Source of the DNA: Phoronis australis
Lineage: Eukaryota > Animalia > Phoronida
Direction: 5' to 3'
NCBI GenBank assembly: GCA_002633005.1
Contig: NMRA01000445.1
Location: 1-64,000 of the forward strand
Length of the DNA: 64,000 bases
This document shows, piece by piece, positions 1 to 64,000 of this stretch. The first letter of the stretch is position 1, and each line of letters starts with the position of its first letter. Under the pieces are notes generated by a model. It did not search any database. It had not been told where the DNA came from and saw only the letters and a list, made by a program, of their open reading frames with translations. The position numbers and the translations under genes were made by a program.

Positions 1-2869
1 TCTGATGGCATGAGGTTTACTAACCATGGAAACTAAGATATCCAGCTGTGAATAGAACTAAACATTCCACCACTACAGCACTGCAGTGTTGTCAATAGAG
101 GAAATATTGCAACTGGTGTTTTATAGCCCACACAAGCCAACTAGTGATAATTGATGGGGTCAGATTACACTTTCCCATAGATTGTTTCTTTTATGTTTGA
201 AAATCAGGTTCTTTTATGTCAAGATATACGATGAGACTCAGTGTTCAGCACAAGCCAGTAATTGTACAAGCTGAAAAAAGTTTACATTTTACTTGCTCTA
301 TTCTTGTACCAGCCACCGTAAGTAAAATTTACGGTATACTCAACTCCACAACTTCACAAGGTTCATAAGGTACCTTCTCTTTTATCAGAAGATTTGCACC
401 TCCAGGGCCCATCAGCCCACTGGTTGATCAGTGCTCACCCTAGCCAAAGGTGCTTCTTTCCCTTTACAAAAGCAAAACTTGGGACTCGAACACAAAATAT
501 TCGGGAGGGAAGGCTAGTTTGATCAAATGCACTGCTCGAAATTCATGGCAGTACCGCGCAAAAGTCTTGTTATCTCACTTCAGGAGTACTCAACTACATT
601 TTTGATGTGGGTGGGACCCAATGAACAGTCAAACTTTTGTACGTCACTTTGTTCCAGATACGTTATGAGTTTAACTTCTCAGGATTCTAGAACTCTCTAA
701 TAACAGTTGACGAAACATCCCACTTTTACAAAATTGTTTCATGTCTGAATTAAATAAAATTTTGATTACCAAACTTCTTACATACTGAACACTTCATTTT
801 GCACATGGTTTTAGAAGAAATCCCGCCATCTTATCTTACTGTGTCTCCGACAACCTAATCTACTCTGTGTTGCAAATGAACGAAAAAGGTAACCAAGACC
901 CAAAAATCAAATGCCAGCCTAGCCGACATTTAGATGGGAGTTACCATGGCCCTATAATGCATTGCCAGCACGGAGGTAGGATAGGTCAACAGGAACATGC
1001 ACGGATCATAGCTAGTGCACATGAACCAAACCCTACTTTCACTTCTCCCAGATGTGTTGTGAAAACTAGGAAGTAGGATTCCCCCTAACTTTCGAGTTCC
1101 TTAATCTACTAGAGTCTTGGTGACCCAATATATATTGTTTCTGAAAGCAATCAGATAACTCCATTTCAATTTACTGTTGAAACAGCACTGGGTTGTCAGC
1201 AAATGCAGAAGTTAACAGTCTATTATGGTTGCAGTTTGGAAAGTTACCTACACCATAGCTCAGCTTGAGGCTACCATCTGGATTAAATTACAATAGGATA
1301 ATATATTAACATAAGCTCTTAATGGAAAAGGCAAATGTCATGTCATATAGCCAACACAAAGGGGCAGGTCTACAATCAGTGTGCAATTTAAGTTATACCA
1401 ATTTCAGTGGTGGAACTAGGACATCATGAGGGGGGCAACATTATGCGATGTCTGCATCCGCCCTCACCCTTTCCCACACACACAACACACACGCCGAAAA
1501 GTTACCCATGATTGGCCGCAACATAATAAATGCCACAATATTTTTGTGTTATTTTTACTATTTATTTTTGTTGTGAATGGCCATGCGAAGGAGACTTGTG
1601 ACCCCTGCCCTTCAAATCCACCACAGATTTAACCGTATTGTGGTATTTTAAGAGGAGGAAACATGACAGAGTTCATGCAGGATTAGTTAAAGCACTCATT
1701 GAAAAACCTAAGATCCATAATTCATAAAACACTTGGTCCTTTTCACAGTGCCTGAGTAGTAACTGCCTCTAGTCACAAAAATAGTATAACTGTAGTCCTG
1801 CTGTCCTCAAGAGACATCAGGTGTTATCAAGAAATTTGATATATCATAAGCAAGATCCTGTTGAGAGTAGTAGAGCAATTACTATAGGCTTCACAGCAAT
1901 GAGACACTGGCTTAAGATAAATCGATATCAACCAGGCTAAAACAGGTAATTTTTAGAACCCTATATGGCTTCTGATACTGAATTCCTCGTAAAAGGTAAA
2001 GTGAGGATCATTTTTACATGAAGAAATACAACAAAAATTAACTAAAGCAGAAGCATTAGGTTTTGAACTCTGATACCCCTTGATGAATGGTTTTATTGAA
2101 CTGTGGTACATAGCTGGACTGAGAGTCAGAATGCTTGACGGTGAACTAGATTAAAATCTGGAGTCCAGACCCTGGACTAGCATTGTCCCCTGGAGCTAAA
2201 ACCAAATGGAAGGACACTTGAAAAAAGTCAAAATTTGATTCTTGTTTGACATGTTAATTAATGTTTTCCACAAATACAAGTACAATACCACACGTTTCAA
2301 TTTTAACATCATTGTTAACTGCATGAAAAACACGGGAGCTGTTCAATTTGATTGATATCTCAGATTTTGTAAGAGACCTAATGTTGTAAATTGGGACTAA
2401 AAGAATCAAATCAAAATGGATCTCGGCATATCGATATCGAAGTTGGTCACTGTCGCACCGTGATTTAATTACAATTCAATTACCCTTACAAACCTTACCC
2501 GGCAAAGCTAAAGTTTCGCAAGAACACGTGAGAAAACTTCTTCGAAAGATTTTTAAATAGCCCACCCAAACAGGATACAAACATTTGTATTGAACAATTG
2601 ACTTCTGACTGGTGCCCAAAACTGAGTACCCCGAGGTGATCCACTACCTCTGTACACTATTGTACTAGTTACAGCATCGTGAGTTCATACATCTATTACA
2701 TTAAAACATCACCAATATACACTAGGAATAAGGATTTACTGGATTCAGCATGACAGCATGTGTACACACCAGGACCAACATAAACTGTTACACGGTTATT
2801 GGCTTGGTCCTACACAGTACACTAGAATAACATTCGTCAGGAGAGACGGAAAACAATAGGCCTACTTAC

Positions 2870-3019
2870 CGCAAAAAACACGGCATATATCAGTAAAGCC
2901 CATTTGCTACAAGTAAATGTGTCGCATCCACATATCGTTTTTTTATACTTCTTTTCGGGTTTCCGTTGAATTGTCGGCTCAGGCGTTGAGTTGTTAGCAA
3001 GTGCCTGTCTCTCGTCCAT
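2870..3019 (-). CDS. First coding exon of a probable tetraspanin (rest of gene lies beyond the left window edge)
   Basis: ATG at 3019; 50 codons MDERQ...CGCDTFTCSKWALLIYAVFFA then GTAAGT donor (phase 0). Juxtamembrane Cys followed by KW/KY-LL-hydrophobic TM1 split at phase 0 is typical of tetraspanins. No second exon found in 1-2869. Confidence 0.55.
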
Positions 3020-3103
3020 GTTTTGTCTTGTGTCGTGAAGCTGTGAGAAGACTACAATGTGGTAGTTCGGTCTTCACCGAGTGTTTACGGATATTGATTA
3101 CAG

Positions 3104-3123
3104 GTCACGTGGCTGTCATGTGA
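3104..3123. promoter_or_regulatory. CLEAR/E-box (GTCACGTGGC) and M-box (GTCATGTGA) in a 132-bp bidirectional promoter
   Basis: Motifs read directly at 3104-3113 and 3115-3123, between divergent ATGs at 3019 (-) and 3152 (+); they match MiT/TFE binding consensus. Confidence 0.6.
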
Positions 3124-3151
3124 GAAAACTAGTTCAAGAGAAGACGGGAAG

Positions 3152-3221
3152 ATGCGTTGCCATATTCAAAACGTGTTATTGGTTTTCTTTGTGCTAATTT
3201 ATGCGTGTGTGAACAGCTATG
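3152..3221 (+). CDS. Saposin-like gene exon 1 (signal peptide)
   Basis: MRCHIQNVLLVFFVLIYACVNSY-G then GTAAGT, phase 1. Confidence 0.8.
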
Positions 3222-6200
3222 GTAAGTATTCTACAGGATTATGTTAGACCAGGAACTTTTGCGTTTTATTTCAACTGCATCTTGTTGAATCATGTGCATT
3301 CGTTGTTGTAATTTAGATGCACACCGCGCTCCTTTTATGCCGGTCAGTTTGACTGATTTTCCAAGAAAATTCAATATGTATTGTAGGCCTATGTTGTAAG
3401 ATCAAGAGGATTGTGGTCACTGGTGTGTTTAAAAGTCGCCTGGTGACCTGTACACATAACACATTATTGACATATCACATTGATGCATAACATTGTAACC
3501 AGTACTGGTTCCTAGATTGTAATAACCAACTTTTAAGTCGTTTTGAAATCTTTGCTAGGTTAGCTAGGCAATGCCAATTAACTTCCTCTTGTGACCTATT
3601 CCCTAGATCTTGCGACTCTGAGATTTCATGCGATAGTTTGCACTGTGAATTTCCATTTGACTGCTTGACGGAGTTTTGATGGAGTGTTGGAGTTATCAAA
3701 TCAAGCCTAATTGCTCTTCATTTTCTCTTTGTCATGCTGTGATGCACTGTCACTAACCTCGTCACTGGTCGGATATATGGTCTCTGATTTTGCGAACCAG
3801 GCAATCACTGAATAACACGCCCTTTATTCAGTGGATGAAACTGATTCTCAAAATCATGGACTCATCAGATATCTCTGACTAGCTCCAGTTACCTCCGTGG
3901 AGCTCAGCTTCACGGTTGAATCATAGATGAGTAGTTAGTTTGATATATGTGCTCAGTGAAGGTCATAAGACCTGCATGCAAAATAATAACATGAGGTACT
4001 TCTTTCTTCCCCGCTGCACTGGACAATAGCACCATCTCAGCTGCTACCAACAGTGGCCATCCCATAGGGCCTGCATACACTTGAAGCTTTTTGGCAAATT
4101 ATGCCTCACAAAGTCTATAAATACCGTTTGCACATAGAGGAATGCCTTAGGAGGCCTTTGCGCTTCCAGCTCGAACAAATACTCCCACAGTCAAGCAGTT
4201 CTTTGTTCAGTTCCCCAAGTCGGCTATTTTTACATTGCTGGTGCCAGGGAGCATGACATCATGCGATTAATTCCACGAACGGTCCTGTCCCCAAAAAATT
4301 CATGAATACTGCAAAGTTATGTTAGCAGTGAAATTAACACTACAGAATCAGTGCAGTTCAAGACACGGGCCAGCAACACATTGGGCCCTCAAGTGCATTT
4401 CCCGACTAGTTAAGCTTATATTAGATACTTATCATAGGGTCTGGACTTTTGTGAGGAGTTTACTCTGTTTGAGGATATGGGAACAGAGATGTGTGTCAGT
4501 GATAACTCCTACCTGTTCCTTGCAACATTCTTTCCCAGGGCGTCTGATCTTGAAAATAAAATGGGGAACCTATCGTTCTCTACTTTCCGGCTTTAGCGCC
4601 AAATACACGTTTAAACAATCGGCTGGAATAAGTCACATGAAAAAAACGCTAAGAATCGGGTATAATAATTCTCATAAAAAAACACTTGCATCATGCCACT
4701 TGTTCATTGCAGAAATTGCATCCTTTCAGCACTTCAGATTACAATATTGAATGTTCAGCTCATGTTGATATTTGAGTCTTTCTTAACATTTTAATCAAGT
4801 GTGAAAGGATCTTAAAAGCTGGATTAATACAGCCTTGAAGATGGAAAAGTGGCATTAGCTTTTCTTTGCGTAATCTAGAGAGAGGGAGGGAGGGAGGGAG
4901 GGAGAGAAACTTATTATAAAACATACATTGGTATATGACTGGGTGGCCAGCAAAGGCACGCACGGCTAATAGCTGACCACCGAGTGACAATAAATTAAAT
5001 GGATATTTACAATTAAGAATAACAATATAAATAAAAACAGAAATAAGTACATCTACAATGAAATACGAGTATATTTAGGCATGCTGTGGAATCCGTTTTT
5101 GTTTGTTGTGTCAATATTTATTCCAACCAATATAAAGCGTTGTCATGAGCAAATTATGTGCCTTCAGTTGTTAAAATTTATTCTTCCATGAACATTATTT
5201 CAGGGGCTCCACTCAGCCATGAACCGCCGCAACATGAGAAAGTTGGGAAGGATGTAAGTAACATTCCTTTTTGATTTAGTAAACCTTGTTTCTTTGAAAT
5301 GAATTACATCTTGAAAACAAAAATTAATTCTTGATACAAAACATTACGCATGTACCATCGAACTTACGAAACCATGGTTGTTGCTGGTAAGTAATAAAGG
5401 CTTCCTAAAAACAGTTTGAAGAGGCTGGATATATTTTAGAATACGCTAATTACAATAAGTTAATTATAGTTTGTATAACTAGGGATCTTCTGGTCTCTAG
5501 AGCATTTCATACGTAAAATATTGGAATTAGTAGCCTCAAAGTTGTGCATAGGTCTTTTGTGTTCTCAGCTGTCTATCCTCCAAACTGCTTGAAAAATCAC
5601 GATGAAGGGTGAAGAGAGCTTTTCTGACATATTGATTGATTTGCGCCCCCTAGAGGCTGTGTTTGGTAGGAATATGTTTTGTTGTGTCTGCACTGTATGC
5701 GATGTACACAGGGGCATGTCAACAATCCCTCCGCAGTACGCTTGCTAATGTTACCATCAGTAGAATTCGCATCCCTGGTTATTTTACAGAGACATTTTCC
5801 TGTGTTTATTGAAGTATGCCTAGAAAATGACATCAATAGTGGGACAAAGAGCTCACATCTAGATTCTGCACTGCACTCAGTTCTGTTAAAGAAAAAACGA
5901 ATGACCCGCACAAAATTTGTTTAATGCATAGTAGGGGACATTGTTTCCTGAATGGAGAATTAAGACGAAGGCCCAGTGTCGGGCCATTCACATCATTTTC
6001 TATCGTACTTTGCATAGCTAATACACGCACAGGGATGTTTCATTTGTGTCTATTACCTGTTCGTAATTAAATCTTCTCAATTGCAGGGACTAGTGTGCTA
6101 TGGTTGTAAGACCCTTATTGGTGTGATGAAGGACCGACTCAGCAAAAATGAAACATGGCAGTTACTGAAACGGAAACTTCAGAAGGACTGCATGATTCTT

Positions 6201-9200
6201 TCATCCAATAACACACAGTTGGTCAGTATGGACAACATTATATGCACCCGCATAATGGGTATGTGGGTGCATTATCCAATCATCCACGTCCGTTTGTGCG
6301 TCTACTTTAATTGTATCTCCGTAGGTGCGGACGTGATTGTGTTATGAATGAGGGAATTTCTAGTCAGACAGATTCAACTACCGCTGAGCCCCCTAGTGGC
6401 ATTTTCTGCTGTTTTTGCATTAGCCTCCATATTTTCATAGTTCCATGTTAGATTTTTGTGAAATTTGGCCTTTGGTTTGTATTAGGAAATGACGACACCA
6501 CCCCACTTTGATGTGGATTGAATTTAGTCTGTGGCTCTGGTGACCATTTTTTATTTTTGTATCATCTGTCTGTTGGCATCCACCTCTCAAACAGCTTGAG
6601 GGATCATTACGAAATTTCTTAGATGTGTTCCTATTGAAATGAGCAAATCTGATTTTCAGACAGGTTGCGCCCTCTAGTGGTAATCTAGCTTTCCTTTACG
6701 TATACCCATATATTCACCTTGTTCTTTGATGGATTTTCATGAAGTTTGACAAAAAGGTTTCTATTAAACAACACATTTCTATTTTGTTAGATTCAATGCG
6801 GCCATTTTACTATGCTTGTGTTGTGCATTTTTATTTTGTGGATTGCAGCAGTTGCTGTTCTTTTATTGAGTACATCCTGTCTTCCTTCTTTAGGCTTGAT
6901 AGGCCATTACAGTACACTAAGATTAAGGCCTGCATATCTACCACACCCCCCTCCCCCTCCCCCACGCCATCATGCAGATCTTATTTCCCTCAGAAGTCAG
7001 AAAAATCAGGTGTGAATGGCCAGAATTTTTCAGAATCATTGTCTGGTGGTCGCTATGACACAGATTATTAAAAATAATACAGCAGTCTCATCCTTCATCT
7101 GAATTCCTACTGAACCTTGCAATTGATGCTATTTTGGCAGAGACATTTTAAGTCCAGTTCCATCAGCTTAATTAAAAGTGTTTGGAATGTAAAGCTAGCT
7201 TCTACTTTTAATTTCAAATTTTTCAATTAAGGGAGCCTGCTAGTGTTATAGACAGTACGAGTTATCCAAGGCACCTAAACTTCACGGTCAACTGACTCAT
7301 AAACACGACTCACGGGCCTGCAAACACCGTCCACTGACTCACAAACACGGGAATGGACTCACAAAACACGATCCACGCACCCAAATACACGGGACACGGA
7401 CTCATATTCACGAGGAAACACGGTTAACGGACCGCCAAACACGGTTTACGGACAAAATGAAGATGTCAGGTGACCTAGGAAGCCGATGAGTCCGTGACCC
7501 GTGTTTGGCGGTCCGTTAACCGTGTTTCCTCGTGTATACGAGTCTGTGTCCCATGTATTTGGGTGCGTGGATCGTGTTTTGTGAGTCCGTTCCCGTGTTT
7601 GTGAGTCACTGGACGGTGTTTGCAGGTCCGTGAGTCGTGTTCATGCATCCGTGCCCCGTGTTCATGAGTCCGTTGACCGTGTAGTTTAGGTACCTTGTTA
7701 TCCATTCGCAAGCGAAAATGGATGAATGATTTGTCGTTCATACACAAAATGTACCAAGAGTGGCGTACATGAAGTAATATCCCACTCGACATTATTCTGC
7801 ATATTTGTATTTATCCCATACGCTTCGAATTCCTTAGTTTCTTTCATTTTTTACACAGATTTTTTAAATGCTTCACTCAGACTGCTCACATGGCGGATCA
7901 CATCCTATATGTATGTACTTGCGCGTTAGGCTGCAAGTTTTCTCTAGTAAAAGAAACAGTTTTAAATGTGACGAATTTTTACCATGAAAAGAGATAACAA
8001 AGATGAAAACAAATGTAACTTTTCATTTGTAACACCTGAAAATAGTTAAATAACAACAATATTTGATTTTGTAGTTATCGAGGAATCGGCACCTGAGTTG
8101 CAGACGATAAAATATTTAGCAAATGAAAACTGAGACAGAACTGTCATATAACTAACAATTCTGTTCCACATGTTACAATTGCGACCTGATTGTATTTTGA
8201 TCGTTATTGACACTGCTATAAGTGCATTACTTTAAACTATTTTCCAAAAGTTTGGTGATCGAACCTGCTAACAACATCGAGTGCACATTCACCTACCTTT
8301 TAAACTTTCCATGTCAGAGGTCACTGTTGAAGTAGTGCGGGAGGTAAATACGGAAAACTTTATTACATGGCTGTATTTCCCTCGACAGGTTCAACGCGCG
8401 TGGAATAAATGGTCTTATTCACAGTGCAGGATAAGCATTCGGTTTTATGTATATTCACCGTATGATCAAAAAACTAAAAATTAAGACGCATTACAAAACA
8501 TGGCCAGTTAATAGAAAGCAACGTTTCTTAAAAGGCCGGATGTTAGCAGTTTACCAAACCTTGGCCATAAAGGGAATATATATATAGAACGTGATTGTCA
8601 TTTTTGTATACATTTGTATTGACTGATTGTTTTCAGTGTTCTTCAGTGGTACCTGTCCTCATGGATTTTCTCCACTCAGTGTTGACTCTCAACAGCTCTG
8701 CCATTTGCCAACAACTAACCTTGTGTCCAAAATCAGGTAAGTGTCACCAATAGAGAGTTTCTGTAAAGTTTCAGTATTGTTTGAAAGTTTGGTTGAATTT
8801 TTTGTTCAGTTCTGTAGCATTTTTCTTCATGTGAGTCTTAGTTTAGAAGACGTTATAGCGCCTAGCCCTAATTGTTTACTCTCATGTGACCTGCAATGTG
8901 TTACGACACGACTGCTTAATAACATCGAGTACGTAATTATTTTGATATTACATGGGTTAATCACAAAGTAGTGCAAAGTTGAAATCCATAAGCCTTACAT
9001 TTTATTGTCTGCAAAATGCTGAAACAACCAAACGCATGGCAACCAAACAGTGCCGGAGTTCCGTGAAGGTGACAAGGTTATAATTGCCAAATTGGTTGTC
9101 GCAACTGTACTTACTCCCAGTCGGAAGGACATGCAAACAACTTCTTAAACGGACCCATCTTCGGTGGCGAATTCCATGTCTACGTTCATTCAAACGGAGA

Positions 9201-12200
9201 CGAACCCCCAACTCAAGAAAGGCGGTGAAACTGTCTAGCTGTGCTGTCTCAAGGTCAATTCAGTACTCAGGCACGGGGAAGCCCTGCTGACTGTTATTTA
9301 TAAACACTCGTTAATTTTTAACATTACAACTTCAAAGACCATTTATTAGATTCTAATTTGAATATTGTTAAGAAAGCTGAATGCAATTTACAATTGTTAA
9401 GTTTAAAATGAAACGATTAACAAAAAGTAACTGAGTTTACTTTACATAGCGCAAGCGTGTTTTTACAAAATTGGCGTCATGTGGTTGAAAGTTTTAGACA
9501 CGTAGAGTTTTTCGGCAAAAGAGATTGTTTTTACAGTTTATGTGAGAAAACAGCCGAGGGATTTTGACGAAATTTCCAAGAGGTTTTGCCCATGTCTTAA
9601 ACCTGAGGATGAGTGTAGGATTTTCTATTTTGCAATTGGAATTTGAAACAATTTTGACTATAGGTACGTGAAGCAACATCCTGTTGAGATTTAGCCAGAC
9701 GGGGAATGGGTTCTAGTTGTCTGAATGGTTAATCAAGTTGCAGTTTTGTGCGACGAAACTTCAACAAATTTCAATGTTGTCCAGCATTACTTGTCCATGT
9801 CCATGATTTTGATCTGTGAACAGCATGACGAGTATAGTTCTCTTAACAATTTGACCGTGCAGCTCTAAATGTAAAATAAAAACCTTTTCAAAGTGTTGAA
9901 TCAATTATATTTTTGTCTGATGACTCAACAAATGTGTACATCAAGTTAATTTTGTAAATTAAGATACTTACATAACCACAAATGCTGATTAGAGTGAAAT
10001 CTGAAAAGTAGGGTTGACTTTTCTCTCTGTAATTACTTTTTGTAATCCACCTTGAACAAAATCACTCCTGGCTCAGACTTAAATTACACATGCATACATT
10101 CCGCCATCAACAAACTAATTCTCAGTTGATTTTGCATATATCATGTCAGCAGCCTTCTACATCAAAGAAAGATTGACCAACCATTTTGTGCTACTTTTGT
10201 GCAGAATTCTGTTTGAAATTTTTGGCCCACATGTTTGACCTACTTTTATGCTTTCACTTTGTCACGTAGGGGCCATGAGCACGCTATGTGTTCATTAAAA
10301 GCTTATGTCTGAACGAATTCTTTAGCTACCTTAAACTGTGTAGTCTATTTGAACTTCTCTGTGATTTTTATCATTTTGTAAACTTATCCTGAGAGCTTTT
10401 TATTTGTTTCCTTTCAGTTTACGTTGAGGCTGTACTCAGTTTGGGGTCTCACTGTGTTGGCCTTTGAACTCTGTGACTATGAAGTAATGATTCCTTACTA
10501 ATTATGTTTGAACCTTACAATTATGCACCACCCTTAACTATATAACTACTTATATTTCAGGGTTTGAGAGCACTTCTCTTAAGTCACCGCTTTCCGAATC
10601 TGTGATGGGAATAGTCAGTCATGCATATTATGACGTTGGAAAACCTAACGGATTGCAATGCACATTTTGCAAGTTCCTCGCTGGAGCTATCGACAAGTAC
10701 CTTTTAACGAAAGTGGTAAGATATACCTCAGGGTTTGTGAAAGCAAATATGTCGCACTAGCTTGCGGTATTGCCTAATATTTGGAAACGTTTGATGACCT
10801 CAGTCATGATCAAGCCAATAAAACATGAAGTCGAGTGTCACAAGCTCTACACGTTCGCATCGTCTGAGGCCAGATTCGTGTTACACATTACTGAAACAAA
10901 CGGGCAGATTGGAAAATTTTAGCCATGAGGAATCCGATGATGTCGTGTCCCCATGAGTCATAATCAGGTGATTAGTGTAATGAGTCCGGCCTTGTGGCCT
11001 AAACACGCCTGATGTACTGCAAGACATCTCAATATTGCCCTAGAGGTCTTCTGCTGTCTTGTAAAACAATTATTTTCCTGCTCCCATCTTGTAATATTTC
11101 ACTGTGACGGACCAAAATTTGGGATTTTTTACCACTTGTAATGTGGTTGCAATGGGTGTAATTGCTGTCTGGTGTCTGGTTCCTCTATCTCCTAAAAGCG
11201 GCTTGCAGATTGCTATCTCTTGCTGCCTGTAGAATGTTTATAAAAAGAAATTGAATGCAAAATTGATAAAAAACTAGTTATGTCGATTATTTTACTAATG
11301 CGTTTGACCGGCACTGTTCTTGTTCTCTTTAGATTTGTACACGATCATGTTATATGTTGTTTGGTGATGTGCATACATATGGTGGATGATATCTAGAAAA
11401 TCAAGTGATAGATTTCAATGAAACTTCCCAAAGATAATTTACAACGATGTGCCGGCGCCAATCAATGTTAAGATGGATTTAGTCGACCACTCCTGCACCA
11501 TCTAGTGGTCATTTTGTCCGGTTGTCTTGTTGTCCAGTTGTATGTCTATATGTTAGCAGCTTTACAAGTAACTTAAAAGAAAGCCTCGAGATTTTGCCGT
11601 AAGAGATTGGGTTAGAAATTCTACAATAACTGAAGGGATATCTTAATTGACAGAGGTTTTGCAGTAATTGACGAGATTGTCCCAAGTGTCAGAGATTTTA
11701 CGATACGGTAATTGAAGAGATAATTCTAAGCATTTGAAGTTCACAATAACTGTAATTCAGTTTTCTTTGCACCCTTCTCTATACTGAAAGTTGCTGTTTG
11801 TTTTTCCTTGTAGGACAGCGTAGCTAACTACGTTCAGGATGTCTGTAAAAAACTTCCTGAGCCAGCTTCTCAAGACGTAAGTACTAGAATCTTGTTTACA
11901 CATCTAAATTTCTTAAAGCCATGAAATATGTTAATTTGATATTTTTGTTTTACTCACGGATGAGTCAAGCAAAAGTCGCTTTCATGCTTTCGCAATGCTA
12001 AAGAGTTTTATGTTGCTTATTGGGCCTGTGTCTCAGTGCATGTATGTTGTCTATAGGGCCTGTGTCTCAGTGAGTGTGTGTACCCTATTGGACCTGTGTC
12101 TCAGTGGGTGTGTGTTCCCTATTGGGTCTGTGTCTCAGTGGGTGTGTGTTCCCTATTGGGTCTGTGTCTCAGTGGGTGTGTGTTCCCTATTGGACCTGTG

Positions 12201-12676
12201 TCTCAGTGGGTGTGTGTTCCCTATTGGGTCTGTGTCTCAGTGGGTGGGTGTTCCCTATTGGGTCTGTGTCTCAGTGGGTGTGATGCTGGATGAAAGACTG
12301 CTGGGTACGCTTAAAGCTAAACCAGAATGGTAACAACATTTTGTTGGGAAAATTCACTTAGTGTGAGGAAATGTTTATTACGTAACCAACTTGTGGAGTC
12401 ATGATTTTTGCTAATCGTTTTCAGTGTACACAGTTCATCAGTGCCCTTAATCTCACCAAGACTATACCTTTAGTCATCACCACAGTGCTGAATCCTGAAG
12501 ATGTCTGTGAAATTGCTGGTGCTTGTAGTCCAACTCTGTCGCCAGAAGATGTCGCCACAAGCCGTATGATGTCAGCTGTGAGCATGCTGCTGAAGCAGCA
12601 CTTGCCAGATAGCCAGGTTGACAAGATGAATAAGAATTTGAAAATGAAAAAGAAGTCATTCTCTAAAGTTTTATAA
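3152..12676 (+). CDS. Saposin-like (prosaposin-family) protein, signal peptide plus two SapB domains, 7 exons, 274 aa
   Basis: Exons 3152-3221, 5204-5253, 6087-6221, 8637-8736, 10561-10715, 11814-11876, 12425-12676 all have AG/GT boundaries and join in frame (825 nt). Two six-Cys SapB patterns: CYGC..DC..C..IC..LC and CTFC..VC..C..VC..AC. Confidence 0.88.
5204..5253 (+). CDS. Saposin-like gene exon 2
   Basis: tttcag / (G)APLSHEPPQHEKVGKD / gtaagt; bridges phase 1 to phase 0. Confidence 0.75.
6087..6221 (+). CDS. Saposin-like gene exon 3 (SapB1 N-half)
   Basis: ttgcag / GLVCYGCKTLIGVMKDRLSKNETWQLLKRKLQKDCMILSSNNTQL / gtcagt; NET sequon at the usual saposin glycan position. Confidence 0.85.
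6236..6900 (+). mobile_element. Decayed Helentron-associated (HINE/DINE-1/pearl-like) repeat
   Basis: Begins with short inverted repeat atgcacccgcata / tatgtgggtgcat, then a cgtccg remnant, then degenerate subunits (gaaatttggc, ccctagtgg) shared with 15430-16580 and 41700-43330. Right end approximate. Confidence 0.45.
7267..7697. mobile_element. Foldback-type MITE with long modular TIRs and 5-bp TSD (TTATC)
   Basis: Termini CAAGGCACCTAAAC ... GTTTAGGTACCTTG; arms of about 190 bp are reverse complements built from about 21-bp AAACACG-containing subrepeats; TTATC at 7262-7266 and 7698-7702. Confidence 0.85.
8637..8736 (+). CDS. Saposin-like gene exon 4 (SapB1 C-half)
   Basis: tttcag / CSSVVPVLMDFLHSVLTLNSSAICQQLTLCPKS / gtaagt. 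Confidence 0.85.
10561..10715 (+). CDS. Saposin-like gene exon 5 (linker and SapB2 start)
   Basis: tttcag / (G)FESTSLK...NGLQCTFCKFLAGAIDKYLLTKV / gtaaga. Confidence 0.85.
11814..11876 (+). CDS. Saposin-like gene exon 6
   Basis: ttgtag / DSVANYVQDVCKKLPEPASQD / gtaagt. Confidence 0.85.
12017..12281. repeat. 34-bp minisatellite, about 8 copies (CCCTATTGGGTCTGTGTCTCAGTGGGTGTGTGTT)
   Basis: Unit starts at 12083, 12117, 12151 and onward; explains the three overlapping repetitive ORFs here. Confidence 0.95.
12425..12676 (+). CDS. Saposin-like gene exon 7 (SapB2 C-half and tail, stop)
   Basis: tttcag / CTQFISALNLTKTIPLVITTVLNPEDVCEIAGACSP...SFSKVL, TAA at 12674-12676. The 3' end of the model is the least certain part. 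Confidence 0.8.
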   Translation, partial: CTQFISALNLTKTIPLVITTVLNPEDVCEIAGACSPTLSPEDVATSRMMSAVSMLLKQHLPDSQVDKMNKNLKMKKKSFSKVL

Positions 12677-12934
12677 GTGGGCTTGTTTGCAAGCTGGGTG
12701 GTATCTGTTATCCTCCAACATTGTGCAATGTTCAGAGAAATGGTAATTTTATGCAAATTGTTGAGGTGTTTACAGCTTCAGAATGGTGTTTCCTGTGTTT
12801 GGAAATCTTTATGTTGGAAAAGTTTGTTACACTATTGTTTAAGAAAATTAGATGAATATTGATTTGCAAAGTACTTTTTTGTTGTTATGCCTACCTTAAA
12901 GAGAAATTATTGCGAGAAAATTTATTTTTTAAAT

Positions 12935-13003
12935 GAACCTCAGTGTGGATTCGAATCTAGACCTTCGCGGTGGCAGGGTAAGACTCAGCTGACTTAGCCA
13001 AGT
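12935..13003 (-). mobile_element. tRNA-derived SINE head (decayed)
   Basis: Minus strand A-box-like TGGCTAAGTCAG and B-box GATTCGAATCC at tRNA-like spacing; no convincing cloverleaf. Confidence 0.45.
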
Positions 13004-13024
13004 CCCTCTTAGTATATGGCAGAC

Positions 13025-13131
13025 TCTTATAAGTGCTTTTAAGCACTTATAAGATATGGGCTAAAATTAAGGCCAGCGACTTTACAAATTAAAATTTGTA
13101 AAGTCGCTGGCCTTAATTTTAGCCCATATCT
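13025..13131. repeat. Two abutting perfect inverted repeats (14-bp arms and 39-bp arms, each with a 2-nt spacer)
   Basis: 13025-13054 TCTTATAAGTGCTT-tt-AAGCACTTATAAGA; 13052-13090 is the exact reverse complement of 13093-13131. Confidence 0.95.
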
Positions 13132-13539
13132 GGCAGTCGATGTTGCCTGAATTGGCAATATGTTGTAAGTCACAAAAACGGCAACAGTGTTTGTTGTTTG
13201 ATAGCTATTGTGAAAGCTATCAATTGTCTATCCCACCCAACAATAATCTTAAAAGTGTGTTTTTTCGGTTATGAAATTATAGTGATCCTTCCATAACTTG
13301 TTAATTAGAATAAGTTTAATGATAGTTTTTGCTTGATTGGCCCTCTCGTGTGCTTACAATCGACTTGTGTAGGAGGTGAAACACTCGCTGATCACAGTAA
13401 ATCTACATTTCCAACCACTGGCAATAGATCCTTTAAATTAACTACACTGCGATTAATGTGTGCATCAGTTTTTCTCTATTTCTGAGAAGGACAATTTTTG
13501 TTTTTTGTTCCGTAATCAGTTACTTTGCTGTATTCTTGT

Positions 13540-14014
13540 TTAAAGGACACTCCGATTCTAAACAAAAACTGCTGCTACTACACCTTCTCATGGCGAAGTC
13601 ACTTGAAAGATTATTTTGTTTTTAAGGCATGCGTTAACTCCAAAAATAAACAAATTTTGGTTTGGACCACTTAGGGTAATGAAATTGGTCTCAAATTGTT
13701 TTTTAGTCAAAATCATGATTTCTTAGCTTGGAAAGAACTCACATTTTCGTTATGTCTTCAGACTTGGCTCACAAAATTTCAGATCACTGCTTGAAATCAC
13801 TTAATTTGACTAAGAAACAATTTGAATAAGGTCAGACGGTGACTGATATTTTGTGAGGTTGGTCGAAGTAGTGAAATGTCAGTTCTTCCAGAGCCCACAA
13901 ATTACTCAGTCTAAACTGAGACAATTTCATAGCGGTTATATAATGGAGCGGTAATATAATGGCTCAAATCAAAAATTGTGTTTTGACAGGAAGCATGGGC
14001 TTAATATCCCTTTA
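13540..14014. mobile_element. Decayed TTAA-flanked (Kolobok-like) MITE, possibly with a nested element
   Basis: ttaaAGGACAC ... TATCCCTttaa ends; inner ttaaGGCATGC ... GCATGGGCttaa pair. Confidence 0.4.
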
Positions 14015-15390
14015 AATGCAACAGAAAGGTATAAACTGTAAAAATTATCTAGTTTGGACAGTCCTTAAACTCTGAAATTGGGTAAAGGTTATGCTGTGGA
14101 CGATTTCACCCTGCATCATATTTCTCAAATATGGGACTCTCCGTTTTGTATCAATATAGTCTAAAAATAGATTTGGTTGTTCATAAAATTGTAGAAAATG
14201 GCCGCCAACAACAGTTTGTAATATCAAACTGAATGACCGTGTGTCGATGATCGTAAGTTTTAAATTTGAGATGGTCAGTATGGGCTTTGACTGTTGTTAA
14301 TTACGCTCCTGTTCATGTGTTACGTAATTACAGAGGATATGTGATTGACCAGTACGCTCCCACCTCTACTCGATGCAACGGCTTGGAATTGCCTTTGTGG
14401 GAAATCATTTGCATTTGACTAGTGCTGAGAGCAATATGACATAAGGCAACTCTTTAACTACTCATGACCGAATTCTACAGCAGATGTTTTCTTCAAGATA
14501 AGAATGTAACATGTAACACGTAGCTCATGCAAGCCTATTGTGGATTTAACTATTGAGCATTATTCTCTGTGTTAGGAATTACTATTGCAGCCGAGGTTTT
14601 CAAAAGGCATCAGGCTACCTGCACTCTTTTATTAGGTTTTCAATATCTGAATAATAGTTTAGGCGTGGCCCATTTTGCTTTGTTATTGTATTGCAACTAG
14701 CCATGGTTGTTTAGTGAAGTGTTTGTTATTTCCATTGCAGTGTACTGGGAATTTTGTGAGCTGATGTTTGTTGCTTATTTGCATTCCCCTTTGTGGTCAA
14801 TAAATGTGTAAGATGTCAGATTTCCGCCTGATGTTTTCTTCATGGACTGCAGGTAGCCTACATTAGCTGCTTCTAAAAGTTTGGTGGGAACTCCGACCTT
14901 GAAAACATTTAATTGATTTTTTGCTTTGCTGTATGAATAGGGGAATGTCACCCTAATCATAAAATATGATGAGCGGTCAGTAAACAGGGCTCACAGTTTT
15001 CTCTTTTTAGAGCCGAATTTTCTCTTTTTGGATTTAATTTCCCGTTTTATGATTTCCGGTTTCCTCTTTTTCATTATTTTGATTTTATTCATGCAAGAAA
15101 AGTTTCAAATACAGTTAAATTTTACAACACAAAAAAATTATTACTCAAGCCTGTAGAGCGTTATGTCATCTGAAAAATTGTTCTTTTTCGTCATTGGTCA
15201 TCACAAGCCCTGGGTGTAAGATCTTTGGAGAAACATGATCCGAGATGAACTGCTCAGAATTTTCGTAATCGATAGTTTATATATCGATCTCGTCTTCGTG
15301 TTTAAGCTACAGAGTGTAAACTATGAATGATTGTAATGACAACAGCATTTTTATATGGGACTGGGACCAAATATTTATGTTTGTATGTGG

Positions 15391-15420
15391 GTGTGTGTGT
15401 GTGTGCGCGCGCGCGCGCGC
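15391..15420. repeat. (GT)n(GC)n alternating purine-pyrimidine tract
   Basis: 30 bp gtgtgtgtgtgtgtgcgcgcgcgcgcgcgc. Confidence 0.9.
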
Positions 15421-15429
15421 ATAGTTGTC

Positions 15430-16580
15430 GTCATCATCTCTGTTCAGGCATCTGGCGTCGGCTGCTGTGTCTCTAAAAACCTCCAAGAGGATCTTTATGA
15501 AAGTTAGCAAAGCAAATGCGTTCCTATGGAGATGACGACGGCGACTACTTTCGGACGGATCTGGCTTCGCTGCCCCAGCGGATGTTTTGCATTTGCCTCT
15601 GTTCACTGTATCTCCGGAGACCTTTACAGATGTTTTCGTGAAATTTGGCAATCGTAGGTTTCTGCATGCGACCGACGACGGCGCATTCTAATTTTCGGAC
15701 TTACTCGAAACAATCTGTGCACGTAGTAGCCATTTTTGTGATTTACAAATTTAGTTTTGGCGTCCGCGTTGGCAGAAGTATTCACCAGGCCTGACGTCGA
15801 TTTTCGGACGGGTCCGACTACTGTATGATCTGACTACTTACTGTCAGTCGTGATATTTTTTGTGTCTGCGGCTGTATCTCCTTAACCCTTCCAGGATCTT
15901 CGTGAACTTTGCAAATGTTTTTCTATGAATGTGGTCAAGGGATGGCGACGACTTTGGGTATCGCTTTGTGTCCCCGAGTGGCTAGGCTTTCGGCTCGATC
16001 AACAGATTTCTTGAAACTTGGCAAATAGGTTTCTAGTTAAGGAGATGAAAAATCATCCCGTGTTTGGGGATGGATTCGAAGTATTCTGCTTCACGTAGAG
16101 GCCATTTTTATCTGTTTTGTCGTCGTCCTCATTCACTACCTGCCAAAGCGCACGAAGGTTCGTTATCGAAATTCGCAAATGTTCCTGCTAAGACTACGAC
16201 GTTGATTTTCGAACGGACGCGGTTACCGTGGCGTAGTCTTGTTTTTTTTTTTTTGGCATCTACTGTACTGCTGTATCTAGAACGAAACAACTTACATTGG
16301 TCATTTGGTTTTGTGATTTAATTTGACTATATAGTATATTCCTGTCGTCTTTCGAGTGTATATCCAGCTCATGTGTCTTCCTAGTGGCAGTTTTTACGTT
16401 TACCTCGGTATCTTTTGAGTTCCTCCACGGATTTTCCTGAAATTGTACAAAAATGGTTTCCACGATGGCGCATTTTCAGGCGGGTTCGACGTATTCTGAG
16501 CCACCAACTGGCCTTTGTCTCCACTGAGACGCACACCGTTTGCGGTGTAATCGTGGGCACATTAAAACTCTGTGTTGCTC
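15430..16580 (+). mobile_element. Decayed HINE/pearl-like element with degenerate tandem subunits of about 120 bp
   Basis: Recurrent ctgtatctcc...ga(t)ttt(t)cgtgaaatttggcaa...gacgacg motifs that match 41700-43330 in reverse orientation; sub-TIR-like cgtgggcacat near 16552. Confidence 0.5.
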
Positions 16581-17689
16581 AAATTAAAGTGAACAGTGAG
16601 GTTTTCTACGGAATGATCAAGTACAGATAATGAGGTGATCGAGAGTTGGCGCTCGGTTCGCAACGCCGTCTTTCAAGCGTTCCCCGCCGTTTCTCTTCTT
16701 GGGGCCCCTACCTAAACTATGTCATTTTGGGGTCTGTGCTACCTCGTTTGATTTACTCAGGTGTCGTCACCACCGACGAAAAATGTGTAGCTAAACCTGG
16801 GACGATTTATCTAGGACAATGCAGACAAGAACTGAAACCAGACTAAAATTTGAAATAAAAAAACAGTCAATTGAAAGAGCATCGACCTGTTGCTCTTGTG
16901 ATATTCGACGCCTTCCTGTGGACGTAACTTTGAGTCACTCTGCTATTTGGGTCGCAGTGCTTAGTTTTTTCCGAAGCAATCAAAAACAAGCAATTGAACT
17001 CTGTTTTAGTCACGTGGCAATCATGTATCAATTGATTATTTAATGGCATAACGTGTTGTGTTATTACAAACGGTAACTATAAACGTGTACCTGTTATACA
17101 ACTGTACGCGTATAACTGCGTCTCCTATGTCATCACTTAAGCCTGAATAACTGAGCTTTTATATTTTGGTTGATAATCTACGACCCGGCAGACAGCGCCA
17201 AAACTTGGGGGTATATTTTAAAGGGAAGGACGTTTTGCCTCAAGCAAGGGGCAAAACTCGTGATTATTAAATAGCATGCGGAAGAATTCTCAATATTTTT
17301 TATTTCCAATATTCAACGGGAAATGCGAGAGATAATTTAAATCTAGGGCGTCTTGCCCAACCCTATTCTACTCTTCCGTTAGGAAGGAACTTCCAATCAT
17401 GCTGAAAAAGACTTCAGAAAAGGCAAATAACGATCTCACTATTTACAAGCTGACGAGCACAATGACGCATCTGATGTCTAACTCAGTCCGGCGTCCATGG
17501 CTGGAAATTATTCGGACCATCAAAGTCACTTCCGGAGTTAACCTGCATAATGATATAGAACCGGAGAACTCCATGGACTTGACAATCTATCTAAAATAAA
17601 CTGAAAATTGTAGTTTAAGCCAAAATGACGCAAGAGACGGCTGTCTTTTCGGCTGTCTATTAGTACAGCAGTGTTCGTATTTTCTGTGA

Positions 17690-17786
17690 TCACGTGGATG
17701 GTAATAGCATACATTTATTTTGTTGAAAATTGAATTCAGTGACATAAATAATGATAAAAACTGGCATCACGTGAGAGTCACGTGAC
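17690..17786. promoter_or_regulatory. Cluster of three CACGTG E-boxes including a perfect CLEAR palindrome GTCACGTGAC
   Basis: TCACGTGG 17690-17697, TCACGTGA 17767-17774, GTCACGTGAC 17777-17786. No adjacent coding start found. Confidence 0.4.
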
Positions 17787-19654
17787 CTGGCCCTTGGGAC
17801 ATTTCAAGAGATTCATCACAATCTTTGTCAGCTGTTTGTTGGGAGTGGAGTGCGTCCTCGTGGTTGGAAAATATTAATGATGCTGGGTCAGACGGGTTAT
17901 ACATCTTCACCTCTACAGGCACTGCTCCTGAAAATAGTTTGAATTAGTAAAGTGAGTGTTGTTGACGAACGTTCTTTGAAAAAAATGTCGAAGTCTCATC
18001 TGTTATACATTACAAACACGCATACGATGAATGCATGCATACATTAACCATACTAATGTGTAACACAAAGCAAGTACACATACGTTTCTCCCCCCCCCCC
18101 CCATACCTTTCATGCAAATGAGTGAAAGTGAACGATTCACGTATAAATAATTTTCATAATAGAGGAGTTTCATAAACATTTATCATGCGAACATGCGTAA
18201 TTATTTGGGTGACCTTGGCGTCCAAAAAAGAGCCTCCCCCAGGATGGTCTTTCGGAAAAACTGGTAAACCGGCTATTTAAGAAATTTGTATTCAGCTTTC
18301 AGCAATAAGCTTCTTTATACGTTATGTGACATGAAGAAGTTTTTTTATTACTCAGTCACCAACTGGTGAGACTACGAATCGGCTCACCAGTTGGCTCACC
18401 ATGCAAGACCTGCGGAGCAAAATGTCGTGGAAATTATTGAAGCCCGCTCAAAAATAATTCAGCAAACATCCGTTTTAAATGAAGACTGAAAGCGTTAGAA
18501 ACATAAATCAGAAAGTTAGTTGTGAATGTTGTCAAAATGTGACTACTTTGTAAAACGAAAATCAAATTGCTCTCACAAAATCGATCTCGTAACATTGCTA
18601 ACCGTTATACGCCTCCATTACCAACAAAAGAACATAGAAACCAGATTTTATGGGAGTTGGCGACCTGCGGATTCAAAATTAAATACTGTATGTACTCACT
18701 GCCTGTGACTCTAGTTGCGGGCTCATTGAGCAATAATGATTGGACGAGCGTGGAAATTTATCTCGAAAACGCTTCAGTTATATGGGAAGCCAATCGTCTT
18801 TATTGCCATTTTTGGTTCCATTGCGATTTTCTTGTTATCCTATATAAACTTTATAAATTTTCAACTTAATTATTTTTTCCGGCTCTAATTAATTATGCAT
18901 GAGCCAATCCGGAACTGAATTTCTCGGCCCGAGGCTCCGGATTCTTTCGGCTGCTTACAGTGGTTTCACTTGAGTTTCAAAAAGCAATCCTAGCGGAACA
19001 GAGAAGGGCGTTAGCAGGCACCTGCACGATTTCTGCGTACATGTGTCAGTCATAAACTGTCATTTGACTGTAAGAAATGCTTTCAGTACGCACAATGGGT
19101 TTGCACAGCTTTCGCCGAAGAGTGAACGGGCTGCGCTGCATTATTGACACGAACGAGCCGACGGATACCGTCATCCACTAAAATCAATAAGACGAAACTT
19201 CTGAACCCTTTGAAATCTCATTGGGCATGCATCCCGGTCGCCACCCAACACTTTACAGGTAGTATATAAGACGGGAAAGTGACGGTCTATTTTGTTACAA
19301 AATGACTGTACATCAAGACGTATGCGATGTCAAACGCGGCTGGAAATACGTGTGAATTAGAATTTGTCGGGGAATGATTCTTCGGACCGCGAGCGGCGCC
19401 ACTTCTGGAGTGACGTATCCATATATAGTTAGAATCCGAGAAAAAAGTGTTATTGCGTACATTCCTACGACTATGCAGTTCTCGGATTTGTCATACTACT
19501 TGTGTTAAACTGTTCGCACATTGTATGTCGCTAAAATATGTGTAGTGCGCAAGAATGTAAACGTAATGCATTCAAAGTAATATCGATGAAAGTAAAGCGG
19601 AAACGAACCATGTAGAACGTTACGTGACCTGTCATCCGTCTTGCACATTGCTAA

Positions 19655-20157
19655 TCATAAACGTTTTGCGGAAAATTCAGAAACTGATTTTTTTGGAAAT
19701 TTAAACTTACCATCAAATTTATTAGAGCTGTTAGTTTCACTTCCGAAGTGGACCTTCCTTTTCCTTCGAGGCAGCACCCTTCCAACGCGGTTCTTTTTAC
19801 GGATGATAAAACCAACAGAAATGCTTAGTGCTATGACAGCCAAACACGCTGCAACGCTGAAGGCAAGCGCTGAAGTTTTTATTTGAAATGCAGAGGACTC
19901 TAGCGCTTTGACCCCTGGCGGTGATGTTCGGTTGTCGGTGACAACAGTTTTTTTTAATGTTCTTCCTTCGCTTTCAGGCGACGGCGGCGTTGACGCTAAA
20001 TCCCCTTTCACAGTGCTAGCAAGCGTTTTTAAACCTTTGTTGTACGCTACAGAAATTGTGGACTTAACGATCCTTTTTGTTCTTTGTGTTGGACCTTTCG
20101 TTGATAAGGATTTGCTGGACACCCAGCGTATACGATGTGGCGCCACCTTTCTGTTAT
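19655..20157 (-). CDS. TNFR-like gene exon 2 (stalk, TM, cytoplasmic tail)
   Basis: Longest ORF in the track; phase-1 acceptor gives D-NRKVAPH...; hydrophobic helix followed by RKKNR stop-transfer. Confidence 0.8.
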
Positions 20158-23100
20158 CTGAAACAAATTGTGTATTAATTTTTAAATAGAAAACCATCTT
20201 GGACCGTTGCTGTCTAAAACATATATAACAAAGCTCAGCTCATGACTACACGGAATGGAGGGAGAGTAGGTAGAGTTGATTCCCAAAAAGTCATTAGTTT
20301 TTCGTTTGTTGAAACCGTTCATTGATTTACTAATTAAAATAGAATTTACATGTTCACTGTGTGTTCTCAGGTCCTCTAGTCCGATTACTTTGGCACCCTT
20401 CTCGAATCCCGGTTGTCAAATTTCGGCCGAATTGTCTTTCTTCGCCCTCTGACGGTCACCAACTTTGCATCTCCACACACGTCACGACCAAGGTATCGAA
20501 AACCCAGAATGTAGTAATAGGAGGGGCCATTATTTAGGTCTTAGTTAGTGATTGGTGTTAGATGTTGCACTATCTCGTATCTCGTTGACATTTTAAAAAT
20601 TATCTTCACACGTGGTCATTCTGTCCTAGAGCATAATGTTTTTTCGCTCGCTTTTATCATTAGTTTTGTGACAACACAGGTATTAGTCAGCTGGCCAAAA
20701 TCACCATTTTTAGATGGATGACGAAGTCATGTTAGAGGCAGGCAGCCAAAGTATTTATATTGGCCCTCTGTTGAAACTTAGGAAGGTTGCCATGGTGACA
20801 CATGCAACGTCCATGGTCATCGGTATTTTGTCAGTCAACATCAGTTATTTCAGATTTGGAGGCAAATTCATGTTGGAACTAGGCAGTCTTGCCCAGAGTA
20901 CTTGGATTGGCTCTTTGCTGAACTTTAAAGGTATTGCTAAGCTGATTAGTACTGTATCATTGTCATGACAACCAGGTATTTTCACGATCGAGACCACCAA
21001 TTTTAGTCTTGATGGCAGTCATGCTAGAAGGCGGACAACCAGTTAGTGACCTTCCTAAAAACTAAGAGGAGTTGCCAAGCTTGAACGTGCCCCGTTGCCA
21101 TGGTAACCAGGTATTGGAATTACTGCAGTTTAGTAAGCTCCACAAGCCACATATTAAAGACATCTTAAAGAATATAAAAGGGTTAAAGCAAACGCCATTT
21201 GTTTTACCAAAGATATGCTATAATCAGTAGGACTTTTAGAATATAGAAAAAGGTTGTCCAGACAACTCACGTAAACAAACATGGAAATAATCTTTAACAG
21301 CGTAAAAGTTTCGTACACACAGTGCAATAGATTTGCATCAAATATTAAGTAAAACCAGAGACTTACGGCTGCTATGTCAAAACCAGTAGCTTATTTTGAA
21401 AATCCAAAAATAGTTGTCATGGCAACTGCTTCAAATAATATTGTTAAGTGCTTCTTAAACGACATAAAACGTATGTCAAACGCTTGCAAGAGAATGTAAT
21501 GAAAAAAGCAATTATTTTTGGTTGGATTTATTTAAGGTGTGTCACGAATACCAATAACTGTACAAGTATAATTGGTTACCCTGACAACGGATTTGCATAT
21601 TCATCACAAGCAAGGAGACACTGCTATCGTATAATGATCACGGTGTTTTTGGACATAAGCACGGGATTCGTTTTGGGTTAGTTTTTGGCGCTAAACTTAG
21701 ATTCTTTCCAAGACCATAAAAAGAAGTTCATAATTCGTTTATACATGTATGTGTTACAATTACTGCAAACACGTAGCTCAACAAACTTTCTTGGCGTAGT
21801 CTTCCTTTTGTTTTATTGCACGTGCAGATTAGTTAGTAGCAACAACTTTGATTTTTCTATGTTTTCTTTTAAAATATGTAGAAATAGCTCTTCATCACAA
21901 GTTCAAAATGATTAACATTTTGTTGAGAAAAAGCATCAAATAATGTGACACGAAAAATAAAAAATGCAATTTTCCATCTCCCCAAAATATTCATATTGCT
22001 GACTGCTACGTGTATCTCCAAATTCCACTTCGTTTGTTTTCAATCACCATTAGCTACAACATTTAAAACTTTGTATAAGAATTCATGAATAAATAATAAA
22101 ATACAATACTGTTGTCTTTCGATTTTACGTACTTTGTAATTGTGTTGACCTCGACAATAATTTCACTTTCCGGTAAAGAGATGGTCAAAGCTAATAACTT
22201 CAAACAGTCTATCCCATTCAACAGCGACCGTAAATTGCGATTTTCGGTGGTCAAAAACGATAAACCACATCCCGACAAAGAAGAGAACTTTTAATTTAGA
22301 TCCCTTACCGCTATAAAATTTTTCTTAAATTGGGGGGTGATTTCTGGGTTTGCACAGACCTTTGAATTTGTTCTTCGTAAGACCGCGCTAAGCGCATAAA
22401 ATGTCTCTCCGCGACAAACCAGCTTGTAGAACCTGGTCTCAAGCACTAACGAATTCTCAATTATCTCCCAACCCTGAAGTCATCTCCAGTTTCACCAAGC
22501 AGAGAACAATTTGAGACCAGTTTCATAACTGTAGGGGTCAGTGTAAACCAATAGCGGGTTTTGTGATGGAAAGTGGGTTTATAGCTGGTTTGAGAAGAAA
22601 TTTGTACGGATGATTTACAATATTCAACATGTATTAAAAACATAATGCTAAGTACACAGTCGTTAGTAGCTACATGTAGATGATGATGTAAAAATTTTGA
22701 CAATTATCTTTTCCAGTATGACCAAATGTTTTAAAAAAAACGTAGTTTTAGAATAGTTCCCAAACGTCATAGTGAAGACAATTTTTTATCTACACCCGTA
22801 CACGATATTTTTGTGTCATGGTTAAAAAAATCAAGAGCTTTTGATAAAAGCGTATCTGTGTTAATCCCAAAAGTTGCCGTGTAATACATAGCTTTATCAG
22901 TAATGATAAAGCATTATCAGTATGGCTGAAGCTCACAACCTTTCGAAACGGCGAAATTCGAAACGAGATTCGGGTACATTAATTTATATTCTGATTGGAA
23001 TTTGTAATAGTAAAAATGTTCTAGCTCACGTCAGCAGTGAGATGCTAGCCGTCAGAATTCCTGTTAATTACATTTACTGAGAAAAATTACAAAACAAACT

Positions 23101-24258
23101 TGAATCGTTGACCTTGGAGCCTTTACAAACCTTACCATAGTCATGGAAAAGAGTTCAAGGAAACGACAAAATTACAAATTTTTATGATATTTCAAGCAAA
23201 GAGTGTAAAACCCAGACTTCCTGTTTTAAGTGGAGAACATCGTTAACAAAAATGAGATATATCTTATGTTTATCCACGGTGTTAGGTTAAATTCAATTTA
23301 CTCGTTATCTGTGACTCGTTTCATGAAAAGTGACCAAGCTGCATGTCGCCCTGGTGAACAATCTCAAAACGGAAATCTTTTACTCTCGTTAAATCGGTCT
23401 CGTAACATTCTATACCGCGATAGGATTCCTTTTCCATAACCAGCAAGAACTTCGAAACCATCATCGACTAAAGAAAACGCTTCAATTTATTGGGATTGGT
23501 TGAATTTATGAGAATTTAGTTCTTCACTCAGCCAAGAAGGGTGAAATGTAGCTTTCAGCCGAAAATTTCACGTGACGCTCCACACAACTATTTCTGAAAA
23601 AAATATCTTACATCAGCAAAAGCGCAGAATCTTTGAAAATGTGCTCATAATTTCTACTTGTTCTCATTTTTTTTTCTGACACGTGATGTGCCAACTATTA
23701 TAAAAAAAACTTTCATCAGTAATTGTGATGTGTAAGTCTAAAATTTTGAGATACGTTTCTTATAACAGACTCTTGAAGTCTCCGCTATACTGTATCTAGT
23801 CTTCTGTAATAGTGCAGCTTTACAGAATGATTTTGTAAATGTTGTTGGACATGGCTTTTTCATTGTTGTTTGCTTCAGTTACTGGCCTTCTTAGCCGAAA
23901 ACAAAAACATTCTCTCGCAGATCCGTTCATGTCAACAATAAAATCCTGAATGTGAGTGGCCGTGAGGATTTGGAATGTTTTCCATGCCTACGCTTTGCGG
24001 TTCGTGCGCACACGTGTACCCAAATGTGATCAGATGTAAAAACCTACCTTTACACAGTGTGTCGCATAATTCCACGTCCTCTCCGCTGTCGCAAATCACA
24101 GAACATGGTATGCACTTAGCACTTTCGGGATTGAAGAAGGTGCCAGCAGGGCACCGTTCAGTTTCCTTACTCAAAGTCCTTTCCGTCGGTAGAAATATAT
24201 GTGCCTGAGAAGCACTTAGGAGGTGAGCTAATATGATGAGCGAGAAGAGCCTCCCCAT
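19655..24258 (-). CDS. Single-CRD TNF receptor superfamily-like type I membrane protein (BCMA/TACI/Grindelwald-type CRD), 2 exons, 237 aa
   Basis: Exon 24258-24048 (signal peptide plus CPAGTFFNPESAKCIPCSVICDSGEDVELCDTLC, GTAGGT donor, phase 1) joins in frame to exon 20157-19655 (ttgtttcag acceptor; S/T/K-rich stalk, TM ALAFSVAACLAVIALSISVGFII, basic tail). Intervening exons cannot be excluded. Confidence 0.75.
24048..24258 (-). CDS. TNFR-like gene exon 1 (copy A)
   Basis: Signal peptide plus six-Cys CRD; donor GTAGGT. Confidence 0.8.
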
Positions 24259-24928
24259 AGCAAAAATTCAAACTTTTGTAACTAAAAAGATCTAGACATA
24301 ATCCTAGATAATAGGTTTATCAAAAACGGCTCGGGCTCGATTCGCCGGACTGATTCNCGCAGCCAAGTCAAGTTATTTTTTGAAATTCATCCTGGTACGG
24401 GAATTGGGGATAGTTAGGCCTATAAAAGATCTTTAACCCAGCCGCAGAGCGTCTAAAGCCGCGCACCGTACCAGTGACTGCTGGCAACTCATCGGAGACT
24501 CAACTTTATCATCCTTCGCCGCAGAGATAACAACTCTTGGGCTGTCTCCAGTGAGTCCATTCTTTGTTGAATGATGTTTAGATAAATAAAAAAAACTTTC
24601 ATCAGTAATTGTGGTGTGGAAGTCGAAAATTTTGAGATGCGTTTCTTATAACAGACTCTTGAAGTCTCCGCTATATCTAGTCTTCTGTAATAGTGCAGCT
24701 TTACAGAATGATTTTGTAAATGTTGTTGGACATGGCTTTTTCATTGTTGTTTGCTTCAGTTACTGGCCTTCTTAGCCGAAAACAAAAACATTCTCTCGCA
24801 GATCCGATCATGTCAACAATAAAATCCTGAATGTGAGTGGCCGTGAGGATTTGGAATGTTTTCCATGCCTACGCTTTGCGGTTCGTGCGCACACGTGTAC
24901 CCAAATGTGATCAGATGTAAAAACCTAC

Positions 24929-25139
24929 CTTTACACAGTGTGTCGCATAATTCCACGTCCTCTCCGCTGTCGCAAATCACAAAACATGGTATGCACTTAG
25001 CACTTTCGGGATTGAAGAAGGTGCCAGCAGGGCACCGTTCAGTTTCCTTACTCAAAGTCCTTTCCGTCGGTAGAAATATATGTGCCTGAGAAGCACTTAG
25101 GAGGTGAGCTAATATGATGAGCGAGAAGAGCCTCCCCAT
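24929..25139 (-). CDS. TNFR-like gene exon 1 (copy B; allele or duplicate, Ser to Phe in the CRD)
   Basis: Near-identical to copy A at +881 offset; CIPCFVIC versus CIPCSVIC. Confidence 0.65.
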
Positions 25140-25653
25140 AGCAAAAATTCAAACTTTTGTAACTAAAAAGATCTAGACATAATCCTAGATAATAGGTTTA
25201 TCAAAAACGGCTCGGGCTCGATTCGCCGGACTGATTCAGCAATAAAAAATCAACATCTCAAACAAATCCTCCCATCTTGAACTTTTCGAGAGTCGATGAG
25301 CTTCTGATTACAATGACATATCTTAGATTTATCTAAATAGTAAATTAACGCTCCTCTTCTCGACCTTCAGTCGTATATCATTCTCCGTTCACACTTGTCA
25401 GCGATGTTCGACATAGTACGTGTGTTAGTTGCAAACGGTACAAACAGTATTTACGAAATGAAACAATGCTCGTTAAAGTTGTGATCATCATGAAGGTATT
25501 GTTTTCTAGCTGAACCTTAAACCCGCCATGAGTCAGCGGAGGGTCATTTGGAGATTCGTGATGAGAGGCCATCCATGTGTCGTAGACATGTGCGAACGTT
25601 GTTGGTATATAGAGATACGACAAGAAGGGAATATTTCTGTGTTTTCTTGTCAC

Positions 25654-25809
25654 CAATGGCGGATTTAGAGAGGGGCCAAGGGGCCATGGCCCCCCTAAAA
25701 TTCTCCCAGATTACCTTTCGCAGTTCGGGGGTGCGAATGTCTGACGGGCATAATCCTGGCAAATACTCTGCCCTGGCTCCCCTAACTCAAAATTCTGGAT
25801 CCACCCCTG
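25654..25809. mobile_element. MITE (CA-x-GGCGGAT termini) with 5-bp TSD GTCAC
   Basis: CAATGGCGGATTTAG ... CTGGATCCACCCCTG; GTCAC at 25649-25653 and 25810-25814; homologous copy at 32747-32909. Confidence 0.8.
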
Positions 25810-27276
25810 GTCACCGATCATCAAGTGAATCCTGAAATAGCCTTAATGAATGGAGGATATGTTCTGGAGTTGTCACTACGCAAGGATGTTATAATTCTAA
25901 GAAGCTTAGTAAAAAAGTATATCGATCGTTACAACGCAAAGGATTATCCGGGTATGATTGCAGACGAAAGTTGGGATCCTACAATGTCGGACTATAGTAA
26001 CCCATGTATGTCTATGTATGCCATTTAACTTTCCATCTTTTTATTTTTTAGATGTAGGGAGAAACGAACACGGGTTTTGTTAGAATAACGCTTAGATATC
26101 TCTTCGTAAAGAACGTTTGTGCTTTGAAACTGTATTGAAATTAAAACGCGATCTTCGTCATCGCATAAATTACGCTCACTTTTTCTTCATTATTTTTGGA
26201 ATTTATCTTTGAAATTATGAACCTTTCAAAACGGGCTTGAAGTATTAAGACCACGTTTACAAAAAAACAGGACTTTATAAAATCTGCAGATGCGCACCAT
26301 AAGAAGAATGTTATGCTTCTTCACAGTGTAGTGAAATAATTTGGAAACTGCATATCGACTCCCCTACAAAGGAGGCTCTGTACGTTCATTGATCGGTTAT
26401 CACGAGATTCTCTTATCAAAATGATACCGTTTGTCGTGACATCCCCCAGTGGTACTAAAATTAGCGCTATTGCAAACTTATATCACGTAATTTCTTATCA
26501 ATGTTATCCTACGTGGACATTTGCTCCGGCGGTGGTTTCAGAGCGATCCTGACACAGCCTGGTCGCGCAACTGCATGGAAATTAACGCGTTATCTCTCAC
26601 CGGAGTGGCAGTGTTTCGCTAGTGGACCAACATGTTCGGCCAGAACGCTACACTTAATCATATTTTGCGTATTCGAGAAATCTGATATATCTCTTGACAT
26701 TTCTACATATGTTTCAGTTCAAAAATGATTTGCGACTGCTCGTTGGGGGCATAACACTTTTCCTCCGTCAAACGTATACGTATGTGGCGACTACCAATGG
26801 TGACATGACTTCAAGGAAACATCGGTGCATGTATACATAATTCACCTGTGGTTGCCTGGATTATACATCAGGTGTACCAAAAATGTTCCTATATTCATTC
26901 AAGAGGCAGTAATCTAAACTGTTTTACACGCAAGAACACAAAAATGCCTACAGTCTCAGTTTGTTATGGTAATACTTTTTTCCGAGAAGCTACTCTGGAA
27001 TTCATAAAAAGTAACACGTTAAAAAGTAAGGGAGACCGCAGACGGAGAGCTGAGTTGAGCTGTCGGTCATAAAAGTGTGACGTGAAGCAGACGTAGAGGA
27101 CGTACGGACGTTTCTAATTTGTGCGTGAGCAGTTCTAACCCTGATGTGGATAACTTGACGTGCGTCCAGTCCGGAGAAGAGCACATCGGGGAGGGTTCTA
27201 CCCGAATGTGTGGTTGCCCAGGTACATACATGTACTGTACGTTCTCCTAGTAAACCTCCAGTGTTGTCCACTTTTG

Positions 27277-27416
27277 CAAGCGTGCACCCAGCCTAAAATA
27301 TAGGGGGCTCGAAGTTTTCGGTATGCGGACTTTTTATTGAAAAAAATCAACGAGGAATTAAAAAAAGAAAAATAACGGGGCCACAGCCTCCCCCCTCCCC
27401 CCTGGGTGCGCTCATG
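27277..27416. mobile_element. MITE (CATGxGCGCACCCA family) with 5-bp TSD TTTTG
   Basis: CAAGCGTGCACCCAG ... CTGGGTGCGCTCATG; TTTTG on both flanks; related to 32219-32460 and 33772-34013. Confidence 0.75.
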
Positions 27417-28269
27417 TTTTGTTTGGGCCTCGGTTGGCCGATCTTTGAATTGACTGACAAGTTAATTCAAAAATCCCTTTTTTGCATTACTATTGTTGAC
27501 TATAGCTTTGTGTTAGCATTTTAAAAACTGTGAATGCGTAACGAAAATAAGTATAAAGGATGAAAAAGAGGCCAATACATGACTATGTGTATTTGGAGAA
27601 AGTAAGAAGTATGTGTGCACAAACGAAGCTAGAGGAAATCGGTTTACTTTCCAATCAGTCGCCTTTCTACTGATTCAGAAGTGAATGAATATCGGCATAA
27701 TATCGACACAAAATAAAGTTTGTACCACATGCAAGGACAACGGGTCCGAGTAACAGCACACGTCTACTAACTTCAAAAGCAACTGTTCTAGTAATGCAAC
27801 TGCGAGACCTTAGAATCTTTATTTGTTTAGAATTTAAAAGCACAGCTTAAACATGGCCTGTATAATATAAAACTGTTTTTCAAAGAAACCAACTTTTGAC
27901 TTAGATCCCTTCCCGCCATAAAATCGATCTCTCACACAAGATTTGGTTCCAGGAATTGGAAAGATCCGACAGTTCCTTAAAGAGGCATAGAATGCGAAAA
28001 CTCGCACAATACCTTTTAAACAGATCGTGGCGAATCTACTTCTTGGCGATGCTCACGTGAGAGTTAGGCACCTTGAATAGTGCAAGAACTTCTTAAAAAA
28101 TCGTCAAATTCACTATTTTTGAAACGCAAACGAAGTAAAAACTCTCATCCCAATGAAGCATCCCAATGAAATTTTCAAATTCTCCGCCCCTAATAATATG
28201 TTTGTGCGCATGATTGGGCTGAACTGGTTACTACTTGAAATCACCACTGTGTTGTTTATTTTAAAAGGT

Positions 28270-28535
28270 CAAAGGTCATATTTTCCATATAAGGGAAATG
28301 TGCTACTCTATCAAACGTTATGCCAAATAAGGAGACGTGCTTTGCCGTGTGAGAAAAATATCGACGAAGTGACGAGCAGTTGACAGTTGTTTTTTCTTTA
28401 ATTTCAAACTGAAGAAAAAACGTTGACATCAATAGAAATTCAAAATATTTATAAACCGTAAAAATACCTGGTGAACAGTTTGACTTCGGTTTCAGTTGCA
28501 GAGAGACACTTTAATAGTGTAATTTAGTCTGTTTT
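28270..28535 (+). repeat. Dispersed repeat, second copy at about 50800-51050
   Basis: Shared collinear blocks catataagggaaatgtgcta, aaataagga, acgagcagttgacag, ttgacatcaa, aatttagtctgtttt. Confidence 0.75.
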
Positions 28536-29976
28536 TCACTTTCTATGCCACTTTAATGCTTGAGATCTTGTTCTACAAGTTTGGTTGTTACGGCGAGTCA
28601 ATTTATGCTTTGACCACAATACACTCTCACGCAATAACGGACGGTCAGTTCTTACTGAGGTCAGCTCTCCCTTTAGCCAGCGTATGGATCAACTTCTGAC
28701 CAATTCCAGAATCGCGTGTGATCTAAACTAAAAGTTAGTTTTTGAATAACCACTTCAATATTTACAAAATGACAACATAACACGGAAATCACAAGGGCTC
28801 CATCGCTTTACTTGGCTTTGAACCTTTCGAACCCAATCGCATTACAAACATAAAATATTTTTGCCACTTTGCAAGCATCTTGCATAGATCATCTTTCTCT
28901 ACTGCCTTAAATTCGACACTAGTATTCGGAGAAATGGTGCTATGGAAACTGAACAGAATACCAGATATAACAGGTAGGTCTCAGTCATCAGTGTCGTCAT
29001 GACGATGATCATCAGATATTGTTACGCCACCAATGATACTTCTGCCCTCTGATTGGCTGAAACGCAGTGCTATAACTTCCGTCATGATGTCATGTTCACC
29101 GTGAAGCCGTAGAATATTAAAGTGTTCGTTCGTGCGGCTTGGACGTCAGATGACGTTAAATGTGACCTGACCAATCACAGACTGTAGAAAACATAAACCC
29201 CTGACCGTTTAAACAAATTGAGAAGACGGTGACACACAGTAGGCCTACATTAAAGAAGGCAAGAACATGACAATCGAATATGAAGCAATCAGAACAAAGA
29301 AGCAACAGTGGTCGACCTTCGGCTTCAGGCAACATTGAGCTCCGTCGGTCCACATGACTTGATATCGGTCCATATCTGTATAATGCAAGTTTTCTAGGTC
29401 TATATGGCAAAGACTGCGGCTTTACAATTTCCTTGTCTGCACGTGCATAATACAGCGTCATTTTTTACAAGAACCAAACAAATTTAGAGCACATGAAAGC
29501 CGCCGGCCCTATCACAAAAACTCGCAATGTTGCTTGTAGGCACGCGCGTTTCAAAATTCGTCGCAAACAAACAGATAGGATACTCAGAAAACCCCATCAT
29601 GGCACTCTTTAGCTGGATTTACATGTCCAGTTCTGAAACCACATGTTACCAGTGCACAAGTCCTTGAACTTGATTTTACCCTCTATATGGTGATCCAAAT
29701 CAAGCATACATAGCTAAAAAGGCATTGGAGTTCAACTTGTTCAGAGTTGTTGACACTGATTTGGTAATTTTCAAAGTAAACTTTCATGAAGTCTGATCAA
29801 ATAAGTAGACCTACATTAGTAGTCATGAAATCGACAAGCCGTTTTGTGAGTTCTTTTGCCATCTTGAACGAAAGGGAAGACATTCCAGGAAGAGAAAATA
29901 GCCTGACCAGCAAAATCAGTACTTATAACACACGTTCAGATTTGCATCCACATCATTCATGGAATATGCGTCGACT

Positions 29977-30933
29977 GGTAGGTTGGAAGACATAGTATGG
30001 ACACGTATTAGTGTGACTGTCTTGCAAATCTTCTAAGCTTCGAGTACGTCTCCCTGCTTTTTACAGCGCATTCGTCAAACAATGCGCTGCAATGTAAACA
30101 GTCTACAATGTACTTTCCATGGCCTCTAACCTTTCACCTTTTTCCACGCAGGACGGGATGCTTCTGTAAGTTTTCCCGCTTAGGTTTCGTGTTTTAGGAA
30201 TCAAGGAAGCGTCGTCAGTTATACCGCCTCCGTTCTGTTCTTCGTCTTGAAAACGAATCCGTGACTGGTTCGGCGATTTGCTCTTTGACGTCTGTGTTCG
30301 AAGAAACTGGGCAGGTGGTCGTAGTAACGAGCTATCAACTCCGTCAGCGCCGGTGCCATTCGGCGAAGGTTCACTGTCTTTACCGTCGTCTGGGGTATTG
30401 CCGGACTGACTACTTTGTTGTGAGCTTCTCCACCCTGTCGCTTTCTTGTCGTAANGGTAGGCTGGAAGACATAGAATGGACAAGTATTAGTGTAGCTGTC
30501 GTGCAAATCTTCTAAGCTTCGAGTACGTCTCCCTGCTTTTTACAGCGCATTCGTCAAACAATGCGCTGCAATGTAAACAGTCTACAATGTACTTTCCATA
30601 GCCTCTAACCTTTCACCTTTTTCCACGCAGGACGGGATGCTTCTGTAAGTTTTCCCGCTTAGGTTTCGTTTTTTAGAAATCAAGGAAGCGTCATCAGTTA
30701 TACCGCCTCCGTTCTGTTCTTCGTCTTGAAAACGAATCCGTGACTGGTTCGGCGATTTGCTCTTTGGCGTGTGTGTTCGAAGAAACTGGGCAGGTGGACG
30801 TAGTAATGAGCTATCAACTCCGTCAGCGCCGGTGCCATTCGGCGAAGGTTCACTGTCTTTACCGTCGTCTGGGGTATTGCCGGACTGACTACTTTGTTGT
30901 GAGCTTCTCCACCCTGTCGCTTTCTTGTCGTAA
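29977..30933. repeat. 478-bp tandem duplication of the GluN2 last exon and 3' UTR split by an N (probable uncollapsed haplotypes)
   Basis: 29977-30454 matches 30456-30933 with scattered SNPs; the junction is N 30455; copy A has no splice acceptor. Confidence 0.9.
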
Positions 30934-30993
30934 ATGTCATTTGAACCACTTTTCAAACTTGGTGATTTGGGAACGGCTTTGTATCCGAGTTCC
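30582..30993 (-). CDS. GRIN2: GluN2 exon 16 (distal C-terminal domain, PDZ ligand ESTL)
   Basis: ttttccag acceptor, phase 2; open to TAG at 30582-30584; class I PDZ motif comparable to ESDV. Confidence 0.88.
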
Positions 30994-33900
30994 CTGGAAA
31001 AATAATACCCCGACTAAAGTCATAGTGACACCTGAACGAAATTTGGAGTGCCAAACCCAGTGCTGTAGTGGGGCGTAGGCGCACGTAGGCGCAGCCAACC
31101 ACCTTTTGGCATTTGAACGTAGGGCCTACGCACCGTAAGTTACGTTCAGTGCTAAAGGTGATACAGTGGGCTTTGGGCGCCTACTTACCTCCAATTGTAC
31201 CACTACAGCACTGCCCAAACCGTGACGGTTCAACGGACTCCTGTTTACGCTATATTTGTGTTCTTTTCGCGCATAATTTGCACGCTGTTAGTAACAGAAA
31301 TGGGTCGCAATGACACGCTGTAAAACGTGAAAGGTTACGTACTGTGCACGCCTATCCATCAGGGCCAGGATGTGAACCTGGCTCACAGTGACAAGCGATA
31401 TTCACAAGTGATTCCCGTAAGTCAATGCTGCCAAATTTTTAAAGAATTTATAACGATTTCCATGCAACTCCCGCACAGTACACAGACATTTCACTGACAT
31501 TTCCGAGCAAGATCATAAAGTATTCGTCAATTTCTGTATACATTGATTCAGTACATATAAAAAGTACTTGTGTACGACAACGCCATACAGGAACTGATGA
31601 ATATTGTACCGAATGAGCGTGTTTCTGACGAGTTTTATCACGATGACTTAGGTGCCAGCGCGCTCGACTTAATCGTGCAATGCTGGGGTGGCCTATCTAC
31701 ATGTAGGTCTATGCACGTCTGTGCGGAAAAAGTATCAATGACCATGGAAAATAATTAAAAACGTAGACGCAGCTGTGGTGGCATCGTTTGCTTAGGTATA
31801 AGTCATCTCCAAAAACGGAAAAATATTTATACTTGTAAAGTGAAGAAGAAAGTCATAACGTACATTTCGTTTACATGTAAGAATATTTTCCTTTGATTAA
31901 AACCTCCTGCGATTTCAAGACTTAATTACCACTGCCATACATGCATACGTTTAGATAAGCCTACATAGCTTTACCTGAGTCTGTTCTGAAGTCTCTCAAT
32001 GCGAACCAGAGCAATGTCTAGCTCGTGTTTGACTTTCCACATTTGCGTCTCACAAAGAGGATTTTTACATTTGAAATGTTTTTGGACATCAATCATCTCC
32101 ATCACGGATTGTTCAAATGTCAGAGATTTCCCCATGCTCTGGAAAGAAGTGCACGCGCGAAGATTATCAAGTATAGCTTCTGGTAAGTATGAATTCAGTT
32201 AAGGGATCGATTACACCACATGCGCGCACCCACGGGGTGGGGGCTCGCACGAGATCCCCCTCCCAATTTAGGCGAAGTGGGCAAAAATGGCAACCACTCC
32301 ACCTCAAAGATAACGAGACAAAAATCCATTTAAAAGGCAGGAATTACTACAATTCGGCGAATGCACAACTCATAGCTCGGTCGCAACGTACCTCGTGAAT
32401 CGTAGTAAAAGGCCCACATTCTCAAAAATTCGAGCTCCCCATTTTATGGGTACGCACATGCACCAAACTTGTTCTCAAAACGTTGGAGCAAGTCTTAAAA
32501 CCTTGATGAAACAGGCTGATGGTGGGTGGAAACGAACGACCTTGACCGAACATGTACATCGAATGTGACTGTCCATGAGTGTAAGTGTAACGCGTGTCTC
32601 CAACAATCATTCGTTTCCTACCCAGTGCATACAGCCCGTTGTGACAGCGCCCTCATTTGGCTGGCCCATGAAACATTTTCAAGTTAAGCCACATGATGGG
32701 AAGGAATACTGTTTCTTGTCGGAGTTCTATGCTCTCAGAATATTCCTCATGACGGATTTAGAGGGGGGCCAATTGGGTCATACATTCCCCTTAAAACTCT
32801 CCTATATTCCATTTGGCAGTTCGGGGATGCAAGTGTATGACTGGCAATATCCTGGCTAGTATTCTACCCTGCCCCTCGCTACTAACTAAAAATCCTGTAT
32901 CCGCCCCTTTTTTCCAATAGCGGTGACAAAAACTGGTCGGTCAAATCACCAAGATGAATGTATTGTGTATATATATACTTACCAAACTAATGAGACCACA
33001 ACAACCACATTTATCCCACTTGCTCAATTTCCGTCGCATAAACTTGAAATACATGTGCTCCAGCAGCATAAGTAATACAGACAGTAACACGCCGCCAGCT
33101 AAAAGGTAGTAAGCTGAGGTGAAGTTGATAATTTCGAGTGGGTGACTAGTTTCAAGTCCCTTACTTGACTGACCAGTCTTACAAGCTCCAGACATCCAGT
33201 ATGACTGAAGTTTCTCCAAAATACCTGAAATAGTGTAAACCAGTCTCAGGGGCTGGAAACCACTCTTACCACACACTGCAAATGAAACTGTTACCACGGA
33301 GAAAAAAAAACTTACCAAGGAACCTGAACTCTAACCCCACTCAGGCATTCTCAACGCACGCGAGTTTAATTCAAGTGACCCAGAACACAACATAAAACCT
33401 GGACTCAAAACCTATTAATCTCACCTTGTTTTTGATACTTCATTAGCTGCTCATTAAATTTTGGTAGCCACTTGGCGTCACCCTTTGGAAACCCAATACC
33501 GTATCCCGTCATGGCGTACCACGCCCCTACAGTGCGAAGACGGCAATCTTTGTCTTTCCCCGCCATGTAGTCTAGCACGGTGGCATCATATATGAACGCA
33601 TCAAGATTACTGGAAAATAAGACCTTCGTGTAAACAGACCATTGGTGCCACCAGCAGATGGCGCTAAATCATGCGATGAAGGCACAGTTGATGTAACATA
33701 ACTTATTTGATAATCACTTGCTCCAACAAAAAGCAAACCTCACGAGCAATTGTTCCTGAGTAGTAAGTAGACATGGGCGCACCCAGGGGGGGGGCTCGGC
33801 GAGGGGCTCGGGGGGGGGGCTCGAATCAGTGAAACAAGAAGTCGGAGTAAACGAGACAAAATTCCGCAAAGTCAACAGGAATTCGGCGCAGATGCACGAT

Positions 33901-36900
33901 TAGCAGGCGGGAACCTATTGGCCTCGTTTTTTTAGTCCTCATTGATTTTTCCAGTGAAAGGTCCGATTATCGAGCCCCACCCCCGGCTATATTTTAGGTT
34001 GGGTGCGCGCATGGTAGATAGGCATTTTAACCTCCTAAATTCTGCTAAGGTTACCCGGACAGGGAGGTGAGATATTCTTACGACTGTACTCATTAGTTTT
34101 GTTTCAATTGGAATGGGCTGAGATCCGTACACCCAAATCATTAGCACTGTATTTGTGGCGGGAAATTGTCATTTATGAAACAGAAAAGACAAATTCCATC
34201 CCACAACTTAACATTTCAATGTCACAGCGGCCATTTTGTTAGGGCACGCTGTTAAACCCTCCGAGCACGCTTGTGATTCGAAACTCACGTCTACGGAGCG
34301 CATGCGCAGCCTAGATTAATGAGACTAAATTTCACAGAAGCATGACATCTGCAACCAAACATGTGGAGGTCAACTTACTCTTCTTTGATCATTTGTATGG
34401 CGTCTACTTTACTTGGTAGAAGAAAGTTATTATCTCGCATGTACCGATAGAGGCGCTCGTGATTATTTCGTAGCACATTGGCCGTATTCCCCGAGTTAAG
34501 TGTTCCGTATCGAAATGCTGGCTTTGTTGCTTTAGGAAATTGAAGCTGAAACGAATATTGAATGGAGTAGACTGGAGAAAAGTCCGTAAAATACATTCCC
34601 TGAATGTTCAGTCACACACTTTTAAATTCATCGGTTTTTGATCCTGCAGTCGTCTGCTCTTTAATTTGACGTCGCGCCATCATGACCGTCGTCGTTGTCG
34701 TCATTATAATAATCATCATGAGCGATCATTTATATATCATGCATAAAAGTTTAGACTAAGCTTTTGTAACTGTTATCTGTTCCATCATTCCAGTCTAGTG
34801 GCTACCTTTGGATCTTGCAATCCTCTAAGTCGGTAGAAATCTTCTTTTGCGATCATGAAGGCAGCAAGATTAGCTGTGTAACTTGCAAGAAACACAAGAG
34901 CAAACAAAGCCCAGATGCTGCCCATGAAACGACTAGCGACCCCTTTCGGCGTGTCGGTGTCCACGGCAGCTCCAAAGAGCATTGCCCATATGAGCCAAAA
35001 CGATCTGAACAGGGAAAATTTGTGGTCTGCAAAACAAGTGTTGTAGGTCGATTAAAAAACAATAGACGTCGCTCATGAAGAAATGCATAAGTAAAACTGT
35101 CAATGCTGTGGAAGCTATGGAACTGAACCAAATGAGTCTTCCCGCCAGCAGTAGGATGTAGACATAAAGTTGCTGACGACAAATCGACTTAAAGACGCCA
35201 TAAAAGTGCCTTCCGCTTATGAAAATAAATTTCGATATAGACCACTTGCCGCCGTTAAATTGGCTTCAGTTTTGTCCTTGAAAGTCAGAGGTGATATGTT
35301 GGCTGGCAAAGACCTGTGTGAGAACTGAGACGTTTAATGGGACTTTTTCTGTCTTAAATCGGACAAACTTAAGGCCATGATGTTTAACCCCTTGACATTT
35401 CTTAAGACCAAAATTAAGACCGAAATCGGTATGTGCTAACACCGAAAGTGAGCCCGCTACGGAGTAGATTTTAGATTGGCTTTTTGTCTACTAGTTGACC
35501 CGTGACCAAACCTACGACTATCACCACTGTAAACTGTTGAGGAGCAAAATTTCGTTGATATTTTCAAAATCTTATGGCCCTAAATAATGTTAAATTGCGG
35601 ATCCACTGCTTTCAATTCGAGAACCGGCCAGGCTACAGAGGCTGAGGCATGCAGTGCGATACTTTAAAGACACTCCAAGGTCTTCTCAAGCAAAAGACAT
35701 CCCAATTGTATCCAAAATGTTGTAAATTAATCATCTCATTTTGAGTTTAAAGATCAAGATGATTCTTGATATCGCAGTTCACACACGGCTTCACTTAATT
35801 CTGTAATTTCGCAACAGTTGTTGAAAGCGTAGTTTTTATGGTCACGTATGGAGAAAACTACTTAACCTCGGTTTAGTTAAGACCAAAGACCAAAAACCAA
35901 CTTTGCGTTCACGAAACGATGTCTTCTGAATTTTCGTCTTTGGTCTTAACAGTTAGCCCGAATTTCGGTTTTAACTCAGACAAAGTTTTAGACTTGGGCT
36001 AAATCTTTTTAAAAAGACTTAAGTCTTTTTAAAAAGTGGTTAAAACCACTTTTCATGAAACGGGCTCCAGGCTCTGCAAGTCGACTTGTCGCGGCGGCGA
36101 GTTATTCTGTGCACCGAACATTGTCTCAAGTGATGACGAACTGTCAGTTTTCCGGGCACAAAAACCACTTCTAGAGTTAGAAACAAGTTGTGAACTAAGT
36201 CTTACAGTACGCGTTATACGTGAAAGCTAATATTCCTCGACAAGTGATATTTGAAATGCTTTTCATAGTACTAACATAATCTATTCCAAAGTACTTAAAC
36301 GTAATTACAAACATGGATCTGTTAGTTACTACATGGATGACCTGCATAAATGAAAGAACATGGTGAAACAGTTAGTAACAGTGGTGCGGCGGCTGTAAAA
36401 GATCAGTACGGACTTTTGTCTTCAATCCTAACTCTATCGCGAGAGAGTAAATATCTCGAGACGATCCCCATCTCTACTGATAGACCTACCATCGATAAGG
36501 TTAGTAAGGCTATTGATAAAAAGTCGTATCGATAGCGATACCAACTCTATCGATACTATCTCTATCGATAAAGATACTGTCTATGTCGATAGAGTTAGAG
36601 AAGCTTTCCCTAAAGATAGAGATATTGAACCTTAAGAGGTACTAAATCTATAGATAGTGTAACTACTTCTACCGAAGAATCACTGAGTCTATAGACTGAT
36701 CCCTTACAACCACGCATTTAAGATGGAGAAACAAAATACACGAGGTAGCTGGCAGAGTAGGTAGACCCAGAAGAGCATGCTGGCACGGAAGAACATGCAT
36801 GGAGAAAGAAGAGGTATTAGACTGGCGTAAGTCTAGTATACGGGGTGTCCCAAAAGTAATGGCTGTCTGATTTAAGTGCTTGTACATTGAAATTGAAAAA

Positions 36901-39900
36901 TAGATAGTCATGAAAAACGGCTAATGTATAAGTGTCATTTCTTTGGAAGGTGCGCACATCAAAAGTGGAGTTGCTAACTTTTCCGATTTGAATTGGTGCT
37001 GCAAAAATGTTCGATCTAGTGACTCCTTTTGAGTTGAGCGAAATCACGTTGGTTTATCATGCTAGTCTGTAATTATACCACTTGCTGAGCAAATGAGGTA
37101 ACACCCTGCATGACATAAAATCGTCCTGGGTATTAGAAATCACACCCGTTTTAACATGGCTGCAGTGCAATTTTCGAGAGAACAACGAATATTAGTTGTT
37201 CATCAATGCGGCATCAGTACCAAATTACTTATACAAACCATCCAAGCTTTTTGGAAAGAATACCCAAATCTTCAACTTCAAGTAGAAATTAAATTATTGA
37301 TCGTAAACTTGTGGACAAATTCACAGACTCAGTGCTCTTAGAATAACAGGCATAGGAAGGAATGCGATGATTACGGTAAAGTGCGATCCAGGGCTACGGA
37401 TTTAGTGCTGTGCGTGGAATTAGATTGAACACAAACATAATTTAACAAACTTGATTCAGTCAAAATAAAAGTGATATTTGTATTCATTAGCAACTTTATT
37501 TCTTTCCATTAAGAACTAAGCGAAATTCCTTGCGTGTTTTCAGTCGGATAGAACTGTGAAAAAACCAATGTAACAAAAATAATTCAAATCTCGCTTCAAG
37601 TCACTTTCCTGAATATTTATGTACTTATTTAAAATGATTGAGGATTCAAACTGGGGTATCATTACTTTTGGGACAACATGTGCAGTCTTGGGCATAAATA
37701 AGATCCAACAACAAGGCTCGGTTTTGAGCACTCAATTGGAAAGGACGCACCCGTAGAGCATTGTCAAAGATTTGAGAGACAACTATTCATGAAAACCTTT
37801 CAACACCGATTTTTAACCGGCAGGCGAAAGACAAGCAGGCGTCACATTGGGAGCTATTTCCCGTCGTTTTACTGCTAAAGATAAGCATACACTACTATTC
37901 GTAAGCCTGGGTAAGGATTTAATTCGTTGAAAAGTTTAAGATGTCCTGTGTCTGACATTAGAAGTAGCGAAGTTTCGGAATAAGCGGACACCTCTAATAA
38001 ACCCTCTACTTGTAGGAACTTGATCACGACTCCACTGTTATCAGCGTGTACCAGATCACGGGAATGACAGTTTGTGAAAGGTGTTTGTAGAGAAAGTGAA
38101 GACGGTACGAATTTTGACCATTACTTTACCATTGCTATGTAGATATCTGTCGAGTCAATATTATACAAAATATGATAAAAACTAGTGTAAAAATTAGTTG
38201 ATGGCAGACGTTTCAAACTGCTCGTGTTTTTTCAAAAACAAAATTCAAATCTGAAATAATCCAGGGTTCACTCAGTTTTGATACCCTGGCTTTGACAAAC
38301 AGCAAATGAAAGCGCTCTAGAGTGCGACACTTGGCGAAATTGAAGGCAAAACGATAATAATAAGGAGGACGGATTATTATGATGACAGTCATCATCTAAA
38401 CCATGACTTAGCAACGTAAATTGTATGAGTACTACAACGATGATCATTCAATCAGAAGGCGACGATTGACGAAATTGAACAAACAATGCAATGACGAAGA
38501 CGACGATGTGTAACAAATATGGTATCCATGACGATGAAGATGAAGGAAAAGCCTTGTGCAACGTTGGTTAATTTACAATGAAGCGATGAATGTTCTGTAA
38601 GTAAAAGAGCAGCCGCCAGAAAACCTACAATAATCGTCGTAATAAGACGCGGGTGTGACTCCGTTCTTGTAGCTCTTGAAGACATCAATTCCCATTACGG
38701 AAGAAAACTATTTAAACGACTGCCGAGCTGGTGGCTCCGTAAAGTATGATTAAAAACAGTGCCATTCTGTGTCCAACTATAAGCGAACTAATATCACTCG
38801 AGATACTGACAAATTAAATGCTGTGTATCAATGCCATGTCACTCGGACGAGAAATCGGATCTGCATGATGCAAATAGTACGAAAAGTCTAGAAGCCACGT
38901 TTTTCTTTTACCCTGGAACGATTGTTGGTACTAAGCCGGGGACATGTCCTAGCTAGTAACGAACCTAAACCTTCAGTAAATCTCCAATTACTCGAGAGCA
39001 TTAAGTCATAGCCACAAACAGATGATGCAATTTCATAGCCCTTGGCAAGTTCTCCACATACCAAGTTTCAGAAAGTTGGCTCAAAGGATTGCAGAGCTGC
39101 GGTAACGTAATGCAAATTTTTGAAAAATGACTGCCTCAGCGCCATCTTCTGTCTAACTTAAACCACAAACAAAAAGCTCCACGAGAACCAGGTCTTTTTG
39201 CTGCTGTTTAGCTGTCTTTAATGTTGAATTCTCAACCGAAGCGCCCATAGAATCATTGTAGCCGAATGAGCCGGCAACTCAAGGCACCAACAATGCGTTT
39301 CGATGCGCCATTTCCAACTGAATTCGCCCAAGTTTGGAATTGGCCATCTCGAAACGTTTTCTGGAATCGGTGATAGCATTGATGTTCTAGTTGGTAATCC
39401 TGCCCCGGCAAGGAATATTATGATACTCCGACGTCATAAAAATAAAGGCTCTCAATTTTCGTTTTTAGCCAGATAATCAGGGCGAAATACAGCTGTGAAA
39501 TGTCGTGTGCACGTTCTTCGTTCTCCTCCACAACCCCACAACTCACTTGTGAATGCGCTCAAATCTCACGTTAGCGACAACCTACATAAGACTCGGTGTT
39601 CAACATATGTAACCTTGAACCCTCAAACTTGTTCCAGGTTGAATATACGTAATCTGCATCGGATATTACCGAGTACGCACAGAGAATGTGGTGTATTCGT
39701 TATCTGTTTTTAGTTAGAACCGGATGTAGTTTTGAACCAACCAGTTATAGAGTAAACGTGTCAACTTTCCACTGGTAATTTAGAATACACCACAGAGAAC
39801 TCTCTCGTGCGTACAGCTGTCCTCACACCCCTGAAGACTGATCGAATGAGCTTTATGGGCAAGAGTACCAAAGGATCCTCAGACATGCCGATGCGGAGAA

Positions 39901-42900
39901 ATTGGGGCAGTAAGTGCACGTGTTCACGTGACTTTCTTGTCCTTGACGGCATAAATTCTGTTTTCACTGCTGTACTAGTGAATCGTACAACCATTGCGTC
40001 GTTGGTGAATGTTACCGACAAATGAATGGCCACTTACGCGACCAAAGTCAACAAAAACAATACGCATCGATTTTTTGATGAGTTGTATCCCGTAGTTGAA
40101 TTTTAAGAGGATTCAGTTCACCAGAAATTGGAACTGTGTGCGAACGATGAAACAAACAGAATAATGCGACAGCGCAGCATACTTGGCGAAAAAAAATTCG
40201 CCAAGTAAACATGAGTGGCACGTCTATTTTAGGAGAACTGACAGATAACGCACCAAATCGAGCACCTGACTAAACAGTGTGCGTGAATCTAGCAAGCACT
40301 GGTAAAGTATCTTGAGTCGTTAGTGAGTGTTGAAGCGCTGCTGATATATACAGATATTCTGACCTACCTCCGCTGTCGTCATCTATATGGGTATAAAGGG
40401 TACATCAAATGAATAAATTCTGTGTGAAACTAGGAGGTACACTGTAGTTCGGCCAGTCCGTAGGAATAGGTTTATGACATTCGTAAACATTTCGTGGACA
40501 TCAGATTGACAACATGTTTTTATTGTTCAAGATTGTCTTGTGAGGACGAAGTTTTCAAACGTTTTAATTAAACAGTCTCACTTGCAAAGCATAGATTATG
40601 CTTTAAATCATGACGCATAATTCGAATGTGGGTTATCGGGAAAAAGACGACGTAAAGCATTTGAAATTGAAAACTAAGTTAGAAGAATTTGTGAATGGAA
40701 CTTTGAAGGTGTTACAATCTATTGTGACTTTCGAAATTCCTTCTTGAGTATTTGGAAACGTGCTCAGTAACAGCTGAAATTAAGTTGCGTTAACATAAAT
40801 GAAAATAATATTCCCCACCTTCAATGTAGGTACCACATTTGTACACTCCTTAAATTTTGAGCATATTGTGTTAGGCAATGTAATGGAATTAATTTCATCA
40901 AAGAATGGAGCGGTTTTTATAGAACAAAACCCACAAAACTCAATCACTCTAATGTTGTAGAACATACTTATTAGCGGATACGACAAAAAACGTTATCGCC
41001 GCCATTTTGTCGTAAAAATGCGGTTGGCAACATTCCACTCTCTTGTGGCATCACAGATCCGCCAATGATACTATCGCCTGTAGTGTGACGTTGAGTGTAG
41101 TCCACAACCGTCACGTAATATTGCAGAACAGTTTTTTCCTTCCCATAAAATTTGAAATTACTGATTAACTGAAATTCAAAACCATGGGACATGCAAACTT
41201 AAAAAGTGTAATAAAGGGACAAAATGAAATGGATTGAGGACAAAAAAATGTCTTCGACAAAAGTAGCGATTGGAAATTTCAGAGTCTGTTTAGAAATACT
41301 ACAATTTTCAAAAAAGTACGCTACATATATAAACTTTTATCCTTTTATTTGTGTTCACCAGTTACACAACAATGAATGAGTCTAGTCATGAGTATTAAGA
41401 AGCCGCAGAGGCCCAGTGTGCAGCAAAATGGCGATCCAAGAGGTGGCAACCAGGTAGTGGTGGTGACCGGGGCAATTGATTTGGTATTGACAGGGTTTGG
41501 AATTGGCGGTCGACGGGGAGATGGAATTGGTGCCGAGTGTGGTTGGTGCCGACAGGAGGGGCTGGAACTGATGGCCACGAAGGATAGAACTGATGGGAAT
41601 TGGTGCCGAGTGGAATTGATATCGACCGCGTAAAAAATTCCAGTTCAGCCAACCGATGCTGCTCGCGGGGTACTCCACAACTCATCAAGCTTCAGATAGT
41701 GGCACTCTAAATGTCATCTAAAATTTACATTGATTCTAAGGAATCTTCAAAACTCAACCAATATTCTAAACAAGAGCAACGCGAAATGTTGAAATGCGTC
41801 TGCGATTGCCGCAAATAGCAAGCCTCTGGGAGTGTTAATTAGTATCATAAAAATCGCCACTATATGGCACTGAAGACGTCGAACGTGTCTAAACTTTGGA
41901 AGGCGTCGTCGCAACTTTTTGCCACATTTCATAAAAATACGTCGTGGAACTCGAAAAACACGTAAAACACATTCCAGTAGGAGAATGAGGGCTAACTGGA
42001 CAAGTTCGCCTGTTGGCAAGTAAATGGAAAAACACTTGCCACATTTCACAAAGCTCCTGTACGGGATTTAGGAGAAACAGTCGTATATGCAAAAGTGTCA
42101 CCACAGCAGTTGGACCCATCAAAAATGCACATCAGTCATGTTGTTGTCAGACCGAACAAATCTGCCAATTTTCATGGTGATCCTCTGAGCAGCGATACAG
42201 CGACAGGCGACAAAAACTCGATTCTAAAATAATAAAAATGGTCACCGAAATGGAAAGGCGCCGTTGCCAAATTTCAAGAAAAATTGCCAAGGAAGTATGA
42301 GGATACAGGGACAAATGAAAAACTAATCGAAAAGTCGTGTCCAGCCATTCTCACAAGAAAGCACTTCCAACAATTTCACAGAAATCCTGCAAAGGATTAA
42401 TCAGGTATGCCTGCGCAAGCAAAAGAAATTAATTGTCAATAATGACCGTCACAGATGTCAAATCCGTCCAAAAATGAATGTCAGCCGTGGTTTTGTCATA
42501 AGGAACACGTCTGCCAATTTCCATAACAATTTTTGAGCGGCTTGGTTAATAGAGAACTGGACGGCACAAACGGACTAGAAAATGGCAACTAGTTGGTACA
42601 AAATACGTCGAATCCGTTCAAAAACAAAAAGGAAGGCATATTTGTTTACTTAATAGAAACCTATTTGCCGAGTCCCTGAAAATCCATTAATGAATCCCGA
42701 AGATACATAGGCAAACACAAAAATGCCACTAGGAGGTAGAGTCACGTGGTATTCGGATAGGCTCGTCGTTATCACTGGTTGTCAATTCTATAGGAATTTC
42801 ACTGATACCCTGTAAAGCTTAAGGACAGTCGGCCGTGGACGAAAAAATCTCCTCTAGGCAGCGACACTGTTGTCGAACCCGTCCGAAAACAAATGTCAGT

Positions 42901-45900
42901 AGCCGCACTGTTCTTGTCGGGAACTCACAATTTTCATAATGATCGTTTGAGCGTTTGGCAGACAGAGAAATTGACGCCAGAAAACAGACTCCAAAATAAG
43001 GTTACAAAATGGCGTCGATTTCGTCCGAAAATAAAATAGTATCGCCATCTCATTAATAGAAACTCATTTGCCAAATTCAGGAAAATCCATTAACGAACAC
43101 CGAAGATACAAAGACAAACGTGAAAAATGCCTCTAGGGATGCATAGCGGTATTTGAATCAGTCGTCATCCGTCGTCAGCTTCATAAAACACATCTGCCAA
43201 ATCTCATTAAAATCTTTCGAGGGGTTTAGGAGATACGGCAGCGGACGTCGGGTGCCGGACGCCCGGATTCCCAGATACACATGACGGCAATATACACCCA
43301 CGTGTATGTATACGTGGGCGCATAAAAATAACTGGTACATTTCCAGTACAGCCAGCAAAAACCCGGGAATGTTCCAACTATTTTTGTATAATCTACGCGA
43401 CGTGTCTTTACTGCAACGTGTTGGTTCTGGATAAAATGTGCCGCACTTGAAGTGACATTAGACTTCGCGTCTAATTAAGGATCATACCTAGGCCTCTATC
43501 ACGTAGGTGGCCCCCTGACTAAGGGCAACATTTCAATATTTACCTCTGGGTCCATTTCCTCGATCAAGACCGCGCGGGCTCAGCCATTCAAACACGAAAA
43601 TGGCCGTCCCAACAGCGTGGACGCTAAATACAAGTATGAGACACCAAGCTGAGAAATCGTAAGGTTCTGAAAATCACAAACAAAAAGGCATTCAAGTCCA
43701 AAATGCATAGAACCCCGAAATTCAAAAACTAAAAGTGCAAAAACCTTCAGAAACAACAACACATATAATGCTTGTTTCAAACGTTGCATCATTCCGTTCA
43801 ATGGTCTTTAAATCACTCTCGCGTTTGGGAAACGTTTTCCTGGTTGTCCCTACGTTAGCGAGATATTTGGATCATAGACACTGAATTGATGGATGTATGG
43901 TACAATTTCCGCCATTGAATCTGATGCATCAGAAATGTGGCATCGTTTGAATAATGATGCAAGAAACACATAAAATTCTCTTACATATCACACTAAGACA
44001 TACAAAGCTTACAACGTATAATAAGTAAAACCGACATCTCGACGCAGTGTAAAAATTGAAAATATTCTGAACGGAAAAAATGCATTCATTTTCTCTTGAA
44101 ACATAATTAACGCATTCATATTATTTAAGCTCAAGCCGTAATCGTCGACAAGTTTCCAAGTGCAAAACTGGAAAGAATTCTAAAGAGCAACAAAGAAGAG
44201 AGAGCGACAGTGGAGACGAATTGGTGACATTGTAAGATATAAAAATTCATCGCAAAATTCACTACACATCTGATACCTTTGGGAGGCTTCTTTTTTCTAT
44301 TATAACCGAACGGACTGATCCATTCGAGAATGAACACAGTCACTGATACTACCGTTATACAGACTAGAAGTATGAACAGCCACATCAGGAGTTCAAACGG
44401 TTCTGAAAAGTAGGTCAACATACATGACCGCTAGAGATGTCACGGAGTTACGGACCGTCGACGTGCCGCAATTTGGAAGCAGCCACTCAACAAAGTCATC
44501 GGCTAGTATGAACAGTTATACAGCGTTCACATGCCGTCCGATAAAAAGGCAGATCGGATGTCTGGTCGCTGCCTTAAAAAACACGTGTGAACTCTCATAC
44601 GTCTGATTTGCTTTTTTACCGGGTCAAGCGTATGATCTGCCTTCTTACCAATGACCTAACTTGTGGTTAGGCCTAAGCGGTCGCACGTACAATAACTCGC
44701 CAGAATATTAGCATTTTTCACATTTTCGTAAAACGGCTTAAGGAAGCATTAATTTTAAGAGGCTCATTTGGCTTCCGGTCAGATATCCTATCTGCTCCTT
44801 CATAAAGTTCCTATTTGAACGATCCGAAAAATTATTTGTTCATACACGTCCATGAGGTTATGTATGACCTCGTAAGAGGTCAATACATTTAGCCAATTGT
44901 CTAGATTATTACGTAGAAAACCTGTGATTTTTAATTTCAACTTGATACCAATCTGAAATTAACTGGGCCACTTGTTCACGTCTTTTTTAGTAAAATTTAG
45001 GAAACAAGAAACGTATACATTCATAGCAAAACAGTGGTACTAATGACATGAACACAAAATGTCAGTTCAAGTAAATTATCAATAAATATATCTTAAAAAC
45101 ACGGTTACAGATTTCTAAAACGTCATTTCCTATTTTGTTTCATGCAACTTTTGACTGTTTCCATAAAAATCACGAAAGTCCTCTTCTTGATAACCTCCCG
45201 TGAAATTCGCAACCTTGCGGTGGCTGTGATACGACGGCACGGCAACTATTTTTCTCCATTGCCAACTCTCATTAAGTCTATCGATAGACTTACTATCTCC
45301 ATCGATAAACTTACTATCTCTATCGGTAGACTTATTAACTCTATCGATAGAGTTAATAAGTCTATCGATAGAGTTAATAAGTCTATCGATAGTGTTAGCA
45401 ACGGAGAAAAATAGTTGCCGTGCCGTCCTTTCACAGCCACCGTAGACTCATTGTTGTATGGGATATTAGTTTTTAACTACTAAAAGCTCTGAAACAGCAA
45501 TGTTTCGTGATATTTTTACAAATCGTGAGTTCTCATCGTTGTCTACCAGACATTAACTGAAGACTGGTGATTTATCATATAAGCACGCTTGAAATACGCT
45601 TCGAGTTAACGCTTGGCATTTCAATCAGTGCCACATCGCACAGCTACTGCTGTGGAAATATTGGGTTCGCTTCCGCAGGTGCTGCTTTCTGAATATTACT
45701 TTTCTCGCTAAGAATGTTCCTAAAAGCGTTTTGCCGACCAACGCGTCAAGCATAATATGCGAAAATTCCACATGAATCCGATCAGCCATTACTGAGATAT
45801 GGAGTTGTGAAGTTAGCCAAATTTGGACATTTGTTTAGGCTCCTACGTAACTCTAAGTAGTTATTTCACTAACTAAGCCCATGATGCCAAAAAACTTTAG

Positions 45901-48900
45901 TTGATACGAGGTCCGCCCGCTTAAAAATTTGATAATGTTTAACAACACTCTAAAAAACTACATGTGTGCTGATATTTATTTTCATAAAGAAAGTGGTGTA
46001 CTGGGTCCAAAACAATGTTTGCATAGAAAACCAGAAATCAGTAAGCTGTTTAGCCTGACGACCTACCTGTCTTGAAGTTCCGTCGTATAAACTTCTGCTT
46101 GCAATTTTACTGCGTTGCCTTCGTCTGAATTATTCCAATGTGCTTTAAAATGTTAGCGTAAAATATCTGCCGAGCTAAGTCCAAAAAGAACCAATTTTTT
46201 CTTGTTAACCAATTTCCTAATTCGTACTCCAGAAAGTGTTCAGATGGACTAAGAATATTTTGTCGACAACTGAGGTTTAGGCTAACACTGAACCTTGCAA
46301 AACTATGGAACCCTGAACCACGTACCTAGAAAAGCTGTAGGTGATATAACTCCCTTCTTAATGCCAACAATGATGGTAATTCCAGTCTCAAGGAAAGGGA
46401 GTGAAAAAGAGATGGCGTCAGACCTGTCATTGTTGATTTTAAGAGATGTCAGACACATGTCGGCTTTGTGATCCATTAGAGACCTTACAAGTCCGTTCCA
46501 TTCCCCGGTCTAAAATGAAGCATATCCTTTTATCGTACGTTATATCGCAAGCGTAATGGAATCTCTTGTCTGTGTAATCTAAGTTTACAAGAACAACTAT
46601 ATCAAAGTATTTCAGCAGCAAATTGGTTCACAATTTTTACGTAGCTGTGAGAACGAAAGTCATGAAAAGGCGTTTTGCATCATTTATTCCCACAAGGGAA
46701 CACTTCTTGTGTACTCATATGAACGTGAGGCACCACGACATAGTTCGCTAGGCCTAACGATTTCTTAACTAAAACCTTTACAATGAAATACAGCCGATAG
46801 AGATGATGTGAAGAAATAATAATTTATTAGAAAAACTCACTATTTTACTGAACTTTCAAAAGTTAGAGAAGTGGACTATTATTGGACAGCCCGAACCGCG
46901 TGCTGCCATGGTGATGACCTCGTTTAGAAAGAAACTGAAAATCACTATGGCAACGCGCGTGTTCCGTTCACTTGACCGGTAATCGACTGCGCACAACCGG
47001 AAGTAAAATACCTTTTACCCAGGCTTTTGTGCTCGTTATGAGTATTAGATAATACACGCTAGCGTTAGAGTGCGTAGTAAATACTTTTTGGACGTACTCG
47101 TGTGAATTCATTTTGGCGCCAGTTATATACATAAATACATACATACATACATACATACATACATACATACATACATACATTCACACATTCATACATACAT
47201 ATATACATAATTACATTCATGCGTTACAGGGCATTATTTTAGACAGCTGGATAGGAAAGTCGTTGTTGCTTTCTGCTAATAGGCTAAAATCGAATTTAGC
47301 ACCTAATATGATATTCTGATCAACAAGTATTCAACACTGTGTCCCTAACTGCTACTCATCCCTCTATACATTGTTACACAAACATGTAACTATTGTCCAC
47401 AAGATAATCAAGCAATGTGAACTCGAAATGCTCAGAATATTCCTCACCGCGTTGTCACCCCACTTATTGTCTTCAACCCTAAAGAGTTCGTATTCGAAAC
47501 CAATGTCTTTCTCAAGTCTTTGCAGCAAATCAATGGCCAGCCCAGAGACGCACTTGTACGTATAATGTTCTGGATTTACTGTGCCGTTAGGATTGCTGAA
47601 AGATTAAGTGAATAAGACGTTCACGAAAAACAAACAGTATTTCTGCTTCGGAAGTGAAATACTGTGCAGAAAGTTAGTATTGGCAAACCAAACTTGCCAA
47701 AGGAAAGTTCTCTCCGAAAAATATTTCCACGGATTGCATGTTCTGATTTCCATTCATACACTCGCCGAAAACAATTTGTTTTCAATGACCGATACGTGAA
47801 TGCTATGTGGGTAGTGCAAGGGAAAGCTAAGTAAACGTTTCTACGAATTATACTTAATGATAATGACACTATATTACACTCAGTTCAGTGGTGTAGATTG
47901 GAAACTGATGCAAATAGATACTTTCCTTGAAATGGAATGACTTACGGTTTGAATCCAGGTTTGATCTCCCATCGTGCCCTGACCATGCTCTCACGCAAAC
48001 AAAGCCCCGTCTGTTTATCTACGTCGGTAAGTAAAACGTAAGGTTCCTCGTCTAAAGTGACTATTCTCAGCTTCCATTTCTTTGGTCTGTCCTTTGGAGG
48101 TTGGGGAGCGCCACCAGGCCATTGAATTTCGTCTAGAGTAATTTTGTTGACTGGATTCCATGTGCCAACCTGTAAGGTAATTAGGTTCAAGGTCCTCGCC
48201 TGGCAATACTTTGGTGGCACAGAACAGTTTGGCTACAGCCACGGCCAGTTTACAGTGCCACTGAAAAATATATATTCTAGGGGTAGGCCAGTTTCGGGGT
48301 CAGTTTTAATCTAAGCGTCGCATGTAGGTTTGTTTGTATTTGTCAACATGTTGGGAATGAAAAAATACTTATTTGTTCGGCTGTAGATGCACACTTCTTC
48401 AAGATGACTGCCCCTGTTGCAATTATGCATTTCTGAGTAGCCATTGAGAAGTCGACTGTGATTTCAACTAGCCATCGGAAAAGTAGTTGGTTTACAGTAC
48501 TTTTGCACCACATTTTTGAAATCTGCAGGAATTTTGGCTTCCAGAACCTCATGTTGGCTTATGTCGCGTATTGGCAAGGAGGTGGTGGTTTAGGGTGAGA
48601 AGTGGCAATTTTGCGCTTTTCCCCCTTTTTTCTTAGCCTACCTCGCTTTGCAGTAGGAATGAAAGTGGCAAAAATACTAGAGAGAGTAACGTTTCTGTGC
48701 TCATCTGTAGGGCTTTTGTTGTGAAACGACTCACAACTTTTCTTTCTTTGCATAAGGCTTTCGATAGAGGGTAGAAAGGTGACAAGACCATTGGTGTGTT
48801 TTCTGCTGTGCAAAACCCAGCGAGAACTAGGTTAGCTCCATTGTTGTGTACGTGTGTTCAGAGTGGGCGCACTTTGACAATAAACCTTCAGAAATGATAA

Positions 48901-51900
48901 TAATTTAATAATATAGACCAACTGAATTATAGTTTGTATAATTCAATCAACTTTTTAAATTGGATCTATTTTAAAAGACCGACGTATGCTTGGTGGCATG
49001 TGTTTGTGATCAGCATTATCGACAGATATTATTCACATCAACAAGTAAACTTTTAATTCAAAGATTCCTTCTAACAAGTCACTGAATAACCAAAAACTGT
49101 TGGCAAATACTGACACCATAATAGCTGAAGGCTCTACAATGATCACACACCTGGATAGGATGAAGAGGAATTGGGGAGCAATGACGTCCGAAAAAGGTAG
49201 GCAGGAACGGTTCCATCTTTTGCGCCAATGTTTGCAAGGTATTAGTAATGATTGAGACAGATTACGAAGAAACTAACGTCACACGACGCCAGCGTTGCCT
49301 GCATGGGGAATTGTCATCCATTTTCCAAACCACTTATCGCAATTTCAAAGGTCAATCACAATTTTCGCCTCCATTTTATCCAGCGATAAAGTAATTCATA
49401 TGTATGCGCTCTAGAGAAGTTTTCGTTCTCAAATTAGAAACGATATTTACGCTAGTGAATAACATTCGATAATGACGCTTGTAAACGCGTAAATATATTT
49501 ATCGAATAAAAAAGGATTTAAAGGTGCGATAAGTCCATCTTTCATCATAAGAAACTTTTGATTTAGAAACGTCACCATAATCAAAATTTCGGAAGAACTG
49601 ACACTGTAGGTAGCGTAGTGCTGGTACAAGCGCGGGGCCCCTGATTAGCGGTGTGTAAACTCATGAAATCATCTAATTCGATGCGTTAGAGGTCGTCTCA
49701 ATTGCTTTGCTTCTCAAAGGTGAAAATTACGCCTATTTTGCCTTTGCGTTGAAATAACCGTTGTATGAGGATTTGACTTATGCTACAAGCCCAGCAGTTG
49801 CTTAGTCCGGCACTGATGGTAGATAGTTTCAGAAGAACATTTAATTTACAAAGTTAACGTAACTAACGAACGATAATTACTTTACTATTCAACAACCAAC
49901 GATACACTCCCGCGCTCTTCGATCGGCGCTCACTTGTTTGGCAGCTTTTCACATTAGTGTATTTAATACTCGAATTTGAAATTTTTCATCATCAGTCAAG
50001 CGTTGCGTCGTTGTTTGGATTAAAACAAACAGATGTCGAGACTTTGAAGATGGGAGATGGACGTTGTTCTATTTCAGAGCCCTTTGGGGCAGCTCCAATC
50101 AAGATATGATGTAATAACATGTACTAAGTTATATGTACCGTATTCCAGTTTTGTGAACTCTTTCTATAGTTGACAATATTCATTTCGGATTCCTTCAACA
50201 TCCCTGCCTCTGTGAACTCAACTTTAACTTTGCTGTCCTCTTCTGTGAGTGAAGCGTTTCTGAGGCACCTGTCACATGAAACAAAATGAAAATGGTATAA
50301 GTCGCCAAACTTTGAACTAGCAACATAAAAGCGGAAGCACTACACAATCAAGTTAAGAGATGTTTTCGGTTGGGGGTCAGTCATACCCCATTAAACACAC
50401 AGGGCGAAGGATTCCAAACCAAAGACACTCAGAAAAGTTCATCTTATATTTTCTGGAAACATTTTGTCATCGATCACTGAATCTAAGATTAAGAGAAAAC
50501 AAAGATATCAGGAAGAAGGAAGGTTATCAAGAAAATGAAGCTAGTGTTGTCAAAAAGTTAAGATAGTAGGAGTAAAAAATCGAGAATTCCGAAGTGGGAA
50601 GCCGCTCAAACTAACGCCCCCTAGTGGCTACAGCGGTAGAAAACGCAAAACATTTTGGTTGCTGCAAAGCCGGACAGCTACTCTGAACAACATTCAGCAG
50701 CAACGATAGAAACAATTCCCCCAGGATGTCGTTTTCAGGTTTTCTAAGAATAGCGAAAGGTAAGATATACTTGGTTTCAATTAATGTTTTAAAGAAAATT
50801 TCTATATTTTTCATATAAGGGAAATGTGCTAGTCTATGTCTTGCCATACTAAATAAGGACACGTTATTTGCCTTGTGGGAGAAAATCAACGAAATAACGA
50901 GCAGTTGACAGATCGTTTTTTGAAATTTGAAACTAAAAGAAAAATGCCTTGACATCAACAGAACTTGGAAAAAAACGTAAAAATACTTGGTGAAAATATT
51001 CTGTTTCACTGGCAGAGAACAATTTTGTATAATACAATTTAGTCTGTTTTAAAATTGTGCAAAACTTTGGGAACAGCCTTTCTATCTTGACGTGACAGTG
51101 ACATGTCCAGTTGATGTCTTAGTCACACAGTGTGCTCGGCTGACGCCCATCCAATGAATATTCATTATTCATGGTTATATCGGCCAAACAGCCGTGCGAT
51201 TGTCGATACATTATCGCCGAGCGGGTCCGCCGGGGTCAGTTGTCCGAAATTACCAATAGCTGCACCGTTGGTCAAAGTTTAAGTATTTGAAAACATCCGC
51301 CACACAACTACATTCTAAAAAAGGAAATGAACTTGTAATCGTAAATTTCAATGACTACTGTGCAAGGTGTTGTACACGTCAACTGGATGCCGTGCACAGA
51401 TCTACTTGCAACATTTACGGTGCGTTGCGTAGACGCAAGACACTCGCCAGAAAGTGAAACCACGCAAAATCTCGTGAGTGTTTTGTGAGTACACTTGGGC
51501 TCTTATGTCTTATGTACACTAGCGAAATGGCGGCCAGGGAGGGAAATGCCGAATGAAGTCGTATAGTTCTCTGCTAGCATTCCATTAGCGAAGATTTCTT
51601 GCGACAAGTGCCTCGCAAGTGCCCTGCGTTAATGAAAGGCACCCCAAACTCTCATTAAAGTCATACCTGTGACTTGATCAAAGCCATTAAGTCATAAAAT
51701 GACAACGTGGCATTTTTGAAGAGTGGCATGTAGAAACTGATTGGATCAAAACCGTTTCCCAGCAACAAATACATGCAGGCGATCTTTTGAACAAACATGG
51801 ACGCGTCTCTGCCTATGGTCCATATGGCAATGAAAGGTGCACATTTTTTTCTGAAATTTCCCAAACCAGTTTACAATCCCATTTTAACAACATCTGCGTT

Positions 51901-54900
51901 CACTAGGCCAATTCCTTCTCAAAATAATGAATATTGACGGAATAATAGTTTAGGCTTACTACAAGGAAGAGGTGTCGCTGACCCACAGAGCCTTTTTATG
52001 TAAGTGAACGTCACAGGCATCGACCATCCCCATGCAAAGTTTAGCGTTATTTGCTAACAGGAATACGTTATTCACTCCAGGTCCGTCGGAAGCGGAGGTC
52101 ACGCCAGTACGGAATGAAACCTTGGTGGCAACTGGTGGCTCAAAATTGGGTGAAAGTGTAGTGCGGTGGTGGTGTGGTGTGTTTTCATCGTTGTCTCTAA
52201 GGAAAATGGCAAGCAAGCGACGTCTGAGAGGGGTTAAAATGGTAGCGAGCGAGGACAGGGTTAAAGCCTCTCTGTTCTCGCTTGATAAATTTTCGCCTTC
52301 CTACGACAGGAATGCTATTGGATGTAGACAGATTTTCGCGTCAGTTCAAATTAAAAGCTATCCTACTACTGAAAAATTGCCTCGTTTTCGAATCGCATAA
52401 CCCCGACTTCCAGAAACGACTGATTAGCGCTAGTCTGTAACAATCACGACTTGTGGTGTGGATGATTTATAACAATAGCACGAGAGAACAATAACAACCA
52501 ATGCATGCTTTTGAATACAAGCTGCGAGTCATTGAAACGCTATCATTCTTTATGTCATCCCATTTTTCAATATTTTACAGTGCAGAATGATTGTTTCTGC
52601 AAAATATTTCCATTTTAATAGATTAGAAAAATCACAAAATTGACGGACGATTCAGTGGAACTATCCCCGTTAAGTCCAACTTGATATAATGTGCGCGTCA
52701 TTTTCATTATCACTTCCCCGGATGTTCCTGTTAGCCTCAAAGTATAAGACCGGCCCAAAATCTTGCACTGAAGAGACGTCAGAAAATTCGTCGTAAAACC
52801 CACGAGTAGTTTATTTTGGCATCATACCAAAAGTCACATTCTTCACAGTTTTAGCATGTTCTCTGAAACAATACACGTACTTGTGCTAGCAAGATTGTCG
52901 GAGAATTAGTGAGACGTGTCCACATCAAATGAAATGCAATGCCTGTTGTTTAAAATAATTACTTACTCGTAAAACAGTTGCCCGGCCGTCCATCTTGTAT
53001 TGTGTGAAGATTCATTCTTACAGCTTATGTCGTCCTTAGGCACCTTGCTTGCAACACGGTATTTTGAGAAACACCTATCGGCTTCGATAAAAAAATCGAA
53101 GGCTTGCTTGGCTTTCTTCCGTTTGACAGTACTCGATGTTATGTAGGAAACACCTGTAAATCCATTAGTGACGGTGAGGGCAACAATGATGATGAGGAAA
53201 AGGACGACGACGACGATAAGCCGTACAATACATGTTAGTTCATAGGCTACAATACAGTACTGTGGAGGTTGAAATCTGGGAAACCCCTTTAAGTTTATTG
53301 TTACCTAGTATGGCGACCGCCTTTGACTTGAATAGTTGAAATTTATTAAAGCGTGGAGTGATCGAAGTAAACAACATCAAGGAACCTCGATCCCGTGGCG
53401 AAGCCCAAACTTTGCAGTGCATTGAAGGCATGTGCAAGTGGTGGCGATGTGATCGATAAACTTCCGACCAAGCATGCGCATTGATGCCCACACACGGAAT
53501 TCCGGCCGTGTGTCGTTCATCATGTTTCCACAGGACCACTTTTAGTATACATGTAGGTGGCCGGCGCTGTGTCGAAGTGTACCCCATACTTTATCCTCTC
53601 ACACAGTGCCACCTATACTGAAAAGTGGACCTGTGGAAACATGATGAACGACATACGGAATTCCGTGAGTGGGCATCAATGCGCATGCTTAGTCGGAACT
53701 TTATCGTTCACATCGCCACCATGCAACTATTCAAGTTAAAATAGGTCGCCATACTACGTAACAGTAAACTGAAAGGGGCTTCCCAGACCTCAACCAATGG
53801 GAATGATTGAATATTATGACGTCAGTTTCATTACTTTAACCAACGAGAAGCCATGATAAACAACATTCCACAGTGCTACCTTTCGTAGCACTGTGAAAGA
53901 GTGTGAAGTATAGGTAAACTACTAAGACGATGGATGATACAAGACCAGTATTAACAATACTGATAGCTAATAATTAAATGACTACTTTTACGCAGTCTTA
54001 AAAGTTAACCAAACAGAACCTTTGCAATGCATGGGGTGGAATTCCACAAAAGATGGAAGGACTGTGCATTTATGAACTATTGTAACGTACGGCGTGTGGC
54101 AGTGCCAAGTGCACATTCGGCAGTAACAATTTCTGTAGCCTGTGCTTACTGGTTAAAGGGCATTACCGGAGTGAAAACTGATTTTCTGAGATTAGCCTCA
54201 CCCTTAATCGAACCTGGAACCGTCGTTTTGGTTGTGGAGCTATATCCTACGCGATAAGTGGCAGGGTGTTTTACGCGTATTTGACTGGTAAAAATCACTG
54301 CTCTTGCTTAACGTGAATGTCTGGCAGACAATTTACGATTTGTAATAAAATAGAAAAACATTACCTATTTTGTTATTTTATAGATCAGGTCAAAGCTAAT
54401 AAGTTCAAGAAGTCTATCTCATCCATCAATAATCTAATTTTTTCCGCCGTAAAAACGGTAATATCCCTTTAAGAAGAATTTTTCCAGGACACCCTCCGCC
54501 TTGTGCAAAGAGTAAAGTTTGTCCCTTTACAACGTATGCCAACACTAGCGTCACCATGGAAACACAAGTGGAGTTTATTTCATAAAAGATTAATCAAGGC
54601 TTTGGTGTTCATTTAGATATTAGACCATCAAAATGGCACTGTCAGTATTACAGTGGTACATTCAACGTCACTCGTGAACCTTGCAGTTGCCTTTTTCTCT
54701 GAGTTTATAATGAGATCGAGGAACCAAAACAGTCTGGTGTCAGACGCCAGTTGAATAGCTATGTATACTATTAATTACTATTAGCAGCGTGTCGCCCTGT
54801 TTAGCAGAGTAAAAACGAAAATCAATTTAAGCCTTATATTCTCATAGAACATTCTCATAATACTTACAGTGACAGGATTCAATTTTCAATACCAACACCG

Positions 54901-57900
54901 GCATAGAAACTGTCAGCGACTGAAGACACGCTTCAGGGCCTATTGGGGTTGCCCAACCCTAAAATTGTGGATTCGAAATTGGCGCGTGTACGCAATATGT
55001 TCGTGACTTGACTGAGTTGTCCGGTGAACACGGTCCTATTTTTAAATACCGACGCGTTTTATATTTAACATTGACAACCTAACACGAGTGAGATGTTGCT
55101 TTAACTACACGGGATAATTTTGTTTAACATGAATCTGGACAACTAACACCCTTTGATCATCAATACAGAAAAATGGATTTTACGGTAATTTTGATCTCTT
55201 CAGTATCAAATGAATCGCTTCCTATGTTTTCATCATTTTAGGACATAACAAGTCTTGCCTGTCGAAAGGTATCACTACTTGTCTTCGGTATTATTTCGTT
55301 TATAGGAATGACGAAACGGGATCATTTTTGATACACAAAGAGAATTTGCGATATATCGAATCTTGTTGACGTCATGTTGCAAGCACATCACGTGGAAACA
55401 ATTAACCTCCGTCTTAACTACTTGAATTGGGTGAATTATAACGCCCGTCATACAAGCTTTGTTTGTTTTAAAGTTTGTTTCATGAAATTGTCTATTAGAA
55501 TGAAGTAGAAATAGTGTCTCTATTAATACACAAGACAACATGTGGCTCGTGTCCGCTAGGTCTTTTACTTGTTCTCTGACTGACCTTTTCACGACCTCTG
55601 ACGGTCATTTGATGAACTATGACATCATATGAACGTAAAACGTTAATTCCTGAAGGTTTACCTAAACAGCCATCAGGAAATACACAATTCCGACACGTGT
55701 CTTCCTCGGTCTCGGCAATCACGTGCTTTGTTACAATCCATTGATAATCGGCAGTCGTTAAGGACAGCTCGTCGGCAACTTCAAAGATAACGTCACCTTC
55801 CTCACTAAGGTAATAAATCATATTATGTAATGCTAAGTAATTAATTATTGATTATCATTAGGTAAAAATATATTAAAGTTGATAAAAAGTAAACGGATAA
55901 CACTGTCACTGAATATGTTCGATTTCTCGTCAAATAATGACGATTTGATAATTACTCAACGCAAATTGTAAGACACTATAGGAAAGATGTTCACCAATCA
56001 TACCACTGTAAAGTAAAAAGAGTACGGCAAATGAAACGAAAGGGAATTTTGTTGTATAAAATCTATCTGGGGTTATCAAAAACTTGTTTTAGCACGTTAA
56101 CATGTGTGAGGTGCCGCAGTATCATTTGAATATTTGAAAAAAAAACACTGCGCTGTTACTCTCGTCTAAAGTCTGAAAACTGCTTCTACATTGGCATGCG
56201 TGATTTACACTCGAGGTGTATTGATCGACAGCCGCGGGAAAGACCGCCAATCTCGATTACAGACCCATATTACGGTAAGAAATCTCCAATTTGGAATAGT
56301 GAAAATTCATTATTTTGCTCAAGGTCGGAGCTTGGCCACAAATTGGTTGTCCCAAATTCAACAATAACAGTACAGACGTCAAAATTACCCACTTTTTAGA
56401 TTAAAATCACATTATCCGAAATTTGAGAAATATGGTGAACGACAAAATCGCACTTTTTCCAAATTCCAGAATCAAGGAAATTCAATTTTTTGCGGGAGTT
56501 TACGTGTTCCAAATTCCAGAGGAGAATTTTTACCGTACGTGCTGTGTTGTGCTCTCAGGGAGCGGAATTCATTGTGCTAAACCAGCAGACAGTACCGCTT
56601 CTGAATCACAAAGACGGGATTTAGAATCCTTTCAAAAGACACCTGAGATCATTTGCGGTGTTTAGATAGTAAATGGGACACGACGCAATATTTTGTTTAC
56701 ATTGGCGCATACTGCTCTTCTAATGTAATCATATTTAAAACTTACAGATTAGAATGCATAAGTATAATCCTGGCTTCTTGTGGAATTTCAGACAATTTCT
56801 CGTAAACCAATTTTCTGTCAGTCTGCAGAATTTTCACGATGGAAAGAATGTGAAACCTAAAACAGAGTATTAGAAATGAAACATTTCCACACACGAAGAC
56901 TACAGAGCAGGATCATGAAGCGGGTTGCTTCTTGAATTGTGCATTCCTTAACCTGAGGTCTTACGCAAGGTTACGAAGTGCACTACTTTAATCTCGCTGT
57001 ATTAAGCGACAACGGTCAAAATTATTAATTTTTATCGCACGACCACTAACAATTCGGTCCTCTGATTAGAGAACACAATACCAATAACTTCCGTTTATGA
57101 GGTGATGTTGATCGGAAGGCTTGGGATATTAATTTTCGTTCAGATCGACCGGACGTCAGATGTCCGACCTATTCGTAAACGGACCATCCAGACTGCAGAA
57201 ACCATAAGCTCCTGGCCGTGTAAACAAAACGATCACACCGTGCCAGTATACCAAAGCAAAGATGTTGACCAAAGTGAACATCCCAATCTAATAAGAGCCT
57301 ACAATTTCAGAGGAAAGAATGACCAGTATAATAAAAACAAACGTAGATCGAACCCTCGTGCACATTACGCCAACGTGGACGGATCCCAATGGTAATATCA
57401 CATGATACTGATGTCACACGTATTTGCAGAAAGTCTAGACTTTACATTGTTGCAACAACTCATTCAAGCAGTGAAATGCGCCTTGTACTAGTCGCCAAAC
57501 CCGTTTTCTTTCTTGCACAAGCACTCACCCTGATTTTTCGTTTAGTTCCTCCTTTCGTCTTAGACAGGACACAAACTCTTTGTGACCATCCGTTGCAGTT
57601 GTAACCACAACAAATTTCTTCCAGGAGTAGCGTATTAGCAGGTCAAACATGGTTTCGCATTGGTTATCGATGGACGGCACCAGTTGAAGATAATTTCTAT
57701 TTTGTACCTTAAATGAGATTTACATCGCACGTATAATGACGGCGCAAAATAAATGGTAAGCGTAAAAGTTTTGTACACACCCCATACCACAACCACATTT
57801 GTTTTTCAAAATAATTCAACTCCCAATACAGCAGATTGCCGCTTCCATATCTAGATGATATTTCAATCAAAATGCACTTCTCAAAAAGATAACGCATTTT

Positions 57901-59617
57901 TGAATTGGTGGATTTATTTCTCTCAAAATACAGTAAACAATGAAAAGCGCAATAGAAACATCAGAGCAACTAAATTGGTCAAAAAAGATAATGCTCCGCC
58001 CGACAGACGAACGATGAACTAATTGAGGCAGCACGACTCACTGTAACGTGCAGGAACGTAAGAAAACGACAGTATCTTACGAGGAGGCAATGTGGCCTAG
58101 TGTGATAGGTGCCCACCTTCTTTACTCGAGGTTCGTGGGTTCGAGTCCCATTAGGCCACATTGCCAGACCCTTGAGTCAGGTTTCTAGGTCCTCAGCTCG
58201 GTTTTAACTACACATGAATGAAAACAAAAATAGTTTCAGGTAATCAGTGCAATGGGCCCCATACACAGCCTGCACACGTCTGGTACAAGGTATGCCAGAC
58301 CGCCGGAAATTATTTTTTTAACAGAATCCTGCTGCCCGAAACGCTGGATGGAAGATGAAACGGAGAACACCTTGTCGATCGGTGTTTCACTCACCAAAGC
58401 GTTAGAAAAGAATGCTTTGGAAGTAAAGCAATGTCAGTGAAAACTCCCAAAACTAATAAAAACATTAAAACACTCGTAAAATTTCTCAAGCATGCTGGTA
58501 GACTTGCTGAGTATGAGTAGTGCCATTGAAGCACACTGTTTCTTGCAATAGGCCCGTAGAAGACCTATGTAACGTGTCGGCCTTTTTGTTTTGCGCACTT
58601 TGTTTCGCAAAATTCAGACACCACTCTCCCATTATTACTTTTCTATAACACATGGCATAACCAATATCTTATATGATTTACTTTGCCTACTCTTTTGGTT
58701 TCATAACTCGTACAGGCATGGTACTTTCTATTCTAATTTTGTGCCCACTCAATACAAGTATCCATTATTCCATACTCCAGCACCTAATGGTTTGCATAAA
58801 TAACTGTCTAATCTTAGTTTGCACTTGATGACCGTAGCATTAAAGCTGAAAATTCGAGTCTAAAATCGAAATTAAGAATATTTATTCGAAATCCCGAGTT
58901 TTCACTCGAGTTTTCAGCGCGAATTATATGTGAGTCATAAAGTGCCACCTTGTACTAGAAACTCATACGCTTAACCATAATATACTCGAACACAGACTAA
59001 TATACATTTATTTTGAGTTTGCACACAATTAGAATAGAAAATGCAAAAAATATTTTGAGTTCGATTTCGAGTACAAAGATTAGATTGCGGGCCCTGGTTC
59101 CGTGGTAATTGTGCAGTCCGTGGCTATGGTTTATGTGTTTGTAGGTTTCTGGCCTGGGGGTAGGCAGTTGGAAGTGTTTCGAATTTTTCTGTTTTAGTAC
59201 ATTTGAAATATTTTGATATTCAAAAGTTAGAAGCAAGTATAATTAGCCAATACTTACCGATAAACTTTTCGTCACCGCAGGATTCCAGCCCAGCAGCGGA
59301 ATAGACAGGCTCTCCGTGAGCGACATTAAAAATCTATATAAAAGCACCCTGGTTCGGTCGTAGATATCCGTGTTTGTGTTAATGAACACTATGGCAGTGA
59401 CATCATTTCTTATGAATTTATCGCATACTTCCTCGATCAGACCTAGTGGTGTTAGGTTATTGATGGTGAATGATTGGACTTTAATTGTATCATCTGAGCT
59501 TCGTAGCGCTCGCGTTACACCCCTGCAGTCGATTTTTGAACATATCAGGCCAAAGGATCCACCGCTGACTCGCTCCAGCAACCAACAACTCAAGATCACC
59601 GTCACCAGTCTCGTCAT
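30582..59617 (-). CDS. GRIN2: NMDA-type ionotropic glutamate receptor subunit GluN2 (invertebrate NR2), 16 coding exons, 1060 aa
   Basis: Exons 59617-59258, 57707-57529, 56856-56746, 55804-55662, 53153-52967, 50268-50139, 48169-47946, 47595-47448, 46509-46326, 44402-44277 (or 43666-43544), 35026-34806, 34545-34379, 33609-33425, 33224-32983, 32138-31975, 30993-30582 join in frame (3183 nt). Motifs: [72 protein letters not shown]-terminal ESTL. Confidence 0.96.
31058..31213. mobile_element. hAT-type MITE with perfect 14-bp TIR CAGTGCTGTAGTGG and 8-bp TSD (7/8 match)
   Basis: gccaaacc / CAGTGCTGTAGTGG ... CCACTACAGCACTG / cccaaacc; the same right end recurs at 70-83. Confidence 0.8.
31975..32138 (-). 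CDS. GRIN2: GluN2 exon 15 (proximal C-terminal domain)
   Basis: [12 protein letters not shown]...[28 protein letters not shown], the segment seen in protostome NR2 proteins. Confidence 0.92.
32219..32460. mobile_element. 242-bp MITE with 5-bp TSD CACCA
   Basis: CATGCGCGCACCCA ... TGGGTACGCACATG; CACCA on both flanks. Confidence 0.8.
32747..32909. mobile_element. Second, more decayed copy of the 25654-25809 MITE
   Basis: Collinear cggatttagag, gcagttcgggg, atcctggc and atccgcccct blocks. Confidence 0.75.
32983..33224 (-). CDS. GRIN2: GluN2 exon 14 (S2 end and M4)
   Basis: [13 protein letters not shown]...[31 protein letters not shown]...CGCCGLISL. Confidence 0.95.
33425..33609 (-). CDS. GRIN2: GluN2 exon 13 (S2)
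   Basis: [42 protein letters not shown]. Confidence 0.96.
33772..34013. mobile_element. 242-bp MITE with 5-bp TSD GTAGA
   Basis: CATGGGCGCACCCAG ... TTGGGTGCGCGCATG; GTAGA on both flanks; shares aacgagacaaaa and caggaatt with 32219-32460. Confidence 0.85.
34379..34545 (-). CDS. GRIN2: GluN2 exon 12 (S2)
   Basis: [21 protein letters not shown]...YM. Confidence 0.93.
34806..35026 (-). CDS. GRIN2: GluN2 exon 11 (M2 pore loop and M3)
   Basis: [28 protein letters not shown]...[11 protein letters not shown]. Confidence 0.97.
36005..36036. repeat. 32-bp perfect palindrome near a MITE-like end (ttcatgaaacgggctccag)
   Basis: CTTTTTAAAAAGACTTAAGTCTTTTTAAAAAG equals its own reverse complement. Confidence 0.85.
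36385..36660. repeat. Decayed relative of the TCTATCGATAG-subrepeat MITE at 45218-45442
   Basis: Multiple tctatcgata / atcgatag units after a cggcggctgt start. Confidence 0.55.
41700..43330 (-). mobile_element. Helentron-associated (HINE/DINE-1/pearl-like) element in GluN2 intron 10
   Basis: Minus strand starts ttatttttATGCGCCCACGT...ACGTGGGTGTAT (T-run, sub-TIR, inverted repeat), then cgtccg remnants, then degenerate tandem subunits. Distal end approximate. Confidence 0.55.
43544..43666 (-). CDS. GRIN2: GluN2 exon 10b (pre-M1/M1, alternative copy b; not in the ORF track in this frame)
   Basis: gattttcag / [41 protein letters not shown] / gtaaat; 123 nt, phase 1-1, no stops. Confidence 0.9.
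44277..44402 (-). CDS. GRIN2: GluN2 exon 10a (pre-M1/M1, alternative copy a)
   Basis: ttttcag / [42 protein letters not shown] / gtatca; 126 nt, phase 1-1. Confidence 0.9.
45218..45442. mobile_element. MITE with TIRs of about 50 bp (CGGTGGCTGTGA...) and internal 21-bp palindromic subrepeats
   Basis: GACGGCACGGCAACTATTTTTCTCC is mirrored at the right end; interior made of TCTATCGATAGAGTTAATAAG-like units; right flank TA. Confidence 0.85.
46326..46509 (-). CDS. GRIN2: GluN2 exon 9 (S1)
   Basis: WNGLVRSL...[29 protein letters not shown]...ISPTAFL. Confidence 0.95.
47126..47220. repeat. (ATAC)n microsatellite
   Basis: Direct observation. Confidence 0.95.
47448..47595 (-). CDS. GRIN2: GluN2 exon 8 (S1)
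   Basis: [33 protein letters not shown]. Confidence 0.93.
47946..48169 (-). CDS. GRIN2: GluN2 exon 7 (ATD-S1)
   Basis: VGTWNP...IQWPGG...[12 protein letters not shown]. Confidence 0.93.
50139..50268 (-). CDS. GRIN2: GluN2 exon 6 (ATD end)
   Basis: CLRNASL...[18 protein letters not shown]...NWNT; phase 2-0. Confidence 0.88.
52967..53153 (-). CDS. GRIN2: GluN2 exon 5 (ATD)
   Basis: VSYITSS...[21 protein letters not shown]; phase 1-2 fits both neighbours. Confidence 0.85.
53266..53797. mobile_element. Long foldback inverted repeat (arms of about 200 bp) in GluN2 intron 4
   Basis: 53266-53570 is an imperfect reverse complement of 53600-53797; the left arm has about 95 extra bp. Confidence 0.85.
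54157..54468. mobile_element. TTAA-flanked Kolobok-like MITE
   Basis: ttaa / AGGGCATTACCG ... CGGTAATATCCCT / ttaa. Confidence 0.65.
55662..55804 (-). CDS. GRIN2: GluN2 exon 4 (ATD)
   Basis: [25 protein letters not shown]...FPDGCL. Confidence 0.9.
56746..56856 (-). CDS. GRIN2: GluN2 exon 3 (ATD)
   Basis: FHILSIVKI...[11 protein letters not shown]; phase 2-2. Confidence 0.88.
57529..57707 (-). CDS. GRIN2: GluN2 exon 2 (ATD)
   Basis: [37 protein letters not shown]...; AG / GTGAGT. Confidence 0.9.
58086..58190 (+). mobile_element. tRNA-derived SINE head
   Basis: A-box TGGCCTAGTGTG, B-box GGTTCGAGTCC (58138-58148), followed by ccttgagtcagg SINE-body-like sequence; not a canonical cloverleaf. 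Confidence 0.6.
59258..59617 (-). CDS. GRIN2: GluN2 coding exon 1 (signal peptide, ATD start)
   Basis: [19 protein letters not shown]...VCDKF...IPLLGWNP; GTAAGT donor, phase 0. An acceptor at 59640-59641 suggests an upstream non-coding exon. Confidence 0.88.
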
Positions 59618-59940
59618 TTTTGCATTTAGTCACAGCGTCCTGGAAAAGTCAATGATATCAGTTCACATGTAAACCTCCCAACTGGGCCACAACAATGGGC
59701 GCGTAAGACAACGGGAAAAAAACACTGCTCCAGACGCATTCCAGCTGGTCCGGTCGCTTCTAGGTAAAAGAATGCCAATAGGAAGCTTTCGCAAACATAC
59801 GAATATGTTAACTATTCACCAGTACATGTCCACGTAGTACTCGGGTTATTACTACTAGTCTTTCGCAAATAAGATATATAGTGTATGCATGCTGTAACGA
59901 AGGAGGACAGGGTCTTATTGTATCATTTGTGACCACCGGT

Positions 59941-59983
59941 GGTCAGACTTGGCGGGGTCAACTCGGCGGGGTCAACTCGGCGG
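59941..59983. repeat. 14-bp tandem repeat (GGGGTCAACTCGGC), about 3 copies, upstream of GluN2 exon 1
   Basis: Direct observation. Confidence 0.8.
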
Positions 59984-61230
59984 CAAGACATCGATACTGA
60001 CGAAGTGACACCACTTTCAGATTTAGGATGCCCCGAGAGTGCTAACTAAATTTTCAAACTAAGAAGGAGAAACGTTCACGAAAGCCAAAAACGGTATATG
60101 TTACTTACTTATTTTCAAATGTGTGAACTATATTGACCCGGTGAGATGAGGTATTTCAAATCAAAGCTTCGCACCTTTTCTCAGATTCATTGGACATGCA
60201 CTATTGAACGCATTCACTGTACAGTATTTAACTTGCATTATTAATCTTTAAAATGTGAGAGAAGTAAATTTCGATATTATATTTTTACACGCGGATAGAT
60301 TTTCTCTAATTGCATCTAAACTTGTTGAAACATTCACTTTTTACAAGATTTGATTATAATTTGCAGACAGTTATTTGTGAAATTCCAGTCGATTTTCGCT
60401 GACGCGTAGACGTTAAATCAGAGACAATGAACTCTCGACATTCGAGTTCTCCGCGTGTGGAGCTGCGGGAATTGTTAAACAAATTTTCGGCAACTAAATG
60501 AATCTTGCGTCAATTTCGCGACGCACGTGCCCAGATCCTGACTGTGGACGCGGTTTGGGGAGCATGAGAGCTGAGCCATCCCATAGGGGGATGGAGGCTG
60601 TCCTTTCCGAGAAATTTTGAATTATTATTAAGACGTGTTACCGTAAATTCTGGTGCATTCTAGTGGTAGGCCCTATACTGTTAGGTCTTGAGTTCTTTAT
60701 ACAGCTATGGACTGATCGCAAGCGTGATATGCCCAAGGGACCGGTCGACGACCACTGCCAAAGTTTCTTAACTCAGATTTTTTGTCTCTCATTAGATTAG
60801 CCTAGTCTTACTTGCTTTTATGGTCTAGTGTTGTCTGCTCGCTTTGCAGACAGGGTTTATGGATTTTATGGCGACTGATCGCGACACCTGACGCTCGGTT
60901 ATCATGAACGAAAAGTGGCATTGCACTACCTATTACATTGCATTGGAAGTTATCAGGAGAAAGCGAAGGTAGTGAAATCGTCGTTTAGGATTGTCAATAC
61001 ATTGTGAGGCCCATACATCAGCTCTGTCTCGAAACAGATTCAGGTTTGTCGTTAACATTTGATCCACAAAAATCTCACCTCAGACAGGTTGATTTACGTA
61101 GCGAGTCCAGCATAAAACCTTCGCATTTCATAATTAGTACTTTCCTAATAACGACAACTACCGTTACCGACTAAAATATAATAGAGTAGATGCACATTTG
61201 CATATATACGATAAAGCTATTTTACTATAA

Positions 61231-61462
61231 ATGTATGTATGTTTACGTATGTTTACGTATGTGTGTATGTATGTACATGTATGTATGTATGTATGTATGT
61301 ATGTATGTATGTATGTATGTATGTATGTATGTATGTATGTATATTTACGTATGTGTGTATGTATGTACATGTATGTATGTATGTATGTATGTATGTATGT
61401 ATGTATTTATGTATGTATGTATGTATGTATGTATGTATGTATGTATGTATGTATGCATGTAT
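61231..61462. repeat. (GTAT)n microsatellite
   Basis: Direct observation; explains the MYVC / YIHT ORFs. Confidence 0.97.
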
Positions 61463-62294
61463 GGTGTACAACAGTCAGAGTGTAAACAGGTTTTAGAGTT
61501 GTGAACAGACGATGGTGTAGACTGCTGCCTATGACTGTCTAAGCACAATTACGACGATAACTTGAAAACCAGATAGACGTTTCAGATCAATTTAGTTTGC
61601 ACAATGTCAAATGATGGATTTTTGCCGCTGTTAAGAGGCCAGGCTGAAAAACAGAAACGACAATCCCTGAAACAAACGGTCACGGTTTGGGCTGGTTCGG
61701 TGGAAGCTTTCACCTCTTCTCAGCTTGTTCACAAAATTGTTTAAAACCTTCACTTTTGTTGTGGCTCATTTACAAGAGTACATTTCTCCAACCGGAAATT
61801 GCGCTTTCTTTGATACGATCGTGTGCCCAAGTGCTTGCTCTTCGTCGTATTCGGCGCTCTTATTCAATTCTTCGAAGTGTTGAGTGATCTAATATCGATT
61901 AGAAAACAGACCTGAGAGTAAAAAACTCACAGAGTTAGTGAACGCGTGTTGCCAAGAAAGTCACTTTAATTTTACTTGACAAAATTGTCCTTCTTCATTT
62001 TTAAAGCCTTGTTCTTACATAATTGACAACAGTGTAAAATGTCTTTCTTCATTCATTCAAGAGTGGCATTGGACCTGGGCAACATAAAGGTTATACGGTT
62101 GTGAAAAAAGCGTCTTGCAGTGGCAGACTCTGCCATAGTCTCTAGAGACTGTTAAACTCCGATTGGCTATTGCCACGCCTCTCATGTCAGTCATCACTGT
62201 TGGCGAACCTTCTCATTGCCCAGAAGATATGCTTGAGCTTTATTGTCTTGTACGGCAGAAGTGCCAATAAAACGAAAATAACATTCGAAAAAAA

Positions 62295-62421
62295 TCGTAA
62301 TAACGACTGTATTCTCGTGATAATGACTTTTACGATTTTTATTTCTCGTAATTACGACTTTTCACCGTAATTACGACTTTTTCTCGAATTAACGACCTTT
62401 CTCGCAATTACGACTTCTCGC
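62295..62421. repeat. Degenerate tandem repeat of about 20 bp (CTCGTAATTACGACTTTT)
   Basis: About six imperfect units. Confidence 0.75.
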
Positions 62422-64000
62422 ATGAAGCGTAAATGACAGCACTCTCAGCAGAATCAAAAGTTGCGTCAACAACATGGATCAACTTTTCGAGTTTTACTTC
62501 CGGTTTTGTCTAAGCTACATCAGCTCGCAACCATGAAACTGTAATAACTAAAGGAACTCTGTATCGTGATCTTCGTCGTGTCGGACTATTTCGGCATGTA
62601 TAGACATCCGATCTAGGTGAGCTGACACTCTTTACCAAAGGGCTGCTTCAAGACGACCGTAATTTACATGAGTACGGATGGGTGGGTCGATTGAGGAACT
62701 CACTGTCACTTACAAGATGTTTGGCTCATTTCTAAGGTTTTCAATCCCATTGGATTTGGCTTGCGTTCTGGGAGAGGGGTGCATCTCTCGAGGCTCTTTT
62801 ATCGATGGCTAGTAGTAGTATTTGGCTTGAAGCGTGTTCAAGCAGTAATAACCAACGTGTCGTTGCCGGATACTACATGAAGGTGAAAGTGACCCAGGCA
62901 AGACGGGGCTGACTAGTTAAAATGCGGAGAGACGTGGCACGTGAAAATGGAGGTAAAGGTGTGTTACTTGGTACAGGCATCATATGGCAACGACACGTGG
63001 GTCACCACTGGTTGAATAAGCTTCAAGTCAAATAAAGTTTCGCAAAAAGCCACCGACAATATTTAACCGTTTATACAGTGACCATACGGTTTCGATTTGT
63101 CGTATGAATCGAAGTGTCACACGAAGTTAGGGCCTCAAGGAAAGTAGGCCTATTCCCTGCCGATGCAACCTTCTCCGATAACGTAGGTCAACTTCAGTGG
63201 GGTCAATAACAATTAATGAAAACGAGCCTGACGTCCTCCAAGGCAGTAATGAAACCCTGTTGAACGCATCTTAAATGCACTGATGTCTGCACCCATGTAT
63301 ACCCCCGGCGTCCTCTTGAGTAATCCTTCAATGAAGTTTGTCAGTTCAATTAGATCGAACTTGCACACCAGATTTCATTTGGCAGTTCGAGGGTCCGAAT
63401 TTTTGACATGCAATAGTCTGCCCTGCCCTGCCCCCCCCCAGAACTCAAAATCCAGGATCCGCTCTTGCACGCACATCGAAATAGTCCATCACGACGAAAT
63501 ACACAATGCAGTGTTCATTTAGGTCTACTTTTGACAGTTCTACGTTTGCGATTTAATCTTGCAAGGATCTCCTTGTAATTTAGGCCATGTTGTTGACGTA
63601 TTTTTCCCCTGGCGGATGTTTCAGTGATGACGAGATTTGGACCAAAAATAGGAATTTAGATCCAGTCACAGCATAGTTTCCAAAGGTTCAGGTAACCATG
63701 GGGACAATTTAACACTTGTTTGTTACGGAGGGTTAGTTTCAGTTGCATACGCAGTATAGCAGTCGGGAGCATTTCAGACAATTTATCAGTTGTAACAAAT
63801 TTCAATTTAAAAAAAGAAGAACGCAATTACTTTGCTTTGCAAGAGCAAATACGTCTGTTAAGAATGCCGTTGTCTTGACAACAGAAGATGCTTTTCACCG
63901 TGATTTCAACACTTATTATTTGGGTGATAAAACAAGTCGTAAGAACTTTTAACTGTGGTTTTTATAGTAAACTTTTCTCGCGTTTTAAACTGTATTTCGT

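Follow-up and report, generated by a model that had tools for sequence, protein, structure and literature searches.

Tandem pre-M1/M1 exons, likely spliced as alternatives, in the GluN2 NMDA receptor gene of Phoronis australis and other spiralians

The window (the whole stretch of DNA that was analysed, 64,000 nucleotides of Phoronis australis contig NMRA01000445.1) contains a minus-strand NMDA receptor GluN2 gene in which two homologous exons, A and B, lie between a constant S1 exon and the M2/M3 exon. We think that this is an old tandem pair, common to annelids and molluscs and likely spliced as alternatives, with one M1 per mRNA and two gating variants as the outcome, and we would put the probability of this reading at roughly 0.8. 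The exon pair itself is real, old and under selection in spiralian GluN2. Its alternative use is supported by the skipping of A in RNA and the A-only and B-only pairs of molluscs, as well as by a tandem order that relatives have conserved and by the purifying selection that acts on A. A sequence-only reading of the same DNA had presented the two-isoform gene as a trait of this animal; the alternative use has gained support, but the arrangement is not special to it, being old within Spiralia. In the order of transcription, the features of the gene are:

47946-48169, minus strand: GluN2 exon, start of the ligand-binding segment S1 (tblastn; joint 47595-47946 in reads; upper end from sequence)
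47448-47595, minus strand: GluN2 exon, middle of S1 (joints 46509-47448 and 47595-47946 in three RNA runs)
46326-46509, minus strand: constant S1 exon, ending in ...SPTAFL with a phase-1 donor (tblastn; read joints at both ends)
44277-44402, minus strand: exon A, pre-M1/M1/start of the M1-M2 loop, arthropod-like type (126 nt; tttcag/gtatca ends)
43667-44276, minus strand: A-B intron, 610 nt (60-nt AG-free zone before B)
43544-43666, minus strand: exon B, pre-M1/M1/start of the M1-M2 loop, spiralian type (123 nt; tttcag/gtaaat ends)
40368-40382, minus strand: micro-exon of 15 nt, acidic five-residue insert in the M1-M2 loop (2 X3 reads; AG/GT ends)
34806-35026, minus strand: constant M2/M3 exon with SYTANLAAF (tblastn; joint 34545-34806)
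34379-34545, minus strand: first S2 exon, single copy (RNA reads; open frame)
33425-33609, minus strand: second S2 exon (RNA reads; open frame)
32983-33224, minus strand: exon with the end of S2 and M4 (tblastn; RNA reads; open frame)
31975-32138, minus strand: conserved C-terminal exon (tblastn; open frame)

Both members of the pair have AG/GT borders, phase 1-1 and intact frames, and the coordinates, splice sites and translations agree with what had been noticed from the letters, namely two intact exons 610 nt apart. The strong divergence between them was also confirmed, as 12 of the first 36 residues are identical. Both align without gaps to GluN2A 552-587, and the position of GluN2A 553 is occupied by Phe in A (codon 44395-44397) and by Tyr in B (codon 43659-43661). 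An M1 profile of 74 distinct segments, applied to the six frames of the whole window, matched only A and B (83.5 and 49.0 bits, the next match reaching 9.7 bits), with no third M1 copy in the window. The flanking S1 and M2/M3 exons, which had been described as single, were indeed found in one copy each by tblastn with six full-length relatives. A and B are adjacent, homologous, of like length and in the same phase, as tandem-duplicated exclusive exons are, and one profile matches both. All six splice paths tested are open and in frame, the A+B path included. The assembly has letters N at 24357 and 30455 only, none of them in the region of the exon pair.

The identity of the gene as GluN2 is given by its S1-M1-M2-M3-S2-M4 layout together with SYTANLAAF. 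The M2/M3 exon reaches up to 86% identity to spiralian GluN2, and 120 of its 183 listed matches are spiralian GluN2 proteins. Among solved structures, the best matches of both A and B are GluN2 chains, with A closer to the vertebrate ones (best 35.5 bits) than B (19.9 bits). The five downstream exons give an open frame of 325 residues that falls among non-mollusc spiralian GluN2, nearest to Capitella (61% identity) at a fork without resolution; in this constant-region tree the Paralvinella row was left out and the Octopus row replaced, both being too short. The exon structure proposed earlier between B and M2/M3 has to be corrected, since it overlooked the micro-exon at 40368-40382: two X3 reads link B to M2/M3 via 13 listed extra letters that map there. 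At this junction spider GluN2 models (P0273, P0285 and P0288) have a short insert that is likewise acidic.

The use of the exons was studied in four RNA runs (X1-X4), chosen by species label and mapped on 32900-48300, with a second pass over 43400-44600. Of the three large raw-read runs, 18-19% of each was read, and three reads were taken as the threshold for a joint. Joints between constant exons are present in reads of the three raw-read runs. The joint from S1 to B is carried by 7 reads of X1, 3 reads of X2 and one X4 contig, and by none in X3. Loose ends at the acceptor of B, 7 in X1 and 4 in X2, all correspond to the end of the S1 exon, so that 11 of 11 reads across this acceptor in X1 and X2 skip A, the depth sums leaving no room for others, and none of the 11 arrives from A, at what is a low depth. 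B is the dominant form in the RNA seen. No joint from S1 to A, from A to M2 or from A to B was found at the three-read threshold in the four runs, for the 18-19% read of the three large ones. Over A, X1 has a sense depth of 1.61 in one bin and 1.02 in another and none further on, which by depth arithmetic amounts to two sense reads ending at 44404, also found by count among the partly aligned reads. This position is the acceptor of A plus two letters with which the S1 exon also ends, and at the acceptor of B the offset is identical. The two reads are likely an S1-to-A splice, perhaps from one molecule or fragment, and they inform on the acceptor side of A only. Of the junctions that the sequence-only reading had proposed to look for, S1-to-B skipping A was seen in 11 of 11 reads, and use of A appears only as two sub-threshold reads. 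A steady sense-strand intronic depth runs over 35000-43500 in X1-X3, as is expected for unspliced precursor in total-RNA libraries.

The same arrangement is present in relatives. Gene models of Batillaria, Nucella, Paralvinella, two Biomphalaria, Candidula, Elysia and the Pacific oyster carry the tandem, always with the A type before the B type, so that the search for this arrangement in related genomes gave a positive answer in annelid, snail and oyster genes. In addition, the ENA frame P0186 reads through A, intron and B. A metagenome scan gave 15 loci, four of which (L012-L015) were dropped for their weak 15-residue matches, leaving 11 with a real B exon; seven of these have less than 700 nt upstream of B and are silent on A, and four are informative. 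A lies upstream of B with intact splice sites in L003 and L004. The other two, L010 and L011, have no A and belong to a bivalve paralogue type, in which A was likely lost after gene duplication. This B-only paralogue extends over 3027-5057 in L010 and 799-1312 in L011, with an S1-to-B intron of about 240 nt in the latter.

Isoform pairs from one locus, one with A only and the other with B only, are found in RefSeq for six molluscs (Magallana gigas, C. angulata, C. virginica, Saccostrea echinata, S. cucullata and Haliotis rufescens), and the members of each pair differ only inside one span of 42-47 columns. Among Logan contigs, P0051 is a full-length A-only protein (1075 aa, contig of 3647 nt) and P0420 a full-length B-only protein (1077 aa, contig of 3736 nt); 37 of their 41 differing columns fall inside the A/B span, and the contigs barely exceed the coding sequence. 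Each exon is therefore found alone, B in the RNA of this species and both A and B in the oyster and abalone isoforms and the Logan contigs. Among 238 stored proteins that span the region, 162 have B only, 9 have A+B, 10 are spiralian with A only, 53 have a single M1 of arthropod type, 3 have none and 1 is a mis-model. P0101 was removed from the A+B class, as it has B plus an insert, and the single M1 of arthropods is that of gene models, so a second genomic copy could still exist. The A+B class includes the older C. gigas RefSeq models P0050 and P0130, and neither exon is present in three mollusc models, from Aplysia (P0015), Mya (P0110) and Mizuhopecten (P0116); such models may reflect mistakes in annotation or assembly, or genuine leakage. 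The proposal of mutually exclusive use stands in so far as A is skipped in the RNA of the species itself and A-only and B-only isoforms exist in six molluscs, but strict exclusivity is no more than a possibility, given that A+B and neither-exon models exist in relatives.

With regard to the history of the pair, a tree of 54 M1 segments places all 24 B rows (from the window, annelid, molluscs, ribbon worms and flatworms) in one clade supported at 100/99. The A rows form no single clade and stand without resolution beside 13 arthropod rows, and A resembles the single arthropod M1. In this tree the A of the window has at best 61% identity to its two nearest sequences and an end branch of 0.68; the A branches of oysters, abalone and pulmonates have lengths of 1.5-3.3, that is, a fast divergence. 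Because the tree has 43 columns and rough, unsettled bootstraps, and because the AU test kept a tree joining A and B of the window (p 0.09), one old origin is not proven by the tree alone. Most of the case for it comes from two phyla having the order, the phase and the exon types in common. The exon duplication would then be older than the annelid-mollusc split and, as flatworms and ribbon worms have the B type, it probably also predates their branching off. A would have kept the ancestral sequence, which is arthropod-like, and B would be a derived copy turned default.

Selection can be followed between L003 and L004. For exon A the count is 17 differences over 27.5 silent sites and 2 over 95.5 replacement sites (Fisher p 4e-12; dN 0.021, dS 1.30), and exon B has 20 silent differences and 0 replacement differences (dN 0, dS 1.84). 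These values point to purifying selection on both copies, and the dN/dS below 1 that had been put forward as a check holds for A and B in this comparison. Against L003 and L004, the A of the window has replacement divergence of about 0.24 and silent divergence of 0.67-0.81, the replacement value for B in the matching comparison being 0.17.

These data bear also on other ways of explaining the pair. One of them, which we regard as unlikely, is that A is an alternative exon without a second working channel, being used rarely, alone or with B, in a non-conducting or retained subunit that lowers the output of the receptor. The A+B models of the Pacific oyster (P0050 and P0130), the rarity of A in the RNA of this species, its fast divergence in oysters, abalone and pulmonates and the fact that all paths are in frame, so that nothing is removed by decay, would fit such a role. 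Against it stand, however, the strong purifying selection on A, a full-length A-only protein on a public contig and the fact that A is nearer to solved vertebrate GluN2 than B. Moreover, the annelid-like and caenogastropod copies of A retain the pre-M1 Pro-Phe, the M1 Trp and the E-W-x-S-P end.

That the pair is old and used elsewhere, and that the A of this species is a decaying left-over which is hardly spliced, seems to us quite improbable: its frame is open, both splice sites are intact, two reads stop at its acceptor, and its replacement divergence is well below the silent one, even if its end branch is long, no joint to it is listed and loss does occur (A is missing from two of the four informative loci, which belong to a single bivalve paralogue type). 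That two paralogous genes or haplotypes were joined into a chimera in the assembly, a refutation that the sequence-only reading had itself named for the case of paralogous genes, is extremely improbable. Molluscs do have several neighbouring GluN2 paralogues, and joins exist elsewhere in the assembly, such as a 478-nt direct repeat beside the N near 30455, but the reads splice from S1 to B across A and onward through single downstream exons, there is no N in the region, and the same order is repeated in independent genomes of two phyla.

Coming back to an old pair spliced as alternatives, the question arises of how the choice is made. In exclusive clusters of the docking/selector (Dscam-like) type, conserved complementary intron elements compete, and in steric or frame-enforced pairs there is a branch point near the upstream donor or a frameshift when both exons are present. 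Three A-B introns were compared: they are 610 (the window), 607 and 1119 nt long, and the zone without AG before B measures 60, 106 and 44 nt, respectively. These lengths and zones do not support a steric clash as enforcer, nor is frameshift or decay supported, the A+B path being in frame; the earlier statement that neither NMD nor steric hindrance explains exclusivity agrees with this. The complementary docking/selector elements suggested for the flanking introns did not appear: the best stems in nine intron pairings lie within the range of shuffles, the best case being equalled by 1 of 20, in a search that is blind to elements that are short or confined to close relatives. Nor were conserved intron blocks found, as the introns of the window, L003 and L004 do not align. 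We propose that A is likely silenced by default and switched on by cell-type splicing factors, which would silence B whenever A is chosen. By the topology of glutamate receptors, inclusion of both exons or neither would leave the pore preceded by a different number of membrane helices. The resulting proteins would have the wrong helix number and likely be useless, which would mean selection for one-at-a-time use at the protein level.

As for the effect on gating, all 24 B rows have Tyr at the position of GluN2A F553, where Phe stands in 14 of the 17 A rows and in all 13 arthropod rows; the oyster A exons (3 of the 17 A rows) have wholly lost the EP-Phe motif. According to the available text of PMC7141592, GluN2A/B have Phe and GluN2C/D have Tyr here, F553Y in GluN2A cuts the open probability from 0.22 to 0.12, with no macroscopic effect of F553Y alone in rat GluN2A, and Y578F in GluN2D raises it from 0.0055 to 0.0086. 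A would place Phe and B Tyr in the pre-M1 aromatic network, with the whole M1 helix being swapped. By analogy with the Phe/Tyr effect on open probability at GluN2A 553 (PMC7141592, as far as available), channels of the A type would likely be easier to open than those of the B type. A switch of the M1-M2 loop from polybasic to near neutral had also been proposed; the A loop is +5 here, but the other 16 A loops range from -2 to +4, so that the polybasic loop is peculiar to this species, and loop charge was rejected as a functional switch because of this variation. The Phe/Tyr switch in pre-M1 is the better functional lead. A fuller account, which we hold as tentative and somewhat below an even chance, would be that one duplication before the annelid-mollusc split made a splice switch between a Phe form of high and a Tyr form of low open probability, in a single GluN2 gene, chosen by cell type or stage and converging on the difference between GluN2A/B and GluN2C/D that arose in vertebrates through genome duplication.

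In comparison with known systems, the closest likeness is to flip/flop of AMPA receptors (vertebrate GRIA1-4), where tandem homologous exons of an ionotropic glutamate receptor are used as alternatives and tune kinetics (PMC13520880, available text). The flip/flop pair lies in the S2-M4 segment, at the back of the ligand-binding domain, whereas here it is the pre-M1/M1 and M1-M2 loop of an NMDA GluN2 subunit in Spiralia, with far more diverged copies (12/36 identical); as had been noticed from the letters, the pair is analogous to flip/flop at a different position, and it is not flip/flop itself. The vertebrate difference between GluN2A/B and GluN2C/D (Phe553/Tyr578) concerns the same pre-M1 Phe/Tyr position (PMC7141592, in part), but between separate genes, and here two exons of one gene are involved and the rest of M1 changes too. 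Oyster and abalone RefSeq GluN2 isoforms (e.g., XP_011454502.3 and XP_019930458.3) alternate between A and B at this very exon position, although they are machine annotation only and the oyster A is much more diverged than that of the window. The exclusive exons of the insect nAChR alpha6 are likewise duplicated alternatives in an invertebrate ligand-gated channel, but of the Cys-loop family and not a glutamate receptor, and of unrelated origin (PMC1919356, available text).

The sequence-only reading knew of no description for GluN2, and no description of alternative M1 exons in any GluN2 was found in the accessible literature, subscription papers being outside the search. The isoforms could be mentioned by Ha et al. 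(2006), who reportedly dealt with NMDA receptors of Aplysia and Lymnaea, or in a paper, said to date from about 2021, on the cloning of an NMDA receptor from oyster. The available text of PMC5225553 reports more Grin2 genes and splice variants in chordates than in protostomes and contains no Grin2 exon choice. GRIN is absent, as is GRIA, from the main text of PMC9741552 as far as available, its supplements being outside the scope, and the part of PMC13520880 at hand notes that, for the invertebrates studied, work on splicing is still to be done. This mode of splicing is a familiar one, and the mollusc isoforms are already machine-annotated; it is a description of the pair that was not found.

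The diversity of GluN2 has so far been credited to gene duplication in vertebrates. A conserved alternative M1 exon would be a second, hidden route to NMDA receptor diversity, placed at the gate, in molluscs and annelids, which include classic learning models. It also supplies exchanges of the pre-M1/M1 segment that were made by nature and tested by evolution, in a place where disease variants of human GRIN2 cluster (PMC5240934, available text). Besides, it is a warning that a cloned or annotated invertebrate GluN2 may stand for one of two forms, or be a wrong two-helix model.

Some further observations concern the rest of the gene. The first S2 exon (34379-34545), part of the lower lobe of the ligand-binding domain, is unusually diverged (29-36% identity to relatives) and yet is spliced and in frame. 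In L003 this exon, which follows M3, forms a second tandem duplication (12549-12725 and 13064-13237, plus strand, both with AG/GT ends); the window has one copy, with no second S2 exon copy found in it. The 478-nt direct repeat already mentioned is 97% identical, extends over 29977-30933 with the N at its seam (30455) in a region resembling the last coding exon, and is likely an assembly overlap of two haplotypes. Inside the S1-to-A intron, at 45218-45442, there is an inverted-repeat element of about 225 nt with short internal repeats, probably a small transposon, and a similar stretch lies near 36430-36680.
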